Part shown: positions 1 to 64,000 of the stretch, piece after piece
Layout: each line of letters starts with the position of its first letter
How positions within the stretch are numbered: position 1 is the first letter of the stretch
NCBI GenBank assembly: GCA_965216565.1
Contig: OZ244170.1
Coordinates: 2,816,001 to 2,880,000, forward strand
Reading direction: 5' to 3'
DNA: 64,000 bases
From: Bythopirellula sp.
GTDB lineage: Bacteria > Planctomycetota > Planctomycetia > Pirellulales > Lacipirellulaceae
Made by a program: the position numbers and the translations under genes
Notes under the pieces: generated by a model
The model's input: the letters and a program-made list of their open reading frames with translations, nothing else
The model's database searches: none
What the model was told of the DNA's origin: nothing

Positions 1-741
1 CTCGGCGAGCTTCGCCTCAAAATCGGGACGCGATAGGAAGAAGACACGAGCTTTCATCTTGTAGTGACCCCAGCCGCACAGTTCCGCACAAACGATGTCG
101 TAGCCGCCGGTCTTTTTCGCTTTGAACCACATGTTTTGTTGCATGCCGGGTACAACGTCTTGCTTCATCCGCAGGTTCGGCAGGAAAAAGCTGTGCAGCA
201 CGTCGGCACTATTAATCCTCAGCATGATCTCTTCGTTCACCGGCAGATAAAGCTTGCCATCGGTGCGAACGATATCGTCTTCGGTATACAACTCATCGTC
301 GGGTCCGGGGTAGCGGAAATCCCAGTTGAACTGACGCCCTGTCACCTCAGCAATAGGAGGTATTTGGGGAGGCTCCATCTTTGCCGAAGCCCAAGCTTCC
401 ATTTGATAAATGGCGATAAACAATAGGGTGATCGCTGGCAAAATGGTCCATACCAGCTCCAGCGAGTGGCTGCCGTGGGAGTACTTCACCGGCTCTTCGT
501 TATTCTTACGGCTGTACTTCCACATGAAATAGAACAGCGCACATTCGGTAGCTATAAAAACTACGCCCGTGAGGTACAGGATGAACATGAACAGGTTGTC
601 GATCACTCGGCCATGTTCGGAGACGTCCTCAGGCAACATGATGTTGAAATACGGCGCAGCCACGAAGGTTGCCACGCCGAGGACGGGCACCAAGAAGAAC
701 AAAAAGCTCCAGGAGAACAGGAAACTGAATATTCGCTTCAC
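1..741 (-). CDS. coxB: Cytochrome c oxidase subunit II, 3' end truncated by the window edge
   Basis: Missing from the ORF track; translated by hand from GTG at 741 (GAGG upstream): MKRIFSFLFSWSFLFFLVPVLG...HGSHSLELVWTILP...GRQFNWDFRYP...DVLHSFFLP...CAELCGWGHYKM, with the full CuA ligand set. Confidence 0.93.
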   Translation of the reverse strand, partial: MKRIFSFLFSWSFLFFLVPVLGVATFVAAPYFNIMLPEDVSEHGRVIDNLFMFILYLTGVVFIATECALFYFMWKYSRKNNEEPVKYSHGSHSLELVWTILPAITLLFIAIYQMEAWASAKMEPPQIPPIAEVTGRQFNWDFRYPGPDDELYTEDDIVRTDGKLYLPVNEEIMLRINSADVLHSFFLPNLRMKQDVVPGMQQNMWFKAKKTGGYDIVCAELCGWGHYKMKARVFFLSRPDFEAKLAE

Positions 742-800
742 TTCATTCCTCCCCGCACAAACAGGTGTGGGAATTGATCGAGTAGTATATTGAATTCAAA

Positions 801-2102
801 TCAACCAGCCGACGACACCGAGCCAACGTTTTCCGGCAAGGCTTTCTGTGGCTGGCTCGGAGATTCGTACGGCAACGACAACACGTAGTCGACGATATTC
901 CACATTTCTTCTTCGGTGATCGTACCGCTGGCACCCTCGCTAGCAGGACCAAGCCCCGGCATGGGCGTCCCCGCGATGCCTGCGTAGATTTTCCAGAAGA
1001 GATCAATGCGACGTCTTCCGCCACGGTAAATGCCCTTACGCAAGTTTCGCGGTATCGCATTCCGCACCGGGTAGAACGTTTCGGCAATTTCTTGCTTACG
1101 ATCGTAGTAAGGATCGTCGACGTCCTTGCCCTCTTCCATCATCTTTGACGTCGCGGCGAGACTCTCGAGAAAATTCTTATGGGCTTTGTTCCAAATGTCG
1201 TGATCGTCCTGCTGGCCATCACCAAGACCGGTGGGACCGTGACACTTCACACAGTTGGCTTTGACTCCGTAAAACAATTCACGACCTTTTTCGATGGAGG
1301 CAGCCAGTTCCTCTGGCGTACGCGAATCGAGATCGGGAATTTCCTCTTCAGCGGGCACAATGATGGAGTCATTGGCCTCTTCCCAACCATCCACTATCTC
1401 GGCAAGGATTTCGTTGATCGCTTCCCGCTGATCAGGATTCTTGTCCGGGTCGAGACTTATCCGCTGCTCGGTCACTTCGCCATTTTCGTCCTCAACCTCT
1501 TCCACACCCAACTCGTCGTACACGTAGCGAATCAGTTCGGTTTCCATCTGTCCGCGGAAGCTAAGATACTTCACGTACTCAACCAAGGCTTCCACTTCGG
1601 AACCCGGCAAGAGCGAAAACGAAGGCATTGCGGTGCCGGGGACGCCGTTGATCAGCACGCGATGCAGATCGTCATCGGTTGGTCGGGCCGGATTATAGGT
1701 CGACTTAAATTTATAAACGCCCGGCCGATAGTCGCGGGGATAGGGATTCAAGAACTGAGCGGTTGGGCCTTGTCCGTCACCCGTGATCCCGTGGCAGTGA
1801 ACACAGTGCTTGCGGTAAAGGCCATGATTGGCTCCCGCTTCGTCACTCCAAGCCGGGCCAGCGGCTAGCTCGAGCATGCCTTGGTCGAGTCCTGTCTCAG
1901 GCAGTGCGTAGGGCTTATCGGGCGTGCCGAACATTGCTCCAAGGACGTTAGCAACCTCTTGTTGATAGGCCGGTGAAAGCTCGTTGTTGACCGCTTCGAC
2001 CATGTTCAAATGAAATTGCGGCGGCGCGGATTGATTGCATCCCATCGTGACCAAGATCACAAGGCATGCGGACAAACCGAAAACGTTCAAATGATTTTTC
2101 AT
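801..2102 (-). CDS. Diheme c-type cytochrome, probable lipoprotein
   Basis: Two CXXCH motifs (CVHCH, CVKCH), each followed by a GTxMP axial-Met segment; lipobox-like VTMG-C. Confidence 0.88.
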   Translation of the reverse strand: MKNHLNVFGLSACLVILVTMGCNQSAPPQFHLNMVEAVNNELSPAYQQEVANVLGAMFGTPDKPYALPETGLDQGMLELAAGPAWSDEAGANHGLYRKHCVHCHGITGDGQGPTAQFLNPYPRDYRPGVYKFKSTYNPARPTDDDLHRVLINGVPGTAMPSFSLLPGSEVEALVEYVKYLSFRGQMETELIRYVYDELGVEEVEDENGEVTEQRISLDPDKNPDQREAINEILAEIVDGWEEANDSIIVPAEEEIPDLDSRTPEELAASIEKGRELFYGVKANCVKCHGPTGLGDGQQDDHDIWNKAHKNFLESLAATSKMMEEGKDVDDPYYDRKQEIAETFYPVRNAIPRNLRKGIYRGGRRRIDLFWKIYAGIAGTPMPGLGPASEGASGTITEEEMWNIVDYVLSLPYESPSQPQKALPENVGSVSSAG

Positions 2103-2196
2103 CGCACGATTGCCAATAGTTATGTCGAACTCGATTGTTCAGTATTCCTACTTAAATAGACCGCAAACAATCGGCTTCCTTTAACTTTTCCTTGGG

Positions 2197-2231
2197 TCCC
2201 TCGCCCCCTCGGGAAGAGGCCTGGTGAAGGG
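2197..2231. repeat. REP-like palindrome, CCCTC..GAGAGG family
   Basis: TCCCTCGCCCCCTCGGGAAGAGGCCTGGTGAAGGG matches 14206-14240 at 29/35 positions. Confidence 0.6.
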
Positions 2232-2320
2232 TTTCATTAAGTTGGTGTTATTCCTCGAATGCAAATTTCACCCGTGCCGCCCGTGGCTAGCGCCGTCGGA
2301 CCACTGTCTGGGATCGGGCA

Positions 2321-3253
2321 TTAAGTGCCCAGTGCCGAACCGGGAACGCTAATGGCCAGTTCCTTTGTTTCACCTTCTGTTAGCTTCAGCTTGAATCGGC
2401 CTTTTTTCGACCATTTGAGTTCTTTTGCTTCGTCGGTGGACAGCACCAAAGCTCCGTTGGGTCCGGTACCACTTTCGTGCCAAACTTGGATTTCGAGTAC
2501 CTCGCCGGCAGGCAAATTGGGGATCTCGAACGAACCGTCTTGCCCACTCACTGCATAGTAGCCGTTCTTGCGGGGAAGCATGTAAGCGATCATCCAGGGA
2601 TGAATACTGCAACGCACCGCCACAGGGATCGCCTCTTCCTTTTGGGGATTGAAGTCGATTGTCTGCCCGGCCGGAATCGTTTGATTAAAACCGTTCTTGC
2701 CTCCGATGTTGGTATTGTGACCAACCGGATCGCTGTTCTTGATCGCCATCTTCTGACCCAACGTAATTGGGAAAACGTGGGTAAGAAACACGCACTCCTT
2801 CTGGTCAAATACAGCTGTTGGGTCCGTTGGCTCTTGTGCCGATTCGTGTACCCGGGAAGCCGTGCGGAGATAGATGGCGACATTGGCAAGACCACCCGAG
2901 GATTCGTCGACAATGATGGTTTCCTGCAGCGGAGCCTTGCCACCAGACGTACAAGCCGCCCGATCTTTGTTCACATTGTAAGGCTCCATCTGTGGCGGCG
3001 TGCCGTCGAAGACAAACTTGCCCTTCAACGTCGCCCAGCCCGTTCCAACCGGCCCAGCAGCAGCGGAACTGCCAGTTGATTCCGAGGCAAACGACGTACG
3101 GAGACGATCGACTTCGTTCACGTCAGCGACCGGCCCCAACGGATCTCCCCGCTGGCAACCTAATGCGACGCATCCTACCAGGGCAAAGAACGCTAAAAGC
3201 GTTTTGCTAGAAATATCCAAGTGTGTGGCGGAATTGGTCATGCAGTTAGTCAT
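2321..3253 (-). CDS. Cupredoxin-like lipoprotein with carboxypeptidase-regulatory-like beta domain
   Basis: Lipobox-like VALG-C; NSDPVGHNT...CSIHPWM gives a His/Cys/His/Met pattern; paralog of the next gene. Start codon uncertain. Confidence 0.72.
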   Translation of the reverse strand: MTNCMTNSATHLDISSKTLLAFFALVGCVALGCQRGDPLGPVADVNEVDRLRTSFASESTGSSAAAGPVGTGWATLKGKFVFDGTPPQMEPYNVNKDRAACTSGGKAPLQETIIVDESSGGLANVAIYLRTASRVHESAQEPTDPTAVFDQKECVFLTHVFPITLGQKMAIKNSDPVGHNTNIGGKNGFNQTIPAGQTIDFNPQKEEAIPVAVRCSIHPWMIAYMLPRKNGYYAVSGQDGSFEIPNLPAGEVLEIQVWHESGTGPNGALVLSTDEAKELKWSKKGRFKLKLTEGETKELAISVPGSALGT

Positions 3254-3274
3254 AGGTCTGGTTTCGGCTGCGCC

Positions 3275-4087
3275 CTATAAACCGATGGACGCGGGCTTGA
3301 TTTTGACTTCACCTAAGTCGAGTTCCCCGTCCGCAGGAATTTCGAGTTTTGCTCGGCCTTTGCGATCGGTCGAGCCAGCGGAACCCAGCTTCAGCTTCTT
3401 CATGTTCCCCTTCGACTCGTGCCAAAAAATAAACTGATGCTCACCAGCAGGTAGATTCTTGATTTCGAAGCTACCATCCTCACCCGTGACGGCCATGTAG
3501 GGATTATCGCGGATGAGCATGTAAGCGTTCATCCAAGGATGAATGCTGCAAGAAACGGGTGTGGGATAGGGTTCTGCCTTATCAAACTTTTTCTTGATCG
3601 GCTTGCCACTGGAAACCGTCTCGTTGAATGCTGGATTCTTCAGAAGATCGGCCTTGGTGTTGTGGCCCACTGGATCGGAGTTTTGAATCTCAAGCGGTTG
3701 ACCGGTTCTCATCACGAGGGCGTGCGGCTCGAAACGACAGCCTTTGTTGTCGAGCACTGCAGAATTATCTCCAACTTCCTTGAGGTCAGGATGGATGTCT
3801 GCTTTCTTACCCCGCTTCAAGTAAAGATAGACGAACACGTTCTTCAGTCCGCCGTTTTCACCAGTCTCTACCGTCTGATCAACCAAATCGTGCTTGCCGC
3901 AAACTTCAGTATCTTTGTTTACATTAATTGCGGAAGGATCAGGAACCTTGCCATCGACAACGAGTTTGCCCTTCAGCGTGCCCCACTCTTGGGCAGACGC
4001 CTTCGGAGCCATAACTACTGTCGCAACGAGGCAAATGGCAAGAATTTTTATTGCAATGATTCGTCTTGTAACCGTCATTTCATTCAC
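3275..4087 (-). CDS. Secreted cupredoxin-like protein, paralog of 2321-3253
   Basis: Sec signal ending ASA|QE; same NSDPVGHNT...CSIHPWM motif; DGSFEIKNLPAG...WHES. Confidence 0.72.
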   Translation of the reverse strand: MNEMTVTRRIIAIKILAICLVATVVMAPKASAQEWGTLKGKLVVDGKVPDPSAINVNKDTEVCGKHDLVDQTVETGENGGLKNVFVYLYLKRGKKADIHPDLKEVGDNSAVLDNKGCRFEPHALVMRTGQPLEIQNSDPVGHNTKADLLKNPAFNETVSSGKPIKKKFDKAEPYPTPVSCSIHPWMNAYMLIRDNPYMAVTGEDGSFEIKNLPAGEHQFIFWHESKGNMKKLKLGSAGSTDRKGRAKLEIPADGELDLGEVKIKPASIGL

Positions 4088-4147
4088 TCTCTTTCTCTAT
4101 TGCCCTTCTCAATCACTTTGAATTTGACCCGTTCCTCGGACAAATCA

Positions 4148-7100
4148 CTACCGTCGGGGTGCACCATCTGGTGATGCATTGGCGGACTCCGTCGACTCAG
4201 CCGCTGCCTTCTCAACTAGCGGTTCGATCGACGTATTTCGCTTGGCGTAAACGTCAAAGTTCATCAACAAGTCGACCAATCCGCGAAGCTGCTCGATACT
4301 CGTGCCTTCGTACAACTTCTGTGCCACGCCACCCAGATGATCTGCATCGGGGTTATAAATAATATTTACGGGCATTCCGGTGTAGGGAAGGATTCGTTTT
4401 GGATTGGCGACCCAATTTCTCACATATTCTGGCCGGAGACGCCGATAGACGTCCGCGAGGTTGGGTCCAAAGGTTCTCTCATCGCCTTGCGGATAGAAAT
4501 CAGCCACGCCGTGGCACTTCACGCAATAGTTCCCATCGGTGACGATGTTCATGGCCTGGCCCAGATGATCCGGATGATCGTCTTCAGCCTCGGCGAGGTA
4601 GCTGTCGCGTTGTTGCGGTTTGTATTCGTAAGGGAATTCGACCTGCGAAGAAGCAGCAAAGTAGTTCACCAATGCTGACGCTTCGTCGGAAGACATATGG
4701 AAGTTCGGCATCCGCATCACCGCTGCGGGGCGTAGCGCGACCGGGTCCATCAAGAATCCATGCAGCCAATCCGGTTGCACCTTCTCACCCTCGGCCATCA
4801 ATGGCGGAGGCAGCCAACCCCAGGCCTCGGAACCCTTCACCTGTGGATTCGATTCTTTCGCTTTCTCGATCACGTGCGGGAACAAGTAGCGGGCCAAATC
4901 GCCGCCCCAAGCTTCGTAGGCCGTTCCATTGGCCGGGCCGTAGTCCTCACGCGCGGCTGGGATCATCAAGTCTTGCAGACCCATCAACCACTCTTCACCC
5001 TGTAGCAGTGCGTCTTCCCACAGCGTAAAGCGATAGTACGGATCGGACTCGTCGTCGTTCGGATCGAGCGACAGGCCGTCTTCGTCAAACAATTCCGGCT
5101 CGCCCGTCTGTTCGCTAATGGCAGGCAGCCCGCGAATATGAGCCTCGTAGAAGCCTCGCTTGTTGGTCACAAGGGACTCAGCAATTTCGGTGGTCGAGAA
5201 ATGGGGCTCCAGGAATGGGTAGTCCGTCAGCTCAGACGGAGAACCGAATAGATCCTCTTCGAAGGCAAAGTCCCAAGATTCCATGCGCATGGTATGGCAA
5301 CCCGCACAATTAAATCGTTCGAGCACCGCACGTCCATCGACAATGGCTTGCTGCTCTGGCGAGGGATCGTAAACGAACTTCTCATCTGGCGGTTCGTTCA
5401 CCAAGCCGAGAATAAACGTGATAACCGCTTCGCGCTCTTCGGGATTGAATGGGAACAACGGCATCCGCAATCGTTCATTGAAACCCTTATTGCGAGTGGT
5501 CTTGTAATCGTAGCTACGTGGCATACGCAGCTTTTGCCATATGAAGCCATCGCGTGAGTGACCATTGATCGCTTGGATGAAATAACTTGTGTCAGGCTCA
5601 AAATCCGCTGGATTCAAATGGCCGTGACTAGCGTGGGCCTCGTCGCCATGATCGGCGTGTTCGTCGTCATGCTCCAGATTTGGGTTACCAGGGCCTTCGA
5701 GGAACTTGTGAATGTTTTCGAACGCGAGCTTCGAACTATCCTTACGGCCCCACTCGGCTAGCGCCGCACCGATCGGCTTGGCATCTTCATAGCCTGGGAT
5801 GTCGTGGCAGCCGAAGCAGCCGTACTTGCTAATCGTCCGTTTTGCGACAAAGGTTTTTAAGGCCTCGGTGCGATCGGCAAAGTTCTTCTGCAGCAGAAGT
5901 TTCTCGTCGGCTTTGAGCTTTGGTTCCAAATGATTGGGAATGCCGCCGTCAATGAACTCGCGAGCGCGGCTGGTCGGAATGGCATCGCTGGAGAGCCACT
6001 CAACAGCCAAGTCGGCAAGATCAGCGACTTCTTGTGCCGACCAGTCACCCGTGGGCACATCGGAAGGCTTCCAATCCGAAGGCGTGCCGAGCAGGAACAC
6101 AGCAATGTCTGCCGCTGGATCGGTCACCTTACCGGTGGGTTGCCCCGTGGCATCCGTCTCGTCAATTGGATCGAGATACAAGTCCGGCATTTTTGTGCGG
6201 ACGTGATACTTGTGCGGTTGCTTCAACCAGGAATAGAGCCAAAGCGTGCCCTTCTCCGAGAGGTTTCCATCGGCAGCCGTGAATTTCGCGCTGATGCGAG
6301 ACAGATCGGGCCCTTGGTCACTGGCGATTCCCGAGAAGGCCTCGTGCGAATGGCAAGCCAGGCAGCCCCGGGTTTGGAACAGCCATTTTCCACGCTCTGC
6401 GCTTGGCGGTTCGGTGACACCTTCCGGCGGAGCAACGTAATCGAACGATTTGTCGCTATTGGCCAGCAAGAAATCGGTCAGGGCGCGAATCTCGACTGGC
6501 TCGTATTTCAGGCTCTCCTCAAGTTCCGATTCGTCCTCGGGATCTTGCAAGTGTTCGTGCAAGCCAAAGAATTGCGGCATTTTTGTCGAGGGACGGAAGT
6601 CGGCAGGTTTCCTAATCCAACTATAAAGCCACTGCTCATCAACCTTGGAATCTAAGTACCGGAGGCTGGGGCCAACCTTGCGGTAAGAACCCGGTACCTC
6701 AACGTCTTTCAAACTGTCGGCAAGTTTATAGGTAGCTGAGGAAAGCTCACCGTCTTCCCGCTCATCTTGATTGATCGAGGCCAGCAGTAGTCGACGTACC
6801 GAATCGCTGTCGGGACGCGCGATGATTTGATCAGCCATCTCGCGCTGTTCGTCAGTAAGACTTTCATCCAGCAATATCTGCTGCGCGACGCCTGCGTAAT
6901 TCGATTCCAATCTCACGTCTGGACCAACGCGGGTATCGGGCCCGTCGTAGCCGTTGATTTCGTGGCAGCCAAAGCAGCCGTATTCCTCGACAAGCGTCCA
7001 ACCTTCGACCAGCTTAGGCGCGGGGGGCGCGGGGAATCTCTCGCTCGGCTCCAGGCTACCCTTATCGTAGTGGCACTTGGTGCAGTTGCTCTCCTCGAAG

Positions 7101-8701
7101 CGGTCCGGCTTCATCGGGAAAATCCAATGATGATTGTCGAACCAACTGTATTCGCGGGTCCAGCGAGCATGCTGCTCGGCATTGTTGGGTGTGTGCGATG
7201 TCCACTTGAAAGAGGTACCGCTGCCCTGGCCATCGTGGCAAATCGTACAACCCATATCCTTTTCTGGATGCGGGCTGGAGTCGGTCAGATAGAGGTCCAA
7301 CCGTGGATGACTGGTAAATGGGTGATCGAGACCGCGGCGGACTTCCAGCGATATCATTTCTCCCCAATCAGCTTGCTTGAGGAGCAGTGTATTGGCCAGT
7401 GCCGTATCGTAAACCGGCACGTCGCCCACGGTGACTATTTTGTCGCCGGCTTTCAAACCAGCTAAAGCCGCAGGTGTTTCGGGCAGCACATAATGGACCA
7501 GGACCGCATCGGCATAACCGACCAGCGGTTCGTCGGTAAGCTCCATGCCGTAAACGTCCCGCAGCGTTGAGCCATCTTCCGGTTTGCTGCCGGGAGCTTC
7601 GATCTGAAATACTCGCTGCTTCTCTTCCTCCGACAACGTCGGATAGGCCGGCTGATCGGCGGTCCCTGCGGCCGTTTGAGAGATCGCCACGTGACAAGTC
7701 TTGCAACGATCGAAACGAGCTACCTGCGAGAAGTTGTAATTGATGGTCATGTCGGGCAACCAAATCTGGTCGATCCGAACATTACCGTCGTACAGTGCAT
7801 TCAAAACCGGCCAACGGGTAATCCATTCGCCCACATTCGATGTATTCTTGTAGACCTGGTCATTAAGCCGCGAGAGTTCGGTTTCCATCGAGCCGCGCTC
7901 TTTGGCGAGCTCGGCAATGGGCTCGTTGATTTCCTTAATGATCGATTCCAGCGAGGTGCGATAGCGATTGGCTTCTGCGATATCCTCGGTGAGCTCCGCA
8001 ATCTTTTTGGTGAAGCCGTCAATCTTCTCCTGCTTGGCTTCGATTTTATCCTGAGGCTCATTGCCGCCAATCATCAAACCCAGTTCGCTGACGGCTGCGG
8101 TTCGGTCTGCCGCGACAAACTTACGCTGGCCCACGAGTTGGTTTTCGCGACGCTTGGCCTCGCGAATGTGCCCTTGCATCTCGGCGAGCAACGCACTGCG
8201 GGCAACAACCGCGTCTTGACGCGCCTCGGCCAGCTCGTTGTCTGCTTTGGATTCACTTGCTTCTGCCTTCTCAGACTCTGTATCTGAGGAGGAGTCTTCC
8301 GCAGCAAGCTCCTCAACCTGAGACACTTCGTCAACGAATTCCTGGTAGGCAGATTCAACGCCCGAGACGTCGGTCTCACCTAGATTAAGCCTAGCGTCTT
8401 CTTCGTGAACCTCTTCCTTAAACTGTTCGACAAGCTCCGGTTCGATCATCTCGCTTTGCAGTTCAACGATGTCCTTGTCGAAGGTTTCCATCTTGCTGGA
8501 AAACTGGTCTTCGACCAAATCGCGGCGAGCCAACGTCATGCGGGCTTCCTTCTTGCGATTCTGGAGCTGCCACTCTTTCCATTCCCGATTGTGATCCTTA
8601 GCCACTAACCACAGCGAAGCAATCATCATCACCACGGCGCTAGCGCCGAAGACAATGTGCATTACTTTCTGATCACGCCAGGTTTGTTCGGTTGCGGGCA
8701 T
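4148..8701 (-). CDS. Membrane-anchored octaheme c-type cytochrome (1517 aa) with coiled coil and PDZ-like insert
   Basis: Eight CXXCH motifs (CKTCH, CTICH, CTKCH, CFGCH, CLACH, CFGCH, CAGCH, CVKCH); N-terminal TM helix; PDZ-like VLPETPAALAGLKAGDKIVTVG. Confidence 0.88.
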   Translation of the reverse strand: MPATEQTWRDQKVMHIVFGASAVVMMIASLWLVAKDHNREWKEWQLQNRKKEARMTLARRDLVEDQFSSKMETFDKDIVELQSEMIEPELVEQFKEEVHEEDARLNLGETDVSGVESAYQEFVDEVSQVEELAAEDSSSDTESEKAEASESKADNELAEARQDAVVARSALLAEMQGHIREAKRRENQLVGQRKFVAADRTAAVSELGLMIGGNEPQDKIEAKQEKIDGFTKKIAELTEDIAEANRYRTSLESIIKEINEPIAELAKERGSMETELSRLNDQVYKNTSNVGEWITRWPVLNALYDGNVRIDQIWLPDMTINYNFSQVARFDRCKTCHVAISQTAAGTADQPAYPTLSEEEKQRVFQIEAPGSKPEDGSTLRDVYGMELTDEPLVGYADAVLVHYVLPETPAALAGLKAGDKIVTVGDVPVYDTALANTLLLKQADWGEMISLEVRRGLDHPFTSHPRLDLYLTDSSPHPEKDMGCTICHDGQGSGTSFKWTSHTPNNAEQHARWTREYSWFDNHHWIFPMKPDRFEESNCTKCHYDKGSLEPSERFPAPPAPKLVEGWTLVEEYGCFGCHEINGYDGPDTRVGPDVRLESNYAGVAQQILLDESLTDEQREMADQIIARPDSDSVRRLLLASINQDEREDGELSSATYKLADSLKDVEVPGSYRKVGPSLRYLDSKVDEQWLYSWIRKPADFRPSTKMPQFFGLHEHLQDPEDESELEESLKYEPVEIRALTDFLLANSDKSFDYVAPPEGVTEPPSAERGKWLFQTRGCLACHSHEAFSGIASDQGPDLSRISAKFTAADGNLSEKGTLWLYSWLKQPHKYHVRTKMPDLYLDPIDETDATGQPTGKVTDPAADIAVFLLGTPSDWKPSDVPTGDWSAQEVADLADLAVEWLSSDAIPTSRAREFIDGGIPNHLEPKLKADEKLLLQKNFADRTEALKTFVAKRTISKYGCFGCHDIPGYEDAKPIGAALAEWGRKDSSKLAFENIHKFLEGPGNPNLEHDDEHADHGDEAHASHGHLNPADFEPDTSYFIQAINGHSRDGFIWQKLRMPRSYDYKTTRNKGFNERLRMPLFPFNPEEREAVITFILGLVNEPPDEKFVYDPSPEQQAIVDGRAVLERFNCAGCHTMRMESWDFAFEEDLFGSPSELTDYPFLEPHFSTTEIAESLVTNKRGFYEAHIRGLPAISEQTGEPELFDEDGLSLDPNDDESDPYYRFTLWEDALLQGEEWLMGLQDLMIPAAREDYGPANGTAYEAWGGDLARYLFPHVIEKAKESNPQVKGSEAWGWLPPPLMAEGEKVQPDWLHGFLMDPVALRPAAVMRMPNFHMSSDEASALVNYFAASSQVEFPYEYKPQQRDSYLAEAEDDHPDHLGQAMNIVTDGNYCVKCHGVADFYPQGDERTFGPNLADVYRRLRPEYVRNWVANPKRILPYTGMPVNIIYNPDADHLGGVAQKLYEGTSIEQLRGLVDLLMNFDVYAKRNTSIEPLVEKAAAESTESANASPDGAPRR

Positions 8702-8707
8702 TTGTTT

Positions 8708-8766
8708 AGCCCCCGACTCTGCCGGGGGATCTTCGTTTATCCAGTCCCCCGGCAGAGCCAGGGGCT
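8708..8766. repeat. Intra-operon GC-rich long hairpin, REP-like
   Basis: AGCCCCCGACTCTGCCGGGGGA ... TCCCCCGGCAGAGCCAGGGGCT form a near-perfect inverted repeat. Confidence 0.7.
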
Positions 8767-8770
8767 TCGG

Positions 8771-10171
8771 TTAAAAATTGAAAAAATACTCAGGGATTGA
8801 TATCAAATACTTCAGGTTAAACACCCAGCGCAGCACCATCTTGATGGGCAACGACGCCATAAATAGCAGCAAGTTGGCCAGCACCATAAAGCGGATGAAA
8901 CCCATACGCTTGTAGAATCCGGGCATTACCAGGACGGCCAAAATCGGCGGCAAGGCGACAAAGTAGCCCAGCACCAACAACGTCCCCGGCAACTCGCGGC
9001 CAAACAGGAGCGCTAAGAACTGCCCAAACGGACGCAGCAAGTCGGGCATCCACAGCAACTCCGGCGTGCCCGGCAGACCCATGTCTAACAGGCCATTCCA
9101 GAAATATTCCGATATATTCACATTGTTCAGCGCTTCCACCTTGTGCGCATCCCAATACTCGTAGGGACCAAAAAAGTTCCAGTTCGGGCCGCGCAACAAC
9201 GTACCAAGCACGATCAACGTCACCCACATTTCCAAGAATCCAAACTGGAAGGTGATGTAGCTGAACTTCCGTTCGTTGATGGTGTAGTAGCCGTTACCCT
9301 TCTTGTTAAAGTCGATATACGGAATCGCCATCAGCCCGGCCACGATCATGCTGGGCAGCACCACGCCGGCCATCCAGGGATCGTAGTAGACCAGCATTTC
9401 CTGAAGACCGAGAAAATACCAAGGCGCCTTCGAAGGGTTAGGCGTTTTCACACTACTGGCAGCTTCTTCCAAAGGTGCAGGTAACGCGATGGCCCAGAAT
9501 ATGAGAAACGCCGTCAAGGCGATCATGCAGATCAGTTCGGTATAAACGAGATCGGGCCAAACCAGCACCTTCTCGTCATCGAGTTTTTCCAAGGGAGGCT
9601 CGCCATTGGCGATGCGCTCGTCGTTTTGCACGGCTCGATAAGTTCCCAGCCACGTAAAAAACGCGAGCAGAAACACTAGCATCACAATCGGCACGTTGTC
9701 TGGCTTGGCAACGATTTCGTAAAAGTCGCGGTCAGTCATCGAGAAACCAAGGAACAACCACATCAAGTTCCAAATCGTCCAAGCAACAGCCGGAATCACA
9801 AAGAACCCGCGGAAGATATACAGCACAACAAGCACAACCGTGGTGCCCACGCTATAGATGACCGGGCCCGTGCTGTTATTGATGAACTCGCGCCAACTTT
9901 CGGGAAGCGACACCCAAGAGGTCATGCCGCTACCACCAATGGCAGCCAACAGCACAAAAACCGACGCCCACACCAGCCACACAAAAGCGTTCGTGACGGG
10001 CACTGACCGATCGGCGAACGGCACTGGTATGGAGAACCAAGTCTGGAGCTTTCCGGATCGCCATAAATAGAGCGCCGCCAGGCCGTTCATCAGCGCTAGC
10101 GCAATGTAATAGGGCCCCAAGAAGGAGGCGACCATTTCCAGGAATTGCTCGGTTGTCTTTCCGTGAGTCAT
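8771..10171 (-). CDS. petD: Cytochrome b6f subunit IV-like protein (split cytochrome b C-terminal half) with N-terminal membrane extension
   Basis: VWPDL...PAPLEEAA...TPNPSKAPWYFLGLQEML at the PEWY-equivalent position; follows the cytochrome b6-like gene. Confidence 0.75.
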   Translation of the reverse strand: MTHGKTTEQFLEMVASFLGPYYIALALMNGLAALYLWRSGKLQTWFSIPVPFADRSVPVTNAFVWLVWASVFVLLAAIGGSGMTSWVSLPESWREFINNSTGPVIYSVGTTVVLVVLYIFRGFFVIPAVAWTIWNLMWLFLGFSMTDRDFYEIVAKPDNVPIVMLVFLLAFFTWLGTYRAVQNDERIANGEPPLEKLDDEKVLVWPDLVYTELICMIALTAFLIFWAIALPAPLEEAASSVKTPNPSKAPWYFLGLQEMLVYYDPWMAGVVLPSMIVAGLMAIPYIDFNKKGNGYYTINERKFSYITFQFGFLEMWVTLIVLGTLLRGPNWNFFGPYEYWDAHKVEALNNVNISEYFWNGLLDMGLPGTPELLWMPDLLRPFGQFLALLFGRELPGTLLVLGYFVALPPILAVLVMPGFYKRMGFIRFMVLANLLLFMASLPIKMVLRWVFNLKYLISIPEYFFNF

Positions 10172-10176
10172 CGGAG

Positions 10177-10210
10177 CGAGGGGCTAGAGACTGGAGGCTA
10201 GAAACTAGGA
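10177..10210. repeat. Degenerate heptamer tandem repeat
   Basis: CGAGGGG CTAGAGA CTGGAGG CTAGAAA CTAGGA, intergenic. Confidence 0.45.
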
Positions 10211-10258
10211 TCACGATGCAACGCGAACCCTTATTCCACGCTCTCCTATCTCGCTGAC

Positions 10259-11035
10259 CTACAGCGGCCCACTAATTCCTCCATCTTTGCGGACTCGCCA
10301 AAAGTGGATTGCCAGCAGCAAAGCCACGCCCAGCGGAATCGCGATACAGTGCAAAATGTAAAATCGGTTCAGCGTCTCTTCACCTACCTCGCGCGCACCA
10401 AGCAGCGCAAAGCGGGCATCCGAGGCGTTGGTAATCATATCGACACCGCCCAGGGTCAATAACTGTTGACCGGGACCTTCATGCCCCAGAATTGGAGTCG
10501 CCCGGGCCATATTCGAACCCACGGTGATCGCCCAAACAGCTAACTGATCCCACGGCAACAGGTAGCCGGTAAACGAGAGCAACAGTGTGAGCAGCAGTAG
10601 AAAAACACCGACAACCCAATTGAACTCACGCGGCGGCTTATAGCTACCGGTGAGAAACACACGATACATGTGCAGCCAAACAGTGATTACCATCGCATGG
10701 GCACCCCACCGATGGATTTCGCGCAAGATCCCTAGCGAATGGACATCCCGAAGCATTTGAATATCGGTATACGCCCACTCAACCGTCGGTCGATAGTAAA
10801 ACATCAACAGCACGCCCGTGACGGTTTCAACCAAAAACAAGAAGAACGTCACGCCGCCCATACACCAGGTATAAGACAAGGCGATGCCCTGCTTCTTAAT
10901 GGAAACGGGATGCAGATGCAGAAAGAAGTTGGTGAGCATCACCACAATCCGGTTCCGTCGATCGACGGGCATCGGATGGCGGAAGATACTCTTCCAAATC
11001 TGAGATTCGCGTACTATTTCGCCTAGGTCAGGCAT
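10259..11035 (-). CDS. petB: Cytochrome b6-like protein (cytochrome b N-terminal half)
   Basis: [24 protein letters not shown]...[30 protein letters not shown]...IHF with heme b His pairs. Confidence 0.92.
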
Positions 11036-11040
11036 ATGTC

Positions 11041-11068
11041 GTTGTCAGTTGCAGGTTGTCAGTTGCTA
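11041..11068. repeat. Heptamer tandem repeat, 4 copies
   Basis: GTTGTCA GTTGCAG GTTGTCA GTTGCTA, intergenic. Confidence 0.55.
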
Positions 11069-11100
11069 ATTACTTATTTATTTAGAACGAAAAAACTCGG

Positions 11101-12144
11101 TTAAACGCTGATGTAGCAGGAGGGATCGCTCCACTGCCCCATCTCCTCTTGGAACGTCTTGCTCTTGTCGATTTCAATCTGCCCATCGTCGGCGATGCGG
11201 ATGGCATATCGCTCCAGCGGTCGCGGTGCGGGACCCTCGAAGTTGATGCCGTCTTTGTAAAAACCACTACCGTGGCAGGGGCATTTGAACTTCTGCTCGG
11301 CCTCGAGCCAGTTCGGCGTACAGCCGAGGTGCGTGCAAACCGACTTCAGGGCATAAATCACTTGCTCGCCGTTGTAATCGGCGTTGGCAATCCACACGCC
11401 ATACTGGGCTTTGTATTTGGTTTGGACCTGACCGGCAGCGAAGGCATCGGGAAAACCAACCTTAAACTTGCTAGGCGGTTCGCGACGAACATTGGGAAAT
11501 AGAAACTTCAGCGAAAGCAGCGACCACAACAGCGAGACGAGCCCAACCATCCAAAAGCCGAGATTTAGGAAGCCGCGGCGATCTTGCTCGGCGGGCTCCT
11601 TTTTCTTCCCTGCGGCTTTCTTGGTTGCGGCCGGTTTGGCGTAGGCCGGCTTCTCCGGCATCGGCGGTACGACAATCTTCGGCTTGGCTGGCTTTGCTTT
11701 TGGATCAGACTTTTCTTTGGCCGCGGCTTCGGCCTTCGACATCGGCCCCGGCTTGCTTGCCTTGCGAGCGGCAGCCAGGATGCTCGCGGTATCGCGTGCC
11801 ACTGGACCTTTTGATTCTGCCTTCTTCGCCGCGGCCGGCTTGGCTGCAGCAGCTGCCTTTTTGGGAGCCGCTTTCGCAGCGGGCTTTTTAGCAGCGCCTG
11901 ATTTTTCGCCGCGCGCCATCTTCATCATCTCGGCGACGCTAGGTCGGTCGGGGGAACCGGGCTTGGCAATCTTTGGAGGAGGCCCCGCAGAAGATTCGTT
12001 TTCCGCTGCCGCCGGTTCAGCGGCAGCAGTTTCTTCTGGTGCAGGAGGCGTTGCTTCCGATTCAGACGCAGCGCCGTCCTGGCCATCGGCTTTTCGCGCC
12101 GCTGCCAAGATATCGGCGACAGACATCTTCTTCTTATCAGCCAT
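11101..12144 (-). CDS. petC: Rieske 2Fe-2S subunit with long Ala/Lys/Pro-rich N-terminal extension
   Basis: CTHLGC and CPCHGS boxes, GPAPRPL, internal Tat-like RRGFL followed by a TM helix. Confidence 0.92.
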   Translation of the reverse strand: MADKKKMSVADILAAARKADGQDGAASESEATPPAPEETAAAEPAAAENESSAGPPPKIAKPGSPDRPSVAEMMKMARGEKSGAAKKPAAKAAPKKAAAAAKPAAAKKAESKGPVARDTASILAAARKASKPGPMSKAEAAAKEKSDPKAKPAKPKIVVPPMPEKPAYAKPAATKKAAGKKKEPAEQDRRGFLNLGFWMVGLVSLLWSLLSLKFLFPNVRREPPSKFKVGFPDAFAAGQVQTKYKAQYGVWIANADYNGEQVIYALKSVCTHLGCTPNWLEAEQKFKCPCHGSGFYKDGINFEGPAPRPLERYAIRIADDGQIEIDKSKTFQEEMGQWSDPSCYISV

Positions 12145-12332
12145 ATTACTTTTACGCTCAGCCCACGCAGTTGCGATTTATTTCGCTTTGCTGTCCCCTA
12201 ATTGCTACTTCCTTGCCTACCCAATGCGGCGTCCGCACGGGAATCGGCTAGAGGCGAACTACGCTCAGTTTCCGACCCCAACGTATTTGCTGCAAGGCCA
12301 GAGCAGGAATCGACTTGGGGAGAACAAATCGT

Positions 12333-12356
12333 AGATTGTGACATTTTTCACAATCT
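12333..12356. promoter_or_regulatory. Palindromic operator, Rex- or CRP/FNR-family-like
   Basis: AGATTGTGA-CATTTT-TCACAATCT with perfect 9-bp arms, about 190 bp upstream of the respiratory operon. Confidence 0.6.
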
Positions 12357-12662
12357 TCCTTCCGATACATTAAAGTGCAAGGTCGCCAGTTGTCAACATC
12401 CCTTTCCCTAGAACCACTTAACCAACTCTTTTTGAACGAGTTGCTCATGGCTTCTCCCCATTGGCGGATCGCCCATGCTGGAGGCCAGCTATTGAATTGT
12501 AGATCAGGTGGATCAGCAAGTCATTAGTGTCGACACTTCCTCCGACATAACAATCCCCCTAAAATCACGAACGGCTCTGCCTCGTAGCCTGTAGATTTGC
12601 CACGGGGAAAGCTTGGACAGAATGACGACATTTCCAGGAACTTAAGACGGTCCAGGAAGATA

Positions 12663-12782
12663 AGACAGGATGGAAAGAACTGCTTTAAAATCAAAGAGTT
12701 GCGATTGTGGTGTTAGTAGACGGCTCTTGCAGTTAACTATTTTTAACATCCTGTCGATCTTGCCAATCCAGTCATCCTGTCT
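12663..12782. repeat. ACAGGAT/ATCCTGT inverted-repeat element, copy 1
   Basis: 12747-12782 matches the reverse complement of 22564-22599 at 34/36; a partial AGACAGGATG arm lies near 12663. Confidence 0.65.
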
Positions 12783-12864
12783 CACAAATTTCTGCGACCC
12801 TGTGGGGAAATCCCCTGCTACAGCAACCAAGCGGCTCTAGCCAACCTTTTGGAGAATACTCAGA

Positions 12865-14139
12865 GTGAAAGTCCTGATTGTCGGAGGTGGAGGGCGCGAA
12901 CATGCACTGGCCTGGAAAATCGGTCAGAGCTCGCGTGTCGAACGCGTTTTTGTGGCTCCTGGCAATGCCGGGACTGCTACCGACGCTGAGAATGTAGCCA
13001 TCTCCGATACCGACGTGCCCGGCTTGGTCGAATTTGCCAAGCAAAACTCCATTGATCTGGCCGTCATTGGGCCCGAGGCGCCGCTGGCCGCCGGGGCCAC
13101 AGACATTCTCACATCGGAAGGCATCCCCACCTTTGGCCCCAGTGCCCAAGCCGCCGAGCTCGAAGCGAGCAAAGTTTTTTGCAAAAACCTGCTCCGTCAC
13201 GCCGACGTCCCGACCGCCGACTTCCACACCTTTACCTCCGCTGACCAGGCCAAGGCCTATCTTACCGAGCGGGAAGACGTACCCGTGGTGGTCAAAGCCG
13301 ATGGGCTGGCCGCTGGCAAAGGCGTGATCGTGTGCGACAACTGCGAGCAGGCGGTGGAAGCCGTCCAGCAAATCGCCGCCGACAAGCAGTTTGGCGAAGC
13401 AGGCAATCGGTTGGTCATCGAAGAACGGCTGGTTGGCCAAGAAGCTAGCGTCCTGGCTGTGACCGACGGGCGGACAATCATTACGATGCCTGCCGCGCAA
13501 GATCATAAGCCAGCCTTCGATGGCGATCGCGGCCCCAATACAGGTGGCATGGGCGCTTACTGCCCTACCCCGCTGGTGACTGATGAAATTATGACCTCGA
13601 TCGTCGAGAAGGTGCTTGTGCCGACGGTGCATCAAATGAAACGTTCGCGTCGGCCCTTCCGCGGAGTTCTCTACGCCGGGCTGATGATCACCAAACAGGG
13701 ACTCAAGGTTTTGGAATACAACGTTCGGTTTGGCGATCCCGAATGCCAACCGCTGATGATGCGGCTGAACAGCGACCTGGTCGACTTGATGCAGGCAACC
13801 GTGGAAGGCCGACTCGATGAACTCGATCCACTCGATTGGGACCCGCGACCCTCGGTTTGCGTGGTGATGGCTAGCGAAGGGTATCCCGGCAATTACGAAA
13901 AGGGATTGCCGATTCGCGGTCTCGACAAAGCGGCGAAAGTGCAAGATGTGAAGGTATTCCACGCCGGCACCAAACTGCAGGACGGGCAAGTCGTTACCAA
14001 CGGTGGCCGCGTCCTGGGCGTGACGTCACTAGGCAGTTCGATCGCTAACGCCAAACTGCAAGCCTACACCGCAGTGAAGTGCATCCGCTGGAACGGCGCC
14101 TGGTGCCGCAAAGATATCTCCGACAAGGCACTGGGCTAG
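12865..14139 (+). CDS. purD: Phosphoribosylamine--glycine ligase
   Basis: MKVLIVGGGGREHALAW, APGNAG, KADGLAAGKGV, QDHK, GPNTGGMGAY, EYNVRFGDPE, TNGGRVLGV. Confidence 0.98.
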   Translation: MKVLIVGGGGREHALAWKIGQSSRVERVFVAPGNAGTATDAENVAISDTDVPGLVEFAKQNSIDLAVIGPEAPLAAGATDILTSEGIPTFGPSAQAAELEASKVFCKNLLRHADVPTADFHTFTSADQAKAYLTEREDVPVVVKADGLAAGKGVIVCDNCEQAVEAVQQIAADKQFGEAGNRLVIEERLVGQEASVLAVTDGRTIITMPAAQDHKPAFDGDRGPNTGGMGAYCPTPLVTDEIMTSIVEKVLVPTVHQMKRSRRPFRGVLYAGLMITKQGLKVLEYNVRFGDPECQPLMMRLNSDLVDLMQATVEGRLDELDPLDWDPRPSVCVVMASEGYPGNYEKGLPIRGLDKAAKVQDVKVFHAGTKLQDGQVVTNGGRVLGVTSLGSSIANAKLQAYTAVKCIRWNGAWCRKDISDKALG

Positions 14140-14174
14140 GCAATGCTCAGTAGTTGGTGATTGGAACGCGCCAC

Positions 14175-14277
14175 AGGAAGCGAGGAAAAGTAACTTCTCT
14201 TCCAGTCCCTCGCCCCTTGGGGGAGAGGCTAGGTGAGGGGGATAATAGAGATCGGAAGTTACTTTTCCTCGCTTCCT
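14175..14277. repeat. Perfect 23-bp inverted repeat enclosing a REP-like palindrome
   Basis: AGGAAGCGAGGAAAAGTAACTTC (14175-14197) and its exact reverse complement (14255-14277) flank TCCCTCGCCCCTTGGGGGAGAGG. Confidence 0.8.
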
Positions 14278-14346
14278 CCCAGCACTATGCATTTCGCCGC
14301 AGCCAGTCGCCATCGGAAACCTCTCCCCATAACCTATAATTAGGCT

Positions 14347-15141
14347 ATGAGCACTCTGCCCCTGGACTCCACCGACACACAGCAATCGAAAACCGAGCGT
14401 GCCTGGCCGATGCGGCTGTGGTTGGCGACGCCCGATTGGACGTTCCGTGCGCTGGGCGTGGTGTTCTTTGTTTCCTACCTCGCTTACAAGTGTCAGAAGT
14501 ATTGGCAGTTTGATTTCTGGAGGCTGGGGCCTTCCTACTTCTTCGAGCCGGGCGGCACGGTCTACCATATGCCGTGGGTTCCGGTGCTGGTCGACCTGAC
14601 GTTTGTGCTGATTGCCTTGGGCTTCTGTTTGCGTTTGCCACCCCGAAGTCGCGCGGCCAACGGCTGGGTGGTCGGCTTCACACTATTCACCGCCTTCGCT
14701 CCTATAATCCCCATCGAACTGCCAGCGGTCCTCGGGTTGTTCAACGAAAACTGGCAGCAGGCGTACAATAATTTTCTCTGGGCCGATCCTATTTCGCTCA
14801 ATCGTGTGTTCGTCGGCAGCACGCTTGTTACCGTAGGCAACGCGCTCGATTTGTGGGGTTACACCGTGCTGACGCGGAGCTTTGGGATTGTGCCCGAGGC
14901 GCGCGAGCTGAAGACAAGCGGGCCGTACCACTTTGTCCGGCACCCGGTTTACCTGGGCCAGTTTATTTCGCAGGCCGGGGTGTGGCTGCTGTTCGCCCAG
15001 ACGCACGTCGTTTGGATTGCGATGTATGTGGTGTTTGTCGCGATGCAGCTCTATCGCTCGAAGCTGGAAGACCGTGTACTCGCCGATGCCTTTGGCCAGC
15101 CGTACCGTGAGTGGCAAGAGCGAACCTTCTGGTTCGTTTGA
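14347..15141 (+). CDS. Isoprenylcysteine carboxylmethyltransferase / phospholipid methyltransferase family membrane protein
   Basis: RSFGIVPEARELKTSGPYHFVRHPVYLG...EDRVLADAFGQPYREW; multiple TM segments. Confidence 0.85.
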   Translation: MSTLPLDSTDTQQSKTERAWPMRLWLATPDWTFRALGVVFFVSYLAYKCQKYWQFDFWRLGPSYFFEPGGTVYHMPWVPVLVDLTFVLIALGFCLRLPPRSRAANGWVVGFTLFTAFAPIIPIELPAVLGLFNENWQQAYNNFLWADPISLNRVFVGSTLVTVGNALDLWGYTVLTRSFGIVPEARELKTSGPYHFVRHPVYLGQFISQAGVWLLFAQTHVVWIAMYVVFVAMQLYRSKLEDRVLADAFGQPYREWQERTFWFV

Positions 15142-15160
15142 ACAAGAGTTCTCAAGAGTT

Positions 15161-16654
15161 CTAAAGCCGCTTGCGTCCTAGCAACCCCACCCCCACCCCA
15201 CCAATCAGCAACACCAACGAAGTTGGTTCAGGAACCACCGAGGCAATCGCAGCCGCCGCCGCGCCACCGTAGTTCGATTGCCAATCGGCCAAACTGCCGC
15301 CGTTGAGCGAGTGCGGATTCTTGCCGTTTTGCCACAGCAAAAAATCAAGGCCGTCGACGACGCCGTTCAAATCGAAGTCCCCCGCCAAATCGGCTGTGCC
15401 TGCTACCTGGGCTGGCGGTGCGATATCGAGATGCAGGTGATTGAGGTGTACGCTACTCGGATCTAAGAAGGTCGGTACGCTGGGCCGTGCGGCATTGATG
15501 CCGTCGATAACATCTGCGTTGGAGAAGATAATCCGAGCCATGCTCCCACGGTGGGGACCACCTGCGTTGCCGGCGTCGATATAGGCCACGGCAATATCGA
15601 TGAGATCTTGCTCGGCGGAGTTGATGCTCCCATTGCCAAAGTTCTGCGTCGCGCCGGCGACATGCATATCGATATCGAGACCCACACGGTGCGTATTATG
15701 CGCGAAAGCCGAGCCGTAACCATCGTCGGTCGACATGGCGTTCATCAACTGAGGAATACCCGTGTTGGCATGGGCAGCGGCAGAACCGGCGAACCAAAAA
15801 TCGATCGACCAATCGGTGCCAAAACGTTCCGGCTGGGGAGTAAAACCCGTGCGGGCACCGGTGCCGGGATCGCGTCCGGGAAGGATATCGAAATCGCCCC
15901 GTATGTTGGCCACACTAAACGAACCGGCAGGTCGCTGGGGATTGGGATCAATGAGTTCGTTCCACCGGGGAGCGTTCACCGCGTTAAGCCACCCCGCGGT
16001 GTTCGGTCCCACAATTCCATCGACGCTGTTTTGCGTGGTGTTCACCCCACCGACAAATGCGCCTTGGAATGTGCGTAGCGCCGTGTCGGTATTGTTTCCG
16101 AACAGTCCATCGACCACTAATTGGCCCCCGCCTTCGGAAACGAAGCCGAGGTAGCGCAACCGTTGTTGCTGCTGAGCGACATGCAACTTGTTGTTTCTGC
16201 GGCCAATCGCTTCCAAGCCCTGCAACACCGCACCCTCACCCGCGCCGGTATAGCCGGGCCGCACGGTTACGGCGAATGTCTTCGGCTGACCATCAATAGA
16301 TACACTGCCTTCCAGCCGCCCCTGGAACCCACGTTCGTCAGGTGCCAGATCGCCCAGTGCCGCCGTGTTGCGCGAAGGATCGGCAAATACCCACAGACGT
16401 CCCTCGCTGGAAAAACTCCCTTGGCCCAGTTGATCGCTATCGAGCACCGTGTGCCCAGAGAAACCGCCAAGCGTGAGGTTCGAGAAAGACGCGCCCGAAG
16501 AAACTCCGGGCAACGCGCCGAAGTCGACTTCGATTCCATTGCCAGAGCGTCCAAAGAATTCAAAATCAGCAGCATTGGCCGGCACTGACGGCGAGGCTAT
16601 CACAGCCAGCAACGCCAGTATCCATAGTGCGATGGTACGAATCTGCAAATCCAT
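15161..16654 (-). CDS. PEP-CTERM surface protein with peptidoglycan-binding domain and MepA/LAS-type metallo-endopeptidase motifs
   Basis: Signal peptide; VAQQQQRLRYLG..VDGLFGNNTDTALRTFQ..VDGIVGPNT; HNTHRVGLDIDM and HLNHLH; GDFDLNGVVDGLDFLLWQ; VPEPTS-TM-RKR. Start moved to the ATG with GGAG upstream. Confidence 0.75.
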   Translation of the reverse strand: MDLQIRTIALWILALLAVIASPSVPANAADFEFFGRSGNGIEVDFGALPGVSSGASFSNLTLGGFSGHTVLDSDQLGQGSFSSEGRLWVFADPSRNTAALGDLAPDERGFQGRLEGSVSIDGQPKTFAVTVRPGYTGAGEGAVLQGLEAIGRRNNKLHVAQQQQRLRYLGFVSEGGGQLVVDGLFGNNTDTALRTFQGAFVGGVNTTQNSVDGIVGPNTAGWLNAVNAPRWNELIDPNPQRPAGSFSVANIRGDFDILPGRDPGTGARTGFTPQPERFGTDWSIDFWFAGSAAAHANTGIPQLMNAMSTDDGYGSAFAHNTHRVGLDIDMHVAGATQNFGNGSINSAEQDLIDIAVAYIDAGNAGGPHRGSMARIIFSNADVIDGINAARPSVPTFLDPSSVHLNHLHLDIAPPAQVAGTADLAGDFDLNGVVDGLDFLLWQNGKNPHSLNGGSLADWQSNYGGAAAAAIASVVPEPTSLVLLIGGVGVGLLGRKRL

Positions 16655-16888
16655 CAAGATTTCTCCGAACTTTTGACGCTGTTCCACCGTATTAAATATT
16701 TGACCGACCTGCAGCTATCTATTGTAAGAACGCGTCTGAAATGCGGCCATGACTTTACTGCGTTAGAGTTTCTATCAAAAACGCATGGCTCTGCGAATTG
16801 ACGCTGAAAACCTGCATTGAGACAACCGTTACAAGCCAACCAACCCCCCGGACAACGTAAGCCAGCACACAAGGGACTTGAGTTGATC

Positions 16889-16919
16889 TTGCAATACGCT
16901 TTCCTGTCTAGGGTATAAT
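16889..16919 (+). promoter_or_regulatory. Sigma70-type promoter with 19-bp spacer
   Basis: TTGCAA (16889-16894), 19 nt, TATAAT (16914-16919), 9 nt before the ATG at 16929. Confidence 0.5.
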
Positions 16920-16928
16920 AGAGGGACG

Positions 16929-17414
16929 ATGATACTGATCAAGAAAACGCTGGCCCTGCTAACCTGCCTGGGAATGTTACTGCCTGGTGCAGCCCAAGCC
17001 ACTTGCTTGTGTTGCGCTCAAGGCGGGTGTGCTGGAACCGATCAGTCCTGCTCCGCCGAAGTTTGCCCCAGCACCAAAGCTACTTCAACGAACAGCTGCT
17101 GCGGCAAAAGTAACAACTGTTGCAGCGAAGCGAAAACGGCCAGTTGTTGCGAAGACGTAATTACCGCCTGCTCGTCACCTGCAGGAAAGTGCGGGCCTGC
17201 GTGCACTTGCTGTCCCGAAAGTCCACCGGTTGTGCCGGCACGCTGTTGCGTGCCGCTCGAACTTCAAGAACAACTCTCCGGCTTGGCATGGACACCTGGC
17301 GCGGCCCCAGCTGAGCTCGATGGCCATCAGATCACACAGTTGGTTGCCTCCGGCAGCCTGACCTCCAACTCCAATCTCCGACTCCATGCGCTTCTGGGCG
17401 TGTGGCTGAATTAA
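16929..17414 (+). CDS. Cys-rich signal-bearing hypothetical protein, possible metal-responsive leader
   Basis: Hydrophobic N-terminus, 20 Cys including six CC pairs, Pro-rich linker, C-terminal RLHALLGVWLN. Confidence 0.7.
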   Translation: MILIKKTLALLTCLGMLLPGAAQATCLCCAQGGCAGTDQSCSAEVCPSTKATSTNSCCGKSNNCCSEAKTASCCEDVITACSSPAGKCGPACTCCPESPPVVPARCCVPLELQEQLSGLAWTPGAAPAELDGHQITQLVASGSLTSNSNLRLHALLGVWLN

Positions 17415-17508
17415 TGCAGCCAAGGTTGAGTCTTCTTTTTTTAGATTACTAACTTTGTTCGTTAATTCATTCTTAATAACGGATTCCGGTCCGTAGGAGA
17501 AATTTGAA

Positions 17509-17706
17509 ATGTCTGTATTTACAAAACTGTTTGCTGTCTTGGCTTTGGTTAGTGCTTCAGTCTTTGGCTTCCAAGCGTTCGCTGCCGACGGTGGCGGTTG
17601 CTGCTGTGACGATACATGTGCTTGCGAATCGTGCGAGTGCGATGGCTCCGGCGAATGCGATTGCTCGGAATGCTGCTGCGGTGGCACCTGCACCAAGGAC
17701 AGCTAA
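17509..17706 (+). CDS. Secreted metallothionein-like Cys-rich peptide (65 aa)
   Basis: AGGAGA RBS; 25-aa signal ending AFA; 40-aa mature part with 13 Cys (CCC, CxC) and many Asp/Glu; terminator follows. Confidence 0.8.
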   Translation: MSVFTKLFAVLALVSASVFGFQAFAADGGGCCCDDTCACESCECDGSGECDCSECCCGGTCTKDS

Positions 17707-17736
17707 GCACTAGTTTAGCTTGACTAGTTAGAGTCA

Positions 17737-17772
17737 GCCCTCGGCCGCCACATGGTGGCCGAGGGTTTTTTC
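17737..17772 (+). terminator. Rho-independent terminator
   Basis: CCCTCGGCC...GGCCGAGGG stem followed by TTTTTT. Confidence 0.85.
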
Positions 17773-17821
17773 TTGCGCTATCCCGGGTGTCCGAGTCGCC
17801 GGCAAGAGTCATAATCGTAAT

Positions 17822-20800
17822 ATGAATTCATGGCGTTACATCCTGGCAAGCCTGACGCACCATCGCCGCGTCCACCTGGCCGTGGCAGCAGGCGTTGCTG
17901 TGGCTACAGCGGTTATCGTCGGTGCGTTATTGGTGGGCGACTCGGTACGCGGCAGTCTCAAGAGCTTAGCCCTCGGCCGCTTAGGCCACATCGAGGAAGT
18001 GCTCCTTGGCGTCCACCCATTCCGCGTCTCGCTGGGAACGGAACTGCAACAACGCGCTAAAGAAGACTCTCTGAACCTCGAAATAGCACCGCTCGTGCTC
18101 ACACGGGGAACGCTCAAAACGACTGACAGAGATAACAGCCGCCTTGCCGTGGGCGTTTCGGTAATCGGTTGCGACTCACAATTTTGGAAATTCGATAGCG
18201 AGCTTCCTGCCCTGGCACTCGACCGTCGCGGCATCGCAATCTCGCAGCAGCTTGCCGACGAACTAAGCGTAAAGGCTGGCGACGAACTCCTGCTACGTCT
18301 CTCCGCCTCCGCCACTTTGCCGGGGGATAGCACTTTGGCTGAGAAAGATGACACAATCGTCTCCCGGCGATTCGAGATTACCACCGTATTACCGAGCGAG
18401 GGACTCGCCCGCTTCTCGCTGGAGCCAACCCAACGTTCGCCGCGAAATGTTTTTCTCTCGCTCGATGCCATCCAAGGCATGCTCGACTGGGACAACCAAG
18501 CGAACGCCTTGGCCGTGGGACAATCGCAAAACGACTCCATCTCTAGCGAACAGTTCGCAGAACGCCTTTCCCATGTTCCACTGCAGCCAACATTAGACGA
18601 CTTAGGCTTGCAAATTGAACGGATTGAGCTAGCCGGCGGCAATCCCCAGCCACGGTGGCAAATTTCTTCGCGTGCGCTGGTGCTCCCCGATCACGTGGTC
18701 GAACTCATCGAGCAACAGCAGGGCACAGGACAAACTCAACGAGTCGTTACCTACCTGGCCAATACGTTGGAATCGGGGGACAACAAGATTCCCTATTCCA
18801 CAATTACCGGAGTCGATTCGAACGTCAAAGCAGGCCCCCTGTTGGACGACCAAGGCAGACCAATCACAATCGCCCCGGGCCAGATAGTGCTCAATGATTG
18901 GGCTGCTTCAGAACTGAATACCGAAGTGGGCGATGAAATCGTTACCACTTACTACGAACCAGAAACTACACATGGCGAACTCCGCACAGCCGAACCACTG
19001 CGGCTGACATTGATAGCGATCGCCCCGCTCGCAGACGACGGCGAAGCGCCCACACTAGCCGCGGATCCCACGCTCACTCCCGAGCTACCGGGCGTTACCG
19101 ATCAGGCATCGATCAGCGACTGGGACTTGCCGTTCGATTTGGTAGAAGAAATCCGCCCCCAGGATGAAGACTACTGGGACGAGTACCGCACCACCCCCAA
19201 GGCGTTTGTCGATCTAAAAACGGCCCAGCGACTTTGGCATACGCGCTGGGGAACGGTCAGCGCCGTGCGGCTCCCGCCGAATACGTCGCAGCAGGCAGCC
19301 TCGCAGTTGGCCGAAAAACTCGACCCCGCGCAGCTCGGTCTCGTCTGGCTACCACTTCGTAGGCAGGGATTGCGCGCTTCGCGAGGTACCACTTCTTTCG
19401 AAGGGTTGTTCCTAGGGTTTAGTTTCTTCCTCCTTGCCTCGGCCATGCTGTTGGTGAATTTGCTCTTCAAGCTGGGCATCGAAGGTCGGACTGCCGAAAT
19501 CGGTTTACTCTCTGCAATCGGTTACCCAGCATCTCGGCTGCGGCGTTTGCTGTTGGGCGAAGTCGCAATGATTGCAGTTGTGGGTGCTACGTTGGGTGTC
19601 GCATTAGGAGTCGGCTACGCTCGGCTGATGATCCACGGGCTCAGCACGTGGTGGGTCGCCGCCACTGTGGAACCGTTTCTCAGCTTGTATGTTACTCCTC
19701 GTAGTTTGATCGTGGGATTCCTGTTGGGAGTTCTAATCGCACTGGCAACAACAGCTTGGGCATTACGAAAAATTATCCGTCTGCCCGCGCGGCAACTCAT
19801 CGCAGGCGACTACTCCGAACCACCGACTTCAACGTCGCCAGCAAAACTATCGGACAAACCTAAACGACGCTGGCTTCCGGCAGCGTTGGCTCTCCTGGCG
19901 GTCGGACTGGTGTTCTTCGCTAGGGACCTCACTGGCGAAGCCCAGGCAGGCGCTTTTTTCGGTGCGGGGGCCTTGGTGCTGACCGCGTCGCTTTGGCAAC
20001 TCGGCAAGCAGTTGCGTGCCGATAGTCAACAGGCGCCAAGTAGGCTCTCGCTCTCCGGCCTCGCCGCTCGCAACGCGCGGCGCAATCCGAGCCGTTCGAT
20101 TCTTTCCGTGAGCCTCGCCGCCGTGGCAAGCTTTCTAATCGTCGCGCTCAGTGCCTTTCGACTGGCACCCACCGAACAAGGCACCGGCGGTTTCGATCTC
20201 TTGGCCAAGGCAGATCAACCTCTGCTCTTCGATTTGGATTCCGAAGCGGGTCGCGAGGATCTTGGTTTCGACGAGCAGAACAATCCCTCCTTTGCCGGAG
20301 CCCTTGTAGAATCCCTACGAGTGCATGATGGGGCAGACGCCAGCTGCTTGAATCTCTACCAAACCACCCAACCCCGAGTGCTCGGCGTCTCTCAGAGTTT
20401 CGCAGACTCGGCGCGTTTTGCGTTTGCCGCGACTGCCTCAGATCATCCAGACAAAAGCCCCTGGCGGGCCTTGCAAACCGAATTGGGCAAGGACGCAGCG
20501 GGACGAGATATCGTGCCGATCGTGTTAGATAAAAACACCGCGACATACAGCCTGCATCTCTCGGGGCTGGGAGCGCGGTTCAACATTCAAGACGATTCCG
20601 ACCAGGCTGTAACGCTGGAAGTCGTGGGGTTACTCGCCGGCAGTGTTCTGCAAGGGAATGTCATGATGAGCGAGGCAAACTTTCTACGTCTGTTCCCCAC
20701 GACAACCGGGCATCGGTTCTTCTTGATTCGTACCGGTGAATTGCCGCCGCACGAATTGGCCCAGCAGCTTGAGTCGCAACTAGAAGATTATGGCTTCCGC

Positions 20801-21229
20801 ACGGTCGATGCCAACAAGCGATTAGCCGACTATCTGGCTGTGCAAAACACTTATCTCTCAACGTTCCAAACTCTTGGCGCATTGGGTCTGCTGCTTGGAA
20901 CCGTCGGGCTGGCCATTGCTCAGCTGCGTAGTGTATTGGAGCGACGGAGCGAACTCGCCTTGCTTCGATCCGCCGGCTTTCGCCGCCAGCGCTTGGCAAG
21001 CATGGTGTTGGGGGAAAATCTTGTGCTGCTCTTGGGAGGCTTGGGAATCGGTTGCCTGGCTGCCGCGGTGGCCGTACTGCCGCATTGGTGGCTCGGTGAG
21101 GCAAATACACCATGGGCCACGCTCGCCATGATGCTACTAGCGATCGCACTGGCTGGAATCTTGGCCGGGTTCCTTGCTGTTCGCGCCGCAGTCGCAGCGC
21201 CGTTAGTGGCCGCATTGCGCGGCGACTAA
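17822..21229 (+). CDS. FtsX/MacB-like ABC transporter permease with two permease repeats
   Basis: GALLVGDSVRGSL; GIEGRTAEIGLLSAIG; RSVLERRSELALLRSAGF; large extracytoplasmic loops. Confidence 0.88.
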   Translation: MNSWRYILASLTHHRRVHLAVAAGVAVATAVIVGALLVGDSVRGSLKSLALGRLGHIEEVLLGVHPFRVSLGTELQQRAKEDSLNLEIAPLVLTRGTLKTTDRDNSRLAVGVSVIGCDSQFWKFDSELPALALDRRGIAISQQLADELSVKAGDELLLRLSASATLPGDSTLAEKDDTIVSRRFEITTVLPSEGLARFSLEPTQRSPRNVFLSLDAIQGMLDWDNQANALAVGQSQNDSISSEQFAERLSHVPLQPTLDDLGLQIERIELAGGNPQPRWQISSRALVLPDHVVELIEQQQGTGQTQRVVTYLANTLESGDNKIPYSTITGVDSNVKAGPLLDDQGRPITIAPGQIVLNDWAASELNTEVGDEIVTTYYEPETTHGELRTAEPLRLTLIAIAPLADDGEAPTLAADPTLTPELPGVTDQASISDWDLPFDLVEEIRPQDEDYWDEYRTTPKAFVDLKTAQRLWHTRWGTVSAVRLPPNTSQQAASQLAEKLDPAQLGLVWLPLRRQGLRASRGTTSFEGLFLGFSFFLLASAMLLVNLLFKLGIEGRTAEIGLLSAIGYPASRLRRLLLGEVAMIAVVGATLGVALGVGYARLMIHGLSTWWVAATVEPFLSLYVTPRSLIVGFLLGVLIALATTAWALRKIIRLPARQLIAGDYSEPPTSTSPAKLSDKPKRRWLPAALALLAVGLVFFARDLTGEAQAGAFFGAGALVLTASLWQLGKQLRADSQQAPSRLSLSGLAARNARRNPSRSILSVSLAAVASFLIVALSAFRLAPTEQGTGGFDLLAKADQPLLFDLDSEAGREDLGFDEQNNPSFAGALVESLRVHDGADASCLNLYQTTQPRVLGVSQSFADSARFAFAATASDHPDKSPWRALQTELGKDAAGRDIVPIVLDKNTATYSLHLSGLGARFNIQDDSDQAVTLEVVGLLAGSVLQGNVMMSEANFLRLFPTTTGHRFFLIRTGELPPHELAQQLESQLEDYGFRTVDANKRLADYLAVQNTYLSTFQTLGALGLLLGTVGLAIAQLRSVLERRSELALLRSAGFRRQRLASMVLGENLVLLLGGLGIGCLAAAVAVLPHWWLGEANTPWATLAMMLLAIALAGILAGFLAVRAAVAAPLVAALRGD

Positions 21230-21284
21230 CCCGTGTTTCAAGGTTTTAGTTCACTAAAAGAAGATGGTGCATCCACCTGGGTGG

Positions 21285-21311
21285 CTGGGGTCGACCAAAG
21301 CGAGCCCCCAG
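21285..21311. repeat. Degenerate REP-like hairpin
   Basis: CTGGGGTCG-accaaag-CGAGCCCCCAG, intergenic. Confidence 0.4.
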
Positions 21312-21444
21312 TTGGACCATTCCCGAGGCTTGCAAAACTAGGCCCCAGTTTCGAACTGAACCCCTCGTTTCACTAGCGTCACCACTGCGAGTGGTTTACA
21401 GTGACAACTCCGCCCTAAACGCTTAACTCCGACGAGAGATTTCT

Positions 21445-22536
21445 ATGCGTAGCATGTTGTTTGTGGTGTCGTCCTTCCTGGTAACGATCATTGCCTGGGG
21501 CATGTATGGTCCCGTCTTGCATTGGGGCCAGGCAGGCATGTCGACCGGCACCGACATGGCACGATTGCGTCCGTTTATCTGCGTAGGCCTCGCCTATTTT
21601 GCGATTGGCGTTGTCGTTCCCGCCCTGCTATTGCAACTCAAGGGCGAACAAGGAAGCTGGACCTTGCAGGGGATCATTTTCAGCCTGGCGGGCGGAGCGC
21701 TGGGAGCCATCGGTGCGCTGGGGATCATCCTCGCGTTTCGTTTTGGCGGGAAACCCGTCTACGTCATGCCACTAGTGTTTGGCGGTGCGCCGGTCGTTAA
21801 TTCGTTCATCACCATCTCGCTCGCCAAACGAATGAAAGATATCGGCCCACTGTTCGGGGCTGGTTTGGTCATGGTGCTGCTCGGTGCAATCACCGTCCTC
21901 ACTCAGGCGCCGCGGGCAGAAAAACATGTCGAACCAACTGCCGCCACGCTCGAAGCGCAGGCCAACGAAGCGGAGGAGGTCGACATCAAGAGCTCGCTGC
22001 CGATGGGGGGCTATCTGATGCAGATCCTGTCGATCGCGACCGTTGTTATCTGTTGGGGGGCTTACGGCCCCGTGCTACACAAAGGACAAGCTGCCATGGA
22101 GCATAGCCGGCTCAGACCACTACTGTGTGTGGGGCTCGCCTATTTTGCGATCGCGGTGTTTGTGCCGATGCTGATCCTCACGACTGTCCCGGACTTCGAA
22201 GCCAGCGAATTCAATTTCAGCGGTACAGTGTGGAGTCTCTCGGCAGGTGCCGCCGGCGCCATCGGGGCCCTGGGAATCATCATGGCATTCAACTTCGGCG
22301 GACGCCCTGTCTATGTGATGCCGCTGGTGTTTGGTGGCGCTCCAGTGGTGAACACGCTCCTAACAACCATCGTCGGAGGATTATGGGGCGAAGTGCAGGC
22401 GTTGTTTCTCGCAGGCTTAATCCTAGTGATCGCCGGCGCGGCAATGGTCCTGGTGTTCGCCCCCAAGGGTCCCCCTCCCACGAAAAGCCCCCCCTCCTCT
22501 CCTGCCCCAGAAGAGGGCGAATCCCCGAATGGGTGA
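21445..22536 (+). CDS. Internally duplicated polytopic membrane protein, DMT-like
   Basis: Two copies of WGxYGPVLHxGQ...RLRPxxCVGLAYFAI...GAIGALGII.AF.FGG.PVYVMPLVFGGAPVVN. Confidence 0.75.
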   Translation: MRSMLFVVSSFLVTIIAWGMYGPVLHWGQAGMSTGTDMARLRPFICVGLAYFAIGVVVPALLLQLKGEQGSWTLQGIIFSLAGGALGAIGALGIILAFRFGGKPVYVMPLVFGGAPVVNSFITISLAKRMKDIGPLFGAGLVMVLLGAITVLTQAPRAEKHVEPTAATLEAQANEAEEVDIKSSLPMGGYLMQILSIATVVICWGAYGPVLHKGQAAMEHSRLRPLLCVGLAYFAIAVFVPMLILTTVPDFEASEFNFSGTVWSLSAGAAGAIGALGIIMAFNFGGRPVYVMPLVFGGAPVVNTLLTTIVGGLWGEVQALFLAGLILVIAGAAMVLVFAPKGPPPTKSPPSSPAPEEGESPNG

Positions 22537-22563
22537 CTAACCACGGAGATATGGAGAAAGCTT

Positions 22564-22704
22564 AGACAGGATGACGGGATTGGCAGGATCGACAGGATGA
22601 AAAGTGAATTAATACAAGAAGAGAACAATTCAATCTAGCGTGACAATCGTCGACCCTCCTGCTTCCCCTCATCCAGTTCATCCTGCAAATCCTGTCATCC
22701 TGTC
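22564..22704. repeat. ACAGGAT/ATCCTGT inverted-repeat element (MITE/REP-like), copy 2
   Basis: Left arm AGACAGGATGACGGGATTGGCAGGATCGACAGGATG; right arm CATCCAGTTCATCCTGCAAATCCTGTCATCCTGTC at 22670-22704. Confidence 0.7.
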
Positions 22705-22758
22705 CAAAAACAACTACCTGTCCTCCGTGGTGAACAATCCAAACAGTTCAAACCAATC

Positions 22759-23100
22759 ATGACCCCCGACGAAAGAATGCAGCACGTCGACGCCCTGCTC
22801 ACCCACGTGTGGATGGTGCGCACCTTCATCAAGCACAGCGAAGAGGTGGAAGAAGACGAAGAACTGAGCCAAGTACAACGCAAACTCTACGACTACACGC
22901 ACGCGCTCGGTTCCGCCTGGCTGGCGAAAGATGCTGACAGTTACCTCACGCAAGCCAGAAAAAAACTCCACCGTTTGCGCCAAGCCACCGAGCAATTCAC
23001 AGAACTTCAGCCCGAGGTCTCTACGCACATGAGCTTCCAAATGGCCGTCCGCTCGCTCCGGCTGGCTGTGGAGCAAATCGAGGTGGCACTGGCCGAGTGA
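22759..23100 (+). CDS. Hypothetical helical protein (113 aa)
   Basis: Coding-like amphipathic sequence (HVWMVRTFIKHSEE...HMSFQMA); function not recognised. Confidence 0.7.
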   Translation: MTPDERMQHVDALLTHVWMVRTFIKHSEEVEEDEELSQVQRKLYDYTHALGSAWLAKDADSYLTQARKKLHRLRQATEQFTELQPEVSTHMSFQMAVRSLRLAVEQIEVALAE

Positions 23101-23183
23101 GTCAAACCCCGAGCAGCCGAGTCGCCACGCATCTCCAGCCTGTGGACAAGTGTCGTCACTCCGCAAGACAATCGGCAAGCATC

Positions 23184-23630
23184 CAAGGTTTCACCCCAAC
23201 CTCTCCTAAGATAGAGATCGTTCGGAGTTGGTTCCATAAGCGCAGCGCCGCATGCTCCCTCTCCCCGACCCCAGTGCAAACAACGATCCACCTACCAACG
23301 TAGCCTCTCTCGCATCCGGGGGAGAGGGTTGGGGTGAGGGGCGATCTCAAGAAGACCATCGCCCCAAGGTTTCAAACCCCAACCTCTCCCTAGGTAGAGA
23401 TGGTTTGAAGTTAGTTCGATAAGTGCTCGTCCATCTGACTTCGGGGAAAGCAAATTTTGAGCACTGCGTTGGAAGAGATTCAAAATCCCACGCGAAAGCG
23501 CAGAGCCTTTAGCTCCCTCTCCCCGACCCCAGTGCAAACAACGATCCACCTACCAACGTAGCCTCTCTCGCATCCGGGGGAGAGGGTTGGGGTGAGAGGC
23601 GATTTCAAGAAGACCGTCGCCAAGGTTCCA
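23184..23630. repeat. Tandem duplication of a REP-containing unit
   Basis: A ~110-bp block starting GCTCCCTCTCCCCGACCCCAGTGC occurs at 23254 and 23512 (offset 258), near-identical; a second block CAAGGTTTCA..CCCCAACCTCTCC.TA..TAGAGAT occurs at ~23184 and ~23365. Confidence 0.85.
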
Positions 23631-23778
23631 CTCCACCTCAGCGAACCCACCAGCGATAGGCGTTCCGCGTCCACCGGTCAGCACTTTGAAACGCCTCCGC
23701 GCATTTCGTCAGACCTGCATAACGCTGTTTTGTCACAGCGTCTTTGCAAGAAACTCCCCAACATTCGGCCCGGAGAAA

Positions 23779-24068
23779 TCAAGCCCCAGTTTTTGTACCA
23801 CCTAGTGGCCTGAGGGCATACAAGATGTGGTAGAAACCAAAAAGTCGTTACACAAATTTAGACAATCTGCCCACTCCTCGCTTGTGTGACCCTAAGCCAC
23901 GTCACACAAGATATGGTTCTCGCACTCATGTCTTGGTGTAATGAAACCCTAGAAAAACAGCACCGCCAATAAAAAAACGCACAAACAGACGATTCTGAGG
24001 CGGTTAATTTGCCAACTTGATTTAGCCTATCACAGAACCAGCCAAATCTCAGTCTCTACTTTTGGTCG
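23779..24068 (-). other. Unannotated ~290-bp dispersed non-coding element, copy 1
   Basis: Colinear similarity to the reverse complement of 50123-50421; two ACAAGAT boxes and a CTTGTGTGAC-N10-GTCACACAAG hairpin. Confidence 0.75.
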
Positions 24069-24078
24069 TCCGGTCGCA

Positions 24079-24765
24079 TTAAGTTCTGCGGACGGTGCCG
24101 TACCACTCAATCTGTTTTCGAGGGCAAAAGATCCATCCCCGTTGCGCGCAGTAAGGCTTGAGCCAGGCAGACCGACCAGCCAATTCAGATTTCGTAGTGC
24201 CTTGGGGCATTAGCAAGACTTGGTCTTCGTTGACCTCGGAAAACTCCTCGACAAAACGTTCGATCTCTTCCAGTTCCGCCGCCCGATCTACCACAAACTT
24301 AAGCTGATAATCGTAGTTTGCAAAAAGCTGCCTCAGGACGTCGGGCTTCAGCCGCTCGCGCTCGTGACGACGACTCCAGCGCGGATGGGTCGCCGCATCG
24401 GGACCACTGCCGGCGAGTTTGGGGCTGATCGACATCAAGTCGCAAGGCACCGGCAAATAGAGAGTCCCCGCTGTTTCGATCGTGATGTGCCAGCCGCGCT
24501 GTTGGAGTTGCTCGGCGAGAGGAATCAATTCGGCAAACAGCATCGGCTCGCCGCCGGTAAGCACGGCGTGCCTGCAATCCCACTCTTCGATCTGGGCGAC
24601 GATCTCCTCGACCGTGATGTCGTGGCCCTCAGGTTGCCACGACGTGTAAGGCGTATCACAGAACCAACATCGCAAATTGCATCCACTGGTGCGCACGAAC
24701 ACGCTAGGTGTGCCGGTCAGCAAACCTTCGCCTTGCACCGATTTGTAGATTTCCGCGATTTTCAT
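24079..24765 (-). CDS. queE: 7-carboxy-7-deazaguanine synthase (radical SAM)
   Basis: EIYKSVQGEG, FVRTSGCNLRCWFCDT, LTGGEP, IETAG, SISPK; adjacent to queC. Confidence 0.95.
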   Translation of the reverse strand: MKIAEIYKSVQGEGLLTGTPSVFVRTSGCNLRCWFCDTPYTSWQPEGHDITVEEIVAQIEEWDCRHAVLTGGEPMLFAELIPLAEQLQQRGWHITIETAGTLYLPVPCDLMSISPKLAGSGPDAATHPRWSRRHERERLKPDVLRQLFANYDYQLKFVVDRAAELEEIERFVEEFSEVNEDQVLLMPQGTTKSELAGRSAWLKPYCAQRGWIFCPRKQIEWYGTVRRT

Positions 24766-24777
24766 TTCATGCGATTT

Positions 24778-25500
24778 TTATGTTGAGTATGGAATCGGAT
24801 CGACCAGATCCGCCTCGGCAAAGCCTTTGAGGCGAAGCACACAGGCATCGCATCGCCCACACGAGATTCCCGCTTCGTTGGGGGAATAGCAAGTATGCGT
24901 CAGCCCGTAATCGACGCCCAGCTCTGTGCCACGCTGGATGATCTCTGCCTTGGTCATATCAATCAGCGGGGTATGGATGCGAAATCGATTTCCCTCCACG
25001 CCCGCTTTGGTCGCCAGGTTGGCCAGGGTCTCGTAGGCTGCCACGAACTCCGGTCGGCAGTCTGGGTACCCACTATAGTCGACCGCGTTGACCCCGATAA
25101 AGATATCGTTCGCACCAAGGACCTCAGCATATCCTAAAGCCACCGACAACATGATTGTATTACGGGCAGGCACATAGGTGACGGGGATTTCGCTCGATAT
25201 TTCCGCGTCGCTACGCCCCTGAGGCACCTCGATTTCGTCCGTCAGGGCACTGCCGCCCAGGGACGAGAGGTCGACGCCGATAAGTTTATGCTCGACGACG
25301 CCTGAAGCCGCAGCCACTTTCTTTGCAGCCTCCAATTCAAATTGGTGCCGCTGGCCATAGTCGACGCTGAGGGCAAACAGGCTATACCCGGCTGCCCGGG
25401 CGATTGCGGCAACCGTTGCCGAGTCGAGTCCTCCAGAGAGCAAGAGCACAGCCCGATCCGCAGAACCGGATGATTTTGTAAGAGCCTTAGCCACAATCAA
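24778..25500 (-). CDS. queC: 7-cyano-7-deazaguanine synthase
   Basis: [42 protein letters not shown]. Start probably TTG 25500 or GTG 25494 rather than 25656. Confidence 0.96.
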
Positions 25501-25614
25501 GTTAACCTTCTTCGAGCCACCTATTCGAGGGAACATCATTTCGCCTGCAGCCACTATCCGCACAGGCCATATCATGCCAAAATCACACTTTTGCCGAAAG
25601 GAGAGGCCACCGAG

Positions 25615-25974
25615 ATGAGCGACTTTGTGACGTTGCTGGAAACCTTCGATAATCAATTCCCCAACCGGGATTATGAGATAGAAATTGTGTGCCCTGAGTT
25701 CACCTCAGTCTGCCCCAAGACGGGTCAGCCGGATCACGGCTCGATCACAATTACCTATATTCCCGACGAGAAATGCGTGGAATTAAAGAGTCTGAAATTC
25801 TACATGCAGAGCTATCGCAATGAGGGCATCTTCTACGAACACGTGACAAATACGATTTTCGACGACCTGGTCGCCATCCTTTCCCCGCGCTACATGCAGG
25901 TCCATGCCGCATTCAACGCGCGTGGCGGCATTACCGAAGACGTAACCGTCGAACTCGATATGTCGAGTGAGTAA
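25615..25974 (+). CDS. queF: NADPH-dependent preQ0 reductase, short type
   Basis: [35 protein letters not shown] upstream of ATG 25615. Confidence 0.95.
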
Positions 25975-26060
25975 GGCCCCGAAAAACTCGGATCGCGACG
26001 AACAACTTACAGACGCAAGAACAATAAACAGCAAGCTGCTTTAGGAGATCATAACAACCC

Positions 26061-27074
26061 ATGGCCCAGCCACCTCGTGTAATCATCTCTGGATTTGCCG
26101 ACGAAGCCGCCATTCACAAGACGGCAATCGAGCAGTTTTCCGCTTTCGCGGCCCTAGGTCTGCAGTATTACAGCATTCGCTTTATTGACGTTGGAAATGG
26201 CATCAAGAATGTCATGAAACTCACCAAGGGCGAGATCACAAAGATCAGGCACCTAGAAGATGAGTTTGGAATGAACGTCAGTTCCATCGGTTCTCCCATC
26301 GGCAAAGTAAAGCTTCGCAAGGAGAAGGATGGCACCAACAACCGCTACGTCCCTTTTAAGAAATACCTAAATTCAGAAGTCAAGCGCGCGTGCGAACTAG
26401 CACACGCTTTCGAGACAAAGCTAATCCGCGGCTTCTCATTTTATCACCCCAAGGGCAGCGATCCCTGGGAGCATCTCCCCCAGGCAGTAGACCAACTGGG
26501 CGAGATTGCCGAGGCCTGCCACCGTAGTGATTTGACCTTCGGGCTAGAGGTGGAAGCCAACCTTATCGGTCAATCGGGGCAACTCTTGGCGGAGCTGCAC
26601 CGACGCGTAAATCATCCGGCCCTGGTGACCATCTTCGATGGCGGAAATATCATCAGCCAGGGGTACAACACGCAGCAATGCTTCGAGCAATACCAGAAGA
26701 TGAAGCCCAGCATCGGTTGGATTCACATCAAGGATTATCACGACGACTCCCTGAAGGGAGCTTCGAACCACGTGGATGAAGAGAAACTTAAGCACTTCGT
26801 CCCTGGCGATGTTGGAGACTCCGGCCATCTGCAGATTTTTCAGGACTTTGCTAGTGATTTGCCCAAGCTTGAACGCCGCCTCAAGCGGCGTGGCGTGCCA
26901 GGGGTATTTCTTGACCTAGAGCCCCACCTCAAGGGAGGCGGCCAGTTCGGCGGGTTCAGCGGTCCTGATGGAATGGGCGTGGCGCTCGCCGGACTTCGCA
27001 GAATCTTGGACTATGTGGGCATCGAGTACGATTTGCGTGATTTTGAAGACGTACTTGCTGACCGCGGCTTTTAG
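26061..27074 (+). CDS. Sugar phosphate isomerase/epimerase (TIM-barrel) family protein
   Basis: SGFADE, IGSPIGK, IRGFSFY, LEVE, FDGGN, IHIKD, LEPHL. Confidence 0.85.
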   Translation: MAQPPRVIISGFADEAAIHKTAIEQFSAFAALGLQYYSIRFIDVGNGIKNVMKLTKGEITKIRHLEDEFGMNVSSIGSPIGKVKLRKEKDGTNNRYVPFKKYLNSEVKRACELAHAFETKLIRGFSFYHPKGSDPWEHLPQAVDQLGEIAEACHRSDLTFGLEVEANLIGQSGQLLAELHRRVNHPALVTIFDGGNIISQGYNTQQCFEQYQKMKPSIGWIHIKDYHDDSLKGASNHVDEEKLKHFVPGDVGDSGHLQIFQDFASDLPKLERRLKRRGVPGVFLDLEPHLKGGGQFGGFSGPDGMGVALAGLRRILDYVGIEYDLRDFEDVLADRGF

Positions 27075-27107
27075 GTTTTGCTCTCTGGTGCAAATTTCTC
27101 AGCAACA

Positions 27108-27995
27108 CTAGGTTGTTAGTGTCGCTGCGGGGCTACCGGCTTGGCGGAGAGTTTCGGCAAACCCTTGCAGGTGCTGCATCGAGTCGCAGTAGGCTGCAAA
27201 TTGCATCTGTTGGCGGACTTCTTCGGTAAGAGCTTTCCCACCCACCACGAAAGCAACATCGTCCGAGAACTCATCGTAGAGTGATTTGTATCCCGCTAAG
27301 AAATCTTCCTTAGAGTGCATATGGGAACTGCTCAACCAAAAGAGTCGAGGACGCTTCTCGCGGATGGCCGCAGCCAGGGTGTTGAATGGCAAATTCTCGC
27401 CCAGCGACACGGCATTCCAACCCGAGTCGCAAAGCACCAGTTCTGCCATGTGTGTGCCCAGGGCGTACTGATCTCCCGAAGCAGCGCCTCCTAGGGCTAA
27501 TGGGGCCGTTGGGGCAAGCGGAGGCAAGAGAGACCGCATTTCGTGAATGATTCGTAGCAGAACCTCGCACCCTCTCCTCTCTTGGTAGACTTCCGCTTCG
27601 CCGCATGACCAGCGATCGCCGATTTCATTGACTGCCTCGGCGAAGATATCATCGCAGATAACACTGATCGACTGACCCGCCAAATATAGATCCAGAGCAA
27701 TCTGCCAACAAACTGCCTGATCGCCTGCCAACAGAGCCTCACCAAACTGTTCTCGCGCGCGATGAACAACTCGTTCTGTCTGACCGCTCGTCGGTGGCAG
27801 ACCTAAAGCTTCGGGGGCAATCAGTTCGTGCTTGCTTTCGCGCAGGAAATCGACCAACGATGCCATCGCGATGCGACGATGTCCCCCGGCGGTGTACTGA
27901 GTCGAGATAACCCCTTTGTCGCACCATCGCTTGATGGAGGATTCGCTTACGTCGATGGCTCGGGAAACTTGCTTGGGCGTGTAAATGCTCTTCAT
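27108..27995 (-). CDS. MerR-type HTH plus cobalamin-binding-fold regulator, CarH/LitR-like
   Basis: VSESSIKRWCDKG..TAGGHRRI HTH; IGDRW four-helix cap; Rossmann segment GW.AVSLGENLP..LS..VVGG. Confidence 0.85.
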   Translation of the reverse strand: MKSIYTPKQVSRAIDVSESSIKRWCDKGVISTQYTAGGHRRIAMASLVDFLRESKHELIAPEALGLPPTSGQTERVVHRAREQFGEALLAGDQAVCWQIALDLYLAGQSISVICDDIFAEAVNEIGDRWSCGEAEVYQERRGCEVLLRIIHEMRSLLPPLAPTAPLALGGAASGDQYALGTHMAELVLCDSGWNAVSLGENLPFNTLAAAIREKRPRLFWLSSSHMHSKEDFLAGYKSLYDEFSDDVAFVVGGKALTEEVRQQMQFAAYCDSMQHLQGFAETLRQAGSPAATLTT

Positions 27996-28235
27996 ACCAA
28001 TTCCACATTGAACGTTTTGATTGTTTTAAAGATTCGATAGACGTTCGATCAGTTACTTAAGACTCTAGTGGCATTCTGCTTTTAGAGAAGTGCTCAAACC
28101 TAAATCACTATCCTATTTGGACTTGGAACAATCTGCAAAATTCTGAATGTTTTGAACGAATTTAGTCTTGCCTCGGGCCGATATACGGGAATAATGGGGC
28201 AAGAACGATTTGAACGAATTTTAACCGAGGTTCCC

Positions 28236-29201
28236 ATGCAAGCTACCATCACGAAAAGCTCACCGAAGAGTTCGAATTCCCCGAACTATTCAAGACATGG
28301 CGAGTCAGATTGCTCAGCCCGTCAACGAGCGGAAGAATTGTTGAGCAACGAAATCAGCTACATTCCAAGCAAAGAATTTAAAAAGCCAGGAATGACAACT
28401 GAAAGCCTCGACTATGAATCGATCGTTGAGGATGGATACAACGCCTCGGCACCCTCGGAATTGCCTGCTCACCTACGCAGAATGTGCGACACCTCTTTGT
28501 TAACTCACGAGCAGGAGCAGGTCCTTTTTAAAGAAATGAATTACCTGAAGTTCCGAGCCAATGTGCTCCGTTCACGGCTAGACCCCGACCAAGTCGATCA
28601 CTCCACTATCAGAGCGATCGATCGATTACTGGCTCAGGCACAATTGATTCAGGAGCATTTGATTAAGGCCAATATGCGGTTGGTGATGTCGATCGTTAAA
28701 AAGTATGTCACTCGTCAGCATTCTTTCGACGATCTACTCAGCGAAGGCACATTTACCTTGATGCAAGCTGTGGAAAAATTTGACTATTCCCGCGGGTTTA
28801 GGTTCAGTACCTATGCGTACCGATCAATCGTTCGTGGTATCTACCGACTGATTTCCCTATCTAACAAAGAAGAAGAGAAGGTAACCTTCGTGGCCGAAGA
28901 CTGGCCATTTGAGTCAGAAGCTGGGAGCTCACAATCCTCTATGGCCGACGATGTTTGGAGCCATCTAAGCACTTTGACCTCCGAAATGGTTCAAAAGCTC
29001 GATCGGCGCGAACGACTAATTATCCGAAGTCGTTACGCTTTGGGATCGCATCGCAAAGTAACGACCTTCCAGGCACTTGCTGACAAATTGGGAGTTTCCA
29101 AGGAACGGGTTCGCCAACTTGAACAGCGTGCTGTAAGTAAACTTCGCTCGATGGCGTCCAAATTCGAACAGGACGAATTGTTCGGCGCTGCAATGGTCTA
29201 G
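28236..29201 (+). CDS. RNA polymerase sigma-70 family factor
   Basis: ANMRLVMSIVKKY, AVEKFDYSRGFRFSTYAY, LGVSKERVRQLEQRA; GAGG before ATG 28236. Confidence 0.93.
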   Translation: MQATITKSSPKSSNSPNYSRHGESDCSARQRAEELLSNEISYIPSKEFKKPGMTTESLDYESIVEDGYNASAPSELPAHLRRMCDTSLLTHEQEQVLFKEMNYLKFRANVLRSRLDPDQVDHSTIRAIDRLLAQAQLIQEHLIKANMRLVMSIVKKYVTRQHSFDDLLSEGTFTLMQAVEKFDYSRGFRFSTYAYRSIVRGIYRLISLSNKEEEKVTFVAEDWPFESEAGSSQSSMADDVWSHLSTLTSEMVQKLDRRERLIIRSRYALGSHRKVTTFQALADKLGVSKERVRQLEQRAVSKLRSMASKFEQDELFGAAMV

Positions 29202-29643
29202 CATTGGCGTCACTCAACTACAGTGGCTGGCTTCGTGAAAACTCCCCTCCCCAAAGCCGTTTTCTTGCATCCCCAGCAAACAAGAAACGGTTATTCGAGG
29301 CCAGCCACTCCTATCTCTCCCATGCCCCCGTCAAATTTTCAACTGGATTCAGACTGCCGCACTGTCTGTTGCACCATTGTTGGCCCAAGTAACCTGGAAT
29401 AGTGCCGCTTTTTGACTCAGATTCGGGAGTTTTCGGGCTTCGTCTAATCCGTGGAGTTCCTGAGTAGATTCCACAGATTTGTGGTTCGATACGTACTCTT
29501 GGGTTAGAATGGAAGTCAATTAGAGGCTTTCAAATCTTAATTTCTATGGCATGTTCGGCAGTGCGCAGAGAGTCTGAGCCGTCGCCCTGCATCCATGCTC
29601 TCTTTTCATACGCTTTCTCTTCGCATTGTTTCCGGAGCACGAG

Positions 29644-32600
29644 ATGCGGCTATCAACTTGGACACGGAACTTCTCTAGGCAGATTACGAAAACCAGCTTG
29701 CGCTTCGAGTGCCTGGAAGATCGCTATCTCTTGAGCGCGGTGCGGTTGGTTAGTTGGAATGCGCTAAACGGTCCCAACGACGGCAGTTCCGACGCAAACT
29801 TTTCTACGATCCTGTCAGCCATCGGCAACGAGACCGTTCAGGGGAACACCCGACCCGTCGACATCTTAGCGCTCCAGGAAACCGATGTTCCAGGTGCAGG
29901 AGATGATTCCATCGGCCGCATCGAGAGTATTCTGGATACTCTCTATCCTGGAACTGACTATGCTTCGGCCGTCTCGACGGTCGATGGCGGCGGAGACCAC
30001 ACTGGCTTTGTCTACGATACTTCCACCGTATCGTTGATGGAAACGGTAGAGATCGATCCAGGGGTTCACAACATTCTCCGCGGGTTGTTTCGGCCAACCG
30101 GTACGGCTGGCGAAAGCGATTTCTACGTTTACACAGTCCACTTGGTTTCAAGTGGCGGAGCTGCGGCGCGGGCGGTGGAAGCCCAGATTCTTCGCAACGA
30201 TGCCGACGCCCTGGGTGAAGGGGCGAATATCCTGATGGTGGGCGACTTCAATATGGAGGGGAGCTCCGAAGGGGCCTGGACGAACTTGCTAGCCGCTGGG
30301 GCGGGGCAACTGCAAGATGTAGGCGATGCTCCTGGAGAGTGGAGCGAGGATGCGTCGTTCCGTAGCGTGCACACGCAAGACCCCATGGGCAACATGGACG
30401 ATCGCTTCGATATCCACTTTGCCTCTGGTGAGTTCTATGACGGCGTGGGGATCGATTACATCGACGGATCGTATCATGTGTTTGGAAACAATGGCACGCA
30501 CACGCTAGGTGGATCGATTACCACGGGCAGCGGTGCCAGTCCGGCGGTGCTCTCTGCACTAGCGGCGGCGAGCGACCATTTGCCCGTTGTCGCTGATTAC
30601 GACGTGATTACCTCGACGCCGAACGTCCGCATCCGAGAAACGGGCGACTCGACGAAAGTGATCGAAGGCGGTGACTTCGACATCTATACAGTCGTGCTCG
30701 ATACCGTGCCGAGCGCGAATGTCACCGTCACCATTAGCCCCGACTTGCAACTCGATACCGGTGGTGGGGCGGGCATCTCTACACAACTAGTCTTCACGCC
30801 CGGCAATGCCCTGACGCCCCAGACGGTGATTGTCTCTGCAGCCAACGACGCCGCTAACGAAATGGATCACACGGGGTTCATCACTCACTCGTCGTCCAGT
30901 TCCGATTTGGATTACGATGCCCTGGCGATTGACTCGGTGACTGCCGATATCGTGGACGACGACGATCCCAAGATTTTGATCAATGAGATCGATTCCGACA
31001 CGGCCGGTGTCGATATGCTTGAGTTTGTCGAACTCTACGACGGCGGCGTTGGGAACAGTTCCCTCGATGGCAAAACGCTGGTCTTCTTCGACGGTTCCGA
31101 CGACGAGGCCTCCCGAGTGATCAGCCTCACTGGCTTCTCGACCGATGCCAATGGATTTTTTGTTGCCGGGAATTCAGGGGTGGCTTCCGCCGATGTGACC
31201 TTTCCCAATGGTGGCCTGGGCAATGGGGCCGATGCGGTGGCACTGTATGACGGCAGCTTTTCGGTGAACGATCCGGTGACGACCACCAACCTGCTCGATG
31301 CCATAGTGTACGACACCGACGATGCGGATGACGCGGGGCTATTGGTCCTGCTCGAAGCCTCGCAGCCACAGGTAAACGAAAATGAGAACGGCGACTCCGA
31401 CATCGAATCGCTATCGCGGGTGCCCGATCTTGGCAATGCACGCGAAACTGATACTTATGTCGCGCAGACGCCGACTCCAGATGCTCTGAATTCTCCACCG
31501 CCCGCTGGAGTAACAATCTTCCAAAGTGCATCGCGTGTGGATGTCTCCGAGGACGGTCAGACGGATAGCTATCAAATCGCGCTCGACACGTTCCCTACAA
31601 ACGACGTCATGATCACCGTGGACCCTGACGATCAAACCGATCTCGGGGCGGGTGCGGGAGTGGCGATTGTTCTCACATTCACCTCAGCCAATGGGATTGT
31701 CCCGCAAACGGTCAACGTGACCGCGGTCGATGACATGGATGCCGAGGGAGATCACACTTCGATCATCACTCATACTGCTTCGAGCATCGACAGCAACTAC
31801 AACAGCATTGTGATTGGCAACATCGTGGCGAATGTTGTGGACAATGAAGTGATTATCCCTGCTGAGCTTGTGATCAGCGAGATCATGTACAACCCTGATA
31901 CTGCTGAGACCGGCGATTCGCCCGAGTGGATAGAGGTCGCGAATATCGGCGGTTCTACGGCTGATTTGGCGGGATGGTTTTTCGACGACGAAGATGGAGG
32001 AAGTTGGGGTTCCTTCCCCAGCGGAACGCTGCTCGCACCCGGTCAAACAGCGGTCTTCTTCGACATCGACATCACCGAATCTGTTTTTCGTAGTGAATGG
32101 TCGGTTCCCACCAATGCACTTGTGGTGGGAATTAGTTGGGCGGGGCTTGCCAACAGCCCAAGTCCGACTGACGAAATCTTGGAGTTGATTGATAACGAGG
32201 GTTCGCCGGTCGACCTGGTCAACTACGACGATGCCAATGGCTGGCCCTCCGATTCCCCGGATGGACCTAGTATCTATCTTTCCGACCTGACAACCGACAA
32301 CAACGTCGGCACGAATTGGGCCCGATCGCAAGTGGGTGTCGATGCGGCCATCAATCCTTCTGGCCCAACTTTTTCAACTACCGATGTGGGCTCACCCGGA
32401 CTGCTACCCCAGTCGGCTGACTTCGATTTTAGCGGCACCGTCGACGGGCTCGACTTCCTGGCCTGGCAAATTGGCTTTGGTACCGCGGCGCCCGCGGCGC
32501 TGAAGGTGGATGGTGATGCCGATAGCGACCTCGACGTCGATTCTGCGGACCTCGCATTCTGGGAAACTGATTACGGGACAATCTCGGGCGTTGCGGCACT

Positions 32601-32919
32601 ATCAGCAGCGATCAGCACTCCGCCGCCTCAACCCGTTACCAGCGCAGTCAGCGGGGCCTTGCTGCCGAGCATTGGTAACGATGTGTTGTTGGCTCTGCCG
32701 ATGGCTGCCGAAGCTGAAACTACGGAGCCAGCAGCAGATTCGAATCCGTCTACCTCGGTCTCCTTGAGCGCAACCGATGAGGCTCTCGCAGCAAACTTGA
32801 CATCCGCTTCGCCACTTGATGAAGAAATTTCATTGATCCTCGAATCCGATGAAGTGGAAGACGAGAATTCGGACAATGTTTTCGCAGAGTGGGATGAACT
32901 GGCGTTGGTTGTTTCCTAG
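29644..32919 (+). CDS. Extracellular endonuclease/exonuclease/phosphatase protein with Calx-beta-like, lamin-tail and dockerin-like domains
   Basis: LRFECLEDRYLLS signal; SWNA, DILALQE, GDFN, SDHLPV; INEIDSD and ISEIMYNP; ADFDFSGTVDGLDFLAWQ. Confidence 0.85.
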   Translation: MRLSTWTRNFSRQITKTSLRFECLEDRYLLSAVRLVSWNALNGPNDGSSDANFSTILSAIGNETVQGNTRPVDILALQETDVPGAGDDSIGRIESILDTLYPGTDYASAVSTVDGGGDHTGFVYDTSTVSLMETVEIDPGVHNILRGLFRPTGTAGESDFYVYTVHLVSSGGAAARAVEAQILRNDADALGEGANILMVGDFNMEGSSEGAWTNLLAAGAGQLQDVGDAPGEWSEDASFRSVHTQDPMGNMDDRFDIHFASGEFYDGVGIDYIDGSYHVFGNNGTHTLGGSITTGSGASPAVLSALAAASDHLPVVADYDVITSTPNVRIRETGDSTKVIEGGDFDIYTVVLDTVPSANVTVTISPDLQLDTGGGAGISTQLVFTPGNALTPQTVIVSAANDAANEMDHTGFITHSSSSSDLDYDALAIDSVTADIVDDDDPKILINEIDSDTAGVDMLEFVELYDGGVGNSSLDGKTLVFFDGSDDEASRVISLTGFSTDANGFFVAGNSGVASADVTFPNGGLGNGADAVALYDGSFSVNDPVTTTNLLDAIVYDTDDADDAGLLVLLEASQPQVNENENGDSDIESLSRVPDLGNARETDTYVAQTPTPDALNSPPPAGVTIFQSASRVDVSEDGQTDSYQIALDTFPTNDVMITVDPDDQTDLGAGAGVAIVLTFTSANGIVPQTVNVTAVDDMDAEGDHTSIITHTASSIDSNYNSIVIGNIVANVVDNEVIIPAELVISEIMYNPDTAETGDSPEWIEVANIGGSTADLAGWFFDDEDGGSWGSFPSGTLLAPGQTAVFFDIDITESVFRSEWSVPTNALVVGISWAGLANSPSPTDEILELIDNEGSPVDLVNYDDANGWPSDSPDGPSIYLSDLTTDNNVGTNWARSQVGVDAAINPSGPTFSTTDVGSPGLLPQSADFDFSGTVDGLDFLAWQIGFGTAAPAALKVDGDADSDLDVDSADLAFWETDYGTISGVAALSAAISTPPPQPVTSAVSGALLPSIGNDVLLALPMAAEAETTEPAADSNPSTSVSLSATDEALAANLTSASPLDEEISLILESDEVEDENSDNVFAEWDELALVVS

Positions 32920-32987
32920 ACGAAGCTCGACTATTCTAAATTTAGAATTCAGTTCGCCCGTCGCACCACGCAACATCCTCCCCATTT

Positions 32988-33674
32988 ATGATCCAAAGCC
33001 CTGCCTATTGTCGGCCTGATGCGTTTGAGATGTTCTCGAACCAATTGCCACACATCGAGGGTGCCGTCGGATTGTTTCGTGCTGCGTTTGCCATTTCGCT
33101 GCACGAGCGACCCGAAGTGCAATTGAGCGAAACCGAGACGGCAATTGAGAATCTTGTCCAGGCGGTGCGCAGCCGTGCCAAGTCGGGCTCGCAACAAGCG
33201 CTATTGGCTCATCTGCACGATGTGTTATTCGACGTGCTCGACCTGGGTGGCAACCGAGAGGACTATTACAACCCGGCCAACAGTTACCTCTCGGAGGTCT
33301 TGCAGTCTCGACGCGGTATCCCTATTTCGCTGGTGCTCGTTTACAAACGAGTTGCCGAACCGCTGGGACTTACTGTTCATGGGGTCAACGCCCCGGGGCA
33401 CTTCCTGGCAGAGGTGGAACTTTCCGGGCCTGCTGGCGTCGAAACTATGTATGTCGACCCTTTTTTTGGCGGGGTTGTTCTCGATCGAGAAGAGATGATG
33501 CTACGTGTTGTCGAGGCAACTGGCAGGCCGCTGAGGCCGGGAACCGATGTGTTCGTCCGTGCTTCTGCCCGTGATTGGCTGAGTCGTATGCTAAACAACC
33601 TGCAAGCATCGTTTGCCGCCGCCGGCAACGAACGCAATGTGTGCGCGATGGAAGAGCTGCGTGGTTTGCTGTAG
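32988..33674 (+). CDS. SirB1/transglutaminase-like domain protein
   Basis: GNREDYYNPANSYLSEVLQSRRGIPISL, GVNAPGHFL, YVDPF, RMLNNL. Confidence 0.85.
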   Translation: MIQSPAYCRPDAFEMFSNQLPHIEGAVGLFRAAFAISLHERPEVQLSETETAIENLVQAVRSRAKSGSQQALLAHLHDVLFDVLDLGGNREDYYNPANSYLSEVLQSRRGIPISLVLVYKRVAEPLGLTVHGVNAPGHFLAEVELSGPAGVETMYVDPFFGGVVLDREEMMLRVVEATGRPLRPGTDVFVRASARDWLSRMLNNLQASFAAAGNERNVCAMEELRGLL

Positions 33675-33846
33675 GTGCTTCTCCAGGCAGATTTACGCCA
33701 GCTGACCACGGATAGTTCGAATACTGGTAGTCTTGTTTTCTGAAGAAGGTTTCTTCGAGTAAAATTTATAAAAGCAACTCTTCTAAATTCGTACCGATTC
33801 GCACAATTCGTGGTCTCCCAAAACCTGAACGAGAAAGACAGTTAGT

Positions 33847-35673
33847 TTGATTCGAGTTTTTCACCTATTACTGTTGAGTTTGTTTGGGATTGTCATGCTG
33901 CTAGTTGATTCGCAGCCGGGCAGTGCCGAGGTTACTGTGTTTTCGAATCGGACTCGTCAGAAACTGGTCGTCACCGTTTTGACCGAGGGCAACTCGGCTG
34001 CGCCCCTGGAACTTGACATCGGCGAATCACGGGCCGTGTTCTATCGCAGCCAACTACGCGTTAGCTACGAAAAGAACGCGGTGGGCAAGAGCGTCGAGGT
34101 TCAGCCCAAAAGCGCGTACTTTTTCACGCGAGGTCCCCAGGGCACCGATACTTTACGGATGGAGCAAATCGGTTTTGGAAAAAACAAACCGCAGGCCAGC
34201 CCACTAGCCCCAGTTCGCCTCGGCAACCAAGAAGACAGAACCACGATCACCGTCAAGATTGTCGTAGATGACGACGAGCCAACGCATCGTCGGATTTGGG
34301 AGGGCAAGCTCCGCAATCGGATCTCCGAGGCATCGGCTTTGCTATCTCGCCATTGTGGAATCAAATTGCAGGTCGTCGCGGTTGAAACGTGGGACTCCGA
34401 CGATCGACAGCACGACTTCCAACGCTCGATGCGGGAGTTCGAGCGCGAAGTGGTCCCCGCTCCCGCTCAGTTGGCGATCGGATTTAGTAGCCAGTACAAA
34501 GTCAACTCCAGCCGTCATCATGTGGGGGGATCGCGGGGCGTGCTCTATCCCTACATCATGCTCAAAGAAAGATCGCCAAAAACACTGGACCGAGAACGCC
34601 TAGAACTATTGCTCCACGAACTGGGCCACTATCTCGGTGCGTCGCACAGCCCCGAACCACAGAGCATCATGCGGCCTTTGCTCACCAGCAGTGTCCAACG
34701 CCAAGCGGGATCGCGTGTGCAGTACGATCCGGTGAACACGCTGCTGATGGCGATGGTGGCCGATGAAATTCGGAATCGAAATATAAAAAGCCTGCCCCAA
34801 GTCTCGCGGCCTACCAAGCTCCGAATGCAAGAGATTTATACAGTGCTTGCCCGGGCGCTCCCAAAGGATCCGGCTGCCGGACAATTCTTGCAAATGCTGG
34901 GGGTTTCCAGTTTACCTGCGAACGTGCACAAGAAAGTGAAAACCCAAGATCGCACGCTCTCGAGGAATGCATCGAGAGTTCTCAATTCAGTAGTGTCCGC
35001 GGTCGAGGCTCGACGACCCAAAGTTGCCGAGGGGGAAGCAGTGCGTTGGTACGAAGGCGACGACTTAACACAGTTCTACGTCCGCCGAGCAGCGTTATCT
35101 GCCCTGCAATTCGATCCAGAGGACTCGGGCCGAGTGTATCTCATCGCTTTAGGCATATTCATGGATCGCCCGGGGGCCCTGCAAAAGCTGCCGGTGACGG
35201 CCCCGCTGGTGAAGGAAGTCGAAGCTGAGCACATACGCAAGCGTCGACTGGAGGTCTTAGGGAAGCCAACAATTCACGACCGCCATGATCTGGCACTGCA
35301 CTTCTTCTTGTCTGCCTATCTCACGGCAACGTTTGGAGCCGACGCCGCTTACAACTTGGGCATTGCCAAGGAATTGTCCGACTCGAACGGCGGCAGTGGG
35401 TTTAGCTTTGCCGATTTGGCGGCGGATCGTGCAGGAGTCGAATTTGCCAAACAAGTCTCGTCGGGGCAAGTTTCTTTGGGCACGCTGAGTGAAAATTTTA
35501 CCGTGTCCGACTACATGCCTTCGATCGATGGCCTGGCGGAGGGAATCCAGCAAGAGGAATTCCAAAAGCAGTTCGGAGACATCAAAGGGGAAGCGTTCAA
35601 AGAGCGGCTTGCCGAAATTGAGCAGCTTGTGCTTGAGCTGCCCGGATATCGGAATCCCACGACGAATAATTAG
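33847..35673 (+). CDS. Secreted metzincin metallopeptidase with C-terminal YfiM/DUF2279-like domain
   Basis: Signal peptide; HELGHYLGASH plus Met-turn SIMRP; DLALHFFLSA..KELSD..GSGFSFADLAADRAG. Confidence 0.7.
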   Translation: MIRVFHLLLLSLFGIVMLLVDSQPGSAEVTVFSNRTRQKLVVTVLTEGNSAAPLELDIGESRAVFYRSQLRVSYEKNAVGKSVEVQPKSAYFFTRGPQGTDTLRMEQIGFGKNKPQASPLAPVRLGNQEDRTTITVKIVVDDDEPTHRRIWEGKLRNRISEASALLSRHCGIKLQVVAVETWDSDDRQHDFQRSMREFEREVVPAPAQLAIGFSSQYKVNSSRHHVGGSRGVLYPYIMLKERSPKTLDRERLELLLHELGHYLGASHSPEPQSIMRPLLTSSVQRQAGSRVQYDPVNTLLMAMVADEIRNRNIKSLPQVSRPTKLRMQEIYTVLARALPKDPAAGQFLQMLGVSSLPANVHKKVKTQDRTLSRNASRVLNSVVSAVEARRPKVAEGEAVRWYEGDDLTQFYVRRAALSALQFDPEDSGRVYLIALGIFMDRPGALQKLPVTAPLVKEVEAEHIRKRRLEVLGKPTIHDRHDLALHFFLSAYLTATFGADAAYNLGIAKELSDSNGGSGFSFADLAADRAGVEFAKQVSSGQVSLGTLSENFTVSDYMPSIDGLAEGIQQEEFQKQFGDIKGEAFKERLAEIEQLVLELPGYRNPTTNN

Positions 35674-35920
35674 CCGTCGAATTCTTCGCTCGCCTTGCTT
35701 TTCGCTCCGCTCTTCGCTCGAACCTCGTATGTCACATGCATGGAGATTTTGTATTTCTCCTTGAGTTTCTTTGAGTCTATGTGGCCCCCTGTCTTTGCTT
35801 CGGGTGCTAGCCGATTGTGACTGAGGCCCTGCGTCGATAGAATGAGGGGCTTGCTCCTGGCGAATTTTATCAGCGATAGCAATGACTCACGTGACACGAT
35901 TATCGAAGGACAATTCTTTC

Positions 35921-37360
35921 ATGAGTGGCGACTGCGATTTTGGATTGATCGGGCTAGCCGTAATGGGCGAGAACCTGGCTCTAAATGTAGAGAGTCGTGG
36001 ATATCGCGTTGCAGTCAACAACCGAACCACGTCGAAGGTCGACGAGTTTATGTCGGGTCGCGCCAGCGGCAAGAACTTTGTGGGCTGCCATACGTTAGAT
36101 GAACTAGTCGCGGCCCTGAAGCCACCTCGTAAAGTGATGATGATGGTAAAAGCGGGACCTGCCGTTGACGCATTGATCGAAACTCTCGCACCCCTGCTTT
36201 CACCCGGCGACATACTTATCGACGGCGGCAACACTTTTTACGCAGACACGGAACGCCGCACGAAAGAGGTCGAGGCCAAAGGCCTCTTGTATTGTGGCAC
36301 TGGCGTTTCTGGGGGCGAGGAAGGTGCCCTGTTGGGGCCCAGTATGATGCCTGGTGGCAGCCCCGATAGCTGGGAACCCCTGAAGCCGATCTTTCAATCC
36401 ATCGCCGCCAAGGTTGGTCCCAACAACGACATCCCGTGCTGCGAATGGGTCGGCCCCCGCGGTGCCGGCCATTACGTGAAGATGGTCCACAACGGCATCG
36501 AATATGGCGACATGCAATTGATTTGCGAGGCCTACTTTCTGATGAAAGAAGCTCTGGGCCTCGACAACGATGAACTCTATACGGTGTTTAACGAGTGGAA
36601 TCAGGGCGAGCTCGATAGCTACTTGATCGAAATCACCCGCGACATCTTCAGTGTGAAAGACGAAGAGGCGGGAGGTTACCTAGTCGACAAGATTATGGAC
36701 AAAGCTGGGGCCAAGGGGACTGGCAAATGGATGAGCCAATTGGCTCTCGATTTGGGCGTGCCTAGCACTCTAGTGACCGAAGCCGTGTATGCCCGCGCTC
36801 TATCGGCTGCCAAAGATGCACGTGTTCGCGCGAGCAAGGTTCTCGCAGGTCCGCCAAGTACCTACGATGGCGATCGAAAGCAGTTCATCGATCAAATTCG
36901 GCAAGCGCTTTATGCTTCGAAGATTTGCAGTTATGCGCAGGGATTTGTGCAGCTACAAGCGGCAGCAATCGAGCACGATTGGCCGCTGAACTTTGGCGAC
37001 TGTGCGTTGCTTTGGCGTGGTGGCTGTATCATCCGTGCGGTCTTCCTCGATCGTATTAAGGAGGCCTTCGATGCCGATCCGAAGCTGGAAAACTTGCTGC
37101 TCGCGCCATACTTTCAGAAAGCGGTGGCCGAGGCCCAGGATAGCTGGCGGCATGTAGTGGCGACCGCGGCCAAACTGGGAATTCCCACGCCTGCGTTCTC
37201 CGCAGCGCTGGCCTACTACGATGGCTACCGACGCGAGCGCTTGCCCGCGAATCTACTCCAAGCCCAACGCGATTACTTTGGTGCCCACACCTTCGAGCGA
37301 CTCGATAAAGAGGGCAGCTTCCATGCTGAGTGGCTTGATTTGCGCCGGAAGCCCGAATAG
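35921..37360 (+). CDS. gnd: 6-phosphogluconate dehydrogenase (NADP, decarboxylating)
   Basis: GLIGLAVMGENLALN, GVSGGEEGA, KMVHNGIEYGDMQ, KGTGKW, QAQRDYFGAHT. Confidence 0.98.
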   Translation: MSGDCDFGLIGLAVMGENLALNVESRGYRVAVNNRTTSKVDEFMSGRASGKNFVGCHTLDELVAALKPPRKVMMMVKAGPAVDALIETLAPLLSPGDILIDGGNTFYADTERRTKEVEAKGLLYCGTGVSGGEEGALLGPSMMPGGSPDSWEPLKPIFQSIAAKVGPNNDIPCCEWVGPRGAGHYVKMVHNGIEYGDMQLICEAYFLMKEALGLDNDELYTVFNEWNQGELDSYLIEITRDIFSVKDEEAGGYLVDKIMDKAGAKGTGKWMSQLALDLGVPSTLVTEAVYARALSAAKDARVRASKVLAGPPSTYDGDRKQFIDQIRQALYASKICSYAQGFVQLQAAAIEHDWPLNFGDCALLWRGGCIIRAVFLDRIKEAFDADPKLENLLLAPYFQKAVAEAQDSWRHVVATAAKLGIPTPAFSAALAYYDGYRRERLPANLLQAQRDYFGAHTFERLDKEGSFHAEWLDLRRKPE

Positions 37361-37428
37361 TCGAACGCTACCCTGTTTTTTCGATGCTGCCAGCCTTTAC
37401 GCCTGCCTTGTTTTAGGGAACTCCACTC

Positions 37429-38883
37429 TTGGCCGATACGCTTGTCATCTTCGGTGCCTCGGGCGATCTGACCCAGCGGAAGCTGGTACCCGCCCTTTAT
37501 CAACTGTTCCGCAAAGGTCGGCTGAAAGATGATCTGCGGATCGTAGGTTTCTCCAGGACCGAGTTCAGCCACGAGCAGTGGCGCGAAGAGCTCGCCGGTT
37601 CGACAGAGGAATTCTCTGCGGGGCAATTCGACCGCGAACAGTGGCAAGCGTTTGCACCCAACATTTACTACCATGCGGGTGATATTAGCAAAGCAGAGGA
37701 CTTCCAGTCGCTCTCTAAGTTTCTTGCTGAAATTGAAGGGGGAGAATCTTGCGATCGCGTCTACTACCTGTCCATGGCACCCCGCTTTTACCAGCCAGCA
37801 ATAGAGCAGCTTGGCGCGTCGGGATTAGCATGTGAACAAGATGCCTCGCGGCGGGTGGTCATCGAAAAACCATTCGGCACAGATCTTTCTACCGCTCAAC
37901 AGCTCAACCATGATGTTCATCAGGTGTTCCAGGAACACCAGGTCTATCGCATCGATCACTACTTGGGGAAAGAAACCGTCCAGAATCTTCTCGTGCTTCG
38001 TTTCGGCAACACAATTTTCGAGCCGATCTGGAATCGCAATTACATCGATCACGTTCAAATAACTGTGGCTGAGGAGGTAGACGTCGGCAGTCGCGCGGGG
38101 TATTACGACTCCGCTGGAGTGGTGCGGGACATGATTCAGAATCATCTCCTGCAATTGCTGATGGTCACTGCCATGGAGGCACCCGTTCGCTACGCCGCCG
38201 ATTCGATCCGCAATGAGAAGGTGAAAGTACTGGATGCCATCGAGACTCCGCATGCCGATCAGGTTGCCAGCGATACCTTGCGGGGACAATATCGCGGCTA
38301 TCTAGACGCAGACGGTGTGAGTTCAGGAAGCGAGACGGCCACTTTTGCGGCGCTCAAACTATCGATCAACAACTGGCGCTGGCAGGGCGTGCCCTTCTAC
38401 TTGCGTAGTGGCAAGGCTATGTCTTGCCGGACTACGCAGATTGTCATCCAGTTTCACGCCCCCCCTCATAAGCTGTTTGCCGATAGCCCCCGCGATCTGG
38501 GAGAGGCCAATCGGCTGGTGATTCAAGTCCAGCCTGCCGAAGGGATCCAGATCCACTTTCAAACGAAAGTCCCTGATGCGGGCATGAACATGCGTCAAAC
38601 CGACTTAGATTTCAACTACCAAAGCGAGTTTCGTGGCGTCATGCCCGAAGCATACGAGCGATTGCTCTTGGACGCATTGGAAGGCGATGCGAGCTTGTTT
38701 GCCCGCGCTGACGAAGTGGAATCGGCCTGGCGAATCTGCGACCCCATTCTGCAGGCATGGGAAACAAAGAACGAACCTGAGTTGCTCTACTACGACAAAG
38801 GATTTTGGGGACCAGCCGAAGGAACTGAATGGATGCACGCTCAAGGCCGTCAGTGGTTCGATACCTGCCCCGTTCTTCACTAA
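37429..38883 (+). CDS. zwf: Glucose-6-phosphate 1-dehydrogenase
   Basis: IFGASGDL, EKPFG, RIDHYLGKE, RDMIQNHLLQ. Confidence 0.98.
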   Translation: MADTLVIFGASGDLTQRKLVPALYQLFRKGRLKDDLRIVGFSRTEFSHEQWREELAGSTEEFSAGQFDREQWQAFAPNIYYHAGDISKAEDFQSLSKFLAEIEGGESCDRVYYLSMAPRFYQPAIEQLGASGLACEQDASRRVVIEKPFGTDLSTAQQLNHDVHQVFQEHQVYRIDHYLGKETVQNLLVLRFGNTIFEPIWNRNYIDHVQITVAEEVDVGSRAGYYDSAGVVRDMIQNHLLQLLMVTAMEAPVRYAADSIRNEKVKVLDAIETPHADQVASDTLRGQYRGYLDADGVSSGSETATFAALKLSINNWRWQGVPFYLRSGKAMSCRTTQIVIQFHAPPHKLFADSPRDLGEANRLVIQVQPAEGIQIHFQTKVPDAGMNMRQTDLDFNYQSEFRGVMPEAYERLLLDALEGDASLFARADEVESAWRICDPILQAWETKNEPELLYYDKGFWGPAEGTEWMHAQGRQWFDTCPVLH

Positions 38884-38901
38884 TCCTCGATATTCTCAGC
38901 C

Positions 38902-39864
38902 ATGTCAGAACAATCCCTCGCAGACCAAACTCCCGACGCACCGCCATTGCCCGAGAATATCTCTAGCGTGCAGCCCGGTGGCGGAGTTTGTTATAGCATC
39001 GAGTTGGCTTGGGGACGCTGGCGACGCTGGTATCTCAAAACGTTCCGCAAGGGCTACGTCGCACGGATGGCCGAGGCGAGGCAAGGCGACACGCAGGGTG
39101 CGCCGCACGAAATCCTCGATCCCCGCGATCTGAAATACTGCTCGAATCAGTGCACGGCATATTGGTTGGCTAAGGACGACCCCTTTACTTGGCGCGATCA
39201 TCTACCGCTTACGCGCTGGGGACTGGCCGAGGCGCAGCTCATGGGCTGGCCTTTAGTCGCCTTGATCGTCCTATTCCTTTGGCTAGGACAACCGTGGAGT
39301 TGGTTGGCCCTTGTCCCCGCGGTGCTGTTGGGCCTGATCCTCTACTTCTTCCGAGATCCCCAGCGAGCGATTCCCCAAGAACCGAGTGCGATCGTTTCTC
39401 CGGCCGATGGCACAATCACGGGCGTCGACGAACTTGAGCATTATGATTTTCTGGATGGGCCGGCGCTACAAATCAGCATCTTTTTGTCCATCTTCAATGT
39501 GCACGTCAATCGAGCCCCCCGCTCGGCAAAGGTTGTCGCCATGCACTACAAGCCGGGTGAATTTCTGGATGCCCGCGACCCTGAGAGCGCGATTCGCAAC
39601 GAATTCATGTGGATCGGCATGGAAGATAGCGACCAGCCTGAACGCCGTTTGGCTGTTCGTGCAATTTCTGGTCTGATTGCCCGCCGGATTGTGTGCAAGC
39701 TCATTCCAGGGAGCTCTGTGAAGAGGGGCGAGAAATTTGGTATGATCAAGCTTGGTTCGCGAACCGAACTAATTTTGCCTCGCGACCAAGTGAACGTGAA
39801 TGTTTCTGTTGGAGACAAGGTCCAGGCAGGAAGTACCATTTTGGCCAAGTATCGCCATCCATGA
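38902..39864 (+). CDS. psd: Phosphatidylserine decarboxylase with N-terminal extension
   Basis: FFRDP, SPADG, IFLSIFNVHVNRAP, GLIARRI, GMIKLGSRTEL self-cleavage motif. Confidence 0.93.
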   Translation: MSEQSLADQTPDAPPLPENISSVQPGGGVCYSIELAWGRWRRWYLKTFRKGYVARMAEARQGDTQGAPHEILDPRDLKYCSNQCTAYWLAKDDPFTWRDHLPLTRWGLAEAQLMGWPLVALIVLFLWLGQPWSWLALVPAVLLGLILYFFRDPQRAIPQEPSAIVSPADGTITGVDELEHYDFLDGPALQISIFLSIFNVHVNRAPRSAKVVAMHYKPGEFLDARDPESAIRNEFMWIGMEDSDQPERRLAVRAISGLIARRIVCKLIPGSSVKRGEKFGMIKLGSRTELILPRDQVNVNVSVGDKVQAGSTILAKYRHP

Positions 39865-39894
39865 GCGCCTGGCCGAAGATCGCCAAAGTTTTTT

Positions 39895-40758
39895 ATGCGT
39901 CAAATCCCTGCTGTTTCTGTACTGCCAACTCTCTTTACCTTGGGAAATCTGGTAAGCGGTTTCTTCGCGATAGTGGTTGCTGCCCGTATCGCGACACCCG
40001 ATATGGGAGAAACAGGACCTGCTCCGAAGTTAGATAGTTTTCGAGAAATTATTGGCAGTCTCGATCCGACGCACAATCTGATGCTCTGCGGAGCGCTGAT
40101 TTTTCTCGCAATGCTGTTCGATACATTCGATGGTCAAGTTGCCCGCATGACTCGCACTACCAGTGATTTTGGTGGGCAACTAGACAGCCTCTGCGATTTG
40201 GTCTCGTTCGGAGTTGCTCCGGCGTTTTTACTTGTAAAAATGTGCCCTCAGTTCACGAGTCTACACCGCGAGGCGGTCTGGGCAATTGCTGGACTGTACG
40301 TTTGCTGTGCGGCACTGCGATTGGCCCGCTTTAACGTCGAAACGGACGAGCAAGACGACCACGCGTCGTTTGTGGGACTGCCCTCCCCCGCCGCGGCTGC
40401 GACCATTGCAAGCATGGGAATGTTTTCCTACACCCTACGGAACGAACTCAACTTCGATCTCTACGATGGCTACGACTACTGGCTACAAAGGCTCATGCCA
40501 CCAATCGCGGTAGGTTTGGCCGTGCTGATGGTCTCCCGCATTCCCTACCCCCATTTGGTAACTCAACTCCTCAAGCGTAAGCGAAGTTTTGCCCATGTCG
40601 TTGGGATCGTCTTCCTGCTAATGGGTTTATGGACTGTTCGTTGGTATTCGGTCCCAATTGTTTGCATGATCTATGCCGCCTCGCCACTGCTTCGTTATTG
40701 CTATGTGATGGTAACTCAACGGCCTACAGGACGAACTTCCAGTGAGGAAGCGAGCTAG
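39895..40758 (+). CDS. pssA: CDP-diacylglycerol--serine O-phosphatidyltransferase
   Basis: DTFDGQVAR..SDFGGQLDSLCDLVSFGVAP, RLARFNV, GLPSPAAA; next to psd. Confidence 0.93.
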   Translation: MRQIPAVSVLPTLFTLGNLVSGFFAIVVAARIATPDMGETGPAPKLDSFREIIGSLDPTHNLMLCGALIFLAMLFDTFDGQVARMTRTTSDFGGQLDSLCDLVSFGVAPAFLLVKMCPQFTSLHREAVWAIAGLYVCCAALRLARFNVETDEQDDHASFVGLPSPAAAATIASMGMFSYTLRNELNFDLYDGYDYWLQRLMPPIAVGLAVLMVSRIPYPHLVTQLLKRKRSFAHVVGIVFLLMGLWTVRWYSVPIVCMIYAASPLLRYCYVMVTQRPTGRTSSEEAS

Positions 40759-40761
40759 TTT

Positions 40762-41364
40762 ATGTTTACCGGTTTAGTGCAAAGTTTGGCGACCGTAGCT
40801 GCTATCGAGCCAGAAGGCCCCGGGGTTCGCCTCACGATCACCGATTCGCTCGCCGCCCATCGCGCTGCAGTGGGAGACAGTATCTCTGTGAACGGCTGCT
40901 GCCTGACGGTGGTCAGTTTGGGCGAGGAAACAGTTGCCTTTGAAGCCGGCCCCGAAACGCTTGACCGCACAACACTAGGCAATTTGCAGGCAGGGGATCC
41001 TTTGAATTTGGAGACATCGCTCAAAGTGGGCGATGAGCTGGGCGGGCACCTAGTCACGGGGCATATCGACGCCGTGGGGACGGTTGATGCGCGTGAAGAT
41101 GAAGACGAGTGGTCGACGTTCTGGATCAAAGTTCCGAATGCCCTCAGCCGGCAAATGGCAAGCAAAGGCTCTGTGGCCGTTGATGGCGTGAGCCTGACCC
41201 TCGTGGATGTCGAGAGAGATCGATTTAGTGTCGCGCTCATTCCACACACGCTGCAGGTTACTACATTGGGTTCTCGGCAAGTGGGCGACCAGGTCAACCT
41301 GGAAACCGACGTCCTAGCCAAGTACGTCGAGCGTCAGCTTGAGTGGAAGGAATCGTCTAAGTGA
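40762..41364 (+). CDS. ribE: Riboflavin synthase
   Basis: MFTGLV, GDSISVNGCCLTV, GGHLVTGHID, KGSVAVDGVSLT, LIPHT. Confidence 0.96.
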   Translation: MFTGLVQSLATVAAIEPEGPGVRLTITDSLAAHRAAVGDSISVNGCCLTVVSLGEETVAFEAGPETLDRTTLGNLQAGDPLNLETSLKVGDELGGHLVTGHIDAVGTVDAREDEDEWSTFWIKVPNALSRQMASKGSVAVDGVSLTLVDVERDRFSVALIPHTLQVTTLGSRQVGDQVNLETDVLAKYVERQLEWKESSK

Positions 41365-42266
41365 ATCGTCAGACTAAATCATTCTTGATGGCTCGCTTTC
41401 GCGAAATGGGGATCACCCCCGCAACTCGCCATGGACAGAATTTTCTGATCGATCTCAACCTACAACAGATTATCGTCAATGCGGCCGAGTTGACCAAAGG
41501 AGATGTCGTACTTGAAGTCGGCACGGGCACTGGGGCCTTGACCGCTTTAATGGCCAAGCAGGCAGCGGCCATGGTGACTGTCGAAATCGATGGGCACCTG
41601 TTTGAACTAGCCAGCGAATTGCTCTTTGACTTCGACAATGTGACCATGCTTCGGCAAGATGCCCTACGCAATAAGAACAACTTTGCACCGGAGGTGCTGG
41701 CGGCTGTCGGCGAACACTTGGCAGCAGGGCCGGACCGAAGATTTAAATTAGTCGCCAACTTGCCCTATAACGTTGCGACGCCGATTATCTCCAACCTGCT
41801 GTCCTGCGAACACGTGCCGCACACAATGGTTGCCACGATTCAAAAAGAACTTGCGGACCGCATCGTGGCCGATCCCTGGTCGAAGGACTATAGCGCATTG
41901 AGCGTTTGGATTCAAAGCCAGGCTGATGCCGAGATCGTGCGGATCATGCCACCCAAAGTGTTTTGGCCCGCCCCCAAAGTAGACTCCGCCATTATTCGGA
42001 TCGTTGTCGACACCGCACGCCGCCAGGCGATTCCAGACCTGCGATACTTCCACCAATTTGTGAAAGCCATATTCATCCACCGGCGTAAATTCCTCCGAGC
42101 CAATGTTGTTAGTGCGATGAAACGCCATCTCTCAAAAGAAGAAGTCGATGCGATCCTCAGAGAAATGCAGTTGAGCCCTGAGGCTCGTACCGAGCAACTT
42201 GATGTTGCCACGATTCTACGGCTTACCGAGTTGGTGCGAGCACAAGCGCCCGACTGGAAACTCTAA
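41361..42266 (+). CDS. rsmA: 16S rRNA m6,2A dimethyltransferase
   Basis: GQNFLID, LEVGTGTG, VANLPY, PKVDSA, RRKFLR. Confidence 0.96.
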   Translation: MNRQTKSFLMARFREMGITPATRHGQNFLIDLNLQQIIVNAAELTKGDVVLEVGTGTGALTALMAKQAAAMVTVEIDGHLFELASELLFDFDNVTMLRQDALRNKNNFAPEVLAAVGEHLAAGPDRRFKLVANLPYNVATPIISNLLSCEHVPHTMVATIQKELADRIVADPWSKDYSALSVWIQSQADAEIVRIMPPKVFWPAPKVDSAIIRIVVDTARRQAIPDLRYFHQFVKAIFIHRRKFLRANVVSAMKRHLSKEEVDAILREMQLSPEARTEQLDVATILRLTELVRAQAPDWKL

Positions 42267-43750
42267 ACCGATTCTCTTTTTCGCTTAGCTGCAAGTCCCA
42301 GCAGTCCCACGACAAGCATCACGGTGGCCGGCGGTTCTGGCACTGAAGTAATAGAGGTCAAAGACCCCGTATATTGCGATTGCCAGACGAGATAGTCGAA
42401 ACCATTGGTGACATTGTCACCGTTGGCATCACCAAGTGCGGAATTGCCGTAGGCCGATTCCCAGATGCCCAGGTCCACGCCATCGACGTCGCCATCGGTA
42501 TCAAAATCGGCCTCGGCAAAGATCAAAGCATCGACGGCAAGTTCCAATTCGTAAAGCTGAATCGTATCGTCCAGCCCCGTAACTCGTGCAAAGTACTGCC
42601 CTGCCCCGGGAAGTTGCAAGTCGGCAATGGTCTCGATACCGCCCTGGCCGGTGGCGTTCACTGTGGCCAGCGGCGAAGTCCCGTTGGTATCGAAAATGGC
42701 CAGAACCAAATTGCTGCGTGCCGAGGCATCGAAAGCCGTTGGGGTCGAACCCACCGATCCTTGCGTGAACTGGCCGCCAAGGGGCGTTAGCGTGGCAGTT
42801 ATCGTTGCGGCGTGATCGACATCGAAGGAGTAGAAATCGGTATCCGCAAGATTGGCGAGGCTCACAAAATCGACATCGTTCGGGCCAATGGCCAACGTCG
42901 GCACATCCGCATCGCTGCCCACACTCGCTGAATTGCCACCAGCAATCAATCCAAGGGATGTTGCGTTTCCAGCAGTGCCATTGCCTTGTCCGCCGTTGGA
43001 CTTTTCGTTTGCGTCGCCAAAGTAGAACTGAATAGCGCGGACATCGTCGAGTTGGGGTCCATCAAACGAGTTATTGATAAACGGCTCCATGAGCAAATCG
43101 TCCGTTGAAGACTCCACGTGCAACACGCCGAATCCATGGCCATGCTCGTGCATGATCACATTGCGTAGTCCACGAAAATTATTGGCAGAGTTCCCAAACA
43201 ATCCATTCGTATCATCGGTATCAAGGACCATGTCACCATGATCAGGGAAATAGTTGAAGGCTAGCGTGCTGCTATTCCCGTCGATGCTCGCACCGGCGAT
43301 CCGCAGATCGCCTCGCACGCCAAGTAGACCATCGGGCGAACTACTTCCTGCATTCGCCCCATCGTCGTTGGGCTCATAAATGTAATTCGCGCCACTCAGA
43401 TCTCCCCAGCGTTGAAATGACTGTTCGATGTACTGAAACCAAGGCCGAACTTGCAGATCGTTATTGGGATTGCCGTTCGGGTCGCCGCCAAACTCTGTAT
43501 CGAAAGAGGCAATCAGATCACTGCCACCGAGATTCCCGAAGTCGTTGTTGTCGATGATCGACGTACCGTCAGGGACGATGCTCCAGGTGAGCGTCACCGG
43601 ATCGCCATTAGCACTGCGATTACCGGAGGCCGTGGAGAGCCAGTATTGCTCACCCGGGTTGATGATAAATGCAGACACCGAAGTCTTGCCGCCGAAAAAA
43701 ACGACAGCAACTGCAAGCAGGCTGAGCCCTGCCAGAATTTTTTGGTTCAT
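42263..43750 (-). CDS. Matrixin-like zinc metalloprotease with PEP-CTERM anchor
   Basis: Signal peptide; HEHGHGFGVLH plus LMEP; PPC-like domain; ADFDTDGDVDGVDL; VPEPPA-TM-KRKR. Confidence 0.87.
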   Translation of the reverse strand: MNQKILAGLSLLAVAVVFFGGKTSVSAFIINPGEQYWLSTASGNRSANGDPVTLTWSIVPDGTSIIDNNDFGNLGGSDLIASFDTEFGGDPNGNPNNDLQVRPWFQYIEQSFQRWGDLSGANYIYEPNDDGANAGSSSPDGLLGVRGDLRIAGASIDGNSSTLAFNYFPDHGDMVLDTDDTNGLFGNSANNFRGLRNVIMHEHGHGFGVLHVESSTDDLLMEPFINNSFDGPQLDDVRAIQFYFGDANEKSNGGQGNGTAGNATSLGLIAGGNSASVGSDADVPTLAIGPNDVDFVSLANLADTDFYSFDVDHAATITATLTPLGGQFTQGSVGSTPTAFDASARSNLVLAIFDTNGTSPLATVNATGQGGIETIADLQLPGAGQYFARVTGLDDTIQLYELELAVDALIFAEADFDTDGDVDGVDLGIWESAYGNSALGDANGDNVTNGFDYLVWQSQYTGSLTSITSVPEPPATVMLVVGLLGLAAKRKRESV

Positions 43751-44025
43751 GATAAGCCTCTCTGTTCCGCCTTCCATTTTAGCCGCAAATCGAAAAATTG
43801 CACAACAGAAAGGCAGGATCGCAGATCTAAGCAGGCTGAATAATCGGATCTATCCGAGCGATGTACGCCCAGGCGAGTATGAGAGCCACAATCCCGTGCT
43901 AGTAGAACGTTTCCGGCTATTCGCTGAAGGCGGCGAATAGCTGGAGGCACACCTGCCTCCGGAGTCGACGGACCGCGTGGCGGTCCGGGTAGCTACGATC
44001 CTGGTTGCAGAGCTACCAGCAAGCA

Positions 44026-44643
44026 CTAGCCTCGCTCAGTTTCGAATCCCGCTAGCTCCAGTGCTCGCTGATAGTCGTCGGGGCGATTGACATTCAGCAG
44101 GCTGAGTAATTCGGGATCGACTCCGCGAAGCTGCTCCACTTCGACCTCAAGAGTGTTGCAGTGCTCAAACAACTGGTTGAGTGCGAATTCTTCCGCCGCG
44201 AGTTGCAATTCGATTATCGGAACAACTCGGCGATGATAAACGGCCGACAGAGGGAAAGAGAATTCCTTTTGCCTAGGCACCACCACATCGTGACCTTCGA
44301 GTAATGAAAACAGAGAGTCCATCCATTTCGGCACGAGCAATGGCGTGTCGCAGCCTGTAATATACGCAACTTGAAGATCCTCCCTAGCCTCAAGCCCACA
44401 GCGCACCCCTTCCAAGGGCCCGCTAGCTTCATGCTCATCGAAGGCAATCGAGACGCCGGCGGGCAATGGTGGCAGGGACTGCTGTGCGGAGGCAACCACA
44501 ACCAGATTTTCTTCGCCCACTTCCTCCCCCACTAGCCGAACCATTCGCTCTAACATTGTCTCGGAGCCAAAGGGCAACAGGGCCTTGTCGACGCCCATTC
44601 GTGCCGACTTTCCGCCACAAAGTATGATGCCACCGCGTTTCAT
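44026..44643 (-). CDS. mobA: Molybdenum cofactor guanylyltransferase
   Basis: ILCGGKSARMGVDKALL, GPLEG, GCDTP, NVNRPDD. Confidence 0.9.
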   Translation of the reverse strand: MKRGGIILCGGKSARMGVDKALLPFGSETMLERMVRLVGEEVGEENLVVVASAQQSLPPLPAGVSIAFDEHEASGPLEGVRCGLEAREDLQVAYITGCDTPLLVPKWMDSLFSLLEGHDVVVPRQKEFSFPLSAVYHRRVVPIIELQLAAEEFALNQLFEHCNTLEVEVEQLRGVDPELLSLLNVNRPDDYQRALELAGFETERG

Positions 44644-44716
44644 TGGGTCGTTTCAGATGTTAGGCTGACTGTTGCGCTGGAATTGATGGCGAAGACATTC
44701 CCCCAAGATACTCGAT

Positions 44717-45553
44717 ATGACTCTCACACTCACCCGCAAAGCCGAACAAACAGCCCCAACCAGGCTGCCCATCGATGCTAGTGATCTGCTCCCGGAGTTG
44801 CTCGCCCCGCTATCCCCAGCCGAGATTAAGCAGATCGCAATCGCAGTTGGAAACCAGTCCGTTTCGCTGGAAAAGTTGTTTGATATGTCTGGTGACCCAA
44901 GCGATTTTCGTTTGGAATTGCACGGCGATCTATCCAACCTGCAGTGCTTGGGAGCGCGCATGAGCCGGGGAGAGATCGTCGCTCATAGTCAGGTGGGAAT
45001 TCACGCGGGTAGCCGGATGACCGGTGGAGAACTAACCATTCGCGGTGATGCTGGCGACTGGCTGGGCGTAGAAATGCGTGGCGGGTTGATCCATGTGCTC
45101 GGGAACGCGGGAAACCGCGTCGGCGGAGCTTACCCTGGTTCACTAAAGGGCATGAACGGGGGGACAATTTTCATCGAAGGCAATTGTGGCAATGAAACGG
45201 GCCTGCGGATGCGACGAGGCACAATCGCGATTGCGGGCGATGTGGGAACCATGCCAGGACGTAGAATGCACGCTGGCACATTGCTGGCTGCAGGAGCCTG
45301 CGGCAACTATCCAGGCTGGGGCATGAAACGCGGAACACTGATACTCTTGGGGCACGACCCCGCCAATCTACCCTCCGCGTTTGCCTACGACTGCCATTGT
45401 GCCCCAACGGTCTTGCAGCTCATTCAGCGGAAGCTCTCCGCCCTCGGATTCTCTTTCAATGGCGGCCAACTATTGGGGAATATGCTGCAGTACAGTGGCG
45501 ATCTCAATGAGTTGGGAAAAGGCGAGATATTTGTGCCGGCTATCGCAAAGTAG
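44717..45553 (+). CDS. fhcC: Formylmethanofuran dehydrogenase / formyltransferase-hydrolase complex subunit C
   Basis: Beta-helix repeats GxxMxGGxIxxxGxxG; GDLNELGKGEI C-terminus. Confidence 0.9.
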   Translation: MTLTLTRKAEQTAPTRLPIDASDLLPELLAPLSPAEIKQIAIAVGNQSVSLEKLFDMSGDPSDFRLELHGDLSNLQCLGARMSRGEIVAHSQVGIHAGSRMTGGELTIRGDAGDWLGVEMRGGLIHVLGNAGNRVGGAYPGSLKGMNGGTIFIEGNCGNETGLRMRRGTIAIAGDVGTMPGRRMHAGTLLAAGACGNYPGWGMKRGTLILLGHDPANLPSAFAYDCHCAPTVLQLIQRKLSALGFSFNGGQLLGNMLQYSGDLNELGKGEIFVPAIAK

Positions 45554-45684
45554 CCAGCCACATTACGTCTCTCGAATAGCGGAATTCGGGTCGTGGTTGG
45601 CAGGCAGTTGAGCAGATAGAATAGTGTTCGGCTCAGAAGTAATAGAACGCTCAAGCTTGAATCCAATCCCTCAGCGAGTAATCG

Positions 45685-46932
45685 ATGTCACAAATTGTGG
45701 AGGATCTGACTTGCTCGCAATGTGGCTGCGTTTGCGACGACTTGATCGCTGAGGTCCAGGACAACCAAATTATTCGCGTCGAAAATGGCTGTTCGATTGC
45801 TAAAGATTGGCTGGTTCGGCAAAGAGGCGACAATTCGTGCGAGGCTCTGCTGGATGGCAAAGAGGCCTCGTTATCAGATGCGATAGCCGCGGCTGGTGGG
45901 CTGCTCTCCAAGTGCCAGGCTCCACTCGTCCTGGGACCCTCGACTGGTAGCACCGAATCGCAACGAGCTGCGATTGAACTTGCTGAGCATATCGGTGGAA
46001 CGTTCGACCCCGGGTGTTCAACACTGCACCGGGCAGGCACGGCTGCTCTTCAGCAAGTGGGACTGAGTACCGCCACGTTGGGGGAGATCAAAAACCGGGC
46101 TGATCTAGTCCTCTTCTGGCGCTCTGATCCGGCAATTACACACCCTCGCTTTGTGGAACGCTTTGTCGACAGTTCCGGGACCTTTGTGCCCCAGGGCCGT
46201 CATGATCGCCAAGTAATAGTCATCGATGATCAGCGTACAACGACTGCAGACCTGGCAGACCAATACCTAGAACTAAATCAGCCAAATGACCTAGATTTGA
46301 TTGGCCGCTTGCGTGCTGCACTTCGAGACAAGCCTATTGCAGCACATGCAGGCAACGATGAAATCGTTTCAAAGCTGGCAGCCGATCTGAAGAAATCCCG
46401 CTACGCGGCGCTCCTATTCGGAGCCAACTTCCTATCAGGCGAAATCGCCAGTGCAGCAACCGAGGCGCTCTTCCAATTGGTGGCGGAGCTAAACTCACAC
46501 ACGCGCTGCATTGCCGCTGCTATGGGTGGACCCAATCCCGATGAGGTGCTCACCTGGCAAACTGGCTATCCGCTGGCAGTAAACTTTGCTCAGGGTTTTC
46601 CTCGCTATAATGCGGAAGAATTTTCTGCTGATCGGTTGCTCTCACGCGGCGAAGTCGACGCTGTAATTTCGATTGGCGGCGATGCTATGGAATCTCTAGG
46701 CGAGAAAGCGAAAAAGCGACTCGCCCAGCTGCCAGTGGTTTCGATTGGCTCTCCAGAGGAGTTTTTTGGCTCGGCGCAAGTGTCAATCGGCACGGGCGTG
46801 GATGGCATTCACTACAGCGGTAGCATATTCAGAATGGACGACGTCGCCCTGCCCTTAAAAGCCCTGCTCGATACCGCATTACCCAGCCAGGCTAGCATTC
46901 TCCGACAGTTGAAAGAGGCCTGCCAAAAATGA
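45685..46932 (+). CDS. fhcB: Formylmethanofuran dehydrogenase / Fhc subunit B
   Basis: CSQCGCVCDDL, TLGEIKNRADLVLFW, THPRF, LTWQTGYPLAVNF, FRMDDVALPL. Confidence 0.88.
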   Translation: MSQIVEDLTCSQCGCVCDDLIAEVQDNQIIRVENGCSIAKDWLVRQRGDNSCEALLDGKEASLSDAIAAAGGLLSKCQAPLVLGPSTGSTESQRAAIELAEHIGGTFDPGCSTLHRAGTAALQQVGLSTATLGEIKNRADLVLFWRSDPAITHPRFVERFVDSSGTFVPQGRHDRQVIVIDDQRTTTADLADQYLELNQPNDLDLIGRLRAALRDKPIAAHAGNDEIVSKLAADLKKSRYAALLFGANFLSGEIASAATEALFQLVAELNSHTRCIAAAMGGPNPDEVLTWQTGYPLAVNFAQGFPRYNAEEFSADRLLSRGEVDAVISIGGDAMESLGEKAKKRLAQLPVVSIGSPEEFFGSAQVSIGTGVDGIHYSGSIFRMDDVALPLKALLDTALPSQASILRQLKEACQK

Positions 46933-48158
46933 AGTTCTATCGTCGATTGTTGTGGACCCTAGCAGGTGTGCTTTGCTTGATTGCTCCCGCGTCGGGCAAG
47001 AATACGCCTGGCATGCAATCGAAACCACCGCAGGATGGGCGAAGCGTCGAAACCAAGCAGGGGTTCATGATTCCCTACGAGCAAACAATCCCTGGCACGG
47101 ACGTAACGTTCGAAATGGTGCCGGTCCCTGCCGGGACGTTCCTGTTGGGAAGCCCACCCGACGAGCCGCATCGAGAAAGCGATGAAGGCCCACAGGTGAA
47201 AGTCGACGTTTCGGCATTCTGGATAGGCAAGTGCGAGGTGACCTGGGCTGAGTATCGGGCGTATATGGATACTTACGATGCCTTCAAAAGGCTGGGGAGC
47301 CTGAGGGGGGATTCGAAAAAACTGCGGGACCTGGCAGCAACCCGCAAGTACCTCGAATCAGAATCGGTCGAGGTCGATGGGGTAACATCGCCCACGCCGC
47401 TCTACGATCCAAGCTTTACCTACTACCCAGGAGAAGATCCCGAACAACCTGCCGTCACGATGACGCAGTTCGCCGCTAAGCAATACACGAAGTGGCTGAG
47501 TGGGATTACGGGCGAACAGTATCGTCTACCCACCGAAGCTGAGTGGGAATTTGCCGCGCGGGCAGGTTCGAATGCTGCCTTTTGTTTCGGTAACGATGTC
47601 AGTGAATTGTCACACTATGCCTGGTACGAGGAAAACTCCGACGACGAAACCCACCCCGTCGGAAAAAAGAAGCCCAATGCCTGGGGACTGTTCGACATGC
47701 ATGGAAACGCAGCCGAATGGGTATTGGATGAGTACCGCAAGGAGCATTACGCCAAGCTGGACCAAAACGGCGTCACATCCAGTTCGGCGGTCGCATGGCC
47801 CGAGAAGCTATTTCCGCGTGTCATTCGCGGTGGCTGTTGGTTCGATGGCTCGGCACCCTGTCGCTCCGCAGCACGCCATCAATCGGACGATCCGAACTGG
47901 AATCTGTCGGATCCCAACATCCCCAAGAGCCCCTGGTGGTTTACGGAAGATCCCTCCACGGGCGTGGGACTGCGCATCGTGCGGCCACTAGATCCCATGG
48001 ACGAGGCCACCTGCAAGAAGGTTTGGGATGCGGATATTGAATGGATCGAGCAGGATATCGCCGACCGGTTGGACGAAGGTCGCGGAACGATCAGGGGTGC
48101 TGACAAACGGCTTCCAGCGGCTATCTCAGAACTGGAAGCAGCCGGGCTAATTGATTAG
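46929..48158 (+). CDS. Secreted FGE-sulfatase/SUMF1-domain protein
   Basis: RLPTEAEWEFAARAG, PNAWGLFDMHGNAAEW, RVIRGG, GLRIVR; ATGA overlap with fhcB. Confidence 0.88.
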   Translation: MKFYRRLLWTLAGVLCLIAPASGKNTPGMQSKPPQDGRSVETKQGFMIPYEQTIPGTDVTFEMVPVPAGTFLLGSPPDEPHRESDEGPQVKVDVSAFWIGKCEVTWAEYRAYMDTYDAFKRLGSLRGDSKKLRDLAATRKYLESESVEVDGVTSPTPLYDPSFTYYPGEDPEQPAVTMTQFAAKQYTKWLSGITGEQYRLPTEAEWEFAARAGSNAAFCFGNDVSELSHYAWYEENSDDETHPVGKKKPNAWGLFDMHGNAAEWVLDEYRKEHYAKLDQNGVTSSSAVAWPEKLFPRVIRGGCWFDGSAPCRSAARHQSDDPNWNLSDPNIPKSPWWFTEDPSTGVGLRIVRPLDPMDEATCKKVWDADIEWIEQDIADRLDEGRGTIRGADKRLPAAISELEAAGLID

Positions 48159-48218
48159 CAGAGAATCGCCAGATAGACTCTTAATCGGGATACGACACTT
48201 TAATCACATGAGACTACG

Positions 48219-49610
48219 ATGAGCACAGAAAACGACCGCCCTCTGAATGGCACTGCTGATTCTCAATCTCGCCGTCAGTTTCTGGGCAAGACTTCGGCAC
48301 TAGCGGCAAGCGGTGCCGCGATTTCTCTAGCGATGGACATCCCGGCTAATGCTTTTGTGTCTGGCAGCGACGAGATCAAGATTGCTCTCATCGGTTGCGG
48401 GGGCCGGGGCAGTCTGGCGGCGACCCAGGCACTGCGGACCCCAGGCAAAGTCACCTTGTGGGCGATGGCAGATGCCTTTTCCAAACGAATCGAAGAATCA
48501 CAGAAAAAAATCCGCCGCTCGTTGGATCGCGAAGGAATGGGCCAGTCGGATCACAAGCTGGAAGAGGCCATCCAGGTTTCTCCCGAGCGTGAGTTTGCCG
48601 GCCTCGATGCCTATCAGCAAGCGATCGATAGTGGGGTCGATGTGGTGGTGCATGCCACGCCACCCGGCTTTCGGCCTCTGCATGTAGAAGCTGCCATCCA
48701 AGCCGGCAAACATGTTTTCACTGAGAAACCACTTGCCGTGGACGCCCCGGGAGTGCGTCGCCTGCTCGCCGCGGGTGAGCTGGCCAAGGAAAAAGGGCTA
48801 GCTGTAGGCGTCGGCTTGCAACGGCGTCACGAGAAGCCCTATTTAGAGACGATCAAGCGGATTCAAGACGGGGCGATTGGCGATGTCTTGCTTACTCGGG
48901 TGTATTGGAATGGTGGCGGAGTTTGGGTGAGGACCAAGGCCGACTTCAAAAATACCTACGGGCACGAACCCACCGAAATGGAGTACCAGGTCAACAATTG
49001 GTACTACTTCAATTGGCTGTGTGGTGACCACATTGTCGAACAGCATATCCACAATATCGATGTCAGCAACTGGATTAAAGGTGCCTATCCCGCCGAAGCT
49101 AAGGGCATGGGTGGGCGCGAGGTGCGGACCGGCAAACAGTTCGGCCAGATCTTTGATCATCACATGGTGGAGTACACCTATCCGGACGGCAGTACCATGC
49201 TCAGCCAATGCCGGCACCAGAGAGGTTGTTGGAGCCAGGTGGGCGAATTCGCCAACGGCACGAAGGGGAACGCCGACTTACGTGGCAACAAGATCACATC
49301 GCCCAACGGAAATTGGAAATACGAAGGCCCCCCGGTCGACCCATATCAGCAAGAGCATGATGACCTGTTCGCTGCCATCCGCACGGGCCAGCCTTACAAC
49401 GAAATGGAATATGGGGCGAAGAGTACGCTCACGTGCATCATGGGTCGCATGGCAACCTACGGCGGCAAAGTGGTGAAGTGGGACGAAGCGATGAATTCCG
49501 AAATCGATCTGTCACCCGCCAAGTACGACTTCGCCGCCGATCCCCCCGTGCTAGCCGGCGACGACGGTTTCTACCCCGTGCCTGTCCCAGGAAAGACCAA
49601 AGTCGTCTAA
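48219..49610 (+). CDS. Tat-exported Gfo/Idh/MocA oxidoreductase
   Basis: SRRQFL Tat signal, LIGCGGRG, HVFTEKP, EQHIHNIDV. Confidence 0.92.
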   Translation: MSTENDRPLNGTADSQSRRQFLGKTSALAASGAAISLAMDIPANAFVSGSDEIKIALIGCGGRGSLAATQALRTPGKVTLWAMADAFSKRIEESQKKIRRSLDREGMGQSDHKLEEAIQVSPEREFAGLDAYQQAIDSGVDVVVHATPPGFRPLHVEAAIQAGKHVFTEKPLAVDAPGVRRLLAAGELAKEKGLAVGVGLQRRHEKPYLETIKRIQDGAIGDVLLTRVYWNGGGVWVRTKADFKNTYGHEPTEMEYQVNNWYYFNWLCGDHIVEQHIHNIDVSNWIKGAYPAEAKGMGGREVRTGKQFGQIFDHHMVEYTYPDGSTMLSQCRHQRGCWSQVGEFANGTKGNADLRGNKITSPNGNWKYEGPPVDPYQQEHDDLFAAIRTGQPYNEMEYGAKSTLTCIMGRMATYGGKVVKWDEAMNSEIDLSPAKYDFAADPPVLAGDDGFYPVPVPGKTKVV

Positions 49611-49643
49611 CGGCTTGCGTCGTCCTGCATAGATCCCTTGCCC

Positions 49644-50108
49644 ATGCTTCACACAATCGATCACGTGAATCTGGTAGTCCGCGACTTGGCGCAGATGACT
49701 GCGTTCTACGTGGAAGTCTTGGGGCTGAAGGTCACCAAGGAAGTCACGATTTCTGGTGCGTGGATCGATGACGTTGTGGGGCTGGAGGACGTTCAAGCAG
49801 ACGTGGTGTACCTCGATTTGGAAGCGGGACCACGCATCGAACTGATCTATTACCACTGCCCTGAAAGCCCCAATCTCGCGCAGGAAAACACCGCCCACTT
49901 GCCAGGGATTCGTCATCTGGCATTTCGAGTGGACGACATCGACGCCATATTCGAGCGGCTTCGAAACGCCGGAACCGAGTTTCAAAGCGAAGTGAGCTCA
50001 GTTCCCACAACCCAGGTGCAGTATGCGGGCGACGTACGCAAACGGCTCGTCTACTTCCGAGATCCGGAAAACAACATCTTAGAATTGTGTGAGTATCGTT
50101 CCGAATAG
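49644..50108 (+). CDS. VOC/glyoxalase family protein
   Basis: IDHVNLVVRDL..FYVEVLGL, IELI, HLAFRVDD, YFRDPENNILEL. Confidence 0.9.
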   Translation: MLHTIDHVNLVVRDLAQMTAFYVEVLGLKVTKEVTISGAWIDDVVGLEDVQADVVYLDLEAGPRIELIYYHCPESPNLAQENTAHLPGIRHLAFRVDDIDAIFERLRNAGTEFQSEVSSVPTTQVQYAGDVRKRLVYFRDPENNILELCEYRSE

Positions 50109-50122
50109 CGATCGCACTAGAG

Positions 50123-50421
50123 CGACCGAAACTAGGGACTGAGAATCTGCCTGGCCCTCTGATAGACTAAAGCAAGTGCAAAGTTAGCCCTGCCCAAAAC
50201 AGGCCCATTCTTCGTTTTTTTACATCGGCGCCATGTTTTGCAGGGTAAACTCACATCCCTAGCCGAGGGTGGCAACTAGATCTTGTGTGACAAAAAATAA
50301 CGCACACAATTTGAGTTTTCTGGATTTCTCAAATTTGTATCGAGGGTTTTCTTCCTGCACAACATCTTGTGTAGAAATGTGAAGCAATCGGATTCCGAGT
50401 GGCTCAAGAACAGAGGCTTGA
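50123..50421 (+). other. Unannotated ~300-bp dispersed non-coding element, copy 2
   Basis: Reverse-complement homolog of 23779-24068; ACTAGATCTTGTGT and ACAACATCTTGTGT boxes; TTGTGTG..CACACAA hairpin. Confidence 0.75.
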
Positions 50422-50809
50422 CTTTCGACGCGCGATGATTCTAGAGATCACCTTTAGAAATTAACGTAGTTGCAAATCGACTTCGAGCTACCGGCTGAGG
50501 ATCGACGGCCCAACGCGAGATTGATCTGGCGGATGAAGCTAAGCGCAGTTGGCCTGGATTTTATTCTGGCGTGATGACGATGCCACCCCACGCACGAAGC
50601 TTCCAGCCGACTATATATGAATAGGTTCCCAAAATACTTGATTCGCCTTAAAACCAGACCTACAATCTGGGTTAACCGCACATGTGGGTGCATCCGCTTC
50701 GTCCGATAACGGGCAATCATATTCACTCACTCGCGGAGTTTTGGGAACAGAACCGTTCATTCCAAGTTTATCTCAAGGCGTGTGCCTACTCTCTAGAAGG
50801 GACGAGCTA

Positions 50810-51355
50810 ATGAAAACGTCTTTGATGACAATTCTCTTGGTTTGCTCCGTTTCGGCCCAATCAGCCAACGCCGATATCGTGTTTAACGTGGAACCTCGCG
50901 CCTTGGTCGGCGGATACGAAATTGCAGGCGGTACCATCAGGACGGATATGGCAGCCACTACCATCACAGCATGGAATGTCGAGGTGACTGGCCCGGTTCC
51001 TTACACGTTTTCTTCCGCTACATCGCCGGGAGCTGCTCTTAAACTTGGATTTGTTCTCTCACCTACGCAAATAACATTCAATTCCGGTGTGCTTGGATTA
51101 GACGCAGGTTTCGTTGCATCTGACAACACAGATCCTGATTGTTCGAGATGCATGCAGCTCCTTGAATAAAATACCGGTGGCTCTCTCCAATACTTGCATT
51201 TTGACCTCGAAGATCCGACTCCTAGCGCTTTCATAGGTACTGGAATCCCGACAGGATCAATCCTGATAGCCGCGGCCGTTCCAGAGCCGTCGTCTTTCGT
51301 ATTGCTTGCCTTCGCCACTTTCTTCGGCATCGGCAAGCGCGGACAACGAATCTAG
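50810..51355 (+). pseudogene. Small PEP-CTERM protein interrupted by one in-frame TAA (51167-51169)
   Basis: Signal MKTSLMTILLVCSVSAQSANA; after the stop the same frame reads NTGGSLQY...AAAVPEPSSFVLLAFATFFGIGKRGQRI to TAG 51353-51355. Confidence 0.8.
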
Positions 51356-51667
51356 CTGACTTTTTTATTTCTGCCCCCTGTACGGAACGATTTGCACACT
51401 GGATTTTTTTTAAACAGCTAGACGCAGCGTCGCAATTGCGTCGCTGGCGGGAACCACCGAACGAAGCTGCGATCCGCGGCGATCTGCTGTCTGCCACTTC
51501 TGAAGAGAGCGAACTGGGTAAAGTGCGTGTGCCTCAGGTCATGTTCGCCAAGCCAACGCGCAACGACCGTTACAACCGAAACGATCGGCACTCGGCGTGA
51601 GCTATACTTTCTACAGCCGACTCCGGTCTTCTCTTCTTACTCACTCTTCGCTTTCGGGGACAATTCT

Positions 51668-52642
51668 TTGGCCACCGCGACTCAGGATCTCATTTCGTTG
51701 CAGATCGATCGTGAGCTCTCGAAGCTCAACAAGCTGCATAGTTCTCCACAAATTGCCCTGCGTGTGATGGAAATCATGCGTCAGGATGACTACGAGATGA
51801 TTGACGTGGCGGAGTGCCTGGAGAACGATCCGGCGCTGACAGCGTCGATTTTGCGGCTGGTGAACTCTTCGTACTACGGCGCGGTGCAACCGATTACGAG
51901 TTTGTCACATGCATTGAATTATCTCGGTCGACGCAGCGTTCGGCTGGCGGTGCTTAGCTTTGGCTTGGTGAAGTCGATGGTCAGTGGTGCCCCGGCGCGA
52001 CTGCACATGGACTATTGGCGACGTTCGCTCACCATGGCGGCGGCAGCACGTCGCTCGGCATTACTCACCAGCGAGCGAGAGGTTGATCCCGATTCCGCCT
52101 TCACCACCGGGCTCCTAGCCGATCTCGGTATTCTGGCGCTTGCTCAACTTCATACCAACAAGTACGCAACAATCGCGGAGGAGCCTGACCACACATCGCG
52201 ACAAGTGCAATTGGAGCGTGAAGCCTTTGGCTTCGACCACATGGCCGTGGGCGGTCGATTGCTGACCCGGTGGGGCCTGCCCGAGGAGACCATCGAAGCG
52301 GTTTCCAATCACCACGTCTACTTGCCAATCAGTTCCGAACTGAATCATCATCTGGTTGTGGCAACGCTCTTGACCGATGTGTTGTGGAACCCGGCGAGCA
52401 CCTACATGCAACCACTTCGTTATATCTTGCAGAGTCGTCTCCAACTGGACGTAGACGATCTGATTAGCCTGGCGCAAGAAACAAAGAAGTCGGTACAAGA
52501 AAGCATGGTCATCTTTGGTGTGAATTTGAAAATGACCATCGATGTCGAAGCCATCGAAGCCGAGGCCCGCGAGCAATTCGCCCAAGCCGCAATGGACGAA
52601 GACACTTTTCTGGGTGGGTTTGATGCGCTGATTCTGGAGTAG
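51668..52642 (+). CDS. HDOD domain signal-transduction protein
   Basis: DPALTASILRLVNSSYYG, HALNYLG, AFTTGLLADLG, ERE.FGFDH..W.LPE; TTG start with GGGGA upstream. Confidence 0.88.
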   Translation: MATATQDLISLQIDRELSKLNKLHSSPQIALRVMEIMRQDDYEMIDVAECLENDPALTASILRLVNSSYYGAVQPITSLSHALNYLGRRSVRLAVLSFGLVKSMVSGAPARLHMDYWRRSLTMAAAARRSALLTSEREVDPDSAFTTGLLADLGILALAQLHTNKYATIAEEPDHTSRQVQLEREAFGFDHMAVGGRLLTRWGLPEETIEAVSNHHVYLPISSELNHHLVVATLLTDVLWNPASTYMQPLRYILQSRLQLDVDDLISLAQETKKSVQESMVIFGVNLKMTIDVEAIEAEAREQFAQAAMDEDTFLGGFDALILE

Positions 52643-52701
52643 TGCGTGAACTCTAACAGTCGGAAATGCATGATTCACTGACTCGTACGCGCCCTCAATA
52701 A

Positions 52702-52909
52702 TACGCCGAAGGCGTTACATTCCACAGCCTAGGGTTCCGAGCGCAGCGAGCTACCCTAGGACTGAAGGCACTAGAACCGTTGATACCCCAAAGGGGTTTC
52801 ACAAAGAACCACGGAGGTTTAATCCTTTCAGGATATAAGATCTCCAAGCCACTGTTACCCAGGGTGCGCTCCGCGACCCTGGGCTGAGGAATGTAACCGC
52901 TTTGCGGTA
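52702..52909. repeat. Composite REP/BIME-like element between convergent genes
   Basis: End hairpins TACGCCGAAGGCGTTA and TAACCGCTTTGCGGTA; arms GTTACATTCCACAGCCTAGGGT and ACCCTGGGCTGAGGAATGTAAC are inverted matches at 20/22; internal CCCCAAAGGGG hairpin. Confidence 0.8.
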
Positions 52910-52939
52910 CTGTCAGAAAATCGATCGCGAATGAAAACT

Positions 52940-55660
52940 CTATGCGAGTCTCGATCTCCGGCGATAACCGAGCAGGCTCACTGCTGCAAAGCTGGCCAAG
53001 AACGCGGTGCCGGGTTCCGGCACGGAGGTAACCGCGGCTACGAGTGGCACGCCCTGGCCGAATTGTTCCTGCCAGATGAGGAAATCGGTGCCGTCCACTT
53101 GCAGGTCGCCGTTGGCGTCGCCGTGGTAGTGTTCGGCGGAGCCGCTGAGGCCGTAGTTGTTTTCCCAGGCAGCCAGGTCGGCGTTGTCGACGTCGCCGTC
53201 TTCGTCGAAGTCGGCCGCGGCGGGACTGGCTACTTGAATCCAGGCGTTGTAGAACGCGATGCCGAAGCTTGCGCCCATTTCTTCATAGTGCGACAGGGGA
53301 CGATTGTTGCCGAACTCGGCTTCGAAGGTGATATCGACCTCCGCATTGAGAAACGCCTCGGCAAAGTTTGCCGAGGTCCAATTGGAACCCGTGGAATCTG
53401 TATCCAAAATGTGTGGCTGGAGATTCTTCAGTTCCACCCAAAAGTCCGCGAGGTTGTCGCCTTGTTCGTATTCGATGAACCCAAAGTCATCGCCGACGCT
53501 TGCGGGAATGGTCGAGTGGAAATCGATGAATGCGTCGACCACCGAGCCAGGGGTCGCTTGCGTATCAGCAATCATCGCTTCGCCATTGACCTTGATGACC
53601 TGGTCGTCAACCCAGAAGGTGGGGTTCCACTGCCCGTTGGGCTCGACCGTGGGGTTTTCCACGGTGCCCCGGTTGTTGCCGGCAAAGCGACCAGCCGCGT
53701 TCATTGTGGGGTAAGCGAAGATCTCGACGTCTTCTCGAAGGCGTGCCGCCCGGGCGTCGTCGGAAATTAGCCAATTGACCATGGCCTCGAAGGTGTGCGT
53801 GCCGAGCACTTCGCCGGCATGCATGCCGGTGGTGATCACAATCTTGCGTTTGGGCGAGGCCGAGTCGGTCGCCGGGTTTGTAATCCGGTAGGCGTAGACG
53901 TCACGCTTGGGGACGAGTCGGCCGAGGTCGTCGGAGTTAAGGGGTGTCTCGCCGATCACACCGTTGGCGTCGCCCGAGAGGGTCGGCTCGGCCCAGGGCG
54001 AGGCGAGCACCTGGGCGGTATGGGCAGACGAGCGTCCGTACGAGTAGGGCTGGGCATAGGCCACGTAGACTACGTCGTCCGTGAAAGCCGAGTTGTTCGA
54101 AAAGGTGTAGAGATTACCGCTGCGATTGGCGTTATCGAAGAACTCCCAGTTTTCGTTATCGTACGAGTAGACCATCTTGTGATTGGTCAGTGCGCCATTG
54201 CCGCCGGCAAAGGGCTGATCAATAGAAAACTGTGGCTGAGCCCCTTGCAAGCCGGTGCCCTCGAAATACATCCATCGCCAGCGATTGCTGCCGTAGTAAT
54301 TGTCGCGACCAACCAGGTCTATGTTGTTCACATCGCCACTCCAGCTCTGGAGCGAACCATGTTCGAAGTTGCCAGTGAGGTTCAGCACGGCATAGGAAGG
54401 TTGGATGACTCCCGCGGCGAGCGTTAGAGCGAGTACGCTGACCACCACATTGCGAAGCGGAAATACCTGCCTACGGGCCGATCGTCTGGCGAACGTCGCT
54501 GCTAATCCACCCGCTACCAGAAGCAGCAATCCAGCGGGCTCCGGCACCTGGGCGGCGTTACTGGAGGAACCACTGAATGGTCCATCCGTCACGCGAACAT
54601 TATCGAATAGGGCGAATGCCAAATTGGGGTCGGTTCCCTGACTAGAAAAGTAATCGACGATGAACAGACCAATCCCACCCTCCAAGCCAACAGGCCGCTC
54701 CTCGCTGTTGATTCCATCGAAGGGATCGTCGGTGACGCTGTTGTCGATCGTTCCCAGCAAGAAGGAACTTCCCGCGGCATGACTCTTGAGAAAAACTTCG
54801 GCAGTACCAAGATTTCCATTGGTGCCATTGCCTGTGGCGTTGGCATCGACTTCGATCATGACCGTCACCCATTGAAAACCCAAGGCTCCAGCTTGATTGG
54901 TACCAGAACTATTCAGACCACCTGTGGCCGCAGAGATATCGATTGCGGGAAAAAGCGCCGCCAGATCGATGTTGCCGTTGCTATCGGAGTGGTTGTAGCC
55001 GGGCCTGTTTCCTGTGCCGAAGTCACTCTCTGCATACTGCCCGCTATCGAGGTCAAGCCTGGCCCCATCCTTGAGCAGGATGTAGTCGCAAATTCCATCG
55101 TCGGAAGAACTGCAACCCGCGCTGCCATCGCCGCTAAATGTGACACCGGCTCCGTTCTGCGCAGGCGTAAAAGTAAACTGCGCGTCGTCGAGATCAAATC
55201 CAGCCGACACCCCAACATGCTCGGTTGTGCCGGAGGCGTCGTAGTTCATCCAAACATCAACCTCCACCGTGTACTGGTCGTCGAAACTGGCGTCTTCGTA
55301 CACAGCTGCCACCTGGTCGCCCGCCCAACCTCCGGGCAGATTTGCCGCGAGCCGCAGTCCCAGCGTGCTCGCATCGTTGGGATCGCTGTTGGGCGCCTCG
55401 GGAATTCCGTAAGCCGAGTAATCGAAACCAAAGTCGGCCGAACTGATATCGGTGCCGTCTGGTTTGTCGGTTCCCCCGAAGTGGGAGTATTGCCAGCCAG
55501 TGCCGGTGCTGAGATCGTCGGAGAAAAGGACTGTCTGGCCATTGGTTCGTTGCGGACCAAATGACATTAGTAAGATCGTCAGCATACTTAGTGCCAACGA
55601 GACTGATCGACAACGCCTGATCCGAAATGGACTTGTCTGACATAAACTTGATCGAAGCAT
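52940..55660 (-). CDS. 906-aa ORF: PEP-CTERM beta-domain protein fused in frame to a second signal peptide, M14 zinc carboxypeptidase and second PEP-CTERM
   Basis: Internal QVPEPAG-TM-RRSARR then hydrophobic stretch ending SYA; NFEHGSL, HAGE, DFHS and terminal Glu motifs; final VPEPGT-TM-RRRSR. Confidence 0.85.
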   Translation of the reverse strand: MLRSSLCQTSPFRIRRCRSVSLALSMLTILLMSFGPQRTNGQTVLFSDDLSTGTGWQYSHFGGTDKPDGTDISSADFGFDYSAYGIPEAPNSDPNDASTLGLRLAANLPGGWAGDQVAAVYEDASFDDQYTVEVDVWMNYDASGTTEHVGVSAGFDLDDAQFTFTPAQNGAGVTFSGDGSAGCSSSDDGICDYILLKDGARLDLDSGQYAESDFGTGNRPGYNHSDSNGNIDLAALFPAIDISAATGGLNSSGTNQAGALGFQWVTVMIEVDANATGNGTNGNLGTAEVFLKSHAAGSSFLLGTIDNSVTDDPFDGINSEERPVGLEGGIGLFIVDYFSSQGTDPNLAFALFDNVRVTDGPFSGSSSNAAQVPEPAGLLLLVAGGLAATFARRSARRQVFPLRNVVVSVLALTLAAGVIQPSYAVLNLTGNFEHGSLQSWSGDVNNIDLVGRDNYYGSNRWRWMYFEGTGLQGAQPQFSIDQPFAGGNGALTNHKMVYSYDNENWEFFDNANRSGNLYTFSNNSAFTDDVVYVAYAQPYSYGRSSAHTAQVLASPWAEPTLSGDANGVIGETPLNSDDLGRLVPKRDVYAYRITNPATDSASPKRKIVITTGMHAGEVLGTHTFEAMVNWLISDDARAARLREDVEIFAYPTMNAAGRFAGNNRGTVENPTVEPNGQWNPTFWVDDQVIKVNGEAMIADTQATPGSVVDAFIDFHSTIPASVGDDFGFIEYEQGDNLADFWVELKNLQPHILDTDSTGSNWTSANFAEAFLNAEVDITFEAEFGNNRPLSHYEEMGASFGIAFYNAWIQVASPAAADFDEDGDVDNADLAAWENNYGLSGSAEHYHGDANGDLQVDGTDFLIWQEQFGQGVPLVAAVTSVPEPGTAFLASFAAVSLLGYRRRSRLA

Positions 55661-55889
55661 GAGAACCCTCTGGTAGATTCAGCGCACAGAGCGCGACATT
55701 GGCAGGCGATTTTGGTAAGCGCCACTGTTCCGAGTTAGCAGGCAGCTAACTCTAATTTAGTAGCTGAGGGCGATTCCGACAAACAAGCCAGAAAAGAATC
55801 CTCAAGCGAAGGCCCTAGATGGTAGCGTTTTGACCAGATTCACTCACAGGCGAAACGACTATCACTCTTTAGCGCAGTTTCGGCTTCTG

Positions 55890-56858
55890 CTACTTGGCCC
55901 CGGTAAGCTTCACCGCAAACCAACCCGCCAAGGGATCGATCCACCGACGCACGGTGTTGGGTGAGATGAAAGACAGATTGGCAATGATCATGACTAAGCC
56001 AAAGGTGATCATCCCCATAAATAGCGCGATACCGCCGTGGACAAATACGGCCATCCACAGCACCAGCGGTCGGCTGTATCGATTCCAAATCAGGAAACAA
56101 TAGAACAATTCCCAGAAAACCGTGGCATGCGTGGCCAGGGCCACTAGCACAGGCCAGTTGCCAAGCCAGGTCATGTCGAGCGATTGGTACTCGTAGTTGG
56201 CAACCGCCCACCAGACCGCCGTGCCCGCTTGCCAATTCTCGCCGCTGAGTTTTGCCATGCCCGAGAAAAGGTAAATGATACACAAATGTAATTGAATCAA
56301 CCGAATCGCCACGGTCGCCCAGGTGCTGGGTAGCGCGGGCCCCGTATCGCCGCGCCGCAACCGACGAATGCGATCGACCGAGTACCGCGCCCCACACGGG
56401 CCGAGCATCAGGTACATCGCGAGAAGACAGTTGATCTTATCGAGCCCGAAAAACGCGCCTGGGCTGACCCGATGAGCGTAGCTCACTGCAAACAAGAATG
56501 CCAACACCGACATGGGCCGACTGAATAGACCGATCATCAGACAGAAAAAAACAAGCAACGCAATAATGTGAACAGTCCACAGTAGCCAAGTCGATTCGAT
56601 CCAAAAGAACAGACTCCACACCGACCATTCGTTTTGGTGCACTTGCTCGCGGAGATACTCGACCGGCAACCAACCCTGAGGGCCCAGAAAGGCTTCCAAA
56701 TCTAGCGACCACACTAGATGCGTATAAAACAGCATACCCCCGGCTAGCAGACGAATCAGTGACAACGTCGCCGGATCGCTGGGCTTGAACCAGAAACGAT
56801 TCCAAGCGTCCCAAGCATCGACTATGTAGTCTCGCACATCACCGAAGACCGCCTTCAT
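55890..56858 (-). CDS. HTTM-domain membrane protein (SdpB / vitamin-K-dependent carboxylase-like)
   Basis: WNRFWF, TLSLIR, YSVDR, RLIQLHLCIIYLFSGMAKL...WQAG, WELF, FVHGGI; ATGA overlap with the upstream gene. Confidence 0.85.
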   Translation of the reverse strand: MKAVFGDVRDYIVDAWDAWNRFWFKPSDPATLSLIRLLAGGMLFYTHLVWSLDLEAFLGPQGWLPVEYLREQVHQNEWSVWSLFFWIESTWLLWTVHIIALLVFFCLMIGLFSRPMSVLAFLFAVSYAHRVSPGAFFGLDKINCLLAMYLMLGPCGARYSVDRIRRLRRGDTGPALPSTWATVAIRLIQLHLCIIYLFSGMAKLSGENWQAGTAVWWAVANYEYQSLDMTWLGNWPVLVALATHATVFWELFYCFLIWNRYSRPLVLWMAVFVHGGIALFMGMITFGLVMIIANLSFISPNTVRRWIDPLAGWFAVKLTGAK

Positions 56859-57589
56859 TGCTGGCCTCCTGGGATGGCGACGGCAGACTCCGCTTGCGCG
56901 GGCGAACTCTCGGGCCGAGGCCTGCCCTGAAGCGTCGCAATCACTTGATAGGTGGAGGGTGTGTTGAGCGGCGTCTCTTCTTGGACCCGTTGAGGATCGA
57001 GCAAGAAATGGATCAGCCATTCCATGCGGCTGGGTCCCCCGTGAACCGTGGCCAGGTGGTCGGCATAGTTTTGGCCCGACTCGCGTCCCATCATTTCCGT
57101 TTGCTCGGCGAGCATCATATGTCGGTGGTAAAACAGCCGCGGCCACTGTTGCTCGAGGTTGGGGAATTCACCTTCGATTTGCTCGCCCGCGGGAGTCGAC
57201 ACACGGTAGCGAATGATGTGAGTCCCCGCTGGATCGGGAGCAAAGAATTCGTAACCGTGATTCAGATAAGCCAGGTTTAAATAGTGCCGAAAGAACTTGT
57301 GCAGTTCTTCGGTCACGAGGGGTCGCTGCCAAATGGCGCTGTCGTTGGCGGGAATCTGTGGCTGGCCTGGCGGAGGGACGTAACCGGGCGGCAACGCCGG
57401 GCCGACTGATAAATTCCAAGGAGCAGAGACAATGGCGACCAGATGCAAAACAACCAACAGACTCACCAGCAGCCGCCATGCTACGTGCCAAGGCATGCTG
57501 GGATTAACGCGTTTCGGCTTAGCTTTCGGTTTGGCAGCCGGCTGCTTTTCCGGTGGCGAAGTTGGGTTGTCTTGCCTCTTTTTTGACAT
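56855..57589 (-). CDS. SdpA/DUF5819-like partner of the HTTM protein
   Basis: Single TM ending LHL; GYEFFAPDP motif; translationally coupled to the HTTM gene. Confidence 0.65.
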   Translation of the reverse strand: MSKKRQDNPTSPPEKQPAAKPKAKPKRVNPSMPWHVAWRLLVSLLVVLHLVAIVSAPWNLSVGPALPPGYVPPPGQPQIPANDSAIWQRPLVTEELHKFFRHYLNLAYLNHGYEFFAPDPAGTHIIRYRVSTPAGEQIEGEFPNLEQQWPRLFYHRHMMLAEQTEMMGRESGQNYADHLATVHGGPSRMEWLIHFLLDPQRVQEETPLNTPSTYQVIATLQGRPRPESSPAQAESAVAIPGGQQ

Positions 57590-57648
57590 GGGAGTAGCTT
57601 GGCGACGAGGCAAGAATAGGGGTTCAGGGCGAGTTGCGAGCCTATAGC

Positions 57649-57688
57649 AAAAGAAAAACCCCCGCACCGGTCAACACCGATACGGGGG
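57649..57688 (-). terminator. Rho-independent terminator after the TIGR03000-type gene
   Basis: Minus strand CCCCCGTATCGGT-GTTG-ACCGGTGCGGGGG followed by TTTTTCTTTT; G-U pairs form only on the minus strand. Confidence 0.8.
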
Positions 57689-57729
57689 GATATGAAAATC
57701 GACCGCAAACCTAATCTTCCAATGGGGCT

Positions 57730-58719
57730 TTATCTGTCCAATTGGGCAATTTGGGTTGGGGCCGCTGTGTCGAAGCTAAACGCTAGCTCGTAGTTCTTGC
57801 CGCCTATGATCTTGAGATCTTGCTCACGAACCAAGGTCTTGCCGTCTCGCTCGAGCTCGACACGTATTTGGTACCCGTCCCAAGACTCACCCGCTTTGAG
57901 CTGAGTGGTGGTATAGGTCCGCTGCGCGCCAGTTTGCTTGGTCTGGCTACCCAGCAAGTAAACTTTGGCCTTTGCCGGGACGTCGACTGTCAGCTTGGTT
58001 TCGACAGGCTCGGTTTCCTCGGCGATGGCGGTTGCTTCTTGGGTTTCGCCAAACGACAGCGGAATCACGTCGCCTGCGCTGAGCTGCACAACCTTCTCTT
58101 CAGTCACAGCATCTTGGCCTGCTGGCTTGTAGGTGACCTCGAACTTATAGGTATAAGTCATGCCAGACTTCAAACCACGCGATACATAGCTGCGCTCCGA
58201 GCCAGTGCTCTTGGTTGGAGTATCGTTTACAACAACGGTCGCACCCTCGGGCACTTGGACTTTGATCGTCGCTGTGCTGTCGGCGGAACTGCTGCTAGCA
58301 GATGCGTAGGATGTGGTGTTTGAACTGCTGGATGCGTAATGGGAATGCGACGAAGAATAATACGTCGAAGCGTAACTACCATGCGATCCGTAGCCACCAT
58401 GGCTGCCGGCAGATCCATAGCTCACCGAACCGTGACTACCATAGCTGCCATAGCTCGCGCTGGAACCGTGGCTGCCATAAGAACCGTGCGAATGCCGGGC
58501 GGCACGTCGAGCACGAATTCTGGCGAACAGCCCCATTCGTCCATGGCTGCCGTGGCTGCCATAGCTCGCGCTGGAACCGGAACTGCCGTAGCTGCCATAG
58601 CTCCCCGAGGACCCCCAACTTCCGTAAGACCAAGCCATAGCGTCGGTACCAACCAATGCCACTACTAATCCTGGCACAATAGCCAACGCCAACTGCCTGC
58701 AAGTTCTTGCGACTTTCAT
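57730..58719 (-). CDS. Secreted protein with (Gly-Ser-X)n repeats and two planctomycete TIGR03000-type domains
   Basis: AGGAG RBS; signal ending AMA|W; two VP..A.V....T..TG..R.Y...L..G..Y domains. Confidence 0.82.
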   Translation of the reverse strand: MKVARTCRQLALAIVPGLVVALVGTDAMAWSYGSWGSSGSYGSYGSSGSSASYGSHGSHGRMGLFARIRARRAARHSHGSYGSHGSSASYGSYGSHGSVSYGSAGSHGGYGSHGSYASTYYSSSHSHYASSSSNTTSYASASSSSADSTATIKVQVPEGATVVVNDTPTKSTGSERSYVSRGLKSGMTYTYKFEVTYKPAGQDAVTEEKVVQLSAGDVIPLSFGETQEATAIAEETEPVETKLTVDVPAKAKVYLLGSQTKQTGAQRTYTTTQLKAGESWDGYQIRVELERDGKTLVREQDLKIIGGKNYELAFSFDTAAPTQIAQLDR

Positions 58720-58926
58720 CTGTCTCTCCTGAAAAAACACTATGTCTAGAGTGGTACGAGTCTCCCTACTGAGCATTACGATAGCAGCCCGGGCCCGTAA
58801 TTCAAGTAAGCTGCGCAATTTTGTCCTGATTTGGCGACTAGGGGGTTTGCAAGTGAAAAATAGGGCTGAGAAAACCTGACCGCATCCAGAGCTAGCTAGG
58901 GCCTCTAGGCCACTCTGCCCCCTGGT

Positions 58927-60177
58927 TCAATGTCCAGACTGAATTGGTTCCAACCGCACCGCATCAATATCCAGTCGTCCCGTCCCGCCTTGGAGCCCAA
59001 GCCGGACTATGGCCTCGCGAGTGGCTGGAGGAACGCGGAGTACTTCTCGCGTTTTGGTCCAGGAAAACGATCCTTCCCATTTGCCGAGACGGCGGTTTTC
59101 GATCACCGCGCGGCGGCCGTCGAAAAACGCGATTTGTAAGCAAGGCCGATCACCAGTGAACAGTCCTGGCTTGAGGTTGCGCCCTCGTGCGGTGGAGGAG
59201 ATTTCGATTTCGCGCACCTCACGGCCATCAATCGCCAAGCCTTGCAGGGCACGGCTAGCGCGTCCCGGCTCGTTGGATTTGAACGTCAGGTAGCGTTTGC
59301 CGTGGGGGGCATCGTTCTGCGAGACCTTTGCATCGCGTAGATAATGCCAACCAACGGGAAGGAGTGCGTCGTTCTCGTTCTCATTTAAAACTTGCTCGAA
59401 GCTGCCGTTGACGATTGCTGGTTTCGTCGGATCGGGAATCACCTGGCGAGCGTCTTCGGCCGCACCCGTCATCGGCACGAATAGCGTGGCCTGAAGCACC
59501 TCTCGCGTGAGCTTGCCATTGCGTTTTGTGACCCGATAAAGATTCTGTTGGTAACGCTCGCCCACTGGGATGATCAACTGCCCGCCTTCTTTGAGTTGTT
59601 CAACTAGCGCCGGCGGAATACTCTCGGGGGAGCAGGTGACGATAATCTTGTCGAACGGTGCCGCCTCGGGCCAACCGGCAAAGCCATCGCCGACGCGAAC
59701 CTGAACATTGTCGTAGCCCAGCGATTTCAATTTTCGCTCGGCGCGCTTTCCCAGGCTCTCGACGATTTCGATGGTGTACACCTCGTTGACCAAAGGGCTC
59801 AAGATCGCCGCTTGATAACCGCTGCCGGTGCCGATCTCCAGCACGCGATCGTCCGGTTGCGGATCAAGCTGCTCAGTCATGTAAGCGACGATGTAGGGTG
59901 GCGAGATCGTCTGTTGGTCACCAATCGGCAAGGCAACGTCTTGATAGGCCAGATGACGGAAGCCGCCGGGCACAAATTTGTGACGCGGCGTTGCTCGAAC
60001 CGCAGCCAGAACGCGGGGGTCGTTGACGCCTGCCCCTGCGATTTCCTCCCGCACCATTTGCTCGCGCTGCTGGGCGAAGTTTTCGGCTTTGCCAGAACTT
60101 GCCGAACAAATAATTAAGAGCATGGCCGCTAAACCGCAAGCGATCGTCGACCTGTTAATCCCAATATCGCGATTCAT
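58927..60177 (-). CDS. pcm: Protein-L-isoaspartate O-methyltransferase with signal-like N-terminus and extra C-terminal beta domain
   Basis: PRHKFVP, QTISPPY, VLEIGTGSGYQAA, GDGFAGWPEAAPFD, QLKEGG, FVPM. Confidence 0.9.
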   Translation of the reverse strand: MNRDIGINRSTIACGLAAMLLIICSASSGKAENFAQQREQMVREEIAGAGVNDPRVLAAVRATPRHKFVPGGFRHLAYQDVALPIGDQQTISPPYIVAYMTEQLDPQPDDRVLEIGTGSGYQAAILSPLVNEVYTIEIVESLGKRAERKLKSLGYDNVQVRVGDGFAGWPEAAPFDKIIVTCSPESIPPALVEQLKEGGQLIIPVGERYQQNLYRVTKRNGKLTREVLQATLFVPMTGAAEDARQVIPDPTKPAIVNGSFEQVLNENENDALLPVGWHYLRDAKVSQNDAPHGKRYLTFKSNEPGRASRALQGLAIDGREVREIEISSTARGRNLKPGLFTGDRPCLQIAFFDGRRAVIENRRLGKWEGSFSWTKTREVLRVPPATREAIVRLGLQGGTGRLDIDAVRLEPIQSGH

Positions 60178-60248
60178 CCCCCTATCTCCTGGTTTCTGTG
60201 AAACGCTATTATGAAGGGTCACCCCCCTAGGTTTTAACGAAAGCTACT

Positions 60249-61406
60249 ATGAGCGTCGCGGCATCAAATATCTCAGAAACACGAAGGCAACTACGCGCGC
60301 AGATGCCCGTGACCCGGAAATGGGCTTATTTCGATCATGCCGCGGTGGCTCCGATTCCACAGCCAACTCAAATCGCGATTCAGAAATGGGTCTCCGAAGC
60401 CGCTGAAGAGGGGGATACGGTTTGGCTCGATTGGGCTAAGCAGGTAAAAGCGACGCGTCAACTTGCGGCCGACCTCATTAGTGCCTCAACGAGTGAAATC
60501 GCCTTAGTCCCCAGCACCACCAGCGGCATCAACTTCGTCGCAGAGGGGTTCCCCTGGCAGTCGGGCGATAATGTCGTCACGCTCGACGATGAATTCCCGA
60601 GTAACCTCTACCCCTGGATGCACCTGGAGCGACTGGGAGTAGAAACGCGTCGGGTACCCACAGACAATGGCTGTGTGGACCTTGATGAATTCGCTTCCCA
60701 CTGCGACGAGCGGACGCGCGTGGTCTCCGTCAGTTGGGTTGGCTACGCCAACGGCTGCCGTCGAGACTTGGATGCGTTCAGCGATATTGCAAAGCGCTGC
60801 GGAGCTCTCTTCTTTGTCGATGCCATCCAGGGCTTAGGGGTATTTCCGCTCGACGTCACCCAAACCAACATCGATTGTCTGGCAGCAGACGGACACAAAT
60901 GGATGCTCGGACCCGAAGGTGCTGGCTTGGCGTATGTCAGCGAGGCGTGTCTAGAGAAGCTTCGTCCGCTAAACGTTGGTTGGAATAGCGTCGTGAGCGC
61001 CGGCAACTTCGATCACATCGAGTTAAAACTCAAACCAACTGCCGAGCGTTACGAAGGGGGCACGCTGAACATGGTGGGTTTCATCGGCCTGGGTGCGAGT
61101 TTGAAAACACTAATGGATCTCGGTACAGAAAACGTCGCTGCCACGATCCTTGACAATACGGAACAAGTGGCCGCGCGATTGCAGGATTTTGGTGGGAAGG
61201 TTTGCTCTCCTTGGGAAGAGATGGAGAGATCGGGGATCGTCTCGATAGAAATGCCCGATCGCGATCCCAACGAAATTCGCAAGCATTGCCTAGAGCATGG
61301 TGTGGCGCTCAATTGCCGAGCGGGTCGGTTGCGTGTCAGCGCCCATGCTTATAATGACAGCGAAGACCTGGATCGGCTAACGGCGGCTTTGGAGAAATTA
61401 CCTTGA
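60249..61406 (+). CDS. Class V PLP-dependent aminotransferase / cysteine desulfurase-like enzyme
   Basis: YFDHAAVAP, VDAIQ, ADGHKWMLGPEG, RYEGGT, LRVSAHAYN. Confidence 0.9.
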   Translation: MSVAASNISETRRQLRAQMPVTRKWAYFDHAAVAPIPQPTQIAIQKWVSEAAEEGDTVWLDWAKQVKATRQLAADLISASTSEIALVPSTTSGINFVAEGFPWQSGDNVVTLDDEFPSNLYPWMHLERLGVETRRVPTDNGCVDLDEFASHCDERTRVVSVSWVGYANGCRRDLDAFSDIAKRCGALFFVDAIQGLGVFPLDVTQTNIDCLAADGHKWMLGPEGAGLAYVSEACLEKLRPLNVGWNSVVSAGNFDHIELKLKPTAERYEGGTLNMVGFIGLGASLKTLMDLGTENVAATILDNTEQVAARLQDFGGKVCSPWEEMERSGIVSIEMPDRDPNEIRKHCLEHGVALNCRAGRLRVSAHAYNDSEDLDRLTAALEKLP

Positions 61407-61505
61407 GCGAGCCGGCTGGTCGCCAAGTCGGTTAGCCCGGGGGCGAACGCGCCGTGGCTCGCTCTCGAAATTGCGAAAAATTGAACCAGATGGAAATCAT
61501 CCTCT

Positions 61506-62012
61506 ATGTCTAGCCGAGCTGTTTATACGGGGTCGTTTGATCCGCTGACTCTGGGTCACTTGAATGTGATTGAGCGGAGTAGCCGACTGGTGGATGAACT
61601 TATTGTCGGTGTGGGTATCAATATCGACAAAAAATCGCTCTTCACAGCCGACGAGCGCGTGGAGTTGATTCGCCGAACGACTAAGGATCTTTCGAATGTC
61701 GAAGTGAAACTGTTTACTGGGCTAGCTGTTCATTTTGTACGCGAGTGCGACGCGCAAGTGATCATCCGCGGGGTGCGCTCACTCACGGATATGGAAACCG
61801 AATTCACGATGACCCTTGCCAACCGGAAGCTGGACCCGGGCATAGAGACGGTGTTCCTGATGGCCGACGATGAATTCTCGCATGTATCTAGCTCCCTCAT
61901 CAAGCAAATCACCCCACTGGCGGAAGACCAGGAGCTGGCTCGCTTTGTACCGGCTGAGATCGTGGGCGACTTGCGCGCAAAACTTTCCCAACAAGCTGAG
62001 AGCGACGATTAA
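61506..62012 (+). CDS. coaD: Phosphopantetheine adenylyltransferase
   Basis: YTGSFDPLTLGH, IIRGVR, ETVFL, VSSSLIK. Confidence 0.97.
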   Translation: MSSRAVYTGSFDPLTLGHLNVIERSSRLVDELIVGVGINIDKKSLFTADERVELIRRTTKDLSNVEVKLFTGLAVHFVRECDAQVIIRGVRSLTDMETEFTMTLANRKLDPGIETVFLMADDEFSHVSSSLIKQITPLAEDQELARFVPAEIVGDLRAKLSQQAESDD

Positions 62013-62034
62013 AAGTACAAACATGGGTGTCATT

Positions 62035-62174
62035 CTCGAAGTTTCATGTGGCCGGCTCGAAGTTTCATGTGGCCGGAGCGCCGTGGCGTCCCCGACCACG
62101 GCAGGTGCGATTGATTTCGGTAGCTGACTTGGGGACAAGTCGGCTCGCTATCTATGGCGGCTCGCTATCTATGG
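62035..62174. repeat. Two exact tandem duplications (21 bp x2 and 17 bp x2) flanking a hairpin
   Basis: CTCGAAGTTTCATGTGGCCGG at 62035 and 62056; CGGCTCGCTATCTATGG at 62141 and 62158. Confidence 0.85.
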
Positions 62175-62177
62175 CGA

Positions 62178-63434
62178 CTAGCAAACCGCCTTTAGCAAAA
62201 ACATACAAACGCTCATCAATCCCACCGCTGCCAGGGCAGTCTTGATTTGAGCGAACCAATTGTCGCGTGGCACTGAGTGCCACCCTCTAGCCGACTCGCC
62301 AGCCGCCGGGTCTACGGCGGCAAACGAATCAGACTCATCCTCAGCAGCAGGCCACATCCCCGCGATCTGCGGAGCGGGGGGAGCGAACCCCGCATCCGGC
62401 GGTCTTGGGTCTGTCACTTGCAGCTCTTCCCCCTCCGACTCGACAGGGTAGCAAACGCCGTTTCGACAAACGACTTGCGGTTCCGGTTCGCCTGGACGGT
62501 CCAACTGGGGCTGGGAGGGGTTTGACTCCATGCTTGCCAGGTGAACACCCTCATCAGAATCTCCTAAGTTAGGCTCGCCTAACTTAGGATGTCCGATGTC
62601 GGGCGCCAGAGTTGCCAGGAACGATTCGACACGACCTCCAAAGCTTCCTAAGGTCGTGCCCTGCCCTGCCCCGAACAGCACACCGGCCAATTGTCCACGT
62701 CGATCGAAGATAGGGCCTCCCGAATCGCCCTGTCTTGCTTCGACATCCAGTTCCACCATCTGCTGGGGGAAATTGGCACGCGGCGCGTAGTACTGAGTAC
62801 AACGACCGGTGGCTGCACGATAAAGTCCTGATCCATATCCGCATATGGTCAGTTGATCGCCCGGTTGGGGCGCTAAGGGCGAAAGTTCGACGGGCTCGAT
62901 CGGTGGTCGCCAAACCACCAGCGCCGCCAAGTCCCAATCGGCATCGACCTTCAGTGATCGGGCTTTGGTTTTGAATCCCCCTGGAAATTGGACTTCGATC
63001 GGTCCCGTGGCATCGCGGACCACATGCCAATTGGTGATCACGAGTCCAAACTCGTCGCGGACGTCGATCAATGTGCCGCTGCCATAGGAGGTGGCTCCCT
63101 CTTCGGGCACCACAATCCTGGCGACTGCCGGATGAGGCTGATCGCTCCGCAAGTGAGAATGATTGGAATAAGAACTTGCAGGAGGCTTCGTCGCAGAGTC
63201 AGGGACGCCGGAGCGCGCCATTTGCTCTGAACGCCGCGATGGTCGAAGGAAGGGATCGGTGACTGCGTGGCGAACAGGAAACTCTTGCTGCCAAATCTGC
63301 GTCAGCTCGGCACGCCGCGCCGCAGAGATCTGCGCTGACGCGGGCGCGGCCAAGATCAAACTATTCAAAGCGAAGAATACAAGGAAGATAGCCGCTCTGA
63401 GGTAGGAAGAAAAATGATTTCGCGTTTGGATCAT
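62178..63434 (-). CDS. Trypsin-like serine protease with signal peptide and C-terminal hydrophobic tail
   Basis: GSGTL, ITNWHVV, WDLAAL, QGDSGGP catalytic triad motifs. Confidence 0.88.
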   Translation of the reverse strand: MIQTRNHFSSYLRAAIFLVFFALNSLILAAPASAQISAARRAELTQIWQQEFPVRHAVTDPFLRPSRRSEQMARSGVPDSATKPPASSYSNHSHLRSDQPHPAVARIVVPEEGATSYGSGTLIDVRDEFGLVITNWHVVRDATGPIEVQFPGGFKTKARSLKVDADWDLAALVVWRPPIEPVELSPLAPQPGDQLTICGYGSGLYRAATGRCTQYYAPRANFPQQMVELDVEARQGDSGGPIFDRRGQLAGVLFGAGQGTTLGSFGGRVESFLATLAPDIGHPKLGEPNLGDSDEGVHLASMESNPSQPQLDRPGEPEPQVVCRNGVCYPVESEGEELQVTDPRPPDAGFAPPAPQIAGMWPAAEDESDSFAAVDPAAGESARGWHSVPRDNWFAQIKTALAAVGLMSVCMFLLKAVC

Positions 63435-63613
63435 ATTTTTTCGTCGGAGGGAGAAACGTGGGGCGGGGTCTGAGGTTTTCTCTGGGCTTCTTTTTCGAGA
63501 ATCATTCTCAGCAATCGCGAGCGCATCTGCCCGCGATCTTCTCGCTCCATCGTTTCTTGCTCCGTAGCCCGGTTGGGCTGATCGTCGCGCGAAATACTCT
63601 TATCCAGTCGCAT
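63431..63613 (-). CDS. Small hypothetical protein
   Basis: GGAGGT RBS before ATG 63613; its stop overlaps the protease ATG (ATGA). Confidence 0.55.
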   Translation of the reverse strand: MRLDKSISRDDQPNRATEQETMEREDRGQMRSRLLRMILEKEAQRKPQTPPHVSPSDEKI

Positions 63614-63628
63614 AGTGGCGACCTCCAT

Positions 63629-63868
63629 TTAGGCCGCGATGGGCCGACCACCGCGCAAATCCTCGTCGCGGTGGGGAAAATCTTGTCCGTTGTTGTACAG
63701 CATCTTCAGTCGTCTTAATTCAGCCCGGAGTGCATTCTCGGCAAGCTTCGTCAAAGTGAGTCGTGCAGGATAACCAGCTAAGTGAACTGCGGCATCGCGG
63801 GCTTCGTCGAGCACGTCGGCCGGCAAGTAGATGGTTGCTCTTACTTTCGGTCCATCACTGGGTGGCAT
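63629..63868 (-). CDS. Small ribbon-helix-helix DNA-binding protein
   Basis: GAGG RBS; beta strand VRATIYLP, then helices and LTKLAENALRAELRRL..YNNGQDF...GRP. Confidence 0.7.
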   Translation of the reverse strand: MPPSDGPKVRATIYLPADVLDEARDAAVHLAGYPARLTLTKLAENALRAELRRLKMLYNNGQDFPHRDEDLRGGRPIAA

Positions 63869-64000
63869 GTTGTTACCTCGCAAAGTGGGTCAGTAATCTC
63901 GCCTAGATATGTTCAATCGGACGTTAGTGACCATTACTTCAAACGTCTGACGTTTTGCCGCAGAGTCGCAACAACTGGAGAAGATTCCCCAATCGGAAAA

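Follow-up and report, generated by a model that had tools for sequence, protein, structure and literature searches.

A single open reading frame of Bythopirellula sp. encodes two PEP-CTERM proteins one behind the other, and its product is likely one precursor that signal peptidase I (SPase I) and exosortase cut into a predicted lectin-fold protein (unit A) and an M14 peptidase (unit B); beyond the inner membrane the two are predicted to pair 1:1. The frame (P0001) occupies 52940..55660 on the minus strand of the window, the 64,000-nucleotide stretch of DNA analysed here, and its 906 codons (906 aa) run through both units without an intervening stop, just as the first-pass annotation, made from the sequence alone, had described. 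It opens with ATG, in a context common to the orthologues of genomes G004 and G016, behind an SD-like site of -6.3 kcal/mol (reference energies: median -5.8 for first ATG codons, -2.9 for random sites).

All features lie on the minus strand. Signal peptide 1 (aa 1-41; 55538..55660), judged by eye, precedes unit A (aa 42-365; 54566..55537), whose predicted first mature residue, Q42, is invariant among 28 aligned homologues with a variable leader before it. The internal PEP-CTERM tag (aa 372-391; 54488..54547) is composed of VPEP (aa 372-375; 54547-54536, exactly where the annotation had placed it) and TM helix 1 (aa 376-391). It is followed by the basic loop RRSARRQVFPLRN (aa 392-404; 54449..54487), predicted to be cytoplasmic, which provides the tail of tag 1 and the n-region of signal 2. 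A direct passage from RRSARR into a second hydrophobic stretch had been claimed; the order is right, but 7 residues (QVFPLRN) lie between them. The h-/c-region of the internal signal peptide (aa 405-424; 54389..54448) contains hydrophobic stretch 2 (aa 405-419) and then QPSYA|V, and the predicted SPase I site SYA|V, called by motif conservation, falls between A424 (54391-54389) and V425 (54388-54386), in agreement with the position first proposed. Unit B (aa 425-810; 53231..54388) is followed by a possible dockerin-like (EF-hand-type) repeat (aa 816-862; 53075..53215), a weak call at the place first proposed (PF00404, 16.7 bits, under the cut-off of 22.9), and by the terminal PEP-CTERM tag (aa 880-906; 52943..53023), the second VPEP-TM-RRRSR that had been noticed, with VPEP at aa 880-883 (53023-53012).

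The PEP-CTERM family PF07589 matches two stretches of P0001 (32.7 bits; Pfam cut-off 20.7), the internal one at aa 371-397, where TIGR02595 is above its cut-off as well. As many as 535 residues stand behind the first tag, and only the second is C-terminal. The TM helix is slightly more hydrophobic in the internal tag than in the terminal one (hydropathy 2.86 vs 2.52). Signal-peptide calls were made by inspection and with a plain rule that asks for a basic loop, a hydrophobic 10-mer and small residues at -3 and -1. Among 1620 random positions in the genome's single-PEP proteins, 39 satisfy the rule, so that the junction exceeds chance expectation.

Selection holds both cleavage signatures in place, while the intervening helices drift apart. 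Mean identity to P0001 is 0.68 in unit A and 0.79 at the mature N-terminus of unit B; within the junction it is 0.83 for the PEP motif, and 0.27, 0.21 and 0.26 for TM helix 1, the loop and helix 2. The PE pair is retained in 31 of 31 homologues (xPEP in 30, PES in 1), and the internal PEP is as well conserved as the terminal one. At the predicted SPase I site, -1 is Ala in 31/31 and -3 is A, S, V or T in 31/31, with Pro at -4 in 25/31. These homologues share ancestry, and counts such as 31/31 are not independent draws. The basic cluster, thought from the start to serve both as the tail of sorting signal 1 and as the n-region of signal 2, holds 3-8 K/R in each of the 31 loops, and a single acidic residue occurs across all of them. 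The distance from PEP to the cut takes 10 different lengths (44-56 aa), every one in frame. Since unused motifs should decay as their surroundings do, an invariant PE and A-x-A amid flanking helices at 21-27% identity suggest that the motifs are in use. The predicted cut after A424 also coincides with the mature start of stand-alone unit B homologues, whose N-terminal signals end there. The CCP fold begins there too: 4b6z and 3k2k align from residue 2 of unit B onwards.

Unit A, anticipated as a beta-rich domain of about 330 aa, measures 324 aa and is predicted to be a ConA-like jelly-roll beta-sandwich of the lectin/glucanase superfamily. Its AF2 model (pLDDT 61, pTM 0.75) has a best structural match at Z 13.5 with an rmsd of 3.3 over 178 aa, and many lectin-domain, GH16 and CBM (including CBM66) structures follow at Z 11-13, at sequence identities of at most 20%. 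By sequence, unit A has no Pfam or NCBIfam family and no PDB match, and the ESM Atlas returned hypothetical and DUF clusters only (0.88-0.94). Stand-alone PEP-CTERM homologues of unit A exist.

The M14 carboxypeptidase seen in the second half is borne out by Peptidase_M14 (PF00246; 42.8 bits, cut-off 21.6). PF18027 (M14_N) reaches 19.7 bits on unit B, under its cut-off, and is precomputed for many homologues. Like the bacterial CCP-like M14 peptidases 4b6z, 3k2k, 4a37 and 3l2n, which it matches in the PDB with the CCP N-terminal domain covered, unit B combines an N-terminal beta domain and an M14 domain with zinc ligands and a catalytic Glu (H614, E617, H715 and E780, assigned by motif and invariant in 31/31). 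On this sequence evidence, unit B is a CCP-type M14 zinc peptidase. In M14 carboxypeptidases an Asn-Arg pair binds the C-terminal carboxylate of the substrate. The Asn is found in 31/31 homologues; the position that we take to be Arg145 (carboxypeptidase A numbering) is Gly in 25/31, P0001 included, so the substrate of unit B may differ. Unit B is unlike those CCP-like peptidases in this residue, and also in being tagged, predicted to be exported and predicted to have a lectin-fold partner.

Units A and B are predicted to bind each other. The modelled complex scored 0.89 (best control, 0.06), at least 98% of contacts agreed between runs, and the partner pLDDT was at least 90; of 157 solved pairs 116 reach the score mark used, as do 2 of 215 mismatched ones, figures that hold only roughly for the alignment used. 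That alignment contained rows from fused proteins, which are perfectly paired and may lift the score. Residues 425-433, which form the new N-terminus of B, are part of the predicted interface. Interface residues of unit A show 74% identity among paired homologues and 17% among unpaired ones, a comparison confounded by the greater overall distance of the unpaired ones (whole unit A: 68% vs 38%). Such a complex would give a reason for coupling the two units.

In the process that we propose, signal 1 would lead unit A through Sec until transfer is halted by TM helix 1, so that VPEP faces the periplasm and the basic loop stays cytoplasmic. Export would resume for unit B with helix 2 serving as its internal signal, SPase I would cut SYA|V to free the native N-terminus of B, and exosortase would cleave at each PEP motif in the manner proposed for ordinary PEP-CTERM substrates; a hairpin stub of about 50 aa would remain and be degraded. 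The genome has the enzymes: one exosortase (PF09721, 186 bits; TIGR02602, 134.6 against a cut-off of 105.55), whose gene has EpsI-like, Wzc-like and export genes as neighbours, and SPase I, for which genes are likewise present. All computational tests that we ran favour the two-protease reading of the first-pass annotation, in which we infer the topology and every cut. Its fixed 1:1 stoichiometry holds for synthesis and no further.

Of 120 family genomes, 10 carry the fusion and represent 5 genera; it also occurs in 30 database homologues that are 55-78% identical, the two sets being partly the same proteins. One carrier, P0025 (WP_218932187.1), is named for a cultured species and lies on a 6.0-Mb contig. 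Another homologue, P0032, is probably a truncated gene call. A stop or independent start in close relatives had been named as evidence against the precursor, and three relatives of the same genus do have two genes with an ATGA overlap (stop plus new start) in place of the fusion; the fusion is nevertheless kept in 5 genera, and the architecture recurs. The two-gene relatives indicate that fusion is an alternative to translational coupling and is not required. The fused gene and the ATGA-coupled pair are interchangeable, both being routes to co-producing two subunits. Fusions arise easily: one indel suffices to turn an ATGA overlap into a fusion, and 5 of 243 terminal tags in the same genome are a single stop codon away from such a junction. 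A quick unit B tree, built on 68 rows once 7 duplicate genome rows had been removed, needs at least 5 changes between the fused and split states.

The split locus in three same-genus genomes might also mean that two genes were joined here by a sequencing or assembly error. However, the junction is crossed with 0 gaps in contigs that two other studies produced (X5 record 17, X6 record 24), as the check suggested by the annotation demanded, and strain variants from two other studies show 7 junction changes with 1 amino-acid change and no stop or indel. The X1 and X4 contigs were not counted as bridging because they match the window letter for letter and it may have been taken from them. With the fusion also present in 9 other genomes and the 30 database proteins, one of them named for a cultured species, we reject such an error as having practically no chance of being right. 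It is quite improbable, too, that the fusion is a tolerated stop-loss accident in an operon, with B made mainly from an internal start and read-through as a by-product. The single indel and the repeated state changes just described suit such an origin, as do in-frame GTG, TTG or ATG codons somewhere in each of the 10 genomic junctions, a Met before the second signal in another fusion of this genome (C1:4897784-4900840), and a Met at the same place in 79 of 247 junctions elsewhere. But these start-like codons keep no conserved position, Met occurs in the loop in just 3 of 31 homologues, and the in-frame GTG codons with which helix 2 of P0001 opens (aa 405-406) have weak SD energies (-3.9 and -2.9). 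In G000 and G016, moreover, initiation at the codons adjoining helix 2 would give a signal without a basic n-region. Some internal initiation at the junction GTG codons may occur; with no stop between the units, any ribosome that initiates at unit A has to translate both units as one chain.

The junction might instead be cut once or not at all, giving a two-domain membrane protein tethered by the hairpin, or a freed B with A anchored by the uncut hairpin. Internal signals are sometimes poorly cleaved, and the predicted packing of A against B is also possible in an uncut chain. Haft et al. (2006, PMC1569441) place canonical PEP-CTERM tags "near the extreme C-termini" and regard a few long-tailed ones as possibly non-functional, which would suit an idle internal tag. 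Against incomplete cutting stand the invariance of PE and A-x-A amid diverging helices, the split orthologues, which require both cuts in any case, and the Pro at -4 with a short h-region, which suit a cleaved signal more than an anchor. We therefore regard incomplete cutting as unlikely and retain the doubly cut precursor as the likely reading.

P0001 resembles canonical PEP-CTERM/exosortase (EpsH, Xrt; TIGR02595, PF07589) substrates in its N-terminal signal and PEP-TM-basic tag, and its genome resembles theirs in having the exosortase gene in an EPS locus and hundreds of substrates; it departs from them in its mid-chain tag, behind which come another signal and another complete substrate. 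Archaeosortase ArtA, an exosortase homologue, cuts a mid-chain PGF tag, likewise born of gene fusion, in a Haloferax volcanii Tat substrate fused to a NifU domain (PMC6098224 on Abdul Halim 2017). As summarised there, that fusion is archaeal and strain-specific, and its tag is followed by a NifU domain rather than by another exported protein with a tag of its own, whereas the P0001 fusion is conserved across genera and its second unit is predicted to be re-exported. Gene fusion and processing were also proposed for MXAN_5598 (PMC11980579), which has an internal MYXO-CTERM and an extracytoplasmic downstream part (an OM beta-barrel/OmpA). It involves another tag and protease family in one protein, its processing is only proposed, and the passage that describes it mentions neither an internal signal peptide nor a polyprotein logic.

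Viral glycoprotein polyproteins offer a similar layout: a stop-transfer helix, short cytoplasmic loop and internal signal, a cut on the exported side, and equimolar subunits of one complex. Signal peptidase cuts at an anchor-then-signal hairpin in flavivirus prM-E. The P0001 precursor has no sequence kinship with such polyproteins, would use bacterial Sec/SPase I plus exosortase, and would lose the anchor itself. The bunyavirus Gn/Gc polyprotein is reportedly cut at a hairpin of that kind (PMC5113920). In bacteria, a single Bradyrhizobium japonicum gene for the FbcH cytochrome b-c1 precursor encodes a pair of subunits belonging to the same complex, which part at an internal signal peptide; it is a lone respiratory-chain case with no sorting tag, and not a repeatable module. 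In the literature searched, with most subscription papers and supplements outside reach, we found no description of PEP-CTERM polyproteins; Haft 2012 may bear on this.

Polyproteins resolved by signal peptidase are textbook for viruses and, to our knowledge, rare in bacteria. If the chains are cut, this conserved and recurring layout would give bacteria virus-style polyproteins, and many large "multi-domain" planctomycete surface proteins would be several proteins, with wrong annotations and structure predictions. The definition of PEP-CTERM made it C-terminal, and copies within a chain had been put aside as possibly non-functional. The hairpin could also help to probe the exosortase reaction, which has been poorly tested: with the SPase site blocked, a 500-aa reporter would stay behind the PEP tag, and a long reporter behind the tag was the trick by which archaeosortase activity was proved. 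The linker could allow several proteins to be displayed in fixed ratio from one gene.

At the locus itself, Rfam gave 0 matches on the whole window, and a promoter and terminator scan found no signal above chance. Gene neighbourhood is not conserved among 12 orthologue loci, G010 and G054 excepted, and so gives no functional hint. In G017, a frameshift lies directly downstream of the junction.

The genome has 253 PEP-CTERM proteins, and in just 3 is an internal tag followed by over 200 aa; all 3 run on into a signal-like segment. The second internal-PEP gene (C1:5050571-5051893) has no match in the 119 other family genomes at E<=1e-15. A search for an internal PEP-CTERM followed by a signal in other proteins had been recommended at the outset. 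Because a search with the junction profile is circular for this order of elements, it was rerun with PEP-only models; across these searches the junction was found in hundreds of protein clusters, many of the proteins being unrelated, with up to ten units per chain. On balance, we think it more likely than not that the PEP-CTERM-into-signal-peptide hairpin is a general, self-punctuating linker of exosortase-bearing bacteria, which would build secreted polyproteins of 2-10 units resolved by Sec, SPase I and exosortase, would here supply both subunits of a lectin-peptidase complex, and would be exchanged for ATGA coupling in some lineages.

The fused gene is a single open frame of 906 codons on the minus strand, running from 55660 to 52940. 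A leader (aa 1–41) forms its N-terminus and is followed by a 324-aa domain (unit A) and an internal VPEP (54547–54536) with a 16-residue helix (TM1). Next come the segment RRSARRQVFPLRN, another, second hydrophobic helix and QPSYA↓V (54391–54386); unit B, an M14 peptidase, follows, then a weak repeat of dockerin type and, at the C-terminus, VPEP-TM-RRRSR. Pfam matches PEP-CTERM twice and Peptidase_M14 above cut-off in this frame, and M14_N and dockerin under it. The coordinates assigned to these features by the first-pass annotation are correct, and its claim of two proteins in one frame without a stop is borne out by the frame itself, by spanning contigs and by fused relatives.

The fusion is genuine and of long standing. 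Two runs, both from one sample, match the window exactly and are possibly its source, and contigs from two other studies bridge the junction with substitutions and no gaps. Two amino-acid changes were found among 33 variant sites of these contigs (of 40 listed; 7 under overlapping short contigs were excluded), and the 7 variant sites at the junction yield one, A411T. The fusion runs without a stop across the junction in 10 of 120 family genomes from 5 genera, this genome included (one is interrupted by a contig end and one frameshifted shortly past the junction), and a protein search returned 30 fused homologues among 55 matches, with 55–78% identity over the junction region, several being the same proteins as the genome matches. 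The first-pass annotation had also considered that relatives might carry a stop or independent start at the junction and that no other such architectures might exist; the former is found in three genomes of the same genus, where units A and B are neighbours with a stop/start overlap (ATGA), and not in the fused genomes, and more such architectures were found. In a quick 68-row tree of unit B, fused and split forms make one well-supported group which needs 5 state changes, and the two forms therefore interconvert. The flanking genes vary between genomes, so the pair of units travels as a cassette.

Judged by sequence comparison, the junction conserves features rather than sequence. Measured against the fused protein (P0001), mean identity reaches 0.68 for unit A, 0.83 for the PEP motif and 0.79 where unit B begins, and 0.27, 0.21 and 0.26 for TM1, loop and helix 2. 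Of 31 fused proteins, 30 have xPEP as their internal motif and one has APES; this motif is as conserved as the terminal one, and the loop holds 3–8 Lys/Arg per protein, with one acidic residue over all 31 together. At the predicted cut site, Ala stands at -1 and A/S/V/T at -3 in 31 of 31, with Pro at -4 in 25, and PEP and cut lie 44 to 56 aa apart, with 10 different distances represented. Stand-alone unit B homologues have ordinary N-terminal signals ending at the same residue as the predicted cut, and alignment to solved bacterial CCP-type peptidases begins at residue 2 of predicted mature unit B.

Following established Sec topology rules, signal 1 would export unit A and TM1 would stop transfer, with PEP facing the periplasm; the basic loop would remain inside, helix 2 would restart export, of unit B, SPase I would cut at SYA↓V and exosortase would cut at each of the tags. 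This would yield equal numbers of two proteins, exported or anchored at the surface, that are predicted to form a lectin-peptidase complex; in the three relatives with the ATGA overlap, translational coupling would have the same outcome. Signal peptidase I is encoded in the genome, as is one exosortase, adjoining EpsI-like, Wzc-like kinase and polysaccharide-export (Wza-like) genes. At this exosortase locus (G000:C1:4774000-4784000), a single enzyme would serve about 250 substrates.

That SPase I and exosortase cut the precursor into two exported proteins in equal number is the probable outcome. It is rather unlikely that cleavage is incomplete or absent. Somewhat less likely still is an internal start, with the fusion tolerated: start-like codons occur in frame in all 10 genomic junctions and no conserved position is shared among them, Met lies within the loop in only 3 of 31 fused proteins, and the SD energies of two GTGs at helix 2 of the window gene are at or near the random median. 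An artefact is scarcely credible, given the contigs of two other studies that span the junction without a gap. The likeliest reading of P0001 is a secretory polyprotein that is cleaved and supplies both subunits of a predicted complex.

Co-folding of units A and B supports their binding, with a score of 0.89 vs 0.06 for the best control, at least 98% of contacts shared between runs and partner pLDDT of at least 90. Among solved pairs, 116 of 157 attained this mark, and among mismatched pairs 2 of 215, a calibration only roughly applicable here, where our own paired alignment was used. The predicted interface comprises aa 425–433 (the new N-terminus of B) and 580–585. For unit A, interface identity is 74% in 11 paired vs 17% in 17 unpaired homologues (whole unit, 68% and 38%), and for unit B it is 0.72 in fused forms, 0.62 in split forms and 0.41 in outside paralogues (whole unit, 0.74, 0.69 and 0.53); this points the same way, though the comparison is confounded by distance. 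No family was assigned to unit A, whose model (pLDDT 61, pTM 0.75) resembles ConA-like lectin, CBM and GH16 sandwiches (best Z 13.5, rmsd 3.3, 178 aligned), and its unpaired homologues are ordinary single PEP-CTERM proteins. In unit B, 31 of 31 retain the catalytic Glu along with the three residues assigned as zinc ligands, but Gly occupies the presumed carboxylate-binding Arg position in 25 of 31.

The tag-to-signal layout is general at the sequence level. A profile of 11 junctions gave 467 matches (E<=0.001) in 1.84 billion 50%-cluster representatives. Among the matches listed, 146 of 150 have an internal tag and fall into 82 single-linkage cargo families, a signal-like segment lies behind 247 of 261 internal tags vs 78 of 2159 random positions, and Met is retained in the loop of 79 of the 247 signal-like junctions. 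These matches include a ten-tag chain (P0056, 2500 aa) and a six-tag chain (P0060, 2036 aa), the latter with VPEPGxWALM tags whose style, unlike that of planctomycete tags, hints at another phylum. Because this search selects for the junction, the test was repeated with PEP-only models. Sixty loci chosen by Pfam score alone contained 71 terminal tags, 5 internal tags and 1 cut by the locus end, and all 5 internal tags have a signal-like segment behind. In G033, a complete genome of the same family, 20 stretches (L194–L213) chosen for long or multi-tag frames gave 25 of 25 internal tags signal-like, in 16 proteins with up to five units (L200); 2 of these tags overlap with the 60-locus set. The same rule succeeded at 39 of 1620 random positions. 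In 12 further loci chosen by junction profile, the layout occurs in 12, with three units in four. G033 is rich in multi-unit PEP-CTERM chains and is a good organism for proteomics.

The layout of P0001 is real, conserved and widespread, and it adds a new variant to PEP-CTERM sorting. Its anchor-then-signal hairpin would work like that of viral glycoprotein polyproteins and, presumably, of the B. japonicum FbcH precursor. In Haft et al. 2006 (PMC1569441), PEP-CTERM is located at the very C-terminus and long-tailed copies are considered possibly non-functional, whereas the first tag of P0001 lies mid-chain. A mid-chain PGF tag is reported to be cut by archaeosortase in a strain-specific H. volcanii fusion (review, PMC6098224), and processing was proposed for one protein with internal MYXO-CTERM (PMC11980579). 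For exosortase cleavage in bacteria, the support is indirect (PMC10957091, PMC12188702). No description of PEP-CTERM polyproteins was found in the literature covered, with most subscription journals and Haft 2012 outside it.

PEP-tag-to-signal fusions arise easily. This genome, one 5.2-Mb contig, encodes 253 proteins with PEP-CTERM, counted with a model derived from the genome's terminal tags; 75 of 252 such genes lie within 400 nt of a co-oriented PEP neighbour, and for 5 of 243 terminal tags a single stop codon separates the tag from a signal-like continuation. Only 3 of the 253 have an internal tag with >200 aa behind, a signal-like segment coming next in all three. Since such fusions are easy to make, single unconserved ones may be neutral; the fusion of the window gene, unlike these, is conserved. 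The second protein (G000:C1:5050571-5051893, +; L052:3572-4894) has one domain duplicated in tandem and the same tag-to-signal junction, sits within an array of paralogous PEP-CTERM genes and is unmatched in the 119 other genomes of the family. In the third (G000:C1:4897784-4900840, -; L053:1785-4841), immediately downstream of an M14 paralogue that stands alone, two PEP-CTERM proteins share one frame; the linker is longer, Met codons are retained before the second signal, and it looks like a recent stop loss.

Within the window, a small neighbouring PEP-CTERM gene (50810–51357, +) has an in-frame TAA (51167–51169) separating a signal-bearing N-half from a VPEP-TM-KR tail, a nonsense change or pseudogene. 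An HDOD-domain gene (51527–52642, +), whose true start probably lies downstream of the listed GTG, is convergent with the fused gene. Directly past the fused-gene stop codon lies an intergenic, REP-like inverted-repeat element (52702–52909; 34-nt arms, 79% complementary), and the genome holds 13 related copies at other places. Upstream, an HTTM/SdpB-like membrane protein (TIGR04033, 48.5 bits, under cut-off) and a 270-aa partner (55890–57667, -) are unlinked to the fused gene in relatives. A motif CAGCTACTAAATT..G..TAG.TG.CT then CGGAAC (about 55740–55775, -) upstream of the fused gene is common to this genome and two others of the family (G004, G016), partly present in a third (G017), and is a possible promoter or regulator site.
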